DNA of 64,000 bases from Thecamonas trahens ATCC 50062 (Eukaryota; Protista; Apusomonadida), in the NCBI RefSeq assembly GCF_000142905.1, contig NW_013657642.1:131851-195850 (forward strand). The letters run 5' to 3'. Position numbers and translations under genes: made by a program. Shown piece by piece: positions 1 to 64,000 of this stretch. The notes under the pieces were generated by a model, which saw nothing but the letters and a program-made list of their open reading frames with translations, was not told the origin of the DNA and did not search any database. Positions within the stretch are counted from its first letter, which is position 1, and the number at the start of each line of letters is the position of its first letter.

Positions 1-1264
1 GACGAGCTCGGCATGCCGCACCGCGGGCCCGAGCCAAGGAACCGAGATGTCGTTGCCGATCTTCATGGCCGAGACGGCAAGCGTGTTGAGCGCACCCGAG
101 ACCTCAACCATGGCGTCGTGGGCGGCAAGAGCCTCGAACTTGTTCGGCGCGGTCTGGAACGGGAGCCCCGTGAGCTCGGCAATCTCGGCAGCAACTTCGA
201 CGTCAAAGCCCTCGGTGGTGTTGAGCCCGGTTCCGACCGCCGTCCCGCCCTGCGCCAGGTACATCAGCCGCGGGTGCATGGCGACGGTGACTCGGGCAAT
301 CGCGTTGCGGACCTGGACGGCGTAGCCCGAAAACTCCTGCCCCAGTGTCAGAGGCGTGGCATCCATGGTGTGGGTCCGCCCGATCTTGACAATGTTGCTC
401 CAGGCCTCGGCCTTGGCCTCGAGCTCGGCAGCTAGCTTCTCGAGAGCCGGCAGGAGCTTTGCGTCGAGGGCGCGGGCGGCAGCAACGTGCATGGCGGTGG
501 GGAACGAGTCGTTGGACGACTGCGCCTTGTTGACGTGGTCGTTGGGGTGGACCGGCGTCTTGGAGCCGCGCTCGCCGCCGAGGATCTCGATGGCGCGATT
601 GGAGATGACCTCGTTGACGTTCATGTTCGACTGAGTGCCAGAGCCCGTCTGGAAGATGGCCAGCGGAAAGTGGTCGGCGAGCGTGCCATCGATGATCTCG
701 TCAGCAGCAGCCTCGATGGCCTTGCCCACCTCCTCGCTCAGCCTGCCGTGGCGGGCGTGAACCCTCGCGGCAGCCTTCTTCACAAATGCCAGGCCCTGAA
801 CAAGCTCAAACGGCATGGCATGGCGCGGAAGATCGATGTCAAAGTTGCCCAGCGACCGCTGAGTCTGTGCGCCCCAGTATGCCCACGACGGCACTTTGAC
901 CTCTCCCAGCGAGTCCGTCTCCACACGAACAGCTCCCGACCCAGCCTCGGCCTCGGTCCCTGGCAGCGGCTTGGTCGACGCCACGGGCAGGCTTCCAAAG
1001 AACTCAGCGGCAGAGGCAGACATCCTACGTGTAAACAGGAGATGAGTGGAGCTGGTGATAGTGTGGCAGTGGGAGGAGGAGGAGGAGGGGCCGTGGCAGC
1101 ATGTCATTCGCTCGCGACCTGTCCCGACCTGACCCAAGGCAGGCAGGGGCCGGGGATGGGGGTGGGGATGGGGGTGGGGGTGCGTACAGTGTGCGGGTGA
1201 GGATGATAAGAGAAGGGCGGGAGGTCCGGAGAGTGTGAATGGCAGTCTGACTGGCGCTCCACAT
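1..1264 (-). CDS. FH: Class II fumarate hydratase (fumarase), 3' end beyond window start; exon1 1264-1188, intron 1187-1025, exon2 1024-1
   Basis: Not in the ORF track as such. Manual translation gives [97 protein letters not shown] and [18 protein letters not shown]...CGTAG intron joins [26 protein letters not shown] in frame to MSASAAEFF. Apparent compensating indels near positions 45 and ~14. Confidence 0.96.
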
Positions 1265-1376
1265 GTAGTAAGGTGGTGACGATGGGCTGTGTGGGCAGAG
1301 GGACGGTGTGGTGGAAGTATGTGCCACGGGCGGAAGGCGGACGGTAGGCAGCGATGGCGACAAAGGGATGTGGCTG

Positions 1377-3266
1377 TTATTGGTTTGGTCTGCTTCCGTC
1401 GACAAAGCAAAGGGAAAAGACCGAGGGCACGGTGCGGCCGAGGACGTGCGGGTCGGCGTCGGGGACGACGATGGCGTAGGCAATCTCCTCGATCGAGTTG
1501 AGGACGTCACGGTCGGCGATGGCGCGAGCAGCCGGCGAGGCGGCAGACGCGGGCGGCAGCGCGCGGAGGATGTCGTCTTTGGCCAGGTACTCGATTTCCG
1601 ACGTTTCCGGGTCAGGATAGTAAAAGATCTCGTGAGCACGGCCGGCGGTTGTGCGCGGGCCGTGGAGGATGTGGCGAGCGATAGCGGCAGTCTGGATGAG
1701 GCGCGGGTGCCACTTGGCGTAGGTGAGGTCTCGCGGGCGGGTGAGACCAAGCGGCGCCAGCGCGGCGTCGACCCAGGCGGCAAAGAGAGACTCTAGCTCG
1801 TGGCGCGCGTCGAGGTCTGTGGGGAGGACGGCGAGCTCGATGAGCCGCTCGATCCCCGGGGCGGCGAGCATGGCGGCGGTTGTTGATGAAGCCTCGCTGC
1901 ACACGCGCTTGACGCCGGCGTGCTTGGGCGAAGAGTCAAAAAGCGCGGCGTAGCGGGAGGGGTAGAGCGAGGCAAGGAGCGAGGCAGCGGATGCAGGGTC
2001 ACCGGTGTAGAGGCCGGCGTGAATGGCCGAGTAGAGCGAGGCAAGAACGACGCGGGCCTCGACCGAATCGAGCCACTCCATCTCGAGCGGGAGTGGTAAT
2101 CGGCGGGAGATCCACATCAGCTGCATGGCCCATGAGTTGCACCAAAAGTTGACCGAGATTGACGGAGTGTCGGCGACGACGTGGTGGAACCAGTACGCCG
2201 GCATGAGGAGCAGATCGCCCGGTTCGAGCGGGGCGCGGAAGGTAAAGGCCGAGGCCGGCAGCTCCTCGTCGGAGATGGAGCGATACGACTCGTGAAGGCG
2301 CGGGAAGAGTGGAAAGTCGGCGGTGGGCGGAGCAAGGTAAAAGGTCTTGCGGCCGTACATCTGGGCGTAGATGTTGGTTGAGCCGTCGTAGTGGCCGTGC
2401 GAGGTCACGTTGGCGGTGCCCATCCAGAGGTTAGCCGAGATCTCGCGGTCGCCCTCGCAAAGGCCCGGCGAGACCGGTGCCGAGCCGAGGACGTCATAGT
2501 ATGGGGTAATGGCGTCAATAAGGCCCTTGACATAGGTGACGGTGGCCGAGTCGAGCGAGCCGCCGGCAAAGGCCACGTCCGGGTCAAGCTGGAGCGGGCC
2601 GGAGAAGAAGCGGTGCGGCGCGCCCGGAAGCGGGCTGCCGGCCTCTTCGGCGCGCATCTGGGCCACCAGCTCGGCGGCGGGAAAGAGAAAGTTTTGCACA
2701 GTGGCGATCGAGGTACGCCAGTGCGGCGAGCCGAGCAGCGGCTTGTCGCCGTTGCGGTAGAGGAAGACGGACGAGTCCGCCTTGTCGTAAACCTGCGGCA
2801 GCTCCGGAATGAGGCGGGCGATGGTCTCAGGACTCCACTCGCGCGGCGCTGACCAATCGGCCTCCATAAGCGGGTGCCCGCGGACGATGATTGGCTCTGC
2901 CAGGGCGAGGACGAGATCGGAGAGCTTGGTAGCAATGGCGGCAGCGTCGGGTCGTGCGCCTCCGGGCCAGGGCGCGCAAAGCGGATGATGAGCAAACTCC
3001 GCATCGTCTTCACTCAGCACATCGGCCAGCTCGGGCGCCCACCATGCCCGCGGATTGTCTGCCCACGGCGCAGATGCGTTGGCCAGCGGCAGATCGTCTA
3101 CCGCCAGCGGCCAGGTCAGGATCTTGACCGACGGCGGGAGGCCGGTCGTCTCAGAGCCAAACGGGTAGCCACGGTCAGCAGCTGCTAGAGCAGGCGCCAT
3201 GGCGAGGACAATAGCCATGGCCATGGCAATAGCCAGGGCTACGGTCGAGGCGGACGACTGAAACAT
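1377..3266 (-). CDS. JmjC/cupin-like (Cupin_8) 2OG-Fe(II) hydroxylase with N-terminal signal peptide or anchor
   Basis: [37 protein letters not shown] (HxD) and [17 protein letters not shown] (distal His). Hydrophobic N-terminus [30 protein letters not shown]. Start chosen as the first ATG after the gap. Confidence 0.85.
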
Positions 3267-3317
3267 GGATGCAGAGGGATGTGGGCTAGTGGGAGTTCGT
3301 GGGGGGGGGGGGGGGGG

Positions 3318-3444
3318 NNNNNNNNNNNNNNNNNNNNNNNNNNNNNNNNNNNNNNNNNNNNNNNNNNNNNNNNNNNNNNNNNNNNNNNNNNNNNNNNNNN
3401 NNNNNNNNNNNNNNNNNNNNNNNNNNNNNNNNNNNNNNNNNNNN
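3318..3444. other. Assembly gap (N run) flanked by poly-G/poly-C
   Basis: Directly visible. Confidence 0.99.
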
Positions 3445-3746
3445 ACCCCCCAACCCACGCGGGAGGTCTTCACCCGAAGCCCGTCAAGTCGCCGTGTTTG
3501 GACGATGCCACTCATGTACCTTGTTCTGATTGCCAGTGTTGACCGCTATGACTTGATCGCCATTGTCGCCCACATCTACCTCCATATCGCGCTCCCCACC
3601 CTTCTACTTCCATTGACCAACTCGGTTGCGACGCGAGCAGGAGGCGATGAGCCGAGACGGAGCGGGGAAGGTGGCGGGCGAGGGCGATTGGCGCACGACT
3701 ACACTCGAGGAAGGGGAGCAAGACACACAACTACGCGCACGCATTC

Positions 3747-4562
3747 ATGTCGGCTGTAGGAGGCTCAGAATGGCTGCCCGTGTGGGGCAAGCGCGAGGTG
3801 GCGCATCGGGAGACTGAGATCTGCGAGCTTGTCGAGCTGCTGGCGTTCGACCAATGGTCCGACCTGTTCAAGCCGTTCATCGCGCAGCTCGGCGCACCCT
3901 CGGCACTCTGCGGCTATCTCTCGCTGGCCAACGGAAGCGTGGCTGCTGCCGAGCTGGCAGGCGGGCCGGTGTGCGGGGTGGCGGCTGTTGATGAACTGTT
4001 GGATCGGCTGTGTGACGCGGCGGACATTGTCCCGCGGGTGGCGAGCTTCATGGAGATGGTCGCCGACAAGCGGACGGCGTACATGGCGGCGTCGGACCAT
4101 GTCTTTACCGCGCAGGAGAGGCGGGCGTACCTCGCCGACTGGGTCGCCAACTACGAGATCTCGGACGTGCTGGCACATCTTGCCCTGCCCAACCTCGTCT
4201 TTGTCCGCAACATCGAGCGCGAGCCCGAGACGTGCACCTTTGAGGAGGCAGCGCGACTGGAGGACGAGGCCCGGTTTGCCGATCTGCTCCTCTTCTTTGA
4301 CGTGTCAGGCAGGCAGCTGCGCCCGTCTGAGTTCCTAGCGGGCTACGATCCGCTGCGTCAGGTCTACGTGGTCGACTTGCTGGGCCATTTTGTCATTGCG
4401 GTGCCTGTGGTGGCGGCTCGCGGCGAGGGAGCGGGGGTGAGGCGCGTGCTGGCGATGATCAACACCTCGCGCGGGTCGTACATCGACAAGGCGATCCTGC
4501 CCCGGCTGGCGGCAGTGGTGTTTGGCGGTGCGGGTGACGATGCTCTGCAGTACGCGAGCTAG
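3747..4562 (+). CDS. Hypothetical protein, possibly a papain-fold cysteine peptidase
   Basis: 271-aa ORF with the same GC3-rich codon usage as neighbouring genes; Q..ALCGY, LGHFVI and MINTS motifs in Cys-His-Asn order. Confidence 0.7.
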   Translation: MSAVGGSEWLPVWGKREVAHRETEICELVELLAFDQWSDLFKPFIAQLGAPSALCGYLSLANGSVAAAELAGGPVCGVAAVDELLDRLCDAADIVPRVASFMEMVADKRTAYMAASDHVFTAQERRAYLADWVANYEISDVLAHLALPNLVFVRNIEREPETCTFEEAARLEDEARFADLLLFFDVSGRQLRPSEFLAGYDPLRQVYVVDLLGHFVIAVPVVAARGEGAGVRRVLAMINTSRGSYIDKAILPRLAAVVFGGAGDDALQYAS

Positions 4563-4599
4563 CTCCGAGCCCGGGATGTGTTGGCAACGTTTACGTCGG

Positions 4600-6537
4600 T
4601 TAGAAGATGGCGCCAATGAGCGAGCCACCGGCAGCCTCGCGGGCAACGATCTCATAGTACTCGTAGATGTTGGTGACGGCGAGGAGGATCGAGGTACCGG
4701 AGCCGAGGGCACCCATGAGGTCAGCCACGATGGAGAGAGCGCCGATGCACAGGCCGCCAAAGGAGGCGGCGATGGGGATGTACATGTTGAGGACGCGCTT
4801 GAGCGAGGCATCGCGGTGGCCGGGCATCGACATCCGCTGGGCCTTGAGCTGCTTGAGCACGTCGCCGGGCGTCGAGTTGGAGACGTTGATCCAAAGACGA
4901 GAGATGGCAGCGCAGGTGCCGAGGACAAAGACGATGTAGAAGACGGCGCGGAGCGGGTCAGCGACAAAGCCCGAGAGCGACTCGGGGCGCGAGATGTAGT
5001 AGGCGAGGCCGCCGACGGGCATGTTCTGGCCGCCGCGCGAGTCCATGGCCTGCCACTTGCCGAGGAGGCCGGCAATGGGGTTACCCTCAAAGCGGGACCA
5101 GAGGAGCTGCGAGATGAACATGAGGTTCGAGACAAGGGCCGACTGGAGCATGATGGGCATGTTGGCGGTGTAGAAGAGCTTGATCGGGTACGACGACTTC
5201 TGGCGGGTGCCGTCCGACGAGAGCGGGATGTTGACCTTGAAGCCCTGGAAGAAGATGACAATGAAGAACACCAGCACCGTCGCAATGAGGTTGGTGATGT
5301 TGGGCATGTATGGCCGGTTAAAGGCCTCCTTGAGCGCACGGACCTTGTCCGACCGCGTCATCATGAGGTAGAAGAAGGCCACCACCGCGCCCTCAAACTG
5401 CGTCCCGTTGCCCTGGTTGACGGCGTACGGCGAAAAGGTCTTCCACATGATGGTCTCGCACACGTTCGTCGTGACAAAGAGCGAAATGCCAGCGCCCAGA
5501 CCGTAGCCCTTCTGCAGCATCTCGTCAAGCACAATGACAATGAGGCCCGAGACAATGAGCTGGACCACAATGAGGAGCGCGTTACCCATGCCAATGTCCG
5601 ACAGGTTGCCGTACATGCCCGACGAGACGTTGGCAATGGCGTGGAGGAAGGTGATCACAATGCCCACAAGCTTCTGCGCGCCCTTGAGGAGCTCGCGCTC
5701 GCGGCGCACGTTCTGGTCAACCGAAATCAGCTTGGCGCCCGAGAGCAGCTGGATGACCAGGCCCGAGGTAACAATCGGCGTGATGCCAAGCTCCATGAGC
5801 GTACCGCGGTTGGCAGCGAGAATCATCCGCATCCAGTAGAACGGATCCGACGAAGCCGACGACGCAATGCCATAGAGCGGGACCTGGCAGCACACAAGGA
5901 AGATGAACAGCGACGCCGCCGTCCACATCAGCTTCTCGCGGAGCTGGATCTGCCGCTCCGGCGACTGCACCTCCGGCAGGAGCGGCATGAACGGCTCCAA
6001 CAGGTAGATGAGCTTGGCTGTCCCCGCACCACCACACACCACATATCCGCACCACCAACAGCGTGAGCGTCAGCACCAGCTCTCACGTGAGTCGGGAAGA
6101 GGGACACGGGGAGCCACCAGCCACAGCGGTGGGGCCGTCGCGATCGCAGCCTCGGGTCGTGGCACCCGTTGACGGGGGATGGGCACGGGGGACGAGGGAA
6201 GCTACGAGGAGGCAGGGGAAAGGCATGGAGGTGTAGTACTATGCAAATACACAGACTATGTGTGTGTGTCTCGCCTGCTCCCCCACGACTCGGCTCGGGC
6301 TAGGCCCTAGGGGGGAGGCGAGGGCCATGTGCTTCAGAGGCGAAAATAAATTGTATGCGGCGGCAACGGGAGGGCAAGGCAAGGGAGCTCAGCTGGTTTG
6401 GCCATGACAAGGGTGGCGGGACGAGGGAGTGGCATAACCAGACTCTCGTCCAATGCTAGGGATGGACGCTCATACATATACCTGCCAAATATCTACCTCT
6501 GCCTCCTCTATCCTTCTTACGTACTCTCCTTCGACAT
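4600..6537 (-). CDS. SEC61A: Protein transport protein Sec61 subunit alpha; exon1 6537-6525 (MSKE+A), intron 6524-6018, exon2 6017-4600
   Basis: [70 protein letters not shown] and [18 protein letters not shown] donor and ACAG acceptor give in-frame [14 protein letters not shown]; the exon1 placement is inferred. Confidence 0.96.
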
Positions 6538-7024
6538 GGTGACGAGTTTCCAAGTGAGGTGCCTGCCGTACCCTCGTCGGCTCCTCGCCCTCGCTGGTGG
6601 CGGGTCGTTGACGTTTCCGCCCATTGGCCAAACGGCGACCTGCCGAAAAACTATGGCTGTCACGAGGGGGCGGGGATGAGGCTTTGGCTCGATTGCATTT
6701 GAGGGCGAGGGGGGGGGGGGGGGGGGAGGATGCTGATGGAGACGTACGACAGATACAGTTGTTGCCTGCGCATACTCCTCCATACAGGCATATACATCAT
6801 ATACACCATCATCTGCCCACGTCTACCCATCGGGCCAGTGCGGCATACTGGTTGCGGCCGATGTGGTGGCCGATGTGGCACGGATTCAGGGTGCAGTTGC
6901 TGGCGCGCAGTGCTTGGCCGACAGAGATCACGGCGGGTGCTAGAGTGAGTGTGGCGAGCGAGGGCGAGAGTCTCTTGATTCGTCGTAGCGAGAGTACGAG
7001 TGATGAGAGCGAGTGGGCATGCGG

Positions 7025-7600
7025 TCAGCTGTCGCCGTCGGTGTTCAAGGCGGTGGCCATCCACTCAAGGGCGGCCGGAAGGCCCGACTCGGTGGGATCT
7101 GTGGCTGTGGCGATGGTGGGCATGATGGTCCATGTCCGCGCCTCGCCAAGGAGGTCGATGAGATCAAACTCCTCGATGATGGTGTCAACGCTGGCTGCGT
7201 GCTCCATGTCTTGCTTGTTGGCGAGGATGAGGACGGGCGCAAACTTGAGCTCAGGCTCAGCCAGTATAGTCGCGAGCTCGTCCTTGGACTCGTAGAACCG
7301 CTCCATGTCTGTCGAGTCGATGACCCAGATGAGGCCACACGACTGGATGATGTAGTGCTTCCACAGCGGGCGGACCCGCGACTGGCCGGCAACATCCCAC
7401 ACGTCAAAGGACAGCTTCTCATGCTCGATGCCGCGAACGTTGAATCCGAGCGTAGGCGTTGTCTCCACCACCTCGCCCAGCGCCAGGTTGTGGAGCACGG
7501 TGGTCTTGCCTGCTGCGTCGAGGCCCAGCATCAGCAGCCGGGTCTTCTTGCTCCCGTTGCCAAACAGCTTGCGGACGGCCCGGACGAGGACGCCGCCCAT
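7025..7600 (-). CDS. ADP-ribosylation factor (Arf/Arl) family GTPase
   Basis: MG (myristoylation site), [35 protein letters not shown] and ANKQD. Confidence 0.95.
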
Positions 7601-8080
7601 AGTAAGAGGGGAGTATGTGAGTGTGGGGTGTGGGGTGGGGTGTGGGTTGTATGGCTGTGGGCGTGGGTGTGGTGGGGAAGGGGTGGGACGGTGGCTGTGG
7701 TTGTCGAGCGGCGGCCGGTCCGCCACCGCACTCGCCACGGCCGTCCACCACCATGGCAGACATCATCGCGACACTCATCCTCCCCCCACACACACACATC
7801 GCAAGTCACATCCACACGACCGACCGTCATCAGTTATCGGATTGGCACTGTAGATTCGGGTGATGGCTATGGCCGTGGTCGGTGACGTCATGCGGTCGAT
7901 GCGATGCAGCTGCAATCGCTTGGGCGGGAGGGGGAGTGAGGGAGGGGAGGGGTTGCCGACAACCGATGTCACTTCGGAAGGTTGGAGATGGTGTGTGGCG
8001 GAAGAAAGAAGGTACGTAGAAACTATTTGTACAAGACCTACAGTGTGTATACTCTGCTCTCCACTATACGGTTGCTTGCG

Positions 8081-9142
8081 ATGGCTGCAGCACCCGACTC
8101 GGCGCGGCTGACTCTGGAGGAGCTCCCCGTGGATGTGCTGGGCGAGGTGGCGTCGTATCTCTCGTGCTTAAGTCTGGTGGCGCTGATGGGCACGTGCCAG
8201 ACGATTCGACAGGCGCTGATGCATGATGCGCTGGTGTGGCGGGTGCGCTTTGGTGTCGCCGACTATGAGGCGTTTGCACGCGGGCTATGCGCTCCGCCTG
8301 GTACGGTAGTGGCGATATCATCGTCGAACAACCGATACACGCCGATGGAGTTGTTTGACTTGGCGGTGGTGGTACCGGGTGGGAACAGCTGCGGCGACGC
8401 GGAGAGCATCAAGCGGGCGCGGGCGTCGCGCGCGGTGGCGGACGCGCATGAAATGATCGCAATGCTCGAGGCGAGCGGAGTGGCATCCGCGGGTGCGGCC
8501 AACACCGTGGCCGTCTTCCACGACCATGTCAACGGTGGATCGTTTGTGACGCCGATGGCGGCGCATCTGGGTGCGCGGATGATGGCGGCAGCTGCCGCGG
8601 TGGGCGTATTTGTACCAGATTCCATCTACAGCCTTGCTAGGGTGGATGGGGACGACGATCCGCTCCAGCTCGGCTTGGACACGCTCGGGTACGTGCCTGG
8701 TGAGTTTCTGGCGGCGACGAGCCGCGGCCGGTACCGCTTCAGCTCGATTGCCATCGGCTCTGGGCCGCAACCGGAGCAGCTCCGATGGCGATTTGTTCTC
8801 CTTGTTCTGATGGTGCAGGCCAAGACCGGGGCGCTGTCGGATAGTCCGCAGCTTGCGGATGCCCTCCTACCACCGATGACGATGTTCTCGTCGACGCCGT
8901 CGGTGCAAGGGCAAGGGCAGCTGGACGAGCTGATGGAAGCATGCAAGTTTATGGAGTTTGTGAAGAGGGGGTGGGAGCCCGATGATGACACCACCAAGTC
9001 GATCTATGAGACGTGCACTCCCAACTGGCCGCCAAACCGCTACCTTTCCGTGCCTGTGTTTCGGGTCAGGGAGCTGGTCGAGGGCGTCGATTCGTTTCTC
9101 GAGCATGTGGTGTCCAATCTGGCTGCGCAAGAAGCACGGTAG
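8081..9142 (+). CDS. F-box domain protein with unassigned C-terminal domain
   Basis: LEELPVDVLGEVASYLSCLSLVALMGTCQTIRQALMHDALVWR matches the F-box consensus; ATG at 8081. Confidence 0.8.
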   Translation: MAAAPDSARLTLEELPVDVLGEVASYLSCLSLVALMGTCQTIRQALMHDALVWRVRFGVADYEAFARGLCAPPGTVVAISSSNNRYTPMELFDLAVVVPGGNSCGDAESIKRARASRAVADAHEMIAMLEASGVASAGAANTVAVFHDHVNGGSFVTPMAAHLGARMMAAAAAVGVFVPDSIYSLARVDGDDDPLQLGLDTLGYVPGEFLAATSRGRYRFSSIAIGSGPQPEQLRWRFVLLVLMVQAKTGALSDSPQLADALLPPMTMFSSTPSVQGQGQLDELMEACKFMEFVKRGWEPDDDTTKSIYETCTPNWPPNRYLSVPVFRVRELVEGVDSFLEHVVSNLAAQEAR

Positions 9143-9166
9143 CCGCTGAGCACAAGGATTCCTTGA

Positions 9167-9795
9167 TTACACAGCGCCAACGCGCGGCTCAAGCTCCGAG
9201 CCCGAGAGGATCTTGGGCATGTTCTTCTGCAGCGAGTCGTGGAGGGCGCGATAGGCGGAGAGAAGGAGCGAGAAGGAGACCCAGAGATTGGAAAAGTAGC
9301 GGTCGTCAAGGTCGATGATCGAGTTGATGAGGTCGGCGTTCCAGGGGCGGCGGAGAACACGGGCGACGAGCGCGCCGCGCGACTGAAAGTAGCGGTGGAT
9401 GCTGCGGAGCTGGGCAACTACGGTGGCTTCGTAGCCCATGACCTCAGTGAGGACCGTGATCTGAACGGCGACGTCAAACTGCTTGACGCGGTCGGTCGAC
9501 GACGGGACGCGGAGCTGGATCCAGTTCTTGATGGTGGCAACAGTGTCGAGGAAGACATACATCTCGTGCTTGATCTTGTCTGAGAGAGGGAGGATGACCG
9601 AGTTGACTCGGACCCGAAGCGCCTTGAGCGCCTCGGCGTCGGACCACTTTCCGTCGAGGCCGAGCATGTCTGCGGTGACCTGCGCAGCCTCGGCGTCACT
9701 CGCGCGCCACGCGGCAGGCATCTTGGGCCCCGAAAACTCGAGGGACGACGAGTCGGATGAGGCCGACGAATCGGACGACCCGGCCGAGCACGCGT

Positions 9796-9831
<36 letters not shown>

Positions 9832-10456
9832 ATGGCGAGCCAGCGCGCGAGGCAGAAGTCATGCCGGTCACATGGCCGTGCGGCGGATGCGGCGAGCCCT
9901 TGCTCGCTGACGCTGTGCGGACGAGCGACGGGCGCCGCGATGGCGACGCGCTTGGTGTCGCGGTCACCGACGGAAAGGTGCCAAACGGCTGGACCCGCGG
10001 CGACGCCGCCATAAACCGCGGCAGCGGCGACTTGAGCGCATCCTGCGCCGCGCCGGTGGTGCCGAGCGTGCCGGCAAACAGATTGCCCGACGAAGTCACC
10101 ATGTCCAGGTTGGCCTTGCGGTACTCGGCCCAGTTGGGCGCGTCGTACTGCGACGACGAGACGAGCTCGGCCATCTCGCTGATCTTGGCCGGAATAACCT
10201 CGGTAATGACCTTGGAAGCCTCTGCAGCCACAGTGGCTCGCAGCGACTCCATAAACGCCAACGCGTCGACATCCACGTCCTTCGGGCCCATCATCGGCCG
10301 CGCTCCCGCTCCCGTTCCCCCTCCAGCCGCGGCCGTACCCTTTCCGCCCCGGCCGGCCTTCTTCTTTCCCTTCTTTCCCTTACGAGCCGCCCGCCGCGCC
10401 GCCTTTTCTTCCTTGGACAGGATGCGGATGCGCCCGCCCTTGAGCACGACACTCAT
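9167..10456 (-). CDS. Proteasome activator PA28/REG (11S) family protein, divergent
   Basis: N-terminal VITEVIPAKISEM, long Ser-rich insert, then IKNWIQLRVP...VAVQ, YFQSRGALVARVLRRPWNADL and LHDSLQKNMPKI (PA28 C-terminal helices). An alternative upstream ATG lies at 10606. Confidence 0.85.
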
Positions 10457-11078
10457 GGTCTGTGTGGGTGAGTGAGGTGGGTACCCAGCTGTAGCTTCCC
10501 CTGTGGTGGGGGATGGAGGATGGATGCGCCTTTGAGCCAAGTCATGCCACCACCGCCCACCGTTGCCACTGCCATTGCCATTGCCATCGCCATCCAACGA
10601 GTACATAAGGACGATGCAAGAGCGAGGGAGATTTGCTGCTTGTCATAGATCGGTCATCGACTAGATCTCAGAAAGTTTCTAGGCTTGCTCCACGAGTAGC
10701 CATCACCGCCATTGGTCATGGCGTCAGGACGCGCAAAGCTGGCGTGCGCGCCTGCAAGGCAAAGCACGGAATGGGGATCTGTCAGTGCTGGACAGATGCT
10801 TGACGGATGCCTGGATGGATGGATGGTGATCCATGGATTCATCCGCTGGCTCATCACATCCACCCACTCACACATGCGCCCCACAGATGGTCCGCTGCAA
10901 ATGCGAGGCAGCTCTCCCCCACGCCGCCACCGCTCAAGCCCCCGCCCCGATCAAGCCCCCCCCGATCAAGCCCCCTGATCATGACCCCGATCATGACCCA
11001 CCCTGGTGTCATTCCCCCCCTCCCCCGCCACACCACTCTTCCCTACACACCCAGTCACACCTCGGGGGACCAAGGAGG

Positions 11079-11925
11079 ATGGCGTCCGTCGACGAGCGCA
11101 AGCTGCTCATCATCGGTAAGCGTGTGGATAGGGAAGGAGGGACGGGGAGGTGGAGAGTGGCGGGGAGTGGCGGGGAGTGGCGGGCGCAGCAAAAGGCCAT
11201 GCGCCCGAAAGTGTTCCAATTTTCCCCCCTGTCCCCCCCCCCTTTCCCCTGTCCCGTCCCATCCCAAAGACGGTGTGGGCAAGCAGCCAAGAAGGGGAAG
11301 GGGGCGTATGGGCATGAAGAGGACGAGTTACTTACTGGGTCCGCTATGGTGGGGCTTGGATGGGAGTAGGTGACTCTGCGGTGGGCAAGACGTGCATTCT
11401 CAAGCGGTATGTCAAGGACGAGTTCACCCGTGAGCAGCCTACCATTGCTGGGCAGTATCTGCGGCGGACGGTGCGACTGGCGTCTGGGGGGAGATCACGC
11501 TCAACGTGTGGGACACGGCCGGGCAGGAGCGGTTCTACTCGGTGACCAAGCAGTTCTTCCGCCACGCAGACGCCGCCATCGTGGTATACGACGTGACAAA
11601 CCGCCACTCGTACGAGGGCATCATCCAGAAGTGGGTCGACAAGCTCCACGCCGAGTGCGACAACGACGACATCGTCGTTGCCCTCGCCGGCAACAAGTGC
11701 GATCTCGAGGACCAGCGCAAGGTCTCCACCGCAGAGGCCATGTCGCTTGCGGCAAACGCCGGCATGCTGTTCGGCGAGACCTCGGCTGCTGCCTCGATCG
11801 GCATCACCGAGCTCTTCCAGGAGATTGCCGAGCAGCTCGCCTCACGCGAGAGCTCGCACGACGCCGGCCCCGCCCTTGTCCAACTCAACCTCGATCCCAA
11901 GAAGGACTCGGGCTGTCCGTGCTGA
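11079..11925 (+). CDS. Rab family GTPase; exon1 11079-11115, intron 11116-11369, exon2 11370-11925 with apparent frameshift in the G-run at 11486-11491
   Basis: KLLIIG|DSAVGKT (GTAAGC..TAG intron), ITLNVWDTAGQERFYS, AAIVVYDVT, GNKCDL, ETSA and a C-terminal CPC prenylation motif. Confidence 0.93.
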
Positions 11926-12196
11926 TTCCTGCTCGACGGTCATGCCTCGACCTCTTCCGAGCTGATGCAACTCGACCACGGCCTCGTCGCTCTCGGCGTT
12001 TCCCTGTTTCTCTTCCTCTCCAACCCCGGCCACTGCTTCGGCCGCGCGTTGGCAGAACAAACACATCCTCAGCCCTCACCCTGTCCGCCAGCCGCCGTCG
12101 CCACGTGTGCCACTTTTGCACCTGTGCGACCCAGGACGATCTTCCCAGACCCGACGCCAGCTCCACCCACGCCCACCCCTCCCTTGCCCCTGCTCC

Positions 12197-14142
12197 ATGT
12201 CAGACTCGTTCTTCTCCGAGTCGGACGACGCCGCCCATGGCCGGCCGGCCTCGGGCGGGTCGTCGGACGACTTTCTATCCTTCTCGGACAGCGACGCTGA
12301 AGGTGCGGCTGCCGTGAGCGGCAGCCACGACCCGGCTGCTGCCGCGCTCGCCGCCCGCCTCAAGGCCATGCATGCTGCTGCAGAGGCGACACTCGCAGAG
12401 TCGTTGCAAGCCCAGCTGGAGACCGCGCTTGCCGACGCCGCCGCCGCACGGGCTGATGCCGTCGCCGCCGCCGCCGCCGCTGCGGCGGCACGAGCCGATG
12501 CTGACGCGCTGCGCGCCCGGCTCGACGAGGTGGAGGCTTCGCAGGACTCGGGCGAGGCACTTGCTGCCACACAGGCCCGGATCGAAGCGCTGACTGCAAA
12601 TGTGGCCAAGCTCAAGGCCGACGCGGCGGATGCGGCCCGCAACGAGCGCATGGTCAAGTCCAACACCCACGCCACGATCTCGGCGCTGGAGAAGAAGCAC
12701 GCGCTTGCTGCGTCCAAGTGGGAGGCTGAGCGCGCAAAGCTCGAGTCGGAGCTGCTCGAGGCCAACACGTCTTGCAATGCGCTGTCCGATGACCTCGCCC
12801 GTGCCACCTCGCATGCTGAGATCGTCGAGGCCGACCTCAACGCCGCCAAGGCCGAGATTGCCGACCTTGTGGCCCAGCTTGATGCTGCCGACAACGCCGC
12901 CGCTCCCGATTCCGGGCCTGATGATGCCGAGGCTGCTGCTGACACGCCGACGGCCGACGTGCCGCTCGCCAAGGTCGCCAACCTGCTCTCGGACCTCAAC
13001 GTGCTCTCGTCCGAGTCGGATTCCGACGGCGACGTGGAACCGCATGTGTCGCAGCCTGACACGCCGTCGCGGCCGCGGCGGGCCAACGAGCCGCTCCCCG
13101 AGGAGCCGGCTGTCCTGGACCCTGAGACCAAGCACCAGCTCGCCGACAAGCTCGCCGACGTCGAGGCATCGATCGCCAAGCAACTCAAGGTCATCGATGG
13201 GGTCTCGATGGTCCGCAGCTCGTTCCCCAAGGGCACAGAGTCGCGGAGCCGCGCCGACGAGCAGTACACGTCGCTGGTATGGGATCTTGAGGCTCTCGAG
13301 ACACAGCGAAACATCCTTGAGACACAGCTCAAGCTTCCGGTCACGCCCAAGATCATTCTCGGCAAGCGCAAGAAGAAGCGGCGGGCGCGCTCGGACACCA
13401 TTCTGCGCAAGATCTCGCGTCGGCCGGCAACCGCCGAGGGCCCCAAGTTTGCTCTGCTTGACGAGCTGGACTCGGACGCGCTCACCGAGCGGCTGCGCAA
13501 GGTCACCAAGTCGCTCAAGTCCAAGCGCGAGGAAAAGGCCGCGCTCCACACGTTCCTCAAGCCGGACTCGCCGTTCAAGTACGAGTCCGGCTCGGCGCCG
13601 CATACCAACCTCGTCCAGCAGATCGCTGAGGCTGACGACGAGATTGCGGCGCTCAGTGAGCTCCACGCCGAGATTGTCTCACGCCTCGGCCTCACCGAGG
13701 CCGACGTGGACGAACTCGAGCTCAAGCACGAGCTTGACGACATCCGGTCTGCCATCGACAAGCAGCTTGCGACTCGCGAGTCGCTCGCCGCACAAGCCTC
13801 CGCTTCAGCAGCGTCCGACTCGCGGGCTGCCGTCTCGCTCCAACTCCAAAGCTCGGCGTGCGAGGACGAGCTGAGCAAGCTCTTGCACGCGAGGACGAGC
13901 TCTGCTCGTCCCTCGGCCTGGCCAACGAGCGTGCGCCGCGCTATGATCCGAGCGCATACACCGACGTCCTCGTTGCTGTCTACGAGTACAAGGCGCGCAA
14001 CTCGTCTGAGCTCTCGTTTTCAGACGGCGACCGCCTTGGACTACTTGAGGACTACAACGACGGCTGGTCGATGTGTGTTAAGCTCGAGACGAACGAGACC
14101 GGGCTGGTCCCGTCTGCCTATGCCGAGCCCGAGAACGAGTGA
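12197..14142 (+). CDS. Coiled-coil protein with HR1-like repeats and C-terminal SH3 domain; apparent frameshift ~13870-13890
   Basis: Long Ala/Glu/Leu heptad region. The SH3 VAVYEYKARNSSELSFSDGDRLGLLEDYNDGWSMCVKLETNETGLVPSAY lies in the overlapping frame 13858-14142. Confidence 0.8.
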
Positions 14143-14190
14143 GCCAACTTTGTGACGAATTGAACTAAAAACTTGTTTTCACTGCGATGT

Positions 14191-15246
14191 CTACCAGTGC
14201 GGCTTGGGCTTGGGCTTGGGCTTGGGCATGGGCTTGGGCGCGGTCCGCGGCGCTGCGCCGCCAAACGAGGGCTTGGGCCTGGGCGGGGGCGGTGTGCGGG
14301 CAAGCGCGGGATGCGCCGCAGGCTTCTCGTACGGCTCGACGTAGTTGTACGGGAAGACGCCACGGGCGCCGGACGACTTGGAGCCAAGCGCCCAGCCGTC
14401 GTCGTGGATGACGTGGACCGAGATGACGTCGCCTTTGGAGAACGACATCTCGTCGACGTTGGAACCGGAAAAGGCGTACTTGGCCTGGACCGTCTCAACA
14501 ACCTGACCGGCGTCGGGCGCAGACGGCATGACGGATCCGAACGACGGCGGGCCGAACGATGACGGCACGCCGGCGTACTCGCTCTGCAGCGAGACGAACG
14601 ACTTGGGCTCGGCCGAAGTGTAGTTGCTGGCAAAGGCGGCCATGTCAAAGTCAGACGACGACGAGCGCTTCTTGGCCACGAGAACGGCAATGATAATGAC
14701 GACGACAATCAATACTCCGCCACCGGCTGCGCCGTAGATCCACACCGGGGTGCCGGATGAGGCCTGTGGCGCGCCACTGCCCGCGCCGGTCACCTGGGTG
14801 TTGTCGGCGTCACCTTCGGCCATCGCCACGCTCACCGATGTCTCCTTGTCGGCGCGAATGGTGACGTAGTACCGAGTTCGCGACGTGGCGTCGGTGATGA
14901 CGACAGACGCGCGCGCACCGGGCGTGCTAGATGCCGCCAGCCGCTCCGACGACGATGGCGAGTAGCCGACAACCAGCGTGAGCGTTGCGGATGCTGACGC
15001 GGGTGTCGCCGAAATGGACAAAGTCTGCCCCTGCGCCGCCGCCTGCAGAAGCGCCCGCGCCCTGCCGGCATCGTCACGCGACGACGCTGGCACGCGGATT
15101 TCCACAAACACGGGCGAGTCGAGCGACGCCAAGGCATCGACGTTCACGCCACCAGCCTCCCACGTCAGGATCTCCACCGACTTGGCCACACACTGTGTCC
15201 TGTCCGGTATAGGCACCTTGCCAAAGCCGCATGAGGACACGGGCGC

Positions 15247-15293
<47 letters not shown>

Positions 15294-18200
15294 CGGGGGT
15301 TGGGGCGGGGGTGGGCGGTGATGGAGGCGATCCAGGAGCTGGAGTTGGAGCCGGGGTGGGAGCCGGGGTGGGAGCCGGGGTGGGAGCTGGAGTCGGAGCT
15401 GGAGTTGGAGCTGGAGTTGGAGCCGGAGTCGGAGCCGGAGTCGGAGCCGGAGTCGGAGCCGGAGTCGGAGCCGGAGTCGGAGCCGGAGTCGGAGCCGGAG
15501 TCGGAGCCGGAGTCGGAGCCGGAGTCGGAGCCGGAGTCGGAGCCGGAGTCGGAGCCGGAGTGGGCCCGGTGCACTCGTTCGACAGGACGTAGATCGACTT
15601 GGAAGAGCCCGAGAGCGGATCCGAGGTAGAGGAGATAAATCGAATGTCGTCAAAGTAGAACGAGTGCGAGGCCGCGCCGCCGAGCTCGTTGACGCAGATC
15701 TTGACGCCGGCAATCTGCTGGCCGCCAGCGGTGCCGAGCTCGGCGAGCGGGATGCGAACTCGCGAGTAGCCGGCAGCGTCGACGACATACTTGTCGACGT
15801 GGTCGGCGCGGACGTCAACAGTGTTGATGTCCGAGCCGGAAGCGTCGACAATACGGACCTTAAGGGTCGAGGGCGTCGGATTCGAGTCTGCGCGCTTGGC
15901 GTAGAACTGGAAGTTGGTCACACTGCCTGGCAGGGAAAGGACCGAAGGGTAGCGGGCCTGAAGGCACGACCACTCCGAGTAGCGCTGGTAGAGGACCGAC
16001 GAGCCGCAAAAGACATCGCCGCCGCCGGTCGAGGCAAAGTCCTTCTCGGCGTTGTAGTCGCCCCACGACCAATCGGAGAAGCCCGACTCGAGCGCACCGT
16101 TGGCATAGACCAGGAGTGAGGTGCCTCCGGGCGCGCATGGGTCGGCCGGTGATGGAATGGCCTCGGGCGGAGAGCAGCTGGCGTCCTTGCAGCCGACACG
16201 GCCCGAGATCTCGCCGCCGGGCGAGGCAGAGGTGTGGATGTTGACGTACCACTCACCAGCCCAGAGCTGCTCGTGCTCGGCCCAGGAGAGGGTGCGGCCA
16301 CCGCGGACGGGTGCGAAGACGGTGTTGAAGCCAAAGGCGATGCCGCCGGTGGTGCGATGCATGTGCATGGCGGTCGGAGCGTCGTTGAGCGTGGACACAA
16401 TGTTCCACGCCAGCCAGCGGGTGTTCGGGTTGTACTGCAGCATGGCCTTGCCGGTGGCGGACGAGCCCGTCCCGGCCTGGCAGCCCTGCAGGACGGCCTC
16501 GTAGGCATCGGTCGGATCGGCAAGCGCCGACGGAATCGAAACCGTGCCGGCGTTGCAGTTGGCGCCGCACCCGGCGACGACGTTGAGTCGACCGGTAAAG
16601 TCCTCGGGCGTGGTAAAGCCAAAGGTGTCGATGTCGTCGAGATCGGTCTGGACGACATAGAGGTAGAGCCACTTGCCGGCGGCATCGTAGTACCAGGGGT
16701 TGTCGTACGAGAGAGTGTCCCGCGACGAGGCGGCCGGTTTGGGAGCGTTGTCCCACGAGTTGGTGACGGTAAAGGTGGTCGACGGGTACGGCAGCGCGAT
16801 GACCATCCACTCGTTGAGGTACGAGTGGTGGAGGATGGCCTCCCACTCGGGCGGAGTGGGGTGCGGAAAAGTGAGCGCGTAGGCGGCGTACGGGGCGGCG
16901 TTGAACTTGCACTGGTCCCGAACCGGATCGTTCGAGTCCTCGCAGGTGGTAGTCGAAGAGGCACCCGAGCCGAGGGCGTGCCAGGTGGCGCGGACAAAGT
17001 CGTCGTTGGTCACGGAGGTGCCAAAGTTGGAGCCGCCGGTGTTCCGGTTCCGCATGCGGAGGGTGGTGAAGCCGGCAAAGAACGGCGGGCAGACAAACTG
17101 CGACTGATCATCGCCCCACTCGGGATGCTCGACGCAGCCCGAGGGCGCGTTGGCGAGGAGAACCGGGTCGCCCGAGACGACCCAACCGCCAACGACGCCG
17201 GTCAACGAGCCGTCGACATCCTGGAACGCTGAGCGCTTGGGGTTCTCCTTGATGTCAGGCCCGCAAAAGCGAATAAAGACGGCGTTGGCGTTGTTGAGTG
17301 TCACGCCCTCGATCTTGTTGGCGGCGGCGTGGAGGTTGCGCGCGCAGTCGAGCTGACCGATGGCGCCGGCCTTGAGGTACAAAGTCGAGACGTAGTCGGT
17401 AAATGTAGCCGAGCGCAAGTACTGGGGACCATCGTTGTCGTAGGCCTCAAAGCCGACGGTGCGGCAGCCGTCGCACCATGGCTGCGGCAGAGTGCGGCCG
17501 GCGGCGTTCTCGCGCGAGTTGCGCGGAGTGCCGACGTTGGCTGTGGCGCCGATGGCAGTCAGGCCTTCGACGAGGTTGTAGCCGCCAACGAGGTTGACGC
17601 CCGCGCGGTTGTCGACGACGATCGAGTTGAGGACGTGGTGCTTGTTACCGCGGGTCCAAATACCGGTCCGGGTGTTCTTGAAGGCCACGGTGTTGGTGAT
17701 CTGCGAGATGACGACGTCCTTGACCGAGTACCAGCTGGAGTCGTACGGGCCGTTGCGCGGCTTGTACGAGAAGAGCTCCGAGGTGCCGTCGGGGCGCGGG
17801 CCCTCGTCGAGCATAAGGCCGGTCTCGCACGAGTGGACGACGTTGCCGTCGCAGAGACCCATGGGAGTCTGGCGCGGGTAGACCTGCGATGAGGCGTAGG
17901 CGGCCTCGGAGAGGCCGGTCGGGCGCTCGGGCAGCGAGTACCAGATGCCCATGGTGCAGGCTGCTGCGTGGTTGTTGGTCACCACGTTGTTCGGGTTCGG
18001 CAGCCAGAAGCCCGACGGCTCGGAATCGGTGGGGATGAGCGAGCCGGGGCGAGCGAGGACCGCAAGGTTGTGGTTGAACACGTTGTCGGTCTCGGGCCCA
18101 TCCTCGAGGAAGAAGCAGTGACCGATAGTGTCGTAGCCGACGTTGTTGTCGACGATGAGGCCTTGGGTGTCATGACCGACGACGCAGCGCTGGTAGCAAG

Positions 18201-19095
18201 AGTGAATGGCCGAGTCGCGGACGTACATGTCTTGGCCGACAACGTTGTGGGTTTGGTGGTAGTGGACCGGATAGCGGCCGAGGACGCCCTTTTGGCCCAT
18301 CCGGGTAAACTCGATAGCGGTGAAGCGGACAGTGGCCTCGCGGTGGATGATGTGCCCGCCAAACTCGGAGGCGACCGACGCGGCATCGCCCTGGACCTTG
18401 ACGTTGCGGGTGAGGAGGCCGACTTCGGCGACTTCGTGGCCGGCACCGTAGTGCATAAAGGCGAGCGACTCGGCAACGTTGATCGTCCGCCCGCCGTTGG
18501 TCACCGAGACCACGGTGAGGACCTCGTTCTGGTCGCGGTAAAAGTCGGTGGTGGCCACAAAGATCTTGTCGCCGGCCTGCCAGTTGACGGCGTCCACCAC
18601 CGGGAGCGCCGTCGCGCCGGGGTTGACCGTCGCCGAGAGCATGGTCCAAGTGTGCGACGGCGAGACGCCGTGCAGCTCGAACCGCCCACCCGAGTGGGTG
18701 GCAATGCCCTTGGCACCAAAGCCACCACCGATGAGATCGGCTGTCGTGTAGCTGCCGGTGAGCGTGATGGTGACATCAGCAGTGAGCCGGCAGTCGGGCG
18801 CGCCGCCGAGCAGCGTGCCTCCGGACTCGATCGAGATGTGCCCGACCGTCAGGGTGAGCACCGAGTTGTCGATGACAAGCGTCGCGCCTGATGGGACTGT
18901 GATCGAGTTGAGCGTGACCGAGGTGTCGAGCAGAAGCGTGCCCGACGGAATGGTCACGTCCTGTCCGCCTGGCGGCGGTGTCGACGACCAGCGGTTAGCC
19001 ACACCCGCATGCGGGCACGCGGCACGCGCCGTCCCGACCAGCGCCAGCAACGCGACAAGCGCAAGGGCTGGAGCAAGCACAGCATGAGCCCACAT
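14191..19095 (-). CDS. Type I membrane protein: signal peptide, G8 domain, TMEM2/CEMIP/fibrocystin-like beta-helix, CHRD domain, carbohydrate-binding-like domain, PT-rich stalk, TM, SH3, Pro/Lys tail
   Basis: G8 ([18 protein letters not shown]...GRFELHG), [55 protein letters not shown] ending [46 protein letters not shown] followed by KKR. SH3 [15 protein letters not shown]...DDGW...GVFPYNYV. Confidence 0.92.
15241..15565 (-). repeat. Coding tandem repeat: 12-bp GGAGCCGGAGTC units (PTPA)n plus 6-bp GGGGTC (PT)n, a mucin-like stalk
   Basis: Directly visible. Confidence 0.97.
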
Positions 19096-19512
19096 TCTCG
19101 TCGCTACAGGAGTCGGTGTAAGATGTGAGACAAGGATGAGTAGGAGTGGTGCTGGCAGTGCTGGCAGTGCTGGCGGCGGCGGTAGTGCTGGTGCTTGTGC
19201 TGGCTATCATAGAAGGTGGTAAGGGGCGTACCTTTTTTCGGGGAGGGGAAGCGAGAGAAGAATGTGGGAAACGAGCGGCAAAAAAAACCAATGCGGATGC
19301 GTGCGCGCCCATCGGGGCGCCAGAGCTTCCTCGAGTTGTGTCGAGCACAAGCCGCCTGCGTGGACACACCTGGATACAACTACCTCGGCGGGCGCCGCAG
19401 TACCATCATCGCATGTGCGTCCGTCGAGTCCAAGACGCTCGACCTCGAGTGCGCTTGTTTAAGGGGTTCTGGGTGCCGCATACTCGGACAGACCGCGGAA
19501 ACACGCTGGTGG

Positions 19513-20976
19513 CTAGAGCTTGGACTTGAGATACGAGCCCGAGGAGCCGATGGCGTAGGGCGCCTCTGCAGCAGTGGCAAGCTTGACGGCGCGGACGACG
19601 TCGGCGACGACGGCGGTGGGGAGGTGCTGCGAGATGGGGAGGTAGACCATGTCGGAGAGGATGGCGGTGGCGTTGACCGGCTGCAGGAGGCGGGCGCGGT
19701 CGGGGCTGGCCGAGGCGATGGCGGGCGGGACTGGGACCGGGTCCATTTGCGATGCGCCCTTGGTGGCGTCGATGCCAATGGCGCGGAGGGCGGCGATGAC
19801 CTTGGGTGGGTCGTGGGCCATGATGGGGAAGAGCCAGTACGAGTGGACGCGAGTGGCGGCGCCGGGAACGACGACAGTGTCGGGCAGAGCGGCGCGGACC
19901 CACTCGCAGACGGCCATGCGGGCTGCAAGCGCATCGTCGGCGAGCGAAGGGGCGCGGAGGCGATGGAGGAGCAGGGCGAGCAGCGGCGCCGAGGCCCGGT
20001 GGTGGATCTGGTCGAAAAAGGCATCGCCAGGAAAGCCGCGGATCATGCCAGTGATGAGCTCGTCGAGCGACGTGCCGAGCGAGTCCGCGACCGAGGCCAC
20101 CAGCGAGAGGACCGCCGGGTGCGAGACACCGTAGCGAAGAGCAAAGTACTTGGCGAGCTTGCTCACAAAGACGCTCCGCGAACGGATGGGGAGCGCGTTG
20201 CGCTCGGCACGCATTCGGGCTGGCACCTGGCCAAGCTCGGCCACCCGCTCCGCGTCCTGCGCAAACGAGACCATGGCACCGCCAAACGCGGTCGCCCGCT
20301 TGATCGAGCCAAAGGAGAAGAGCGAGACGTGGGCGTGTGGCGAACCAGCATAGCGCGCGATGCCGGTGAACGCCTGCGCTGCGTCCTCGACGAGCAGCAC
20401 GTCGTGCTTCCGCGCCACTTTGACATACGGCTCGAGCGAGTACCGCGAGCCAAAGACGTATGCCATGATGAATACCGTCGGCTTGGCGAGAGCAGCGGGC
20501 GGGCGGGAGGCGAGCGCAGCGTCGAGCAGATCGACCCGCGGCGCAAGAGTGTCGACATCGACGTCGATCGGGACCGGAACGAGGTCGTAGTGCTCGACAA
20601 CCCGCACAACGTCGTGGATGGTGGCTGCCGAGAGATAGACCTCGGAGCCGGGCGGGAGCGCGAGGGCGCGGAGCAGCAGCGAGAGGCTCGTCCGGACCGA
20701 GAGGGCGACCATGGTCGACGGCGGCTCCGCAGCAGCCGTCTCATCAGCAAGTACCTCCTTCCGCGGCCAGGCGGCTTCGACCTCGGCCGCCGTCGTCTCG
20801 TAGCTCAGACACGGGTTCGCCGCCGCCTTGGCGCCCACCACAAAGTCGCTCAGCGCGATGTGGAGGACCTTGCGGACGTACAGTGGCGCGTTGAGCGTCC
20901 ACGGCTCCGGCACGTCGCCGGGCGGCTCGGGCGCATCAGCCCCGTCCAGTGCGCGTCCCGGGAGGTTGTGAGACAT
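19513..20976 (-). CDS. PLP-dependent DegT/DnrJ/EryC1/StrS-like aminotransferase
   Basis: LPPGSEVYLSA, VPVPIDVD, LLVEDAAQAF and SLFSFGSIKRATAFGGA (PLP lysine); start MSHNLPG inferred. Confidence 0.88.
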   Translation of the reverse strand: MSHNLPGRALDGADAPEPPGDVPEPWTLNAPLYVRKVLHIALSDFVVGAKAAANPCLSYETTAAEVEAAWPRKEVLADETAAAEPPSTMVALSVRTSLSLLLRALALPPGSEVYLSAATIHDVVRVVEHYDLVPVPIDVDVDTLAPRVDLLDAALASRPPAALAKPTVFIMAYVFGSRYSLEPYVKVARKHDVLLVEDAAQAFTGIARYAGSPHAHVSLFSFGSIKRATAFGGAMVSFAQDAERVAELGQVPARMRAERNALPIRSRSVFVSKLAKYFALRYGVSHPAVLSLVASVADSLGTSLDELITGMIRGFPGDAFFDQIHHRASAPLLALLLHRLRAPSLADDALAARMAVCEWVRAALPDTVVVPGAATRVHSYWLFPIMAHDPPKVIAALRAIGIDATKGASQMDPVPVPPAIASASPDRARLLQPVNATAILSDMVYLPISQHLPTAVVADVVRAVKLATAAEAPYAIGSSGSYLKSKL

Positions 20977-21404
20977 GTGCGTGGGAGAGAGTAGCAGGGA
21001 GGGATGGAGGCTCGAGCTCGAGGTGAAGTGGGTGAGGTAGGATGAGTTTGTGGTACCTGGTCCGGCAGCTGGCAACGTCGCCACGTGGCTGGCGACATGC
21101 ACCGGAAGCTGTTCGCTTTTTGTACCCTTTTTGCATTCCACCCGCGTTCGTTTTGTTCAAACCCCCCCGCCCGCCCTGCCCGCCCCCTCAGCCGGCCGGC
21201 CGGCCAGGCCAGCCTTTCCGTTGGTTGCAACATGCTGGCAGCAATGGAAAAAAGTAGGTTGGTACAGAAAAAAAGGGAGCCAACGAAGAAAACCGAATGA
21301 CCATCATGCCTTCGCCACACACACCCCCCAACTTCACACCTGCACACAGACACACAAGCACGCTCACAAACACGCACACAGACACGCAACCACACCTCGC
21401 AAGT

Positions 21405-24074
21405 ATGATTGTTCCTGCTGGACTGTATTACACTGACCCGTCGACCAACAGACGGACGGCACTTCCGCTGACGGCGGCTTCGGTGGCGGCTACCATTGCC
21501 GACGGCTGCGCTCGTGTCGCCCTCACCCAGTCGTTTACCAACGTGACCGAGGCGACGCTCAGCACAAAGTACATGCTGCCGATGGACGAGGGCGCGGCGG
21601 TGATCAGCTTTGAGGCCAACTGCAACGGGCGGATCATCAAGGCCCGCGTTGAGGAGTCTGGCGCCGCCAAGGCCGAGTACGACTCGGCGGTGGCCCGCGG
21701 CGACGGCGCGTACCTCCTCGACTCGGTCTCGTCCGAGCACTTTGTCATCGCCATCGGCAACGTCCAGCCGGGCGCCGAGGTGGCGATCACCACCACGTAC
21801 GTGGCCAACCTGCGGACTCGCGGTGACGTCTATTCGTTTGTTGTCCCTAACCGGCTCGCGCCCAAGTACGGCGCCTCGCTCGCGCCTCAAGCCAAGCACC
21901 TCGACGCCGCCATCCCGCTTGATCTTGTCGTCCAGTGGACGATGAGCCCCGGACTCGCCGAGATGGACTCGCCCTCACACCCGGACGTTGTCGACTCGGT
22001 CGTAGTCTCGGACGACGGAACCGGTGCGTCGCTCACCGTCCGCCTCGCCACGCTCGACGTCGACTTTGTTCTCAACGCCGTCGCCGTCACCCCGCCCGGC
22101 CCGGTCCTCCTTGTTGAGAACCGAAGCCTGCCTTCGGGAGTGACGACCCAGGCCGCCATGGTCTCTTTCACGCCTCAACTTGAGGCACCGGACGAGCGCG
22201 CTGAGCTCGTCTTTGTCATCGACCGCTCCGGTTCGATGGGCGGCTCCAAGATCGAGCACGCCCGCAAGGCCCTCCAGCTCTTCCTCCGCTCGCTCCCGGA
22301 GGACTGCTACTTCAACATTGTCGGCTTTGGCTCGCGGACCGACTTCTGCTTCCCGCGCGGGAGGGCTGTCCCCTACAACGACGAGACGCTCGAGGTCGCC
22401 ACCGCACACATTGCGGGCATGGGCGCCGACCTCGGCGGGACTGAGCTCCTCTCGCCGCTCCGCACCATCTTTGCTACGCCGGCCATGAAGGGTTTCAACC
22501 GCCAGGTCTTTGTCCTCACCGATGGCCAGGTCTCCAACACCAACGAGGTCATCCGAGCCATCGCCACCGCACTCGACGCCGCGTCGGCGCCGACCCGTGT
22601 CTTCACTCTCGGCCTTGGCAACGGCGCGTCGCGCGCGCTCGTCAACGGCATGGCTCGCGCCGGCAACGGCACCGCCTACTTTATCGACGACGACGCGTCG
22701 TCCGTCCTCACTGCCACCGTCGTCCGTCAACTCAAGCAGGCGCTCCAGCCGCAGCTCGCGGGCCTCACGCTCGAGTGGACCTCAACCGACGGCACCGTCG
22801 CGAAGACCAACGTCGCTGCCGACGGCGCCTCGTCGTCGGCCTCGTCGGGCGGTCTCGCCGGCATCGCCTCATCTGCCGTCGCCACTGCCACCTCGACCGT
22901 CCGCAAGGTCCTGCGCGTCGCGTCGCGGTCCAAAGCGCCAGCGCCAGCTGCCGCGTCGTCGGAGTCCAACTCGGTCCCGCCCTCGGCCGTCGTCCAGGCT
23001 CCGTACCGGGCGCCGCCTATCTTTAACGGCGATCGCTTTGTCGCTTTTGCCTTTTTCAAGCCCTCCTTTGGCTCGCTCGCCCGGCTTCGCCTCTACGACG
23101 CGTCTGGCAAGGTCGACTTTGCCGTCGCCCTCGAGACGCTCCCTACCATCGAAGGCGAGACTGTCCACGCCCTTGCCGCGCGCGCCCTCATCCGCGACCT
23201 CGAGGAGGGCTCATCGTACATGCACGCCACCGGCGCCAACACCGCCGCTATCGACGCCGAAATTGTCCGCCTCGGCACCGCCTTTAGCCTCGCCTCGACC
23301 AAGACCTCGTTTGTCGCGGTTGAGATCCGCTCCGACGTCGAGCGCGAGGAGGTGATTGGCCACGCCGGGAGCCACGTCCCGCCGCCACCACCGCCGGCGG
23401 CGCGCATCCCCTCATCCATGCGGTTCAAGTCGGCCAAGCGCAAGAAGGGGCGCGCTGGTGGTGCAATGCGCCGCTCCCGCATGGCGGCTCCGGCCCCGGC
23501 CCGCCGCGGCCCGGCCCCGCCGCCGGCTCAACGCTCGCTCGCACGCTCGGCAGGAGCGCCGCCGATGGCTGAAAAAGCGTTCGCGGCCTCGGCCATGAGC
23601 GCGCCAGTCGCTCGCGCCGAAAACGAGCTCTTCTTTGACGCCGATGTCATCGACGATTGTGAGGTGAAGGCGGACTTTGCCTCGGATTTGTCCGAAGACG
23701 AAGACGACGAGCTTTGCGCCCACTCATCGAGCTCTGCCTCCGGTAGCATTGCGGCGTCTGCGCCTGTGGTCAACTACGAGGCACTCGCCCTCGACCTGGC
23801 TATGCTCCAGTCGACCAAGGGCATGTTCAAGGCGACGGCGCTGGCGCATCTCCCGGCCGGCAAGACGGCCAAGCCCGACACGGTCACCGCATCCGACGAC
23901 GTGTGGACAACCGCCCTTGTTCTCGCCTTCTTTGCCACCCCGCCGTTCCGCGCCTACGACGACCAGATCGAGCTCGTTGTCGCCAAGGCCCGCAAGTGGC
24001 TCACCGCCGAGCTTGCCGACACCACTGCTGTCGACGCCATCATTGCCGCCGCCACCACTGTCCTTGCCGCGTGA
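21405..24074 (+). CDS. VIT + von Willebrand factor A domain protein (VWA5A-like)
   Basis: VIT (ARVALTQSFTN...YMLPMDEGAAVISFEA...IGNVQPG), vWA MIDAS FVIDRSGSMGG, FNIVGFGS, DLGGTELL, VFVLTDG and FTLGLG. Confidence 0.93.
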   Translation: MIVPAGLYYTDPSTNRRTALPLTAASVAATIADGCARVALTQSFTNVTEATLSTKYMLPMDEGAAVISFEANCNGRIIKARVEESGAAKAEYDSAVARGDGAYLLDSVSSEHFVIAIGNVQPGAEVAITTTYVANLRTRGDVYSFVVPNRLAPKYGASLAPQAKHLDAAIPLDLVVQWTMSPGLAEMDSPSHPDVVDSVVVSDDGTGASLTVRLATLDVDFVLNAVAVTPPGPVLLVENRSLPSGVTTQAAMVSFTPQLEAPDERAELVFVIDRSGSMGGSKIEHARKALQLFLRSLPEDCYFNIVGFGSRTDFCFPRGRAVPYNDETLEVATAHIAGMGADLGGTELLSPLRTIFATPAMKGFNRQVFVLTDGQVSNTNEVIRAIATALDAASAPTRVFTLGLGNGASRALVNGMARAGNGTAYFIDDDASSVLTATVVRQLKQALQPQLAGLTLEWTSTDGTVAKTNVAADGASSSASSGGLAGIASSAVATATSTVRKVLRVASRSKAPAPAAASSESNSVPPSAVVQAPYRAPPIFNGDRFVAFAFFKPSFGSLARLRLYDASGKVDFAVALETLPTIEGETVHALAARALIRDLEEGSSYMHATGANTAAIDAEIVRLGTAFSLASTKTSFVAVEIRSDVEREEVIGHAGSHVPPPPPPAARIPSSMRFKSAKRKKGRAGGAMRRSRMAAPAPARRGPAPPPAQRSLARSAGAPPMAEKAFAASAMSAPVARAENELFFDADVIDDCEVKADFASDLSEDEDDELCAHSSSSASGSIAASAPVVNYEALALDLAMLQSTKGMFKATALAHLPAGKTAKPDTVTASDDVWTTALVLAFFATPPFRAYDDQIELVVAKARKWLTAELADTTAVDAIIAAATTVLAA

Positions 24075-24281
24075 TGACACCAATCCCCCCCCCTCCTCAA
24101 ATCAACTTCCATACACCCGCACTTGCTTTCGCCATCGGCCTTGCTCCAGTCAGCACAACTGCAGCGCATCAATCCGACGAGTAGCCGGTCGAAGGCGGTC
24201 GACGACGGTCGAAGGTGCGGCACGCGGCCGACTCACTCGACTCGAGACAGGCGGGCGACGCGCGGCCATAGTGACAACGAC

Positions 24282-26264
24282 ATGATCCAGTCCCCCAACA
24301 TGGGGCGGACGGCCAAGGCCATGCGACTGCGGTTCCCGTGCCACACCCACATGAACGAGTCTGAGTGGTGGGCCTGGCACTCACCAGCGGTGCTGACGGC
24401 GGCGGCGACGGTGTCGCCCGACGAGATCGCCTTTCGGGCCGAGGAGGCCATCGGTGCCACGCCGCCGCTGACGCCCGATGCGGGCATCGCCGACATCAAT
24501 GCCCTGCCGCAAACGTGTCTGGAGCAGGCGCGAGTGTATGTCCGCTGCGAGGAGACGCAGGCGTTCGACAGCGAGGCCGTGAGCTATGCAGAGATGATCG
24601 CCGACACTGTGCAGTCGGTCGGCGGCTCGGGCATCGATCGCAGCCTCACCTTTTCGCTCGCTGACAATCTGGCTGATCACATGCCGCTGACGCTCACCGA
24701 CGCGCGGCTGGCGATCCCGCTCTCGGCTGCCGACATCGAGGACGTGCTGCTCCCAATGTGCGACGCCTCGGTGGTGGCCGACTTTAGCGGTGCCGGGCCA
24801 TCAACGGTCGACAGGTCGGTGCGGTCGTCGCGGACGCTGCCGGCGGCGCAGTGGGCGACGGCACCTGCGCTCAGCGGCTTTGACTTTCCCGCTCTCCGCG
24901 AGCTTGTCCGCAGCCAGATCGTCAGCCTCTCGCCGGCCATCCGGATTGAGCCTTACAAGCTGCTGGTGTACTCACCAGGTGACTTTTTCGCGCCGCACGT
25001 CGACAGCCAGTACTCGCTGGATGTGGTAGCCACAATCTCAGTGGCGGTCCCTGTCAAGGGCGAGCGGATCGGCGGCGGGGTGATTGTCTTTGGGGACAGC
25101 GATCCGAAGGTGTTGTGGCCGTCGATGGTGGCGAATCCGAGCCGCTTCGCAACGGCGGCAAGCTGCTCGCGATACGGCGGAGGCCTCCATTTGTGCGACG
25201 AACCGTGGGACGCGATGGCGTGGCCGTCAAACGAGCTGCACGCGGTCCTGCCGGTGGTGAGTGGGTACATGGTCAAGCTGACGTATCTGGTCAAGCGCGA
25301 TGCGACCATGCTCTCGCCTCCGTCCATGGCGGAGCATGCGCTTGCCTTTCGGACCGGGATGGACGGGCTAGTGCGAATGATGCGGTCTCCGTCGGGGTAT
25401 GCTAGCGCGATGCAAGCGGCTGTGTCTAAGCTCGACCGCGCGCTGGTCCACAAGTACGTGGCTGAGACGGCTGAAGCGTGGAACAACGCGTTTGTGGGAG
25501 ATGCCTATTCGGTCTCCGACTTTGAAGTAGACGACATTGTCAACATGGGCTTCACTCAGGCGCACGGTGCGCTGATCTCTCGGGCGCCGCCGATTCTGTC
25601 TGCTGATGTCGGGCCGCGGCCAAGGCCGCGGGCGATTCTCTTTCTCCTGCAGAACATGTACTCGGCCGCGGCTCTCAAAGTCCGGCCGATGCCGCATCTG
25701 CGCGGCCGAGACGCAGTTCTCTGGGCCGAACTTGTGGGGCTCGGTCACACGCCGCGGCCGGTGGTGGTGGGCCAACTCGAGATGATGGACTGCTACCGGC
25801 ACGAGAACGAGTGGTCCTCGGCCAAGTTTCAGCATCCGGATCTGTTTGTCGGCTCGGTAGCATCATGTGTGAAGCGCGATGTGTTCACGTCGGGCGCGGT
25901 ACTCGACGCGGTGGTGACGCCCGAGGTGGTGGTCATCGATCTGGCGCCGGTGGCGGAGAGAATCACAAGCGTGATGGAGCCCTCACAGGGGCACTCGGGC
26001 CGCTTCGAGCACAAGACATGCTACGGCAACGGCGACTGCGCCAACGAGCTCTACTACCGCTACGCCGGCCTCGCGGTGAGCGTAGACGACTGGGCGGCGC
26101 GGCGGATGGTGATGCTGGTGTCGTATGTGGCTGATAGTGGCGCCGATGTGGCCGACGATCCCGGGTGGCACATAGTTGCACCTCAGCCGCCTCGGTTCAA
26201 CCTGCTGTACCGGCTGCGGACCGATTGCTTTGACGTTTTCTACGACATTGTACGGAGCCTGTGA
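24282..26264 (+). CDS. 2OG-Fe(II) oxygenase superfamily protein (prolyl-hydroxylase-like fold)
   Basis: EPYKLLVYSPGDFFAPHVDS (HxD), GGGVIVF and ELHAVLPVVSGYMVKLTY; start uncertain (24282, 24300 or 24351). Confidence 0.78.
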   Translation: MIQSPNMGRTAKAMRLRFPCHTHMNESEWWAWHSPAVLTAAATVSPDEIAFRAEEAIGATPPLTPDAGIADINALPQTCLEQARVYVRCEETQAFDSEAVSYAEMIADTVQSVGGSGIDRSLTFSLADNLADHMPLTLTDARLAIPLSAADIEDVLLPMCDASVVADFSGAGPSTVDRSVRSSRTLPAAQWATAPALSGFDFPALRELVRSQIVSLSPAIRIEPYKLLVYSPGDFFAPHVDSQYSLDVVATISVAVPVKGERIGGGVIVFGDSDPKVLWPSMVANPSRFATAASCSRYGGGLHLCDEPWDAMAWPSNELHAVLPVVSGYMVKLTYLVKRDATMLSPPSMAEHALAFRTGMDGLVRMMRSPSGYASAMQAAVSKLDRALVHKYVAETAEAWNNAFVGDAYSVSDFEVDDIVNMGFTQAHGALISRAPPILSADVGPRPRPRAILFLLQNMYSAAALKVRPMPHLRGRDAVLWAELVGLGHTPRPVVVGQLEMMDCYRHENEWSSAKFQHPDLFVGSVASCVKRDVFTSGAVLDAVVTPEVVVIDLAPVAERITSVMEPSQGHSGRFEHKTCYGNGDCANELYYRYAGLAVSVDDWAARRMVMLVSYVADSGADVADDPGWHIVAPQPPRFNLLYRLRTDCFDVFYDIVRSL

Positions 26265-26450
26265 TGGCAAGCGCGTGCCAGCGTGTGCGAGAAGCGATAC
26301 AATTTAACGGGTCCACACGTACACGTCAGGGATCAGCATCGTCAGCATCATGAAGGGAGGGGGTCTGACCGGGTGGTGAGGCGTCGATGGCCAGCACCGC
26401 GCGGGCTTGTCGGCCGGCGAGCTGGAAGAGAAGCAGATCAGAGTGTCAAT

Positions 26451-27416
26451 CTACTCATCGTCGTCATCGTCGTCATCGTCCGAGTCCGAGTCCGAGTCAT
26501 CGTCCTCGGCCCAAGAGGCCTCAACGGTCTCGCGGACCTTCCGGTTGTACTCGCGGCGGTTCTCGTTGAACAGCTGAGCTGCCTCTGCATTCGCCGGCGA
26601 CGACGGGTTGGGATCGGAAAGAAGCGACTGGATGGAGGTGAGGATGGCGGCGACGTCGTAGATGGGCGACCAGGCGTTGCCGAGGATGTCGAGGCAGATG
26701 GAGCCGTCCGAGTACACGTTGGGGTGGTAGATCTTGGTGACAAAGACGACCTTGGGCGCCTCATTGGGGTAGTTCTCCGAGAACGTCATCGACAGCCGGA
26801 ACGTTCCGCCCTCCCACGGCGTCTCTTCCGGTCCAAAGATAACCGCGTCCCAGGTCATGATGTTGTCATCGTGCGGCGCGCCCGAAATGCCCTCGGGCGG
26901 GTCCTGCTGCAGCCGCTTGAAGTCACGCATGAGGCGCCGCCGCGCCGACGTCGACTGTCCCGTCCCCCCCCCCCCCCCCCCCAAACACACAACCATACAC
27001 ACACACAAGCTCATTCACCGTAAGTATGCCTGTGCTACCACTGCCCTGCCCCACTGCTCGCCTGCCCCTGTCTGCCCCGCCTGCTCCGCCTCCCTCAAGC
27101 GACCTTCGCAAGTGTTCTTCTGGAAGGTTGGCGACAGAAAAACAGAGGCATTGCGAGGGGGCAGGGGGGGGGGGGGGGGGGTAGGGGGGGTGGCGAGGGA
27201 GCCAATGTGGCGATCGATCGGGATGGGGGGAATGGGGATGGTGAAGGATAAGGGGATAGAGGATCAGGCAAGAAGGGGGAGGGGGAGGGAGGATGTTTGT
27301 CATCGTGGTCGTGGTGGTCAACGTGGTCGTGGCCGTGACAGTGACCGTGATCACGATCAATCGGGTCGTGGGGGAGGGGGGGGGGGGGGGGGGACTACGG
27401 GGGAGACAGACACCAT
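26451..27416 (-). CDS. UBC2: Ubiquitin-conjugating enzyme E2, RAD6/UBC2; main exon 26954-26451, start codon probably on a separate upstream exon
   Basis: [66 protein letters not shown] and an acidic tail. An ACAG acceptor precedes STSARRR; the ATG|GT at 27416-27412 is a tentative exon 1. Confidence 0.95.
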
Positions 27417-27631
27417 CGATCATGAAGGCTAAGGATTGTAGGGAAGGGTGTCGGTGGGAGTATTGCCCCCCGTTGCGGGTCCGATCCTGCGCAGCGTCCT
27501 ACCGGGCCGAGGCATCGGCTTGCGAGCAGAGCTGAAGTAACTGCGACTTGGCACCGGCTGGCGGCAGGGGCCCCGAGCCCCAGCCAAGGGCAAGGCGACC
27601 GGCCAGCCACCACACTCCAGTCGATACATAC

Positions 27632-28249
27632 ATGGCGGAACGGAGCAGTGCGCGTGCACGGTCGCGGTCGCGGTCGCGGGAACGAGACGAGGGGCCGAGC
27701 GGAGGCACGGGCGCAGCGGCGAGCACAGCAGCGGGCGAGGCCGACTACCTGCGGGTGCTGCAAGAGTACAAGAAGCAGCGCAAGGCAGGGAACAAGGAGA
27801 GTGCGGATGCGGCAGGGAGTGGTGGCGGGCGGGATCGGGCGGTGCGGAGCGGGCAGACGGGCGCGAATGGTGACGCAGGCGCAGGCGCAGGAAGCGGATC
27901 GGGCGCGGATGCGGGTGCAGCCGGCACATTGGGCGCGAAGGGCGCGGCGGAAAAGAGCTCGTCCGCGGCAGCAGCTGGCGCTGATGATGCCGCTGCTGCG
28001 CAGGAGAGACTGATGGCGATGATGGGTCTCCCGGTTGGCTTTGGATCGACCCGCGGCAAGCAGGTTGCCGGCAACATCGGTACCGTTGTCCGTAAGCAGA
28101 AGCGCCGCAAGATCACCCAAGTCGTCAACCGCGACGACCGCAGGCCCGAGTACCTCGCCGCCAAAAAGGCCGCCAAGGAGGCAGCCCGCAATGCCGCCAT
28201 CGCCCAGGCCCACGCCGGCCCCTACGCCGGCCCGCGCCCGCGATCATGA
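27632..28249 (+). CDS. SNRNP27: U4/U6.U5 snRNP 27 kDa protein-like
   Basis: N-terminal RS dipeptides, then [22 protein letters not shown] and [13 protein letters not shown] (DUF1777-type motif). Confidence 0.82.
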
Positions 28250-28545
28250 CCCCCTCCCCCCGCCCCCTTCCCGCTCACGGCCGAGAATAAGCAGCAGATG
28301 GAGCTAAAGATAGAGGTGAGACAAAAACGGCAAGGTCGTCGAGGGTGATAAGCAGCCTGTACACGCTCATCCCTCTCATCAACAAGGTGAAGCCATCAAG
28401 AGGTGGGAGCAGGGAGGCGGCGAGTGGTGTCAGTTGGCGCAGTCGGTCACCTCGCCCCGCCAGCCAGCCAAGCCCGCGACTGAGACGACCGGCACCGCCA
28501 GACACAGCCCACGTCATCACACCTCTCTCACACACACCAACCCTC

Positions 28546-29999
28546 ATGGCGGTGCATGTGTACGGGTGGGGCCGTGGCGGAGCCGGGTGGGGCCGTGGGC
28601 ATGGGAGCGGGCCTGGCGGGGAGGGCAGGGCCGACGCGCTGTACCCGCGGCGGCAGAAGAGGCTGGAGGTGGACGCGGCTATCCTGGAGGTGGGCCTGGG
28701 CGACGAGTATGTGGCTGTGCTCACGGCTGATGGCGAGGTGTACACCATGGGCGAGGGGAGGGACGGCCAGCTGGGCCACGGCGCAGACCGCACGGTGCTG
28801 GACGAGTTTGTTCGCGTCGACGCCCTCGCGGGCTTCTACGCCAACCGCCCGCCCATCGTCATCGTCCACCTCGCTGTCGGCCGCCGCCACGTCTTGGCAG
28901 TGGCCCGCGACGGCGCGCTCTACTCGTGGGGCTGCGGAAGCAGGGCCCAGCTTGGCCACGGCGCCTTGCGCAACGAGTACGAGCCGCGGCAGATCGGGAA
29001 GCTCGCGGCCACAACCATTGTCCGCGCCTGGGTCCAAGATGAGGCCTCGTACGCGCTCGACGCATGCGGCGGACTCTATGCCTGGGGCTACGCGCCGGAC
29101 GGCCGTTTGGGTGTCCACGCCGCGCCGGGCAACGGTGGTGATCTTCCACCGCAGGCCCAGCTCGTCCTTGTCCCGGCCTTTGTTCCGGCCACAATGGCGA
29201 TGCCGCTGGTGGCGCTCGACGTCGGCGACGACCACGCGGCTGGCATTGCAGCCGACGGCACGCTGCTTGTTTGGGGAGCAACGCATGCGGCCAGCTCGGG
29301 ACCGGAAACCGCGAGCGGTGTTTCACGCCGACGGCCATTGCCTTTCCGCCGACGGCGCCGCCAACGACCCGCCGCGCGCCGGAGATGCCGGCCATCTCGA
29401 TCACCATGGTGGTGGAAGAGAGCGACGACCCGGTTGGATCGGCAGCCGACTCGTCGGTGGTGGTCGACGCGGACGATGCACCGACTGCCGCAGCACCTCC
29501 ACCGTCGGCCGACGAGGCGGACAGCGGAAGCGCGCGCGACAAAGACGCGGACGCGGACCAACTCGCCCGCCCAGTCGATGTTGCAGCCGGCTCGAGCTTT
29601 ACTCTCGTCCTCGACTCAGGCGGGCGTGTGTACAGCACTGGGCTCAATTCGCACGGACAGCTCGGACTCGGCAAGCCGCACGCCAAAGACGCCAGCATCG
29701 CCGGCCTGGCCCACATCCCAAAGCTTGTGGGTGTGGCCTCTATCCACGCTGCAGGGCTTTCTGCCGCGGCGATTCTCGACGACGGCGTGCTAGTCACCTG
29801 GGGCTACGGGCGCGACGGGCGGCTCGGGGTGGGCCTCCGGGCATCGCTGGCGCTCCCAACGCAGGTGGCTGCGCTTGCGGGCAAGCACGTGGTTCACGTC
29901 AACATGGGCGGCGGGCGGATGGCGGCGCTGGTCCTCGCCGAAGACACGACCGAGGTGACGGATCCGGTGACTGCGTGCCGGACAACGCTCACATTCTGA
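28546..29999 (+). CDS. RCC1-repeat beta-propeller protein; apparent frameshift in the G-run at ~29273-29276
   Basis: Repeats VYTMGEGRDGQLGHG, LYSWGCGSRAQLGHG, LYAWGYAPDGRLG, VWG(S)NACGQLG, VYSTGLNSHGQLG and VTWGYGRDGRLG across two frames. Confidence 0.9.
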
Positions 30000-30141
30000 C
30001 GAAAGAGTAAAGAGACCAAACTACGCGTGTGTGATGTGTGATGTGTGTACGGATGATGCGAGGGGTGCAGAGGGCAACGGCCGAATGATTCGCCAGCAGT
30101 GGCGCCAGCAGTGGCGCTGGGAGGGCGAGCAAGGCGACGAG

Positions 30142-30749
30142 TTAGAGCTCGACGCGGCGGATGAGCAGGTAGATGTTGTTGTCGACGGTGAGGCCCTCCA
30201 TGTGGCGCTGGTCGCCCTTGAGCTCCATGAGCAGACCACCAAAAGAAGCGTAGACCTTGACCGAGGTAGCACGCGACTCGGTCTTGTACGAGTAGACCAG
30301 GCCGTGCATGGCGTACTCGTAGTGGTCGAGCAGCGAGCCCTGGCCCTGGTTCTCGGCCCAATCGCCGGTCTCGGGCTGGCCGTCCATGCGGAGCGAGGGA
30401 GCGAGCGCCATGCGGAACTTGTCGCCCTCCTCCAGCGGGAACAGCTCGGTGTTGACATCCAGCAGCATATCCATCTCGTACTCCTCAGACGTGCACTGGA
30501 TCCGGGACACTGTGCGGCGTAACGTCGTGAGTCGCCGTACAACCACATTGGGCCAACTCTTCCCACTCGCTCTCTCTCTCTCCCCACACACACACTCTCT
30601 CTCATGACAAAGCCGAATGCTATGGTCCGTATCGTCATGCGATGGCATGCTCTCCCCGCCCGTGTTGCTGTCCCATGGCATGCTCTCCACCCCCCCCCCC
30701 ACCCCACACACACACCCATGTCGCCGTCCCATCCCACCGCCAACCCCCA

Positions 30750-30811
<62 letters not shown>

Positions 30812-30904
30812 ACACACACACAACAGGTACATACCCTTCTCGAACTTCTTCCCCTCAGGATTAACGCTCTTCACGTCAAACAGGTCCTCGAACACAGTCG
30901 CCAT
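30142..30904 (-). CDS. RPB8: RNA polymerases I/II/III shared subunit RPABC3; exon1 30904-30835, intron 30834-30510, exon2 30509-30142
   Basis: MATVFEDLFDVKSVNPEGKKFEK|VSRI, LDVNTELFPL, YEYAMHGLVY and YASFGGLLM; GTATGT...CACAG intron. Confidence 0.97.
30748..30822. repeat. (CA)n microsatellite in the RPB8 intron
   Basis: Directly visible. Confidence 0.97.
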
Positions 30905-31326
30905 GGTTGCCGGACAGAGGGAGAGGTGGTGGTGGTGAGCCACGGGTGGTGAGCCACGGGTGGTGGCCCGACGACTGATGGCCTGACGGGTAGCCAGCCA
31001 GCCGACCACTGACCCAACGGGTGATGGCCTGGCAGGTGGCCAGCCAGCCGACCACTGGCCGACTGTGGTGGTCCATCACTCGGCCTGAACCAGCGAAGCA
31101 GGCAGCAGAGAGAGCAACCACAGATGCAGGCAGCGATAGCAACCGACCGATCGTGCAAAAGGAGATCACACAGTGGCATACCGATCACACTTGATCCATC
31201 CATGTCACACATACCAACCCCCCAACCCCCCCCTCCCCTCCCCCCCCTTCTCATGGCTCAGACCATGCTCATACACCGGCAGCCACTCCACTCACCCTCC
31301 CCACCCCGCCCACCCTCCCATCCCCC

Positions 31327-32784
31327 ATGCCTCCGCCGCCCTCTGCCCTCGCCCTCGCCCTCGCCCTTGCTCTCATGGCCGCCATCGCCTCGGCCGCTCC
31401 CACGCCTGCCGCTGTCGACGCCTTCAACGCGTGGTACGCAAGCCATGCGCTGACCACCCCGCCTGTGGCCGCGGCGCGTGGCGAGCCTCCAGCCGGCAAC
31501 TACGTCGTCGCCACCCGCAACATCGCAAAGGGCGACGTTCTGATCTCGCTCCCGCGCTCGCTCGCCATATGTGTGCCCACCATCACGGCATCGCCCCACG
31601 GCAAGGCTCTCGCTCCGCTCGTCGATGCCCACTCGGCCGTCGCCATGGCCCTCTTCCTCCTCCACGAAAAGGCATCCGGCCCGGCTTCGCCCTGGGCGCC
31701 CTGGATCGCTATCCTCCCGCGCTCCGTCGATGCACCACACGCGTGGTCTGCTGTCCAGAGAGCAGTCCTCGCTGGCGATCCTGTGGTGGCCAAAATCGAC
31801 TCGGCCCGCACCGCCCTCCTCGCAGAGTACAACAATCAGGTCAAGCCGTGGCTCGCCCGCCAGCGCTCCGGCCTCTGGGCCTCTGCCCCGCACGCTTTCT
31901 CGCTCAAACGCTTCATCTGGGCCCGCTTCATCCTCGACTCGCGCGCCTGGTTCCTCCAGGGCGTCCGCTACCTTGTGCCCATGGCTGACATGTTCAACTT
32001 TGCGCCATCGGACGTCCAGCTCTCGTCCGCCGCACGCTCCACAACCCGCGGCGCCACCTTTGCTGCATCGCATCGCGTCAGCACCAGCTCGGTTGAGGTC
32101 CTCGCCGAGGCCTCCGTGACGCGAGGCGCAGAGGTCACAGAGTCGTACGGCGACAACGATTCGAGCGTCTACTTCCGCTACCATGGCTTTGTCCCGCGGC
32201 TCAATCCGGACAACTGCGTCCCGCTCCGCCTCGGCCCCTTCTCGCCCTCCTCGCATCCGACCCTCTTCAACGTCCTCACCCCGCTCCTGCAGGCCCTCAA
32301 CATTCCGCGCAAGGACTCGTTCTGTGCCTATGATGCAGACTCGCCGCTGAGACAGATTCCCGCCTGGGCCCGCCTCCTCGCCCTCCTCGCCGCAGCCTCG
32401 CCCGCCGACGCAGCCGCCCTCGCCGCCCGCCACGCTGCCGCCCCGGACGCCACCCTCGCCGCTCTCCGCGACGCCGCAGCCTCGACGCCATCGGCATCCA
32501 TCGCCGCCGCCGCTGCCGCCGCTCTCGACGCGTACCCCACCTCGCTAGGTGATGACGAGGCCCGCCTTGCCACCCTCGACGCCATCCCGCCTGCGCAGCA
32601 GACCAAGACTCACGCCCGCGAAGCTATGGCCCTCCTGTTTATCACGCAGCGCAAGCGAATCCTCCACCAGCTTGTTGCCGCTGGGCCCGAGCCTGGCGTC
32701 GCTACACCCTCGCTCGCTGACATTGTCAACGCGCCACGCTCTGCTCGCAAACGCAAGCGCAAGCGCAAACGTGCCCGCAACTGA
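31327..32784 (+). CDS. SET-domain (Rubisco-LSMT/SETD3-like) methyltransferase with N-terminal signal-peptide-like segment and polybasic C-terminus
   Basis: VVATRNIAKGDVLISLP, LFLLHEK...SPWAPWIAILP, FIWARFILDSRA, LVPMADMFN, VTESYG...YHGF and the LSMT substrate domain YPTSLGDD. Confidence 0.88.
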   Translation: MPPPPSALALALALALMAAIASAAPTPAAVDAFNAWYASHALTTPPVAAARGEPPAGNYVVATRNIAKGDVLISLPRSLAICVPTITASPHGKALAPLVDAHSAVAMALFLLHEKASGPASPWAPWIAILPRSVDAPHAWSAVQRAVLAGDPVVAKIDSARTALLAEYNNQVKPWLARQRSGLWASAPHAFSLKRFIWARFILDSRAWFLQGVRYLVPMADMFNFAPSDVQLSSAARSTTRGATFAASHRVSTSSVEVLAEASVTRGAEVTESYGDNDSSVYFRYHGFVPRLNPDNCVPLRLGPFSPSSHPTLFNVLTPLLQALNIPRKDSFCAYDADSPLRQIPAWARLLALLAAASPADAAALAARHAAAPDATLAALRDAAASTPSASIAAAAAAALDAYPTSLGDDEARLATLDAIPPAQQTKTHAREAMALLFITQRKRILHQLVAAGPEPGVATPSLADIVNAPRSARKRKRKRKRARN

Positions 32785-32825
32785 GCGGATGTAACCAGGT
32801 CGCGTGCTTGCACGCTCGAGGGCAT

Positions 32826-35800
32826 TTACCTGCGTCCGGCCTCGGCCTCCTTCAACGCGTCGACAAGCACCCGGTTTCGCTCCACAACCTGGTCAATCTT
32901 GTCGAGCTGGACTTCCAGCAGACTCGCCGCCCCGTCGTCGGTCCGCACCACCGCCTCGGCCCATCGCTGGAGCTGGACCGATGCCCGAAGGGCAACCACG
33001 AGTGCGTGCTGCTCCTCGCCGACGGCGAGGCAGAGCCGTGCTCCGATCGCCGCCACCTGCGGCCCGTGCTCTTCAGCAGGGAGCAGCTCGCCCAGACTAC
33101 ACATCTGGGTGTACACCTCGGTCACCTTGTGGGTCTCCTCAGCCCAGCCGGCGGCGGCGAGGACCCGGTCGTCAAGCGTCGCTGCCGCGCGCCACACAGC
33201 TTCCATCCATGCCTCGCGCTCTTCAGGCGCCCGCGCCTCGAGTGCTGCTGCCGCTGCCTTCAAGCTGCTGGCATCGGCTGCCAGCGGCGCCTCAAACAGC
33301 GCGTTCGAGAACAGGCCGTGTGCAACCTTAAAGAACGCCAGCCGCCGCGACGCCACCTCGTCGCTGCCGGCCACACGCTCCAGCGCATCCATCCGCTGGC
33401 TAAACTCGGACTCGAGTGCGCCCATCACGTTGCTTGCCGCCACAAACACCATCAGCACGCGGGTGAGCTCACTCTCCTGCCCGCACAACAGCCCGCCCCA
33501 AACCTGGTACGCCTCGGCAACCGCACCGCTCAGCAGCGCCACATCCACCTCGGCATCCTTGAGCCCGTACTGGGCAGGCTTCCCGCGGACCGTCGACAGT
33601 GCCTCCACGAAAAACGACGAGTCGTCGGACACACCCGCCCCGTACTCGTCCGCCACGAGCAAGTCGAGCTCGTCGCGCCCACCGAGCACAAGCGACGCAT
33701 TCAGCGACTCGTCGCCTTCGCCGCCGGTCGAGCCCGTCTCGCCACCTGGCGAGCCACCGTCGTGGACACACAACACTGGAAGCCGTGACTTGAACACCCG
33801 CCGACCCTTATCTGGCTGAATCCGAGCCGCGTGCGCCAGCAGCACACGCCCCACCTCCTGTGCCCGCGGATAACGGAACGACAGCACCACCGGGAGCGCC
33901 GCAGCCTCCTCGCTGCCGCTCTCCGTCGAGCACAGTGTCCGCGCCTCGAGCACCACATCCATGATCCGCAGCGCCTCGTCGGTCATCGTGTGCGGAAGCG
34001 AGTGCACAAGTGGACTCAGCGCATTCCACCCGCTCTCGTTCACAACGTTCACGAGCGTCTCCATCCGGTCACTCGCCAGTAGCCGCCCCAGCAACGCCAG
34101 CAGCGGTGAGGTGTACTCGCGGACAGAATGTTGCGTCCAATGGCTCAGCAGCGCCAGTGCCCCGTTGAGCCCTGCTCGCACCGTGGGCACAACCAGCAGT
34201 GCATCCCACATGTGGTCCATAAACCCCTCGGCGCTCACAAACTCGCGCTCCACATACGCTTCGAGTACCTGCCCAAGCACATACCCACTCTCGCCGTGGA
34301 TCTCAGCCCACACCTCGCCCCACAGCTGTCCGAGCTCGCCCGCAACGCCCACCGCAGCCTCGGTCCGCCGCTCGTCCTCCGCCGATCGTGCTTCCTCGCC
34401 CTCAAACCCGCTCACAAGGAGCGGGAGCGCGCCGAGCGTAAGCGCAACCCCGGATTCGTCGCTCGGCCCCAGCAGGAATGGTGCCCCCAGCTCCATGCAC
34501 ACCCTCGCAAGCTTGCACCCTGTCGCCATCACACGCCGCGCTTCGAGCTCCACAACAGAGTCAATGCCGCGGAGTAGGAGCGGCACAATGCCCACAAACT
34601 CACCGTCGACCAACCCAAAACTGTCTGCGCCGCTCTCGTCACTGCCAAGTCCGTAGCCTGCTTCGCCGCGGCAAGTGACAGCCTCAGCCGCATTGCTGCT
34701 GCTCGACTCGCCAGACTCACTGCCATCGTCGACTTCAAGCCCCAGTCCAGACTCATCAAGTACCGACTCGTCAAAGATAGCAAAGCTTCCACCACCAAGC
34801 TTCGGTGGTAGGCCCTCGTTGCCACCCATACCATGCGCCTTGGCTTTGGCCTTGGCCTTAGCCCTGGCCTTCGCTTTCGCCTTTGCTCTGGCTTTTGCCT
34901 TGGCCTTCTTGCGCCGCATAAGCGGCCGCATGGCTGGAAGCCGGCCTGACGGCACAGCGTTGACCACGCCGCTCAGAACCTCCAGCGGTGCGTCAGCGGC
35001 AGCGCCCAAGAGCGCCACAGCCTCGACAAAAATCTCAGCCGACTCGACAAAGAGCAGCCCAAGCGCCATGCCCCACACCCCGGTCACCACATCAGACACC
35101 ACCGAGCCCGTGCCATCGCAGAGCGCAGAGTCGAGAACCACCCCCGCAGTGCGGATCGCCTCAATGACCACAGCCGTCTTGAGGCTCGCGCGCGACGCCA
35201 CGTGCTGGCCGGCAATCCGCGTTAGGTCGCCGACGTAGTCAAGTGAGACGGTTGGGCGAAGAGCGCGGAAGATCTGCAGTGAGCGCGCCGCAGCATGCAG
35301 CACCATGCACGAGCCAGCCCACTTGAGTGAGACCCGTGCCCACTTGGTCACCTCGCGTGGCGTGAGATTGAGGACGTGAACAAGCTGCTCCACGAGCATT
35401 GAAAGCTGCTGTGTCGATGCCAGGCTCCGGCGCGAGAGCGAGAGATCCTCGTACTCCCACAGTTGACTGCTGCCCGACGTCTGCACGTGCTCGATGATGT
35501 CGAGCGCAGTCTCGCGGCGAGCAACAGCCTCCTCGTCGTCATCGGCCTCGACCCATCTCAGGACGTTGACCACTTTTGAGTAGAGCAGGTTGCAGAGGAG
35601 CGAGCTTGCAGACTTGGACACGTTCTCCTCGGGATGATCGCCACAGATAAGGGTAGCGTGCAGAAGCAGCGCAACATGCCCGTCGAGCTGGTCCGGCACA
35701 AGCAGCGCGACCTCTTTGAGGAGCTGGAGCGAGAGTGTGGCCCGTGCCACTAGCTTCCCAATCTCTTCAGCATCGAGCTGGAGTTCGTCCATGTCGGGCG

Positions 35801-38800
35801 ACTCGATCACCCATCCGTCCTTGATCATGGCAACGAGGACGTCGACCACAATCGTAGGAGCAACAGCAACAGCCTGGGCCACAACAGCAAGTGCTACCGA
35901 AAAGAACGAGACGTCCATCTGCCGCGTCTCGTACAGCTCAAAAGAGCGCGGAGCACAAACTCGACGTTGACGCCCGAGCCAAGCAGGCCGGCCCAGAGCT
36001 TCATCGAGTCCATCGACGACGTCGCCAGCAGCGAAACATGCACAAGATGGTCAACAACAGCAGCAGCCGCCTCGGCGCTTCCGCCAAAGACCTCGGTCAG
36101 TGAAGCTCCGCCGAGCTCGAGCCAAGGCACAAGCACCTCGGCGAGGACAGCCTGCAGAGGCACGTCGCGCGACTTCATGCCCAGCGCCTCCATGGCATCC
36201 AGCATGCCGTGGATCATCCGCTGCGCAAGCGGGTTACCCAGTCGACAGGCAAACTGGGCCGAGAGCTGGACTGCAGCTTGAATGTGGGCAGTTGGGAGAA
36301 CAGTGAGGACGCCGACAATGTCGAGGCCCGAGTCCCGGAACAAGTCCTCGCCGTCGGCGAGAAGGCCATACAAATTCTTGAGAAAGGTGGCCGCGAGCTT
36401 GCGAACGTGCTTGACCGGCGCTACCGTCTTGACAAGTCCGAGCACTACAAGCGGTGCCGGATCGTGGGCGAGCGCAAAGGCCGAGCGCGCCTCGGGATCG
36501 GCAGCCGGAAACGCGTCCTGGAGCATGCCGGCGAGGCGGGCGAAGAAAGCGCTTGCCACGTCGTCAATGTGCGAGTACGCGGCCCGGACTGCCAGATGCC
36601 ACACGCGCAAATCGTCGGCGTTGGTCGTGAGGAGCAGCTCGAGGCCAAGCTCGCCGGCAGCATGGTATGCTGCGTACTCGGATGTCAGCCCCTCACAGAT
36701 CCACGAGACGACGCTGTCCTCAGGCAGGTCCAGCAGCGGGCCGCTGAGCATGAGCGCCTGGGTGTGCAGTGCAGCCTGTGAGAGCTCCTCCATAGCAGCG
36801 CCGACCCTCATCCGGGCCGCGGATCGGGCATCCTCCGACGCAAACCTCGCCGCGAGCGTGACCTTGACCGACGGCGACACCAGGGCCATGTACTCTTCAT
36901 ACTTGTCGCCAAAACCAACCCACTCGTGGGCAAGCTGAAAAACACGCGCGCGCTGGGTGGGGCCCCAGCCGATGCCGCCCTCAACAACACCCTCAACCTG
37001 AACGGCGCATCCTGCGAGCTTGCAGAACGCCAGGCGGAGCATGTGCAGCTCCCATGAGTACTCGAAGCGAAGGAGTGTGAGCAGCTCCAGCAGGAAGAGT
37101 GTGAACGACGAGAGACGACTTGCCGACGACTTGCCCCCGATCTGGCGTGGAGACGCCGGATGCGAGTTGTCAAGCTCATCAGCAAAGTTGGCCATGAGAT
37201 TGTCAAGCTCGGCATCAGCGCCAGCTGCGCCTGAAGCCACGAAAAAAGCCACGCCTTGGTTGGCGATGAGCCGGACATAGACTTGGGCCACCTTGGAGAG
37301 AAGCGCGAGCGGTGGCGCGTAGCACGCGTGCGTGGCGGTAAAGTTGAGTATGCCGGCAGGGAGCTCGGCAGAAGCTAGCGCGCTCTCGTCCGGCGCAACG
37401 TTGACCAGCTCGGACTTTGTGGTGAGAAGCGCGGCAAAGAGCGAGCGCCACGCATCCTCAAACTCGGCGAGAACAGAGAGAAGAACGTCGACCGAGGCCC
37501 GATGGATGGAGCCGAGTGAGACTGAGACCGCAAGGCGGACATGCGGCGAGCGCGCGGTGAGGAGCGGAGTGAGGGCGACAAGAAGCTCAACAACGTCCGA
37601 CGGCGGCTCGATGGCAAACGACGGCGCGGCCGAGAGGTCCGTAAACGGCGTGTCCTCCAGTGCAAGAAGCGGCTGTTCGGTGCCATGTGCCCAAACAAGC
37701 GGGACAGCGTGGCCCGCGGCAGAAGCAAACATGAGAAAGTTGCGGAAGAGGCCCACGATGGCGGCCGAGGCCGGAGTAGCACCCACGTCGGGAGACGACA
37801 AGTGTGCCACCACAAATGGAAGCCGTGATGCGATGGCAGCCCAGATGTCGTCGACGAGGCCCGGAACAAGCTCGACGGCAGTTGACGCCAACTGGCCAAG
37901 GAGCAGCGTCCACTGCGCCTGGGCACGAGAGTCGCGAGCCTCGATAAGATGGGAAAATGTGGTGGCAGGTGCGGCAGATCGAAGCGAGGCGCCCTCGGTG
38001 TTGCGCTTGAGCGAGGCGTCGGCCTCGGACGCAAGCGTGGTGTGGATAGCAGGTGCCGGCCCTGCGCCATGAAGCACAAAGTGCGAGAGGCCAAGCGCAG
38101 ACGGCGGTGGCTCGGTCGGCATCCAAAAGCCCGAGTTGAGCTGGCCATCGACAGATCGTGACGAGAGGGCAACCGAAGGGCGAGAGAGTGGTACAGCAGC
38201 TGGCGCAGCAGCTGGCGCCGCCGGTGTAGCGCGAGCGACTAGGACCGAGTCGAGCTCATCGATGACGTCCATAAAGGCCATCTTCATCGACGCGGCGCCA
38301 AAGAGATTACCAGCGGGTCCGTCGTCATCAGAGAGCAGATTGTCAAACGAGGCAAAGAGCGCGTTGTGAAGCTCGCGAAGGGCATGAAGCATGTCGAGGC
38401 CGGCAACCCGGTTCGAGGCAATGGGTGAGCAGAGGAGGAGAACACCGAGCGCTTCCGGCGTGTGAAAGTCCATGCGGGCATGAGCGCGGGCAGCCTCGAA
38501 CGAGTCGTCGGACGAGTGCCCACCCGAGTTAGGACAGTCAAACGACCAGGTTGCCTCCTCGGCGAGGCCACGAAGCCATGCGGCAACGGAAGCGCCGAGC
38601 GCCTGGATCGGAGACGCCGGAGGAAGCGGGCGGTCGAGAACCAAGCTGGCGTCTGCAGCGGCAACAAGAGCGGCAAAAATCGGCGGTCGTAGCGAGGGCT
38701 GAGCCTCGGTTAGTGAGGCAATCATGTCGCAGGCGGCGACCGCGACGGCAGAGGTCGGTGCGTCGAGGAGTGAGATGACAAAGGCTGGAAGCTGTGGCAC

Positions 38801-40542
38801 CGAAGCAATCAACTCCGGGCAGTGCGTAAGAAGCGGCGGAAGCGCGTCGAGGAGAGCAAGAAGGTATGCCGGCGACGAGGTCGAGGCTGAGGCCGAGTCG
38901 AGAGCGGCAGCAAAAGTCGAGGGCAGCCAGCCAAGCGCGTCGGCGTCTTGGGCGCGGACGAGCGAAGGGTAGGTAGGGAACCGCGTCGTGGCTGCGAGCG
39001 TGCCAACGCCGGTCACAGCCTCGGTGGCCGATGCTGATGCGGCACGGTCGGACGGGTACCGGAGCCCGAGGTTGGGTGACTTTGGAGCGAGTAGAGCTCG
39101 AAGGGTGAGAAGACCAACAAGAGCATGCTGCGGCGAGGCCGACGGCGCAAGAAGCGTCTCGCCAAGCACGGAGCCAAGGAGCCAGTCACGGCGCGCGTGG
39201 GCGAGAATGACCAGCAGAGTGACCGCGTCGGATGATGGGAGCCCGTGAGACGCGTCGTCGACAACAAGATGGACGCGGTCGTCGAGAAGAGCTTCCAGGA
39301 GGGCATCGAGCGCTGTGCTGAGCTCACTCTCGGGCACGAGGGGGCCATGCGGTGAACAAGGACCCAGGCAAGCTGGGCGAGGCCGAGAAGGGCGGACGCG
39401 GCAGAGGTCCGCTGACGAGCAGCGGCAGCAAGGGCAGCAATGAGCAGCGTCACCTTGTCCATGAAGAGCTGCGGTGACGAGACGGCAAGAACCTGGACTG
39501 AGGCCGCGAGGGCGCGAGAAGCAAGGACTCCAGCAGGAGTGCCGGGTACGGCCGGAGCGGCAGCGAGGGATGCCAGGACCGGAAAGAAGGCAATGGTGAC
39601 CTCGTCAAGACCGCTCGAGTCGTCGCGCAAGGCCGCGCCACGGTCGATGCATGCCGGAAGCGGGGAGACGAGGTCAACAAGGGCAAGGCAGGTGGCAGAG
39701 GCGAGCGAGGTGTCGTCCGAGGCTAGGGCAGCCGAGGCAAAGTCAAGAAGAAAGGCACGCGTCCGCTGGAGAGCGGCAGCGGTGGAGACGTCGAGACGTA
39801 TGAAGCGGATGCCTGCAATGAGGGCCGGGGATGGCCCCGGAATGGACGCAACCTTGGTCATGATTTCAGACTCGCGCCAGGCCGAGAGCTTGCCGATGAG
39901 ACGGGCAAACAGAACAGCGAGCTGGGCCTCCTCAACCTCGGCGGTGACGACGGGCGGGGTGTCAAAGAAGACGCCACAAAAGTGCAGCTCGGAGAGAAGA
40001 AGATCGACGAGGCGGGAGACGTTGTCGATGGGATGGGCCACAATGTGGTCAGTCAGCTCCACGTCCGAGTCGTTGTCCAGCAGCGCGGTATCGAGGTCCA
40101 TGGCGTCGAGGACCATGAGGAGAGCGCGGGCAAAGATAAAGTCGACAGCCAGAGCACGGCGACGCGGAAGGACATCGGGATCCGGGCCGGCGAGCGCAGA
40201 AGTCCGCCACTGAAGGAGGAGGGCAAGAATGTGATTGAAGCCGTGTCGAGCCACGACAGTGATGGCGGCGAGCACGTGCTCAACCTCGGGATCTGCGCCC
40301 TTGCCCAGCACATGCGCCGCTGGAAGATCGACAATGCTCCTGCAGAGCTCATCGATGCGAGAGGCAGCAACAGCCTGGAACTGATGGACGGCGGCGAGGA
40401 CAACACTGTCGGCAAAGGCTGCCACGCCTGCGGCCCGAGCCGGGGTCACTACGCCTTCGCCCGCACCCGCCTGTCCTGGAGTGCTTGGCGGTGTGCACGG
40501 TTCGCGCGGTTGCGGAGGCGGGGGAGTGTTCTCGGTCTCCAT
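32826..40542 (-). CDS. FRY: Furry/Tao3/Mor2 cell morphogenesis scaffold; a single gene split by two apparent single-base deletions (~39340-39344, ~35940-35943)
   Basis: LLLQWR, ALAVDFIFARALL, IAGIRFIRL, EALGVLLLCSP, LFRNFLMFA, ALLLHA, WEYED and WARVSLKWAGSC...AARSLQIFRAL. The three ORFs join when one base is added in a C5 run and one in a T4 run. Confidence 0.85.
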
Positions 40543-40959
40543 GAGAAAGTGAGGGGGATAGGAGAGGGTGTGGGAGGGCGGAGGTGGAGGGGTTGGAGGG
40601 AGTGGAGGGGGTGGAAGGAGTGGAGGGGTGGAAGGGGTGGGAGTGGGCTGACTGGCGCCAAATGCGTTTTAGGCGCGAAGGAGTCGGTCATTTTGGGGGG
40701 AATGGGAGGGGCGTGGGGGGGGGAGAGGGGGGGAGGGGGGGGGGGGAGGGGGCGGAGAAAATTTGATACCAGGTCCCCAGTTGGACATGGTTGGGGTGCC
40801 TGACCCACGCAAGGAGCGGTGGTGGGGGAGTGGAAGCTACCGCCACCGTCACCGTCACCGCCGACACAGCGACACGCTTGTCTTTGAACCAGGCGTACAC
40901 TTGCGATCTAGGTAGTTGCAAGAGGAAGGCGGCAGCGTAGTAACAAAGTAGAAACAGAC

Positions 40960-42837
40960 ATGTCGTCGTCGTCGTCGTCGTCGTCGTCATCGTCGAAGGC
41001 AGCGGCAGCAGCAGCGGCAGCGGCGGAAGCAGAGGCGTCAAAGACGGCAGAGTCCATGAGCTCGGCATCGGCAGGCTCCAAGTCTACATCGTACACGCTG
41101 GACGAGGCGACGTCGACGGATTCGGCGGAGGATTCGGCGGCGGCAGCGGCGGCTGAGGCCAAGGCCGCGGCGGCGGCGAAGCAGGTGCAGCGGCAGCGCG
41201 AACAGGCTGCGGTCCGGGCAGCGCTGACCTCGATCTACACGTACCCGCCACGGCCGGGAACCAAGTATCGTGAGCGGCGCAAGTGGATTGAGGCCAACCG
41301 CGAGGTTGTGGTGACCAATGCCGAGACCGACAAGGAGAAGGAACTGCCGCCTGGTACCACAGGCGGCGTCGCTGGCGCCGCGACCGCGGATGAGGTGGCG
41401 GCAAGCACCTGCTCAGCGTCCGAGTCGGAGGCATATGCCGACTCGAACGACGAGAGCAACGGATATGGCGAGTATGATGGCTATTATGACTATGACAGCT
41501 ATGACGGCTACTACGACGACTACGATTACTCGGACCTGGGCTATGCGTACAGCGACGACGATGTGGAGGCTGCAATGGCGAGTCCGGGCCCGCAGGGTAA
41601 GGGAAAGGCCTCAAAGAGACACAATCATCAGCGCTATGGCCGAGGCGGACGGCGGCATCGGCGTCATGGGCGCCACCGGCGCCACGGGCGACATCGGCAC
41701 CATCGGCGCCACGGGCGACACGGGCGCCATCGGCATCGGCATGGCGGCCGACACTACCACCATCGCCCTGTGCATCATCGCCACAAGCGGCACCGGCGCG
41801 AGTACAAGAAACGGACGCGGTACACTCGAGCGGACGGAAAGAACCCGAACAAGCTGCCGCGCGACTTGTTCACTCGCCCGCGGTCGGCGTGGTCGGTGAA
41901 CGACAAATCGTTCTACCGACGCGTCTACCTGGTTGTGGTCATGCAGCTTGCAGTGGTAGCAGTCATGGGTTCGATATTCTTCCACTCGCCGGGTGTGCAC
42001 GAGTGGATCCAGGAGCGGTGGTGGCTGCTGTACGTGAACCTCGCGCTCTCGATCGGGGTGCTCCTGATGTGGTTCTGCTGCTTTGCCTATACACCTGTCA
42101 TCTCGCACCTGCTCTTCTCGCTCTTCACGATACTAGACGCGGCACTCATCGGGTTCATTGCAGCGTTCTACGACTCGTCGCTGGTGCTGCAGGGCGTGCT
42201 GGTGACCGGCATTGTGTTTGTAGTCCTCACGCTGGTCACCTTCAACACACGGTACGACTTTTCGCAGTGGGGCTCGATGCTCTCGGCCATGCTCATCATC
42301 CTCATTTTCGGCTCGATTGTGCGCATGTTCTTCCCAGGCAACTCGCTGCTTGGGTTTGTGCTCACCATGCTCGGCGTGTTTGTCTTTTGCGGCTACATCA
42401 TGTACGACACATGGAAGCTGCGGTTCTTCTACACACCGGACGAGTATCTGTTTGCCGCAATGGACCTGTATCTCGACATCACCCGGCTGTTTGTGTACAT
42501 CATGGAGCTGTGTGGCGAAATGACGTTCCCGTCGACTACAAACGTCAACATCTCGCGCCAGTACCGCGGTCTCAACGGCATCGGAACCGACGGCTGCTGC
42601 TGCTGCGGCAATGCGGCGTGTGACGAGGGCTGCGGACCGGTAGTCATCGACCGGCTCTCCATCATCTGCAACTGCTGCGAGTGTTCGTACTTGGCCTGCT
42701 GCACCGATGTCTGCTCCGACCCGTCCGGCTCGCTCCAGCCGCTCTGCGACTGCCTCGACTGCTTCGTCCAGGTCTTTGCCTACCTCATCATGCACTGCTG
42801 CGAGCTCGGCTGCCTCGTTGTCGAGGCCTTTGCGTAG
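40960..42837 (+). CDS. TMBIM/Bax inhibitor-1 (lifeguard-like) membrane protein with long N-terminal extension and Cys-rich tail
   Basis: FYRRVYLVVVMQL, LFSLFTI, YDFSQWG, YIMYDT and YTPDEYLFAAMDLYLDI. Confidence 0.9.
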   Translation: MSSSSSSSSSSSKAAAAAAAAAEAEASKTAESMSSASAGSKSTSYTLDEATSTDSAEDSAAAAAAEAKAAAAAKQVQRQREQAAVRAALTSIYTYPPRPGTKYRERRKWIEANREVVVTNAETDKEKELPPGTTGGVAGAATADEVAASTCSASESEAYADSNDESNGYGEYDGYYDYDSYDGYYDDYDYSDLGYAYSDDDVEAAMASPGPQGKGKASKRHNHQRYGRGGRRHRRHGRHRRHGRHRHHRRHGRHGRHRHRHGGRHYHHRPVHHRHKRHRREYKKRTRYTRADGKNPNKLPRDLFTRPRSAWSVNDKSFYRRVYLVVVMQLAVVAVMGSIFFHSPGVHEWIQERWWLLYVNLALSIGVLLMWFCCFAYTPVISHLLFSLFTILDAALIGFIAAFYDSSLVLQGVLVTGIVFVVLTLVTFNTRYDFSQWGSMLSAMLIILIFGSIVRMFFPGNSLLGFVLTMLGVFVFCGYIMYDTWKLRFFYTPDEYLFAAMDLYLDITRLFVYIMELCGEMTFPSTTNVNISRQYRGLNGIGTDGCCCCGNAACDEGCGPVVIDRLSIICNCCECSYLACCTDVCSDPSGSLQPLCDCLDCFVQVFAYLIMHCCELGCLVVEAFA

Positions 42838-42876
42838 CCAGGTAAATGGTCCGAGGGAGAGCACACGCGACGACGG

Positions 42877-43380
42877 TCACGACGACGATGGCGCCGCAGC
42901 CACCACCGCGTCCAGATCAGTCTGGAGCTTGTCGTCAGCCAACGCGACCGAGCGGGGAGGAGGAAGAAAGGAGGCAAGGCGGTGGCCAGCGCCCCAAGCG
43001 ACGGCGACAGCCATGAGCGACGAGGTCGGGACGATGCCGGCGGCGGTGGCGACGTGGGCGAGCGAGAGACCCCAAAGATAGATGACGACGGCGAGGACGG
43101 CCTCGACCATCCGCACGCCGCGAACAAGCTGTGCGGCGGTGGCGTCAGAGACGGCCTGCGCCTTGCGCGTCGTCTTCTTGGCCTTGTTCAGCACCCGCTT
43201 CGCCTTGGCCCATACCACAAAGTTGCTCGGCGTGTTGAGCTTGGCCACCTTGGCCTCGGCCGTAGCAAGCGCAGCCTCCGAGACGCAGTCGTCCGTCGGC
43301 GGCGGGACAAGGCTCTTGGCGCTCTGCGAGGCGTAGCCGGTCGCCGTGTATGCGCAGGTCAGCAGCCACCAGAGCCACAT
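42877..43380 (-). CDS. GET1/WRB (CHD5-like) tail-anchored protein insertase subunit, putative
   Basis: N-terminal TM, coiled coil AEAKVAKLNTPSNFVVWAKAKRVLNK (compare the family motif F/E-x-x-W/Y-AKxxRxxxK), then two further TMs. Confidence 0.6.
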   Translation of the reverse strand: MWLWWLLTCAYTATGYASQSAKSLVPPPTDDCVSEAALATAEAKVAKLNTPSNFVVWAKAKRVLNKAKKTTRKAQAVSDATAAQLVRGVRMVEAVLAVVIYLWGLSLAHVATAAGIVPTSSLMAVAVAWGAGHRLASFLPPPRSVALADDKLQTDLDAVVAAAPSSS

Positions 43381-44388
43381 TGGTGGACGGGAAGACGAGT
43401 GAGTAGATAGCGTAGAGCTCGCGCGGGGAGGAAGGGTGGGATCATCGGCCGACCTGCAGCTGATTCGAGTCGAGCGCAAAGGCGGAGGCAACTGCGCGAG
43501 CTGCTGTAGCCGAACATCGGAATCAGCCAGAACGGTTGTAGAGTAGGCCTTCGCTGCCTCTGCTCGGATTGCGCCATTGGTATTGTGATCGCTAGGCGAT
43601 GAACCATTCCCCGGCCGCCCCCTCCAACAACAACAACAACAACAACAACAACTGCTGGCGCAGCGGCCTTTGGCGTGGCGCCAAGCGGAGGTAGCACTGC
43701 GACGACGACAGCGAGGCTACGGGCGGAAAGGGAAGACAGGCCATCGCCGACTGCGAAAGTCCTCGAGGTGCAGATCGGGCAGCTCGATGAAAGTGATGGG
43801 GTGCTTAGTGGTAGAGCATGACAGGGCGGAGCCTTGCGCCATTTTGGGAAATATGGAGTGGCAGGTACGCGGAAGCAGACCAGAAACAGACACTACTACC
43901 CACCGCACCCAGACCGCATACTCCAGTGCTGCATGCTCCAGTGTTGCTGCAGTAGTGCACACACCACAGCAGAGGAGAAAGCAAGTGCTACCAAAAAGGC
44001 ACCAACTACAAAGCTACGAAACACATATCTTGCATCATAGTCACATCCCACCATTGCCATCGCCCATAGAGAGCTCACACTCGCTCCAATCGTCGCTGAC
44101 CGTCATCGTCCTGGCCTGAGCGGCCCGCAGTTTGATGAGCAGCATGGCCCGGCCCGCACCACCCGCTCGCCTCAAACCAACTCAGACGGACAAACTACAT
44201 AAAAGCGTCGAGCCAAACAGCTCTGCCACCGATGGACGCCATTACTGGGGCAAGAGCATCGGCCGAGGCACCTGGCCTACATCACGATAGAACATTGGCA
44301 GGCACTTGGCCTCTACAATAAGTAAACAAGGGATGACAACCATGCACTGGCGAGGAAAAAAGCCAAGGAAAGTGGCAGAGGGGGAAAG

Positions 44389-44423
<35 letters not shown>

Positions 44424-44428
44424 AAAAA

Positions 44429-44732
44429 NNNNNNNNNNNNNNNNNNNNNNNNNNNNNNNNNNNNNNNNNNNNNNNNNNNNNNNNNNNNNNNNNNNNNNNN
44501 NNNNNNNNNNNNNNNNNNNNNNNNNNNNNNNNNNNNNNNNNNNNNNNNNNNNNNNNNNNNNNNNNNNNNNNNNNNNNNNNNNNNNNNNNNNNNNNNNNNN
44601 NNNNNNNNNNNNNNNNNNNNNNNNNNNNNNNNNNNNNNNNNNNNNNNNNNNNNNNNNNNNNNNNNNNNNNNNNNNNNNNNNNNNNNNNNNNNNNNNNNNN
44701 NNNNNNNNNNNNNNNNNNNNNNNNNNNNNNNN
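44429..44732. other. Assembly gap flanked by poly-G
   Basis: Directly visible. Confidence 0.99.
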
Positions 44733-44836
44733 GATTGGCTGGAGAGGGCCGGGCACACCTAACTTGGCTCTGGCTGCAGGAGGCACCCAACAGTAGTTTT
44801 CCTCAGAGAGGGGGTAAAGCTTGTTTGCGGCGAGTC

Positions 44837-47800
44837 ATGGCGGGTATGAAGGTGGAAATAACCCACCTTCAGACCACGCGCAAGGTATGTGAGTGGGTGC
44901 GGGGGTGGGGAGAGAGAGGAAGGCGGAGGGAAGAAGATCGTGGACGAGGAGGGGAGGAGGTTGTTTCGTTGCTGTGGTACGCGTGCTTGACCAGAGAGCG
45001 ACAAGCGGTGAGCAGACAGTTTAAGAGGGGGAAGACTCACAGACTATGCTGCTTGGGTGAATGTGTGTAGGTTTTCACGCGTTGGATGAACTACCACTTG
45101 CGGTCGTCGTCTGTAGCGGTGGAGGACTGCGTCAAGGGCTTGCGAACCGGTGTGCGGTTGGCGCAGCTGCTGGACAGTCTCACGGGCTCGTCGCTCGTGT
45201 CGTCCAAGAAGTTCCAGTCGGGCTCAATGGAGTCACTCGACCGGGCGACGCGGATCCGCAACGTGCACTTGTGTCTGATGTATCTCGGTTCGACCTCGCT
45301 CTCGCTGACGGCGATCGACGCCGAGGCGTTTGTGGATGGCAAGACGGCGACGGTGCTGCAGTTCATCTGGACGCTCATTGTGCAGTACGAGGTGCTGCCG
45401 ATCACAGGCAGCTCGTCTATCAAGTCTGTCTCGCACGTCTGCCAAACACTGGTGCGCAAGGTCAACGACGCGCTGCCAGGCTACAACGTGCTCATCTCGA
45501 TCGAGTCACTCCCGCATGACTTTAAGTCCGGTCTGGTTATGGCTGCACTCTTCCACATCAAGGACTTTCGGCTGGTGGACTTTTTCGGGCTGGTGCGAAG
45601 GCGGGCGACCCAGGCAGAGGTCTTTGAGGCCGTCATTCCGCTGCTAGAGCTGCTGGACGTCCCGATGTTTCTCGACACGGCCGACTTTGAGACGCTTGAC
45701 GACTCGTTGTTTGTCACCTTTTTCTGTGCCTTCTGGAAAGCGTACAAGCAGTTTGAGCCAAGTGCAGCCGCAAGCGGGTCCGACGCAGCCGCGGGTCTCC
45801 GCGACAAGCTGACGGCAGCATACGCCAAGAAAGCCGAGCTGGAGGCCGAGCTGGCCAACGCGCGGGCGCACATTGCCTCGCTCACCGAACAGCTCTCCGA
45901 GACGCTGGCAAGTTCGGCCAAGACGGCTTCGGCCAAGGACGAGCAGGTCAAGCTGGCGCGGCAGGATGTGCGCCAGCTGGAGATGGTGGTGATGGACCTC
46001 AAGGTCGAACTTAACGCCGCGGTGGAGCGTGCCGACGCAACAGCCAAGGCGCTGAGCGACACTCTGCTGCTCGAGCGCCAGCGCGCGGCAGCGGCGACGA
46101 AGCAGGAGGTCGACGCCCCGAGCGGCCATGTGTTCCTGGCGTATGTCGACATCGAGGGCGGCATGGCGCTATGGGAGCAGGCACCCGATGTCATGTCGGA
46201 CGCGCTCTTGCTATACCATGACCACGTCGAGACTGCGGCGCGGGTCCAGCACGGGTACATGGTGCGTACCGAGGGCGACGCGATGCTCCTTGCGTTTTCG
46301 ACGGGCTCACAGGCAGTGACCTTTGCGCTCATGCTCCAGCTCGCGCTCCTCGACGCCAACTGGGACGAACAGCTGTTGCGGCTGCCGCAGGCGAGCGTGG
46401 AGACCGGGCTGGGCACCGAGGTCCTCTTCTCTGGCCTCCGAGTTGCGATTGCCATTCACGCCGGCACGCCAATGCGGTCGATCGACAAGGCTACCAAGCG
46501 AGTTGACTATCTCGGGCCGGAGCCTGCGCTTGCGCAGCTGCTGGCCTCCAAGGCGCACGGTGGACAGATTCTCGTGTCGGACACTGCGTTCGAGGGCATC
46601 GAGCCGCGCCTGTTTGAGATCCGGCCGACGCCGCTGGTCACTCCGCTGGGGGTCATCTCGCTGGCATCTGTCGAGCGCATTGTCTCGCTGACGCAACTGC
46701 TACCGGAACGCGTGGCGGACCGGCGGTTCCGTGGCTTCCGCACCTTGGCGGCTGACGAAGGAACCGGCGCTGGGGCCGGCGAGGCCGATGCGGCGTCGGT
46801 GACCGAGCGCAAGATGATGCTGCTGACCGAGCGCAACTCGACCTTTTCATCCAAGCTCAAGTCGCTCTCATCCGAGGTGGAGACTGCGTCGTCTGCGGCG
46901 CGTAAGCTTGCCAAGACGCTGTCGCGGATGCAGTACTCGACGTCGTCGAGCGGCGTCAACTCGGTCATCCGAGACTTTATGGATGAGCTCGAGTCGGTAA
47001 CCATGACTCAGCGGACACTCAACGAGCGGCTGGCCAAGACCTGCATCGAGAACGAGCAGTTTAGCGAGCACCTCTCGGCCATTGAGAGCGCGTTTGAGGA
47101 CGAGATGGCGTCTGCGCGACGGTCGCTGAAAGACCGCGAGCGGGACCTCAACATCATCAAGCAGCAGCAGCTCGAGTCAACTTCGCTCACTGTGCGCGGG
47201 CCGGGCTCGTCAGCCATGACCTCGCGCATTGCAGCGCTTTCAGACCTGCACGAGTCATACAAACGCAAGGCGCGGGCGACCGAGGTGCGCCTGCGGCAAG
47301 AACTCCGCTCGTCCAAATCCGTCATCAAGGAACTGAAGAAGGAGATCAAGGTCCTGACCTTCAAGGTCAACAATGCCATCCAGCCAGAACTCGAGGAGCT
47401 GGTATCGCTCGACTCGATCCTGGCCGACGACGACCTACCGCCTGGCGCATTTGCCAAACGCCCACCGCGTGGGCCGGCCAGAAGCCGGCTGCCGACACGA
47501 CGGACCTCGTCGCGGCTCTCGGCGGCACTCTCGGATCAGGAAACCACGTCAGTGGCGGCGAAAACCCCCCAGCGTGAGAGTGCGAGCTCACGGGCAAGCT
47601 CACGGACAAGCTCGCGCCAAGGCTCGGCTGAGAGCGTCGAGTCTGGGTGCGAGGATGACAGCGTGTTGCAGCATTCGTACTCGATGCGTCTCTTTCCGGT
47701 CTTGCCGCGGGTTGACAGCGACCGTACGCGCTCGCCGTCGTGCTCACCGTCAGCGTCGCCACCTGCTCGGAACTCCAGCAGGCGGCTGATGCGGTCGCAG

Positions 47801-48979
47801 TCGATGCGGGCGACAACCGGTCTGAGTAAGGGATCTCGCGGACGGCGGTCCCCTTCGACCGGAAAGAGCCAGCGCAGCGGCAAGTTGCGGCACTCGGCTA
47901 ACTCACCAGGACAGGATTTCCCTCCGTCGCAGTCGCGGTCTGGCTCACGCGGGCGGACCAGGTCGTCGCGATCGTCGTCACGGTCAAAGAGCAAGGCGTC
48001 GACACTGTCGTCCGTGCCTCGAAGTGCCATTCCTAAGCTTCCAAGCCTCGTCGAAGATACTGACCACCTGGCAAACTCGTGGACGCCGACGAGACGGCCA
48101 GCGTCGTCAGACTCGTCCCAGCGTTCGCTGTCCGCATCATGGTCCGAGCACGAGTCTGCAACGTCGTCTCGCGCGCTCCCGCTCGCGCGCGACATCCGCG
48201 AGCTTGTCCGCGAACTGCGCGGCGAGGCGCTCAATGCTTTGCACAAGGCGCACAAGAACCCGCCGTCGAAGAGTGAGCACAAGGAGGCGATTGCGTCGTC
48301 TGTCAACAGGATCTTGGGCCTTGCGTTTTCGCCGACGCACGCGCCGTTCCCGATCCTGCGCTGCGTCGAGCTTGTGACCCACGGCCTGATCAAGGTGTAC
48401 AGCGGAGTGGATCTGCTGTACGCCTTCAAGCTGCTGGTGGGCGAGCTCGTCAACTCGAACCGGCTCTCGGACGAGAGCATCGACTTTGTGGTCAATGAGA
48501 TCGGGACGAGCCGAGGCATCTTTGCCAAGCCCGAGTGGAAGGCTAAGTTTGACTCGTACCTCGCCGGCCTCCGCAAGATGTCGCGAAAGACCAGGAAGCG
48601 AGACCGTCAGCTGCGGCATCGTCGGTCTTCCACCGATATGCAGCCACTGCCGAGGCATCGTTCAGAGCTGGACCGCTTTGGCAGCGTTGGCAGCCTGGCA
48701 GTCTTCCCGTCGAGCACTCTCGAATCGGCCACAAGCCTCACCCTCACTAGCAGCTCGTCGCCATGGTCGGGCACCTTTGGCAACGAGTCGAGCGATCTGC
48801 TGCCGTACGAGGCGAAGCAGGCCGACGACGATGAGTTTGCCAGCTCGTCGGGGACGGGCGATGCAGACCAGTATGGGTACTCGAGTGACGGCACTGATAG
48901 CTGCAGGAGCGCGAACGAGAGCTTGAGCTTGAGCGAGAGCGAGAGCGCGAGCGTGAGCGGGTGGGAAGACTCGCAATGA
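44837..48979 (+). CDS. Tandem calponin-homology (actin-binding) + coiled coil + class III adenylyl-cyclase-like domain + coiled coil + Ser/Arg-rich tail; exon1 44837-44884, intron 44885-45070
   Basis: Splicing (GTATGT..GTAG) yields RK|VFTRWMNYHL, then LRTGVRLAQLL, FVDGKTATVLQFIWTLI and DFKSGLVMAALF (CH1/CH2). Cyclase motifs: FLAYVDIEG, LWE, GYMVRTEGDA, GLRVAIAIHAG, RVDYLGP and AHGGQILVS. Confidence 0.9.
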
Positions 48980-49169
48980 AGCTCGCTGATCAAAGTGTGG
49001 CGTCAACCCAAAGCGGACAGTCTGACAGCCATCCCGGGCCGGAAGAGCCGGTCGGTGGCAGGGACGTGTGACTTTGAGGAGGGGGCGAGGGGGGAGGGGC
49101 GAGGGGCGAAGGGCGAGAAGAGCCACTTGACTTGCAAGACAGAGAAGGAAGAGACTACCTGGCTACAGT

Positions 49170-52100
49170 ATGCTGGGAGGGGGCGCGTCCGAGTCGTCGC
49201 AGCTGCTGCCTGTGGCTGCAGCACGGACGTCTGTGCAGGCGGCGAGCAGCGGGCTGGGCCTCGGCCATGACGACGGTAGCCATGGTGGCGGCGTCGAACA
49301 CAACCAGTTGGGCACCATCAATGGTGCTTATGTCCCTGTCCTGCTCAACGTCATGGGCGTCATCCTGTTCCTCCGCCTCTCGTGGGGTGTCGGTCAGCTC
49401 GGCGTTCTCGGCATGTACGCGTGTGTGTGTGTGCAAGGGGGGGGGGGGGGGNNNNNNNNNNNNNNNNNNNNNNNNNNNNNNNNNNNNNNNNNNNNNNNNN
49501 NNNNNNNNNNNNNNNNNNNNNNNNNNNNNNNNNNNNNNNNNNNNNNNNNNNCATCAGAGCGGATCGACGGCAGCGAGCGCGGATGAAGGTAGGAGTCCGA
49601 AGATCGGCTGGCGAGATGACTCGACTGTCCTCCTCCCCCATCCTGGTAGTCTCGATCAAACCTGTCCGCTCGAAGCAGCTCCACCAGCTCATCCCGCTCG
49701 TCCAATCCATCGCTCTTCACTTCACGGCTCTCGTTGGTAGCAGTACTACCGACTCCCCCACCAGAGCCTAGTCCTTGACTCACTCATCCGCCGCTACCCC
49801 CATCTCAGGCTCGGCCACCAGCTCGCCGTCGTCCCCTGTTGTTGATGCCACAGGTGAAGGATCGGTGGCAGGGACGTGTGACTGGGGGGGAGGGGGCGAG
49901 ACGAGGGGGGGAGCTTGACTTACGGTGTGCAATGTGTGGGCTGTTGGCTCTATCTGCTGTGCTCTACACGGCGGTGCTCTCTTTCTCGACTGGGCGATGT
50001 GCTGGTTCTTGGTGATTGGCTTACAGGTTGGCGTTCTTCGTCATCGCCGAGACGCAGGCGATCCTGACGGTGCTGTCGCTGTCAGCGATTGTGTCGAACG
50101 GCAACATGCGTGGTGGTGGTCCGTACTACATGATTTCGCGAAACCTGGGGCCGGAACTGGGCGGAGCTGTGGGGACTTTGTTCTACTCGGCGTACGCGGT
50201 GGGCGCCACGTTCTACGTCATCGGCCTGGCAACTGCGGTGAAGGACACATTCTTCAAGGACTCGACGCAGCCGCACCTGCTGCTGATGCTCGGCACGATC
50301 GGGCTGTTTGTCATCCTGCTGGTGGCGCTAGGCGGAGCCGAGTTCTTCACCAAGATCAACGTGCTGCTGTTCATGGTGCAGTTTGGCTCGATTGCGGTGG
50401 GCATGGTTGCTATGATGATGCCGGGCAAGAAAACGCTCGAGCACGGTGGCGAGTATCTGGGCCCGTCGACGACGACGCTGCGGGCAAACCTCAAGCCGGA
50501 CTACACGTACGACTCGGGGTGCGGCGGCATGTGCAACTTTGCGACGGTCATGTCGCTCATCTGGGCATCAGCCTCGGGCCTCTCTGAGGGCGCCAACCTC
50601 TCAGGCGACCTCAAGGATCCGGCCAAGTCAATTCCGCTAGGCACACTTGGGGCGGTGGCCACGTCGATCATCATCTACCTGACGATGGTGATCCAGTTTG
50701 GGGCGGCGTTTCCGCGAAAGACGCTGCAGGAGAACACCAACGCGTTCCAGGACGCGTGCTTCTCGCAGTATATTGTGGTAGTGGGCGTGATCATCTCGAC
50801 GGCGTCCTCTGCACTCGGCGCGCTGTTTGGCGGCTCGCGGCTGCTCCAGGCCATTGCCGTCGACGAGCTCTTCCCCATCAAGTTCTTTTCCAAGGGCTCG
50901 CGCAAGGGCAACGAGCCACGGCGTGCAGTGCTGTTCACCTGGTTTGTGGCGCAGTGCGGGCTTTTCATCGGCGACCTCGACGCGGTGGCGCCCATCATCA
51001 CAGCCTTTTTCTGCCTCTCATACGCCTTTATCAACATCTCGTGCTTCCTCATGGCGGTCTCGGGCACAATCAACTTTCGGCCTCGGTTCAAGTACTACTC
51101 GTGGCACCTGTCGCTCTTTGGCGGTGTGCTCAACGTCATTGTCATGTTCTACCTCAACTACTGGTACGCGACGGCGTCGATCGGCGCCATGATCCTCATC
51201 CTGGTGTACCTCATGTATAAGGCGCCGCAGACTGAGTGGGGCGATGTCCGCCAGGCCATCATCTTCCACCAGGTCCGCAAGTACTTGCTTCAGCTCGACA
51301 CCCGGACTACGCACGGAAAGCTGTGGCGGCCGTCGCTCCTGCTCTACGTCGACAATCTCGACGGGCCGCTCGTCTCGTTCTGCAACTCGCTCAAGAAGGG
51401 TGGCGTGTACATCCTCGGCACGGTGGTGCTCGGCGAGTACGCCCGGCACGCGGCCGAGGTGAAGGAGATCAAGGGTGCTTGGCTGAGGTTTATCGACCAG
51501 ACCGGCATCAAGGCCTTCCCGCAGATCTGCAACGCGCCGAGTGCGCGGCTGGGCTACCAGTCCCTGCTGCAAATGTCCGGGCTCGGAGCCATGACTCCCA
51601 ACACCGTTGTGCTCCCCATGTACGACGAGAGCGCGCGCGAGGAGGGTTTTGCCGCAGGCACCATCGGCGGCGCAGGTAGCGCCGGCCGCTCGCTGACCGC
51701 CTTCTACTGCCGCTCGATGGTGGCGCTGGCGCACGAGCGGTGGGAGTCGTCGTTCCTCAACACCGCCGTGGAGAGCGAGGCCGAGTACGTCGGCATGCTC
51801 CACGACATCCTGTGTGAGGACAAGAACATGGTGGTGGCTCAGAACTTCGACCTCCTCGACGAGGCTGCGGTGGCAAGCAAGACCATGACCATCGACGTGT
51901 GGATGACCCAGCCACATGCGTCCGAAGTGTGGGCCTCGTTTGCACAAGAGTCGCTCTTCATGCTCCAGATGGCGCACATCCTCGTGGCCAAGAAGCACAC
52001 CGCCATCCGGGTTATGCGCGTGGTCGAGCCCGGGACCGACGTCGCCGCAGAGCGGGCGCGGGTCGCCGAGCTGGTTGCCGAGTCTCGCATCGACATCCAC

Positions 52101-52451
52101 TCGATCAACATTGTTGTCTTTGATCCCACCGACGTCGTCCAAACCTCGGACGCCGCCGCCGCCGCGCGGAAGCGGATGGTCGCCGAGGACGCACTCGTCT
52201 CGTTTGACGTCCTCGCCCTCCTCAACGCCGCGATGCGGGCCCACTCCAAGGGCGCCAACGACGGTGGGAGCACCTACCTCTGCTTTGCTCCGCTCCCCTC
52301 GCTCCCCTCGCTCTCGCCTGACAGCGAGGCATCCGAGGCCGACATCGCCACAGCCTACCTCGAGTCGATGCGGGTCTTGACTGAGGGCCTTCCGGCCACC
52401 GCGCTTGTGGCCACCGGCGGCTCGGAATCTATCATGTCGCGCGACATCTAG
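49170..52451 (+). CDS. Cation-chloride cotransporter family (SLC12A9-like); exon1 49170-49414, intron 49415-50026 (contains a gap), exon2 50027-52451
   Basis: LGTINGAYVPVLLNVMGVILFLRLSWGVGQLG, LSLSAIVSNG, GGGPYYMISRNLGPELGGAVG, GANLSGDLKDPAKSIPLGT, NFRPRF, HQVRKYLL and KLWRP. A GTACGC..ACAG junction restores GM|LAFF. Confidence 0.94.
49452..49551. other. Assembly gap inside the SLC12 intron
   Basis: Directly visible. Confidence 0.99.
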
Positions 52452-52615
52452 CGTCATGCAGTCTCAGCCGTGTGTCGTACCTTGTGTAAAGCAGGCTAGC
52501 GCCATGACCCGGACCGGCGAGCACTTGTCGTCGCCAACGCGGACACAGGCCGGTGCCGAGAGGGCAAGAACAAGATAGCAGGCATACAAACACACGCACA
52601 AGCATACACATAATC

Positions 52616-53569
52616 ATGAGCGCGGGTATGGGTTTTGGCGAGAGTATGTCGGCGCTGCTGACGCCGCCACCGGGTCTGACTCTGGTGGTGGTAGACGGCG
52701 GGCTGGGAGCCGGGAGCGATGCGCTGGCAGGACGGCAAGCGGTGCGGAAGCTGTTGCTGGGCGTGGCGGGGCAGGGCGGGGCAGGAGGCACTGAAGGATG
52801 CCTGGCAGTCGTTCCGTCGCTTCCACTGTCGGCGCGGCGGGCGGCGGCGGCGGTCGGCGCGCGATGTGTGGTGCCGGCCGGCGTAGCCTTTGCTGAGCCA
52901 TCGGTGTACGCCGAGGCGCTGGTGGCCGCGGTAGGCACGGCCGCAGCCGAGAGTGGCGGGGGAGCCAGACGCATTTTGTGGATCGAGGCCGTGGATGAGC
53001 TGGCAGTGCGGGTGACGGAGCCGTACGAGCTGGCGGACTTGCTGAGGCGGGCGATGGCGGCGGCAGGCGGCGGCGCTTGCATCGCAGTTGGATATGCCGA
53101 GCCACCAGCGAGCGTGCTGGCCACGGCGGTGTGTGTGGCGCGCATCACAAGTTGCGACAGGCGAGTTGTGGTGAAGATCAGTGGCCGCAGCGGTGCGAGC
53201 GGCGGCGGGCTGGTGGACATCGTGGAAGAGCTGCCGGGCTCTGGGTCCTGGGACGCCGTGGCGGTGAGTCAGGCCGACGCGTACGCCGAGGCAGAGGTGA
53301 GCAGCAGCGTCGCGGTAGAGGCGCGGTCCGACTCGGATGACGAGATGGATGACGGTTCGCAGCCGACGCGCACACTCAGCTTTGACGACTATGGCGACGT
53401 TGAGGGTGGGCTCGATGCCACGGAAGTGCTCGACGCCACGTTCCGTCTTGGGCGGAGCGAAGCCGAAGAGGCGGCGCGGGCGGCACTGAAGCTGCCGTTC
53501 GAGGGCGGGATGGCGGGGAGAGGAGGCGGAGATGGCGGCGTGGATGCAGACGATGACCTGGATGTGTAG
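52616..53569 (+). CDS. ELP5: Elongator complex subunit 5-like
   Basis: C-terminal ATFRLGRSEAEEAARAALKLPF...DADDDLDV matches my recollection of the Elp5 signature (TFnL.lse.e..ar..l.LPf ... dpDDDLDi); the N-terminal part is divergent. Confidence 0.72.
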   Translation: MSAGMGFGESMSALLTPPPGLTLVVVDGGLGAGSDALAGRQAVRKLLLGVAGQGGAGGTEGCLAVVPSLPLSARRAAAAVGARCVVPAGVAFAEPSVYAEALVAAVGTAAAESGGGARRILWIEAVDELAVRVTEPYELADLLRRAMAAAGGGACIAVGYAEPPASVLATAVCVARITSCDRRVVVKISGRSGASGGGLVDIVEELPGSGSWDAVAVSQADAYAEAEVSSSVAVEARSDSDDEMDDGSQPTRTLSFDDYGDVEGGLDATEVLDATFRLGRSEAEEAARAALKLPFEGGMAGRGGGDGGVDADDDLDV

Positions 53570-53674
53570 GGTGGCAGCCCGCGACCGGCGGCAATGAAAC
53601 GCTGCCAACTGGCTCCACGCGTAGTCGTGAGATGTGCAGATGGGTTTAAGAATGCAGGGGAGAAGGAGAGAGGA

Positions 53675-54301
53675 TTAGATCATGTTGCGGCCGGCTGGGC
53701 CGTCAACAATGAGCTGGTCGTTGTCATCATAGTAGTAGTAGGAGAACGAAGCCTCGAGACCCTTCTTGTAATCGTCGATGCGCTTGGTGAGGACGAGAGC
53801 GGCGACGAGGCAAAAGACCTGGACGGCAGCCGAGAGAAAGCCGACGATGTAGACAAAGACGAGCTTCTCCTCAACCCACTTTGTGATGGCGACGGCGCAC
53901 GAGTCTGTGCCAGCCGGCGGGTTGGTGCACGACGGTCCCGGGTTGTCGTTGACAGTGTAGAAGCCGCAGCAGTTGAACTTGCGCTGAACCTTGTCCTTTG
54001 TCTCGGGCGAAGCATCAAGCCAGCCCTGGTACAGCTGCTCCTCCAAGTTGCGCTTGTACGAGAGGGCCAGGATCGAGATGGAGACCTCTGCGGCCATGAT
54101 GAAGAAGAGGAAGGTAAAGTAGAGCAGCAGACACGTCCGCTTGCGCTTGTTTGTCCCCACAAACCCGCACGTGTTGAGCAGGAGCATGACAATGCCGACA
54201 GCAACCACCGCCCATGGTAGCGGGAACCCGATGAGCTCTTCTCCCCACGAGTACTTGTAGTTGGCGTAGATGCCGAGGCCGACGAGGGCAAAGCCGACAA
54301 A
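53675..54301 (-). CDS. Tetraspanin (last exon; 5' exon(s) in or beyond the gap, possibly starting at 55140)
   Basis: TM segments, GFVG, CLLLYF, AEV, large loop QRKFNCCGF...PSC...SC and TM4; CACAG acceptor at 54303-54302. Confidence 0.9.
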   Translation of the reverse strand, partial: FVGFALVGLGIYANYKYSWGEELIGFPLPWAVVAVGIVMLLLNTCGFVGTNKRKRTCLLLYFTFLFFIMAAEVSISILALSYKRNLEEQLYQGWLDASPETKDKVQRKFNCCGFYTVNDNPGPSCTNPPAGTDSCAVAITKWVEEKLVFVYIVGFLSAAVQVFCLVAALVLTKRIDDYKKGLEASFSYYYYDDNDQLIVDGPAGRNMI

Positions 54302-54442
54302 CTGTGGGTCAGGGGAGGGGGGTGGGGGTGAGGGGGGTGAGGGAGGCAGGGGAGGGGGGGGGAGGGGGGGGAGGGGAGGGAGGGGGGGGAGGAGGAGGGG
54401 GGGGGGGGGCGGACGTACGAGTGAACGAGGCGAGTTGAGGGT

Positions 54443-55003
54443 NNNNNNNNNNNNNNNNNNNNNNNNNNNNNNNNNNNNNNNNNNNNNNNNNNNNNNNNNN
54501 NNNNNNNNNNNNNNNNNNNNNNNNNNNNNNNNNNNNNNNNNNNNNNNNNNNNNNNNNNNNNNNNNNNNNNNNNNNNNNNNNNNNNNNNNNNNNNNNNNNN
54601 NNNNNNNNNNNNNNNNNNNNNNNNNNNNNNNNNNNNNNNNNNNNNNNNNNNNNNNNNNNNNNNNNNNNNNNNNNNNNNNNNNNNNNNNNNNNNNNNNNNN
54701 NNNNNNNNNNNNNNNNNNNNNNNNNNNNNNNNNNNNNNNNNNNNNNNNNNNNNNNNNNNNNNNNNNNNNNNNNNNNNNNNNNNNNNNNNNNNNNNNNNNN
54801 NNNNNNNNNNNNNNNNNNNNNNNNNNNNNNNNNNNNNNNNNNNNNNNNNNNNNNNNNNNNNNNNNNNNNNNNNNNNNNNNNNNNNNNNNNNNNNNNNNNN
54901 NNNNNNNNNNNNNNNNNNNNNNNNNNNNNNNNNNNNNNNNNNNNNNNNNNNNNNNNNNNNNNNNNNNNNNNNNNNNNNNNNNNNNNNNNNNNNNNNNNNN
55001 NNN
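54443..55003. other. Assembly gap flanked by G/C tracts
   Basis: Directly visible. Confidence 0.99.
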
Positions 55004-55921
55004 GGTTCCCCCCCCCCCCCCCCAACGGTGTTGCAAAAGGCGAAGAACACAGACCCACGCCCACAGCCACCACCCACAGCCACAGCCACCACCACCACCC
55101 ACAGCCACAGCCACCACCACCCACAGCCACAGCCAGCCATGAACCCCCCTCTCTCTCTATCTATCTATCTCTCCACGTACAGAAGTGACGCATCATCACA
55201 ATCTGCTCTGGTGTCCGCGGCGCCATGTTGGGTCCCCGGTCCTCTTCACAGAGTGGCGTGCCTACCACTGCCAATGACGTCGTCTACGAGGTGTCAGGGG
55301 TTGGGAGTGGCGGGAGTGGGCGGGAGTGGCGGGAGGGGGCGGGAGGGGGCGGGAGGGACGGCCAGTTCCGACCAGGGGCAAGGATCAATCACCTGGCGCA
55401 CACGCCCATGAGCCCACAATCTCCATCTGCATATTGATCTTGATGGAATAGACCATGGCAGGAAATCTATTGGTATCAAGTGGGAAGAGGGGAGAGGGAG
55501 AGGGAGAGGGAGGGATGGGGACGATGACTCCAGCTCCACTGGTCGGCCGCATCTCACGAGCTCAAAGAGGCGCTCGGGTAATGAACGGCTCAGCCCAGAA
55601 AGCATCTGATCCCACAGCATAGCCCATCATCCGTGCATCCAGCCTCACCACTCTCGTCCTCTTCCAAAAACATCGCTTTGACTTTGCGTCAATAAGCTTG
55701 CCGTCCTTTGTCCCTCAATCCCTCCCCCTCTCCTACCCCCCGACCCACAAGAGGGCGATCACGATCGCGATCACGATCACGACCAAGACGATCAAAGCGG
55801 CGGTTGGCGCCACCGGCACCGGCTCGACCGACCAGCTCGGGGTAAAGGCCAAGGCCAACAGCACTTCACTGCCACGACGAAGAGAAGGAGAGGCTACCAC
55901 AGCTCTTCTCTTCACGAGGCA

Positions 55922-58900
55922 ATGTCGTCCCCACCTCTGCCCATACCCACGCGGCAGCAACGGTTGGAGACGTACGGCCTGGACACGGTGTCGTCGCTGG
56001 TGTGGTCCGAATGGTACGGTCCCCCCCCCCCCCCACGTCCCCCCCCCCCTCCACACACATCCCTCCCCCCACACACACTCACTGGTCATGCAACACTGCG
56101 CAGGGAGGTCGGAGGCGAGTATACCAAGCTCTTGACTATCCGCAATGTGACGACGGACGTGGTGCATCTTCGGTACACGCTGCCGGCCACAAAGTACTTT
56201 TCGATGGCCTTTCCCGAGTCGTTTCAGCTCTCGCCAGGCATTGCCGTCTCGCTCCCCATCGCCTTCCGACCGGTGGAGCTCGCAGAGTACGAGGATGTGG
56301 TCATGCTCGAGGTCCGACCGACAGGGAGTCGGCGTGGCGGGCGGTTCGGCATTCCCGTAACTGCCGTACTGCCGCATCTGGCTCTGACCGCTCCGAGAGT
56401 GGTTGACCTTGGCTTCTGCAGCGTCAAGGAGGCCGTGAGCGCCAAGTTGACGCTGAAGAACGACTCGGAGGTTCCAGCCACGTTTGAGGCCTACGTTCCG
56501 CCACCGTTTTCGGTCACTCCGCGGATCGGAGCCCTTGCCCCGCACTCCGGCGTGGTGCTCGAAGTGGTGTTCTCGCCCGGCGAGGCTGCGCCGTTTGAGG
56601 CGACCCTCTCGATCGATGCGGTTCCCGACGGAGCCAGCGGCGACGAGAGGCTCACTTCGGTCTACACTACCCTGCATGCGACAGGCAAATACGCATTTCT
56701 GGCCGTTTCAGAACCGCATGTCGAGTTTGGCGACGTGTACCTGTCGCGGACGGCAACGCGGGTGCTGACGCTCTCAAACGTGTCCGAAGTGCAGACGCAG
56801 TTCCGTGTCACGCACGCCACAGCCGGGAGTGACCTGCCGTTCTCCATCAGCCCGTCGCGTGGTAGCGTCGCCGCACACTCGTCGATCAACGTGCAGGTGG
56901 CATACAAGCCGCAAGCGGCGGGTCTCGACTCGACGTCCAAATTCTTCTTTGAGACGCCCGGCGGCAATGCGCCTGCGGTGATGGTGTCGGGGCGCGGCGC
57001 GGCGCCGTCGATCCGGCTCGACAAGAGTGGTCTGGCGTTTGGGGCGCTGACAGTCGGCGGGCGGGCGGTTCGGGTGGTGACGGTGGCTAACACCTCGCCG
57101 GTGGTGGCCAACGTGGCCATCGAGAGTGCGACAAGCGGAGTGTTTCAGTTCTCGACGACGTCGCTAGCGCTCGAGCCGTACTCGGAAGCCAAAGTGCAGG
57201 TCGAGTTCTGTCCTCACGAGCCGATGAACTATGCGCGGCGTGTGGCGTTTGTTGTTGCGTCTGGCGTGCCTGCTTACGTCGATGTGGTGGGGACCGGATA
57301 CGCGGACGGGCGCAGGCCGCCCGACATGGGGCTAGTGCATGTGGCGAGGGCGCGGAAGCGCGCGCTGCTCGGACTCGGGCAGCTTCCGCCTGAGGCGCTG
57401 GAAGATGCCATGCGGGGGCTCACCGAGAGCGACCCAGTGGCCGGCAACGTGCTGCTCTCGCTTGATAACCTCTCGCTGAGTGCGGTGGCCGAGTCGGTCG
57501 GCGACGAAGCGGCGAGCGCCGCAGTCCAAGACCCATGGGTTCCGTACACGCACGCGCTCGGCCTCGCCTCCCCGCACACCCTCCCGCCCGGCGTCTTTGC
57601 GCCGCTGGTCACCGTCGCGCCGTCGTCGCTCGACTTTGGCGCGGTGCCGGCGGTGATGCGGGGAGGTCGCGGCAGGGATCGCCTAAGCGCAATGCCGAGC
57701 GCGTCCATGCGCGGGTTCTCGGTGCGGAATCCGACGCGGGGCAAGATGACGGTCCACGCGCGCGTCACCGGCGGCTCTGCAGGCGCAGACGCCTTCTCGC
57801 TGTCTGTGTGCGAGGCTGACGTGGGGCCGGGTGGAAGCGTGACGTTTAGCGTCACCTTTGCGCCGCGGCACCGTGACCGATTCTACGGAACAAGCGTGGA
57901 GCTTTTTGTGCACTACAAGTCGATGCGCAACTTTCGGCTTGTCAGCGACGCGACGGTTGTCCCGCCGTCGTACCTTGTGGTCCCGCTGCTTGGGCACTCG
58001 TACGAGGGCGGGGCAGAGAAGTTTATGCCACAGGTTGCGGTGGTGCCTGCCGAAGAAGGCGTACACTTTAAGCCGTGCGTGGTGGGCGAGGCGGCATACA
58101 CCACGGTCTCGGTAGTCAACACCGGCAGCATGCCGCTCAAGTTTGACGTCGGGCCGGTGGCGGGAGGCGAGGTCATCGACGTCTTTCCGCGAACGGGAAT
58201 TGTGGACGGCGGCGAGTCGCGGATTCTGAGCGTCGGCTACCTTCCCGATGAGGCCGGGCTGGTGGAAGCGACCATGGCGATTATGATCAACAACTCAAGC
58301 GCTAACGCGCTCGAAGTAGCGCTCGCCGGGGTATGTGACGCGCCGCGGGTCGTGCTCGAGAGTTCCCGGAACGGCGAGGCTTCGCTGTACTTTAAGCCAA
58401 CACATATTGGCTCGTCGACAGTCCGGTACTTTGAGGTGACCAATCCGGGCACGCTTCCACTCGCATTTCAGTGGGTGGTGCCGTCGCGATACGCCGAGGT
58501 GCTCAAGGTGAGTCCTCCCAGCGGAGTGCTCTCCGGTGGGTCTGAGGCGCGTGTTGCGTTTACCTTTACGCCCAACTCGGAGGCCAAGTTTCACATGAAG
58601 GCGAGCTGCTTTGTGATGACGCTTGCTGCGGATGGGGCATATGCCGGGCGCGAGTTTGAGCTGCCGGCAGTGCCTGCGCCTGGGACGGATGACCAAAGTG
58701 GATGGCGTGAGCACTCGCTCAAGCTGTATGGAGCCGGAACGAGTGCGGCGCTCGATTTCTTCCCGCGGTCGCTCGACTTTGGCAACTCGCCCGTCCACGA
58801 GCCTTCGTCTGGGGAGATCCGTGTGTTCAACCGTGGCGAGGCCGACGTGGGTCTGTACGTGTACGCGGCAGCAGTCTCCGAGTCGGGCACAAGCATGCCG

Positions 58901-61630
58901 GGAGGACAGACCAGGAGCCTAAGCGGAAGCTCGACCAATGAGACGCTCGAGGTCATCCAGCTCTCTGCCGAGTTTGTGGTGGTCCCGTCGCGGTCGTCTG
59001 CAAGCGTGGGAGTGACGTTTGCGCCGCGAGCGCGCGCGTACTACGCGTACGGTGTGTACTGTATGGTCCTGCCGCACGAGTCGAATGTGGACAAGCTGAG
59101 CGCGGGTGTGGGGCCGGACGCGGCGTTCGAAAAGTACCTTCGCGGTGGGCTCGGCGCGGCGGGGCAGCCGCTGCTGATGGCGGACGTGACTGGCGTCGGC
59201 GAGCTGCCGTCGCTCGCGGTTGCCGACTGCTTTGTGGGGCGGAGCCCGGGCAAGGCGGTGTGGTGGCGGCGGCTCTCGCTCGACCTGCTCAATATCGAGC
59301 TTGCCATGAACTTGTCGCGGGCGGAGGAGGTGTTTGCGGCGACACGCGAGAACATTGTCGAGGCGCCGATGTATGCCGGGCTCGTCTCGACGCTTCCAAC
59401 GTTTGACCTCGACCTCGGATCCGGGGTTGCCGGCAGCGGGGCGAGCGTGGTGCGGCTCCGGTTTGTCAACCGCGGCTCAACAAGCGTCAAGTTTGAGTTT
59501 CTCTACCCGTCGGACCTCGAGTGGTGTGACATCCAGGGCCTCTCCGAGTACGATCTCGACGAGGAGCTGCTGCGCGCCAACAAGCTCTTCTCGTTCTATC
59601 CCAAGAGTGGGCATGTTGCGGCGGATGGGGCAATCAACGTGGAGCTGACGTACCACCACCTTGTGCCCGGCGAGCATGGCATCGATGTGGTGCTTGCGCT
59701 GGAGCGCGGAAAGCAGGTGACGCTTGCGCTACAGGGCGTGACGCACGCGCCGCCTCCGGGACCAACGCTCCACTTTGGGACGCGCGGCCACTTTTTTGAG
59801 CCCGTGCCGATCGGGGTGGAAGAGCCGTTTGTGCAGAGCTACGTGCTCCACAACGATGCTGGGACTGAAGTGGCGTGGGAGCTTGAGAACGTCGACGCCG
59901 CGCTTGCGGCCTTCAGGGCGGAAAACTACGATGTGGACGTGCTCGTGCCGCTGATGCGTAGCGGGCGGATCGAGCCTCGCGGCAGCGGCATGGTGCGGTT
60001 TGTGTTTGCTCCACTCGAGGCACGCGAGTATGCGTTCCCGCTCACAGTTGCGATGAGGAACGACGACGGGATTGTGGTCCGGCAGCAGATTGTGTTCTAC
60101 GGCGTCGGGTACCACCCGTCACTGCACGACGTTCTGCCGTGGACGACCGCGCCGCCGTCGACCGCGCCTGCGGCGCCCTCGCTCGGTCTCGCGCCGACGC
60201 TGCCCGACGGACGAATCAACGTTGTCGGGTACCTCACCCTCGAGCGAGTGTGGTTTGGCGCGCTTCCACTTCACTCGATCAACCGGTGCCTGGTTGGCGT
60301 GGCCAATCCGAGCGCGGAGCGGCGGGTTGCGTTTGAGTGGCTCAGCCTCCCTGCCCAAGTCTACGGGTACGAGCTGGTGGCGGTAGAGCCGTCGAGTGGT
60401 GAGATCGAGGCTGGCGGCATGGTGACGTGCTCGGTGGTGTTCCGCCCGATGCAGCAACCGGAGATCTACGAGCTCGATATCGAGTGCCGGCTCAAGGTGC
60501 TTGACGGCGAGTGCAGCGAGGGCGCGCGGGCTGTCGAGGTGCATGTAGAGGCCGAAGAGGTGTTTGCAGTGGACAACTCAGATCCTGCGCGGTTTACCGG
60601 GCGCGCGGTGGCTGCAGGAAGGCGCGGGGCGCTTGACAGTGCGCCTCGCCGGTCGCGACGGTCACTGGTGTCGCGGCAGGGAGACGTGCGTGGGCACGGC
60701 CTGGGAAGGCCTGGGTCGGTGGCATCAGTGCGAACGCTGGCTGGGTCGTCACTGGCACGTGGGCGAGCTGCAATCGGGCTGCGGCGGGCGGTGAAGCTCG
60801 GCAAGGTCGACGGGAGCGATCCGCTGCTCGAGGCCGGCGGCTCTCGGCTCGATGGACGGATCGGGGTCGGAAGCGGGAGCGGACGTGTGGAGCATGTGAG
60901 GTCGCACTCGGTGTGGCTCCACATCTCGGCGGCGTCGTTCCCGGTCGAAGTGTACAAGGAGACGTACGCCGACTTTGAAACGTTTTTCGTGCCGCGGCAG
61001 ACCAAGCGCGAGACATGGCGGACTGAGGCGGAGAAGCACGAGATGCCAGCAGCGACGGTCTCGCTCATCAAGCGCATCCAGCAGACGCCGTCGGAGGAGG
61101 AGAACAAGACGGTGGTCAAGTCTGTGCTCTCGGATATTCTGCAGGACATCATCTTTGACCCGGACATTCAGGAGACGATCGAGGCCGTGGAGCGAGCGCC
61201 GATCCCGCTCTTTGCACAGCTCACGCCGCAAGTCCCGCTCTCTGTGGTGCGGAGTGGGCGAGGACGCAGCGAGAGCACGAGTGTCAGCAGCATCGCAAGC
61301 GAGAGCGGCGAGAGCGAGCAGCCGGTCCTCTCGCGGTTTGCCTCGTTCCACCGCGAGGTTGCTAGCGAGGTTGTGTCGCGGGGCGACGGTGAACGGGCCG
61401 GATTTGGCGGCGGCGAGGAGGCTGCCGACGTCAAGGACGATGAGGAGGTTGTCCGGGAGGCGGTTCTGAGCCGAGCATCGGTTGTCAGGGTTGTGGGAAT
61501 GGACGAGCTGCTGGAAGGCGTGTTTCAGGGCACAATCGCGAACCTCATGGCCGAGGTTGTGGATGGAGGATTTGATGTGTTGGAGGCGCCGAAGCGTGTT
61601 GTGGGAATGGATGAGGTGGAGGAGGTGTAA
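55922..61630 (+). CDS. CFAP65: Cilia- and flagella-associated protein 65 (CCDC108), multiple ASH/PapD-like Ig domains; probable 90-nt intron 56014-56103
   Basis: WEVGGEYTKLLTIRN...LPATKYF...LSPG..LPIAFRP...YED, YKSMRNFRLV, LYFKPT, FRAENYD and repeated lDFG...N motifs. Confidence 0.9.
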   Translation: MSSPPLPIPTRQQRLETYGLDTVSSLVWSEWYGPPPPPRPPPPPHTSLPPHTLTGHATLRREVGGEYTKLLTIRNVTTDVVHLRYTLPATKYFSMAFPESFQLSPGIAVSLPIAFRPVELAEYEDVVMLEVRPTGSRRGGRFGIPVTAVLPHLALTAPRVVDLGFCSVKEAVSAKLTLKNDSEVPATFEAYVPPPFSVTPRIGALAPHSGVVLEVVFSPGEAAPFEATLSIDAVPDGASGDERLTSVYTTLHATGKYAFLAVSEPHVEFGDVYLSRTATRVLTLSNVSEVQTQFRVTHATAGSDLPFSISPSRGSVAAHSSINVQVAYKPQAAGLDSTSKFFFETPGGNAPAVMVSGRGAAPSIRLDKSGLAFGALTVGGRAVRVVTVANTSPVVANVAIESATSGVFQFSTTSLALEPYSEAKVQVEFCPHEPMNYARRVAFVVASGVPAYVDVVGTGYADGRRPPDMGLVHVARARKRALLGLGQLPPEALEDAMRGLTESDPVAGNVLLSLDNLSLSAVAESVGDEAASAAVQDPWVPYTHALGLASPHTLPPGVFAPLVTVAPSSLDFGAVPAVMRGGRGRDRLSAMPSASMRGFSVRNPTRGKMTVHARVTGGSAGADAFSLSVCEADVGPGGSVTFSVTFAPRHRDRFYGTSVELFVHYKSMRNFRLVSDATVVPPSYLVVPLLGHSYEGGAEKFMPQVAVVPAEEGVHFKPCVVGEAAYTTVSVVNTGSMPLKFDVGPVAGGEVIDVFPRTGIVDGGESRILSVGYLPDEAGLVEATMAIMINNSSANALEVALAGVCDAPRVVLESSRNGEASLYFKPTHIGSSTVRYFEVTNPGTLPLAFQWVVPSRYAEVLKVSPPSGVLSGGSEARVAFTFTPNSEAKFHMKASCFVMTLAADGAYAGREFELPAVPAPGTDDQSGWREHSLKLYGAGTSAALDFFPRSLDFGNSPVHEPSSGEIRVFNRGEADVGLYVYAAAVSESGTSMPGGQTRSLSGSSTNETLEVIQLSAEFVVVPSRSSASVGVTFAPRARAYYAYGVYCMVLPHESNVDKLSAGVGPDAAFEKYLRGGLGAAGQPLLMADVTGVGELPSLAVADCFVGRSPGKAVWWRRLSLDLLNIELAMNLSRAEEVFAATRENIVEAPMYAGLVSTLPTFDLDLGSGVAGSGASVVRLRFVNRGSTSVKFEFLYPSDLEWCDIQGLSEYDLDEELLRANKLFSFYPKSGHVAADGAINVELTYHHLVPGEHGIDVVLALERGKQVTLALQGVTHAPPPGPTLHFGTRGHFFEPVPIGVEEPFVQSYVLHNDAGTEVAWELENVDAALAAFRAENYDVDVLVPLMRSGRIEPRGSGMVRFVFAPLEAREYAFPLTVAMRNDDGIVVRQQIVFYGVGYHPSLHDVLPWTTAPPSTAPAAPSLGLAPTLPDGRINVVGYLTLERVWFGALPLHSINRCLVGVANPSAERRVAFEWLSLPAQVYGYELVAVEPSSGEIEAGGMVTCSVVFRPMQQPEIYELDIECRLKVLDGECSEGARAVEVHVEAEEVFAVDNSDPARFTGRAVAAGRRGALDSAPRRSRRSLVSRQGDVRGHGLGRPGSVASVRTLAGSSLARGRAAIGLRRAVKLGKVDGSDPLLEAGGSRLDGRIGVGSGSGRVEHVRSHSVWLHISAASFPVEVYKETYADFETFFVPRQTKRETWRTEAEKHEMPAATVSLIKRIQQTPSEEENKTVVKSVLSDILQDIIFDPDIQETIEAVERAPIPLFAQLTPQVPLSVVRSGRGRSESTSVSSIASESGESEQPVLSRFASFHREVASEVVSRGDGERAGFGGGEEAADVKDDEEVVREAVLSRASVVRVVGMDELLEGVFQGTIANLMAEVVDGGFDVLEAPKRVVGMDEVEEV

Positions 61631-61692
61631 ACGTGCAGGCGAGCTAAGGGTGGGCTGCATGGGCGGGTGAGCGCTAGCGAGCTGCAAAGCTG

Positions 61693-61850
61693 CAATCACG
61701 CACTAGCGAGCTCCGATCAAGCTCAAACAGTCTGCGATTAAGCGCCAGCAACCTACAATCACGCACTAGCGAGCTCCGATCAAGCTCAAAAAGCCTGCGA
61801 TTAAGCGCTAGCAACCTACAATCAGGCACCAGCAAGCTGCAAGCTGCGAT
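61693..61850 (+). repeat. 63-bp tandem repeat (~2.4 copies) built from 21-bp subunits, between convergent genes
   Basis: Units begin with CAATCA at 61693, 61756 and 61819; the first two are near-identical. Confidence 0.9.
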
Positions 61851-61869
61851 CGCTACCATCAGCGGTACG

Positions 61870-62346
61870 CTACAACAGCATCCAGAAGAGACGCAGCGAG
61901 GCGACGGCAGCGACGGCTGGCGGGAGCACAAAGGCTGCGCGAGAGGCAAACGAGTCGCGCGGGACGGTGAGCAGGACCGAGTCGGCGACGTTGGCAGGAT
62001 CGCAGTAGACATTGACCTCGTAGCCGGAGAAGAACTTGGCCTGCGTCGCCTCCAGCCATGGGCCCGGCAACGGCTGGATCTGGACCTGATGCGAGGTGAA
62101 GCGTGCACCATCGACGACGTACTCGTACTCGACCCGGATCCACTCATCCATGCCGATCCACGAGCGAGCCGAGTTGACATGAACAGTCAGCGCATCAAGA
62201 TACTCCACGCCCGTCACCTCGCCCACCACAAACGGCCAGTGCTTGGCCTCCTCTCGTCGTCGCCATCTCTCATACACATGGGCCGAGCCACCCACCCCAG
62301 CCGCCGCCGCACCCGCCCACGCCAGGACTGCCCAACGCGCCATCAT
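61870..62346 (-). CDS. DUF3592-domain membrane protein
   Basis: TM, then WPFVVGEV...VEYEYVVDGARFTS...GYEVNVYCDPANVADSVL, then TM. Confidence 0.8.
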   Translation of the reverse strand: MMARWAVLAWAGAAAAGVGGSAHVYERWRRREEAKHWPFVVGEVTGVEYLDALTVHVNSARSWIGMDEWIRVEYEYVVDGARFTSHQVQIQPLPGPWLEATQAKFFSGYEVNVYCDPANVADSVLLTVPRDSFASRAAFVLPPAVAAVASLRLFWMLL

Positions 62347-62809
62347 CACACCAGTACGGAAGAAGGTCACCAACCGGCAGTGACGTTGTCTGGCGAGACA
62401 AGTACTCGTCCGTCTCTACTCTCCCGTCCTCTGTCTCCTTCTGTTGAGGACCCTGTCCGTCCGGGTCGTGGTTGAGCAGCCGGCAGTCGGCAGGAGGGGG
62501 GGGGGAGGGAGGGGGGGGAGGGGGGGGGGATGGTGATGATGGAAGCAGGAGCAGGAGAGGGGGTGTTGGTTGTGCGAGAGGGTGGAATCAGATACTTGTT
62601 GGCAGAGCATAGCTGTGGACGAATGTGGGGTCGATCGAGCAGATCGCCCCTTTTGAGTAGCTCCCTCTCTCATCCATGGCCCGGCTCGGCTACCTGATCT
62701 GCTGGGTTTGCGGCGGACATGGCAAGCGTGGCGGCCACACGGCGTGACAGGGGGAGGGGAGGGGAGGGGAGGGGAGGGGGGGCAGACTCGTCACGGCATT
62801 GGGGAGGAT

Positions 62810-64000
62810 ATGTTTGCGGTGCTGCGGTATACGACGATGGCGACGGTGGCGAGTCGTGCTGCGTGTGCTGCTTTGGCTGCTTCGGCTGCTTTGACTGCTG
62901 CGGCTGCTCCGGGACGTCGGGCAGCGTCGGGCTTTGGTCGTGGACCACATGACGTTGGCGGGGCGATTGTGTCGCCGGACGAGGCTACGGCGTTCAAGGC
63001 TGAGCTGGGCAAGGAGGGTGCGCCGGCGGCACTGTGGGAGGTCCGGACGCATGCGCTTCTCGGTCTGGTGGTGGGCAAGGGCCTGATGACTGTAGACGAG
63101 TTGCGGGCAGGCATCGAGGGCCTTGATCCGGTGGCTTACGGCGGTCTGTCGTACTATGAGAAGTGGGCCTTCTCCATGGCCCAGGCGCTGACGGCTCGCG
63201 GAACTCTTTCGCCGACGGTGTTGGAGACTGCCATCAACGGCGATGTTGTGCGCGGCGATGAGATTGACTCGGCGCCGGTCCCGCTGAGCGTCGGCCAGCC
63301 GGTCCGGGTCCGGCGCGAAGAGCCGCGCCCTGCATGGTCGCGGCCGCACCTGCGGACGCCTGGATACCTTCACGGCGCCGTTGGCGTCGTCGATGAGTAC
63401 TGGGGTGAGTTTCCGGATCCGGAGCTTCTCGCTCGGCGGATCGAAGGCCCGAAGCTGCCGCTGTATTCGGTCCGGTTCCTGCAGGCTGTTCTCTGGGAGC
63501 TGTACGATGGCTCGCCTCATGACGCGACGTCGGTTGAGGTCTATCACCCGTGGCTTGAACCAATTTCATCCGAGGCACTGGCTACGGCAGAGGCGGCAGC
63601 GGTGGCGTCGATGAACAAGGTGCATGGCAGTGGCCGCAGCCATCACGACCACGCCCACGACCACGCCCACGCCCACGACCACGACCACGACCACGATCAT
63701 GTCCACGAGGAGCGATGCGTGGTCGAGAGTAACGCGATTGCGGCCGAGAGCGAGCACGCGCTCGGCGAAGGTAACTCGCCGCTGCAACGGTTGTCGGGGG
63801 CACTGGTGGAGGCGCTGGTGGACAGCGGGCTGGTCAGCCGCGACGAGGTGCGGGCCAAGATCGAGAGCGTGGAGAAGATGAGTGAGAGTGGAAGCGAAGT
63901 GGGCGCCCGACTGGTGGTGGAGGCATGGCTTGACGATCAGTTTAGAGAGCTGCTTGTGGCCGATGCGCCGGCGGCGGCTGAGGCCATCGGCATCGAAACT
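62810..64000 (+). CDS. Eukaryotic-type fused nitrile hydratase (beta subunit, His-rich linker, start of alpha subunit); truncated at window end
   Basis: Not in the ORF track because the frame runs off the end. Manual translation gives beta GPHDVGG, WEVRTHAL, TVDELRAGIE, YYEKW, VGQPVRV, HLRTPGYLHGAVG, LYSVRF and VEVYHPWLEP; linker HHDHAHDHAHAHDHDHDHDHVH; alpha LVEALVDSGLV and GARLVVEAWLDDQFRELLVADA. Confidence 0.95.
   Translation, partial: MFAVLRYTTMATVASRAACAALAASAALTAAAAPGRRAASGFGRGPHDVGGAIVSPDEATAFKAELGKEGAPAALWEVRTHALLGLVVGKGLMTVDELRAGIEGLDPVAYGGLSYYEKWAFSMAQALTARGTLSPTVLETAINGDVVRGDEIDSAPVPLSVGQPVRVRREEPRPAWSRPHLRTPGYLHGAVGVVDEYWGEFPDPELLARRIEGPKLPLYSVRFLQAVLWELYDGSPHDATSVEVYHPWLEPISSEALATAEAAAVASMNKVHGSGRSHHDHAHDHAHAHDHDHDHDHVHEERCVVESNAIAAESEHALGEGNSPLQRLSGALVEALVDSGLVSRDEVRAKIESVEKMSESGSEVGARLVVEAWLDDQFRELLVADAPAAAEAIGIET

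Follow-up and report, generated by a model that had tools for sequence, protein, structure and literature searches.

A cobalt-type fusion nitrile hydratase of Thecamonas trahens with a predicted mitochondrial presequence

The nitrile hydratase (NHase) of the apusomonad Thecamonas trahens ATCC 50062 begins with a 45-residue extension (62810..62944, residues 1-45) that is probably a cleavable mitochondrial matrix presequence, which would make the enzyme a mitochondrial one. This reading, still a prediction, is supported by the resemblance of the extension to presequences encoded in the organism's own genome and by the pattern of N-termini across the family. The enzyme, its fused architecture and its His tract were known already, and it is the predicted mitochondrial location that appears to be new. 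The gene lies at the end of the window, by which is meant the whole stretch of 64,000 nucleotides that was analysed (G000:C38:131851-195850, from an assembly of 28.7 Mb in 131 contigs with about 64% GC); positions refer to this window unless otherwise given, and all features described are on its + strand.

Gene and enzyme

The reading frame was found to open at ATG 62810, the first in-frame ATG after the upstream stop, and to continue through 397 codons without a stop to position 64000, passing the window end by 118 codons; the complete frame encodes 515 amino acids and closes with a TAA stop at 3856-3858 of locus L001 (G000:C38:192350-197350). The NHase beta-subunit domain (62948..63568, residues 47-253), which carries an HDVGG motif at 62948, was recognised by two Pfam families, both above their gathering scores: NHase_beta_N (PF21006) over residues 65-141 (E = 2e-14, 54 bits) and NHase_beta_C (PF02211) over residues 158-251 (E = 3e-12, 47 bits). 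In bacterial NHase structures, two beta-subunit arginines hydrogen-bond the oxidised cysteines of the metal site. The corresponding motifs are DELR (63095-63106, residues 96-99) and HLRTPGY (63347-63367, residues 180-186). When 76 family members were aligned, the arginines of these two motifs, R99 and R182, showed no variation. A linker (63569..63787, residues 254-326) leads to the start of the NHase alpha-subunit domain (63788..64000, residues 327-397), the remainder of which lies beyond the window in L001; the part inside the window matched NHase_alpha over residues 329-396 (E = 5e-11, above the gathering score), and the whole domain (PF02979) scored 235 bits.

The NHase alpha subunit holds its metal in a C-T-L-C-S-C motif, where Thr goes with cobalt and Ser with iron, and in the cobalt enzymes Co(III) is bound by three Cys, two of them oxidised, for the conversion of nitriles to amides. 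The T. trahens protein has VCTLCSC at residues 423-429 (L001 3577-3597), a cobalt-type metal site, and C424, C427, S428 and C429 are invariant in the 76-member alignment. PDB chains matched by the alpha part were likewise Co-type alpha chains (E = 1e-44 to 1e-50, the best at 1e-48 to 1e-50), and the beta part matched PDB beta chains at E of about 1e-12. An AlphaFold2 model built with the 76-sequence alignment gave a confident beta and alpha core (mean pLDDT 83), with the beta domain mostly above 85, and a profile search found a single NHase copy in the genome. By its sequence, the product is a cobalt-type NHase with beta subunit, disordered His/Asp spacer and alpha subunit on one chain, its activity being predicted.

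These results bear out much of the initial annotation, which had been made from the window alone. The open frame that it described from ATG 62810 to the window end translates without a stop, its beta subunit with both conserved arginines agrees with the Pfam matches and with the invariance of R99 and R182, and its alpha subunit does begin before the window end, at residue 329 of the NHase_alpha match. The annotation had also regarded absence of a CxxCSC motif from the alpha part as evidence against its reading and had proposed to look for the motif beyond the window; VCTLCSC, of the Co type, is present there, which settles the matter in favour of a real enzyme.

The gene is almost certainly AMSG_07929, already published by Marron, Akam and Walker in 2012 (PMC3323583) as the beta-alpha fusion NHase of T. 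trahens ATCC 50062. Their Pfam coordinates place the beta domain at 156-251 and the alpha domain at 324-514, with a spacer containing 12 His, and they reported the gene as intron-free, present in one copy and recovered from transcriptome data (PMC3323583). Numbering from ATG 62810 puts beta_C at 158-251, the alpha end at about 514 and 12 His in the tract, and this agreement in domain coordinates and His count indicates that the published model begins at the same ATG. A term search of that paper (PMC3323583) found no discussion of an N-terminal extension or of localisation for AMSG_07929, mitochondria being mentioned only as a possible evolutionary source of the NHase gene. A longer database model, P0001 (526 aa), adds an optional, putative upstream mini-exon of 10 codons (62676-62705) and a putative GT..AG intron of 101 nt (62706-62806). 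No support was found for this mini-exon and intron, and the 2012 account speaks against them, since it describes the gene as intron-free and numbers the domains in agreement with the 515-aa model. If 62706-62806 is left unspliced, the ATG of the mini-exon opens a 23-codon upstream ORF that ends at 62747.

The N-terminal extension and the presequences of T. trahens

The extension comprises the 45 residues before P46-HDVGG, among which are 17 Ala, 5 Arg and no Asp or Glu, with a net charge of +5; these counts confirm the acid-free, Ala/Arg-rich stretch of about 45 residues ahead of HDVGG that had been noticed initially. Query residue 73 aligns with residue 29 of the PDB beta chains, which places the start of the bacterial chain near query residue 45. 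A second in-frame ATG had also been pointed out, and it is indeed present at 62837..62839 as Met10. No further Met occurs before M93, which already belongs to the beta domain, so that any protein that contains HDVGG carries at least residues 10-46; the extension must therefore be translated. A 9-nt tandem repeat (GCTGCTTCG x5.1, 62867..62912) codes for its Ala-Ala-Leu/Ser core and explains why GC3 is low in the extension (0.49, vs 0.78 in the rest of the NHase gene). Close behind the repeat stands RRAAS (62915..62929, residues 36-40), a candidate site for the matrix processing peptidase with Arg at -2 or -3; RAAS itself occupies residues 37-40 with the second Arg directly before it, and would be expected only 0.0097 times per 45 background residues. 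In the AlphaFold2 model the extension takes no part in the fold and appears as a lone helix over residues 6-30 (pLDDT 50-66) followed by coil to residue 46. Peroxisomal signals of the PTS1 and PTS2 types were searched for and not found, the C-terminus being GVTR and the first 60 residues containing no PTS2 pattern.

A generic rule for presequences (at most one acidic and at least three basic residues in the first 30) fails for the query, which has only two Arg in its first 30 residues. Since this rule misses the query, reliance was placed on controls from the same genome. Complete presequences were available for seven matrix proteins, namely mtHsp70 (L011), mitochondrial-type MDH (L022), Nfs1, PDH-E1alpha (L028), Mn-SOD (L031), ETF-alpha and EF-Tu. 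Hsp60, ATP synthase alpha and beta, succinyl-CoA ligase alpha and beta, three of the four M16 peptidase loci and the second ETF subunit were left out, their first exons being cut by 5' introns or N runs, and aconitase, ATP synthase alpha and one M16 peptidase offered partial presequences only. Ala, Ser, Thr, Val and Gly abound in the control presequences, which contain two to five basic residues and lack acidic ones, except for one Glu near the end of the Nfs1 presequence.

The resemblance of the NHase extension to these controls is one of detail as well as of overall make-up, with an Ala/Ser/Thr/Val-rich composition, sparse Arg and an absence of acidic residues in common. An MF start is found in four of the seven controls and in the NHase, compared with 1.9% of background Met starts. 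In the controls a Ser or Ala adjoining the mature domain is preceded, at a distance of two or three residues, by an Arg, and R-A-A-S or R-x-x-S at this place is shared with the NHase; RAAS lies 7-17 residues before the mature domain in T. trahens mtHsp70, mitochondrial-type MDH and aconitase. Lowered GC3 is a further common feature, a drop being seen in six of the seven control presequence-coding regions (0.52-0.72, vs 0.55-0.89 downstream). Under a log-odds composition model trained on only seven T. trahens matrix-protein presequences, the NHase extension scored 0.44 bit/residue, compared with leave-one-out values of 0.07-0.48 for the controls and of -0.48 to +0.15 for N-termini without a presequence (Fe-SOD, fumarase, two citrate synthases and cystathionine beta-synthase). 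The extension differs from the controls in being the longest (45 residues vs 18-43) and the most Ala-rich, and in having the most hydrophobic core, its most hydrophobic 10-residue window (Kyte-Doolittle 2.01) lying above those of all seven.

The same data were weighed against the possibility, considered unlikely, that the NHase is cytosolic and that slippage of the GCT-rich 9-nt repeat, in a GC-rich genome, created the extension as a disordered low-complexity tail with no function. The tandem repeat that encodes the core could indeed reflect neutral slippage, and acid-free stretches rich in Arg and Ala are common in random ORF windows (8-17%): in a six-frame translation of the GC-rich window, 17% of 45-residue stretches are free of Asp and Glu and 8% combine this with 4-9 Arg or Lys, so that composition alone is weak evidence. 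Given the composition of the mature part, the positive charge and lack of acidic residues of the extension have a chance of 7e-4. Only 3 of 2,801 random Met-started ORF windows of the genome (0.1%) reach its composition score of 0.44, which speaks against a neutral tail. So do four matches to real presequences, in the MF start, the RAAS box, the position of that box and the GC3. Amphipathicity gives the cytosolic tail some ground, the hydrophobic moment of the helix over residues 1-30 (muH 0.26) being no higher than that of shuffled versions (0.27); the presequences of MDH, Mn-SOD and EF-Tu are likewise not above shuffled. The hydrophobic moment does not separate real from shuffled presequences in T. 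trahens.

N-termini across the family and the location of the enzyme

A word-based protein search yielded 554 relatives with E <=1e-5, of which the best 120, all full-length beta-alpha fusions, were analysed; the Monosiga brevicollis sequence falls outside these 120. The Thr (cobalt) form of the metal motif was present in all but one of the 119 among them in which it could be read. The initial annotation had proposed an alignment of eukaryotic NHase N-termini. Among the best 120 of the 554 relatives, 37 have a presequence-like N-terminus, defined as a basic, acid-poor extension, 62 have fewer than 20 residues before the beta start and 18 have other extensions. These classes cluster by clade on a FastTree phylogeny of the two core domains, for which the support is given by local values only and not by bootstrap. 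Within the same best 120, presequence-like N-termini make up 22 of 35 in a clade with the diatoms Cyclotella and Amphora and 10 of 15 in a clade containing haptophytes and dinoflagellates (Prymnesium, Polarella), and are absent from a green-algal clade (0/13) and a rotifer clade (0/20). In the positive clades, some of the members that lack an extension may owe this to truncated gene calls. The clades with and without such N-termini form natural comparison groups. The nearest relative among the best 120 of 554, P0002 from a marine metagenome, is 51% identical and pairs with the query on the tree; its extension is of the same style, starts with MF-x-V and scores 0.47 on the T. trahens model. The family pattern shows that a putative presequence of this kind is not a one-off of T. 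trahens.

Both sides of the cytosolic alternative find something in this pattern. The 62 extension-free members of the best 120 of 554 relatives include green algae, rotifers and Physarum, and so many family members without an extension imply that the enzyme works without one; against a neutral tail, P0002 keeps an extension of the same design despite differing residues.

Two compartments served by two isoforms, one from ATG 62810 and one from ATG 62837, had been suggested in the initial annotation, and this suggestion is not supported. The second ATG has the stronger context (acgATGg, with A at -3 and G at +4, vs gatATGt at the first), and leaky scanning is conceivable. The Met10 form, however, loses only one of the five Arg and retains the RRAAS box, and its score of 0.51 bit/residue lies above that of the full extension, so that no cytosolic form would arise and both forms would be imported; the MF start seen in four of the seven control presequences also favours the first ATG. 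A division of the two forms between compartments is accordingly regarded as very improbable. Least credible of all is an ER signal peptide or signal anchor that would leave the enzyme secreted or membrane-attached, for although the Ala/Leu/Cys stretch at residues 19-28 (Kyte-Doolittle 2.01) exceeds the seven mitochondrial controls in hydrophobicity, it is mostly Ala with two Leu and makes a weak signal-peptide core, it has Arg on both sides with RR after it, the composition fits the matrix controls and a cobalt enzyme with oxidised cysteines has no known secreted relative.

The preferred reading remains that the extension is a mitochondrial presequence. Import into mitochondria had been proposed from the start, and that proposal is supported by the likeness to own-genome presequences and by the family pattern; a weak point is that the predicted helix is not measurably amphipathic. 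On this reading, translation in the cytosol would begin at ATG 62810, or possibly at Met10, and the first 38-40 residues or so of the precursor would act as the matrix-targeting presequence. TOM/TIM23 would bring the precursor into the matrix, where the processing peptidase would cleave it within RRAAS (residues 36-40) or directly beside it, giving a mature beta N-terminus 7-9 residues longer than the bacterial one. The enzyme would then acquire its cobalt and have its cysteines oxidised inside the matrix, with no dedicated activator protein involved. As a guess, the substrate may be a nitrile that arises within the organelle, one example being beta-cyanoalanine produced in cyanide detoxification. 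The genome has a CysK-like gene (gene 2) with a basic, acid-free N-terminus, but its composition score is -0.04 and it is only a weak lead.

If the matrix location is true, the search for the natural substrate narrows to nitriles made in or entering mitochondria, and two questions are raised, namely by which route non-corrin cobalt would reach the matrix and how the active-site cysteines would be oxidised there without the bacterial activator. Full-text searches, mostly of literature other than subscription journals, and term searches of the two founding papers returned no report of an organellar NHase or of NHase localisation. A broader version of the same reading, to which a low probability is given, holds that the matrix location is old and widespread, that apusomonads, diatoms, haptophytes and dinoflagellates have retained it while green algae and rotifers have lost it, and that the enzyme there is an activator-free, non-corrin cobalt enzyme. 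Cobalt loading might in that case proceed via the invariant H-x-H box of the linker, and an organellar nitrile, for example beta-cyanoalanine, might again be the substrate.

The His/Asp linker and other known systems

The His/Asp-rich linker described in the initial annotation is confirmed, its tract (63641-63708, 12 His) consisting of a CACGAC x10.8 tandem repeat at 63644-63708 and ending in a conserved HVHEER box (63698-63715). Residues 274-301 of the linker are disordered in the AlphaFold2 model. The end of the tract follows the pattern H-x-H-E-x-R, in which H297, H299 and E306 are invariant across 76 sequences, and at least five His are present in the linkers of 118 of the best 120 of 554 relatives, in all clades. 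Because the tract is near-universal in fusion NHases, it is not an opisthokont character, contrary to the 2012 proposal (PMC3323583). A PDB search with the linker alone returned designed coiled coils only (E of about 0.4). The PDB match of the thiocyanate hydrolase gamma chain starts inside the His tract.

The linker had been proposed to act as a built-in cobalt chaperone in place of the bacterial activator protein, a role that would fit any localisation of the enzyme. The genome contains no significant activator homologue, the best match to TIGR03889 having an E value of 0.098, which agrees with the proposal; the single NHase copy, the presence of at least five His in 118 of the best 120 of 554 linkers throughout all clades and the invariant H297 and H299 at the tract end (76 sequences) also agree with it. 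On the other side, the tract is disordered in the model, and the (His)17 tract of Monosiga is reported to be dispensable for metal incorporation in a 2020 review (PMC7193024), which cites Yang, Bennett and Holz 2018 for this. The chaperone role is accordingly considered doubtful.

The closest characterised system is the NHase of Monosiga brevicollis (PMC2603476, PMC7193024), which has the same beta-His-alpha fusion, is of the cobalt type and has no known activator, and which is the only eukaryotic NHase with biochemical characterisation. A term search of Foerstner 2008 (PMC2603476) found no mention of an N-terminal signal or of localisation for the Monosiga enzyme. The bacterial Co-type NHases (PDB 1IRE, 2DPP and 4OB1) have a VCTLCSCYP metal motif identical to that of T. 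trahens, and both beta arginines are conserved. Unlike the T. trahens protein, the bacterial enzymes consist of two separate subunits accompanied by an activator gene, and they are without the N-terminal extension and the His/Asp spacer, both of which T. trahens has. On the FastTree phylogeny, the T. trahens NHase groups with the eukaryotic fusion NHases.

Surroundings of the nitrile hydratase gene

The NHase gene and its minus-strand neighbour are separated by a divergent intergenic region of about 440 bp, which holds a G-run (window 62493-62530) and a (GGGGA)x5.8 repeat (window 62751-62779). Copies of the G-run, with about 90% identity, were also found on other contigs. The window itself starts within a fumarase match (window 10-930, minus strand) that covers model positions 1-304 only. 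Upstream of this partial match, the translation gives 192 residues that the full-length fumarase of contig 37 (G000:C37:82388-83764) shares without a difference. In the other orientation of that locus, translation past the match runs into N. This arrangement looks like a duplicated or split region of the assembly.

Presequences and a possible nitrile source

In many T. trahens mitochondrial genes, an intron lies immediately 5' of the mature domain, so that the presequence alone occupies a separate small exon. Among the stretches of the assembly read separately, this was observed for Hsp60 (L004), ATP synthase beta (L006) and alpha (L013), succinyl-CoA ligase alpha (L021) and aconitase (L024). 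A gene of the cysteine synthase family (CysK-like; G000:C66:141899-142849, L040) has an N-terminal extension of 27 residues that is basic and acid-free; its score on the composition model built from seven T. trahens matrix-protein presequences was only -0.04. The gene is a candidate for a mitochondrial form of cysteine synthase or of beta-cyanoalanine synthase and, as such, a possible source of a nitrile within the organelle.

Conserved boxes of the fusion enzymes

The NHases of the clade with Prymnesium and Polarella conserve a P-[IV]-D-D-G-x-G-Q-W box, located after the presequence-like N-terminus and before the start of the beta subunit. Among the best 120 of 554 database relatives, it is carried by P0008-P0010, P0018, P0020, P0021, P0024-P0026, P0039, P0077, P0084, P0097, P0111 and P0119; it is absent from the T. 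trahens NHase.

In the alignment of 76 fusion NHases, which span many groups of eukaryotes, the variable His tract immediately precedes a conserved H-x-H-E-x-R-x-x-V-E box, followed by a short helix (together query residues 296-313, window 63695-63748, plus strand). H297, H299 and E306 were invariant and R302 nearly so. The alignment of bacterial NHase alpha chains starts at query residues 321-331, downstream of the H-x-H box. For the gamma chain of thiocyanate hydrolase (chain C of PDB 2DD4), it starts at query residue 289.
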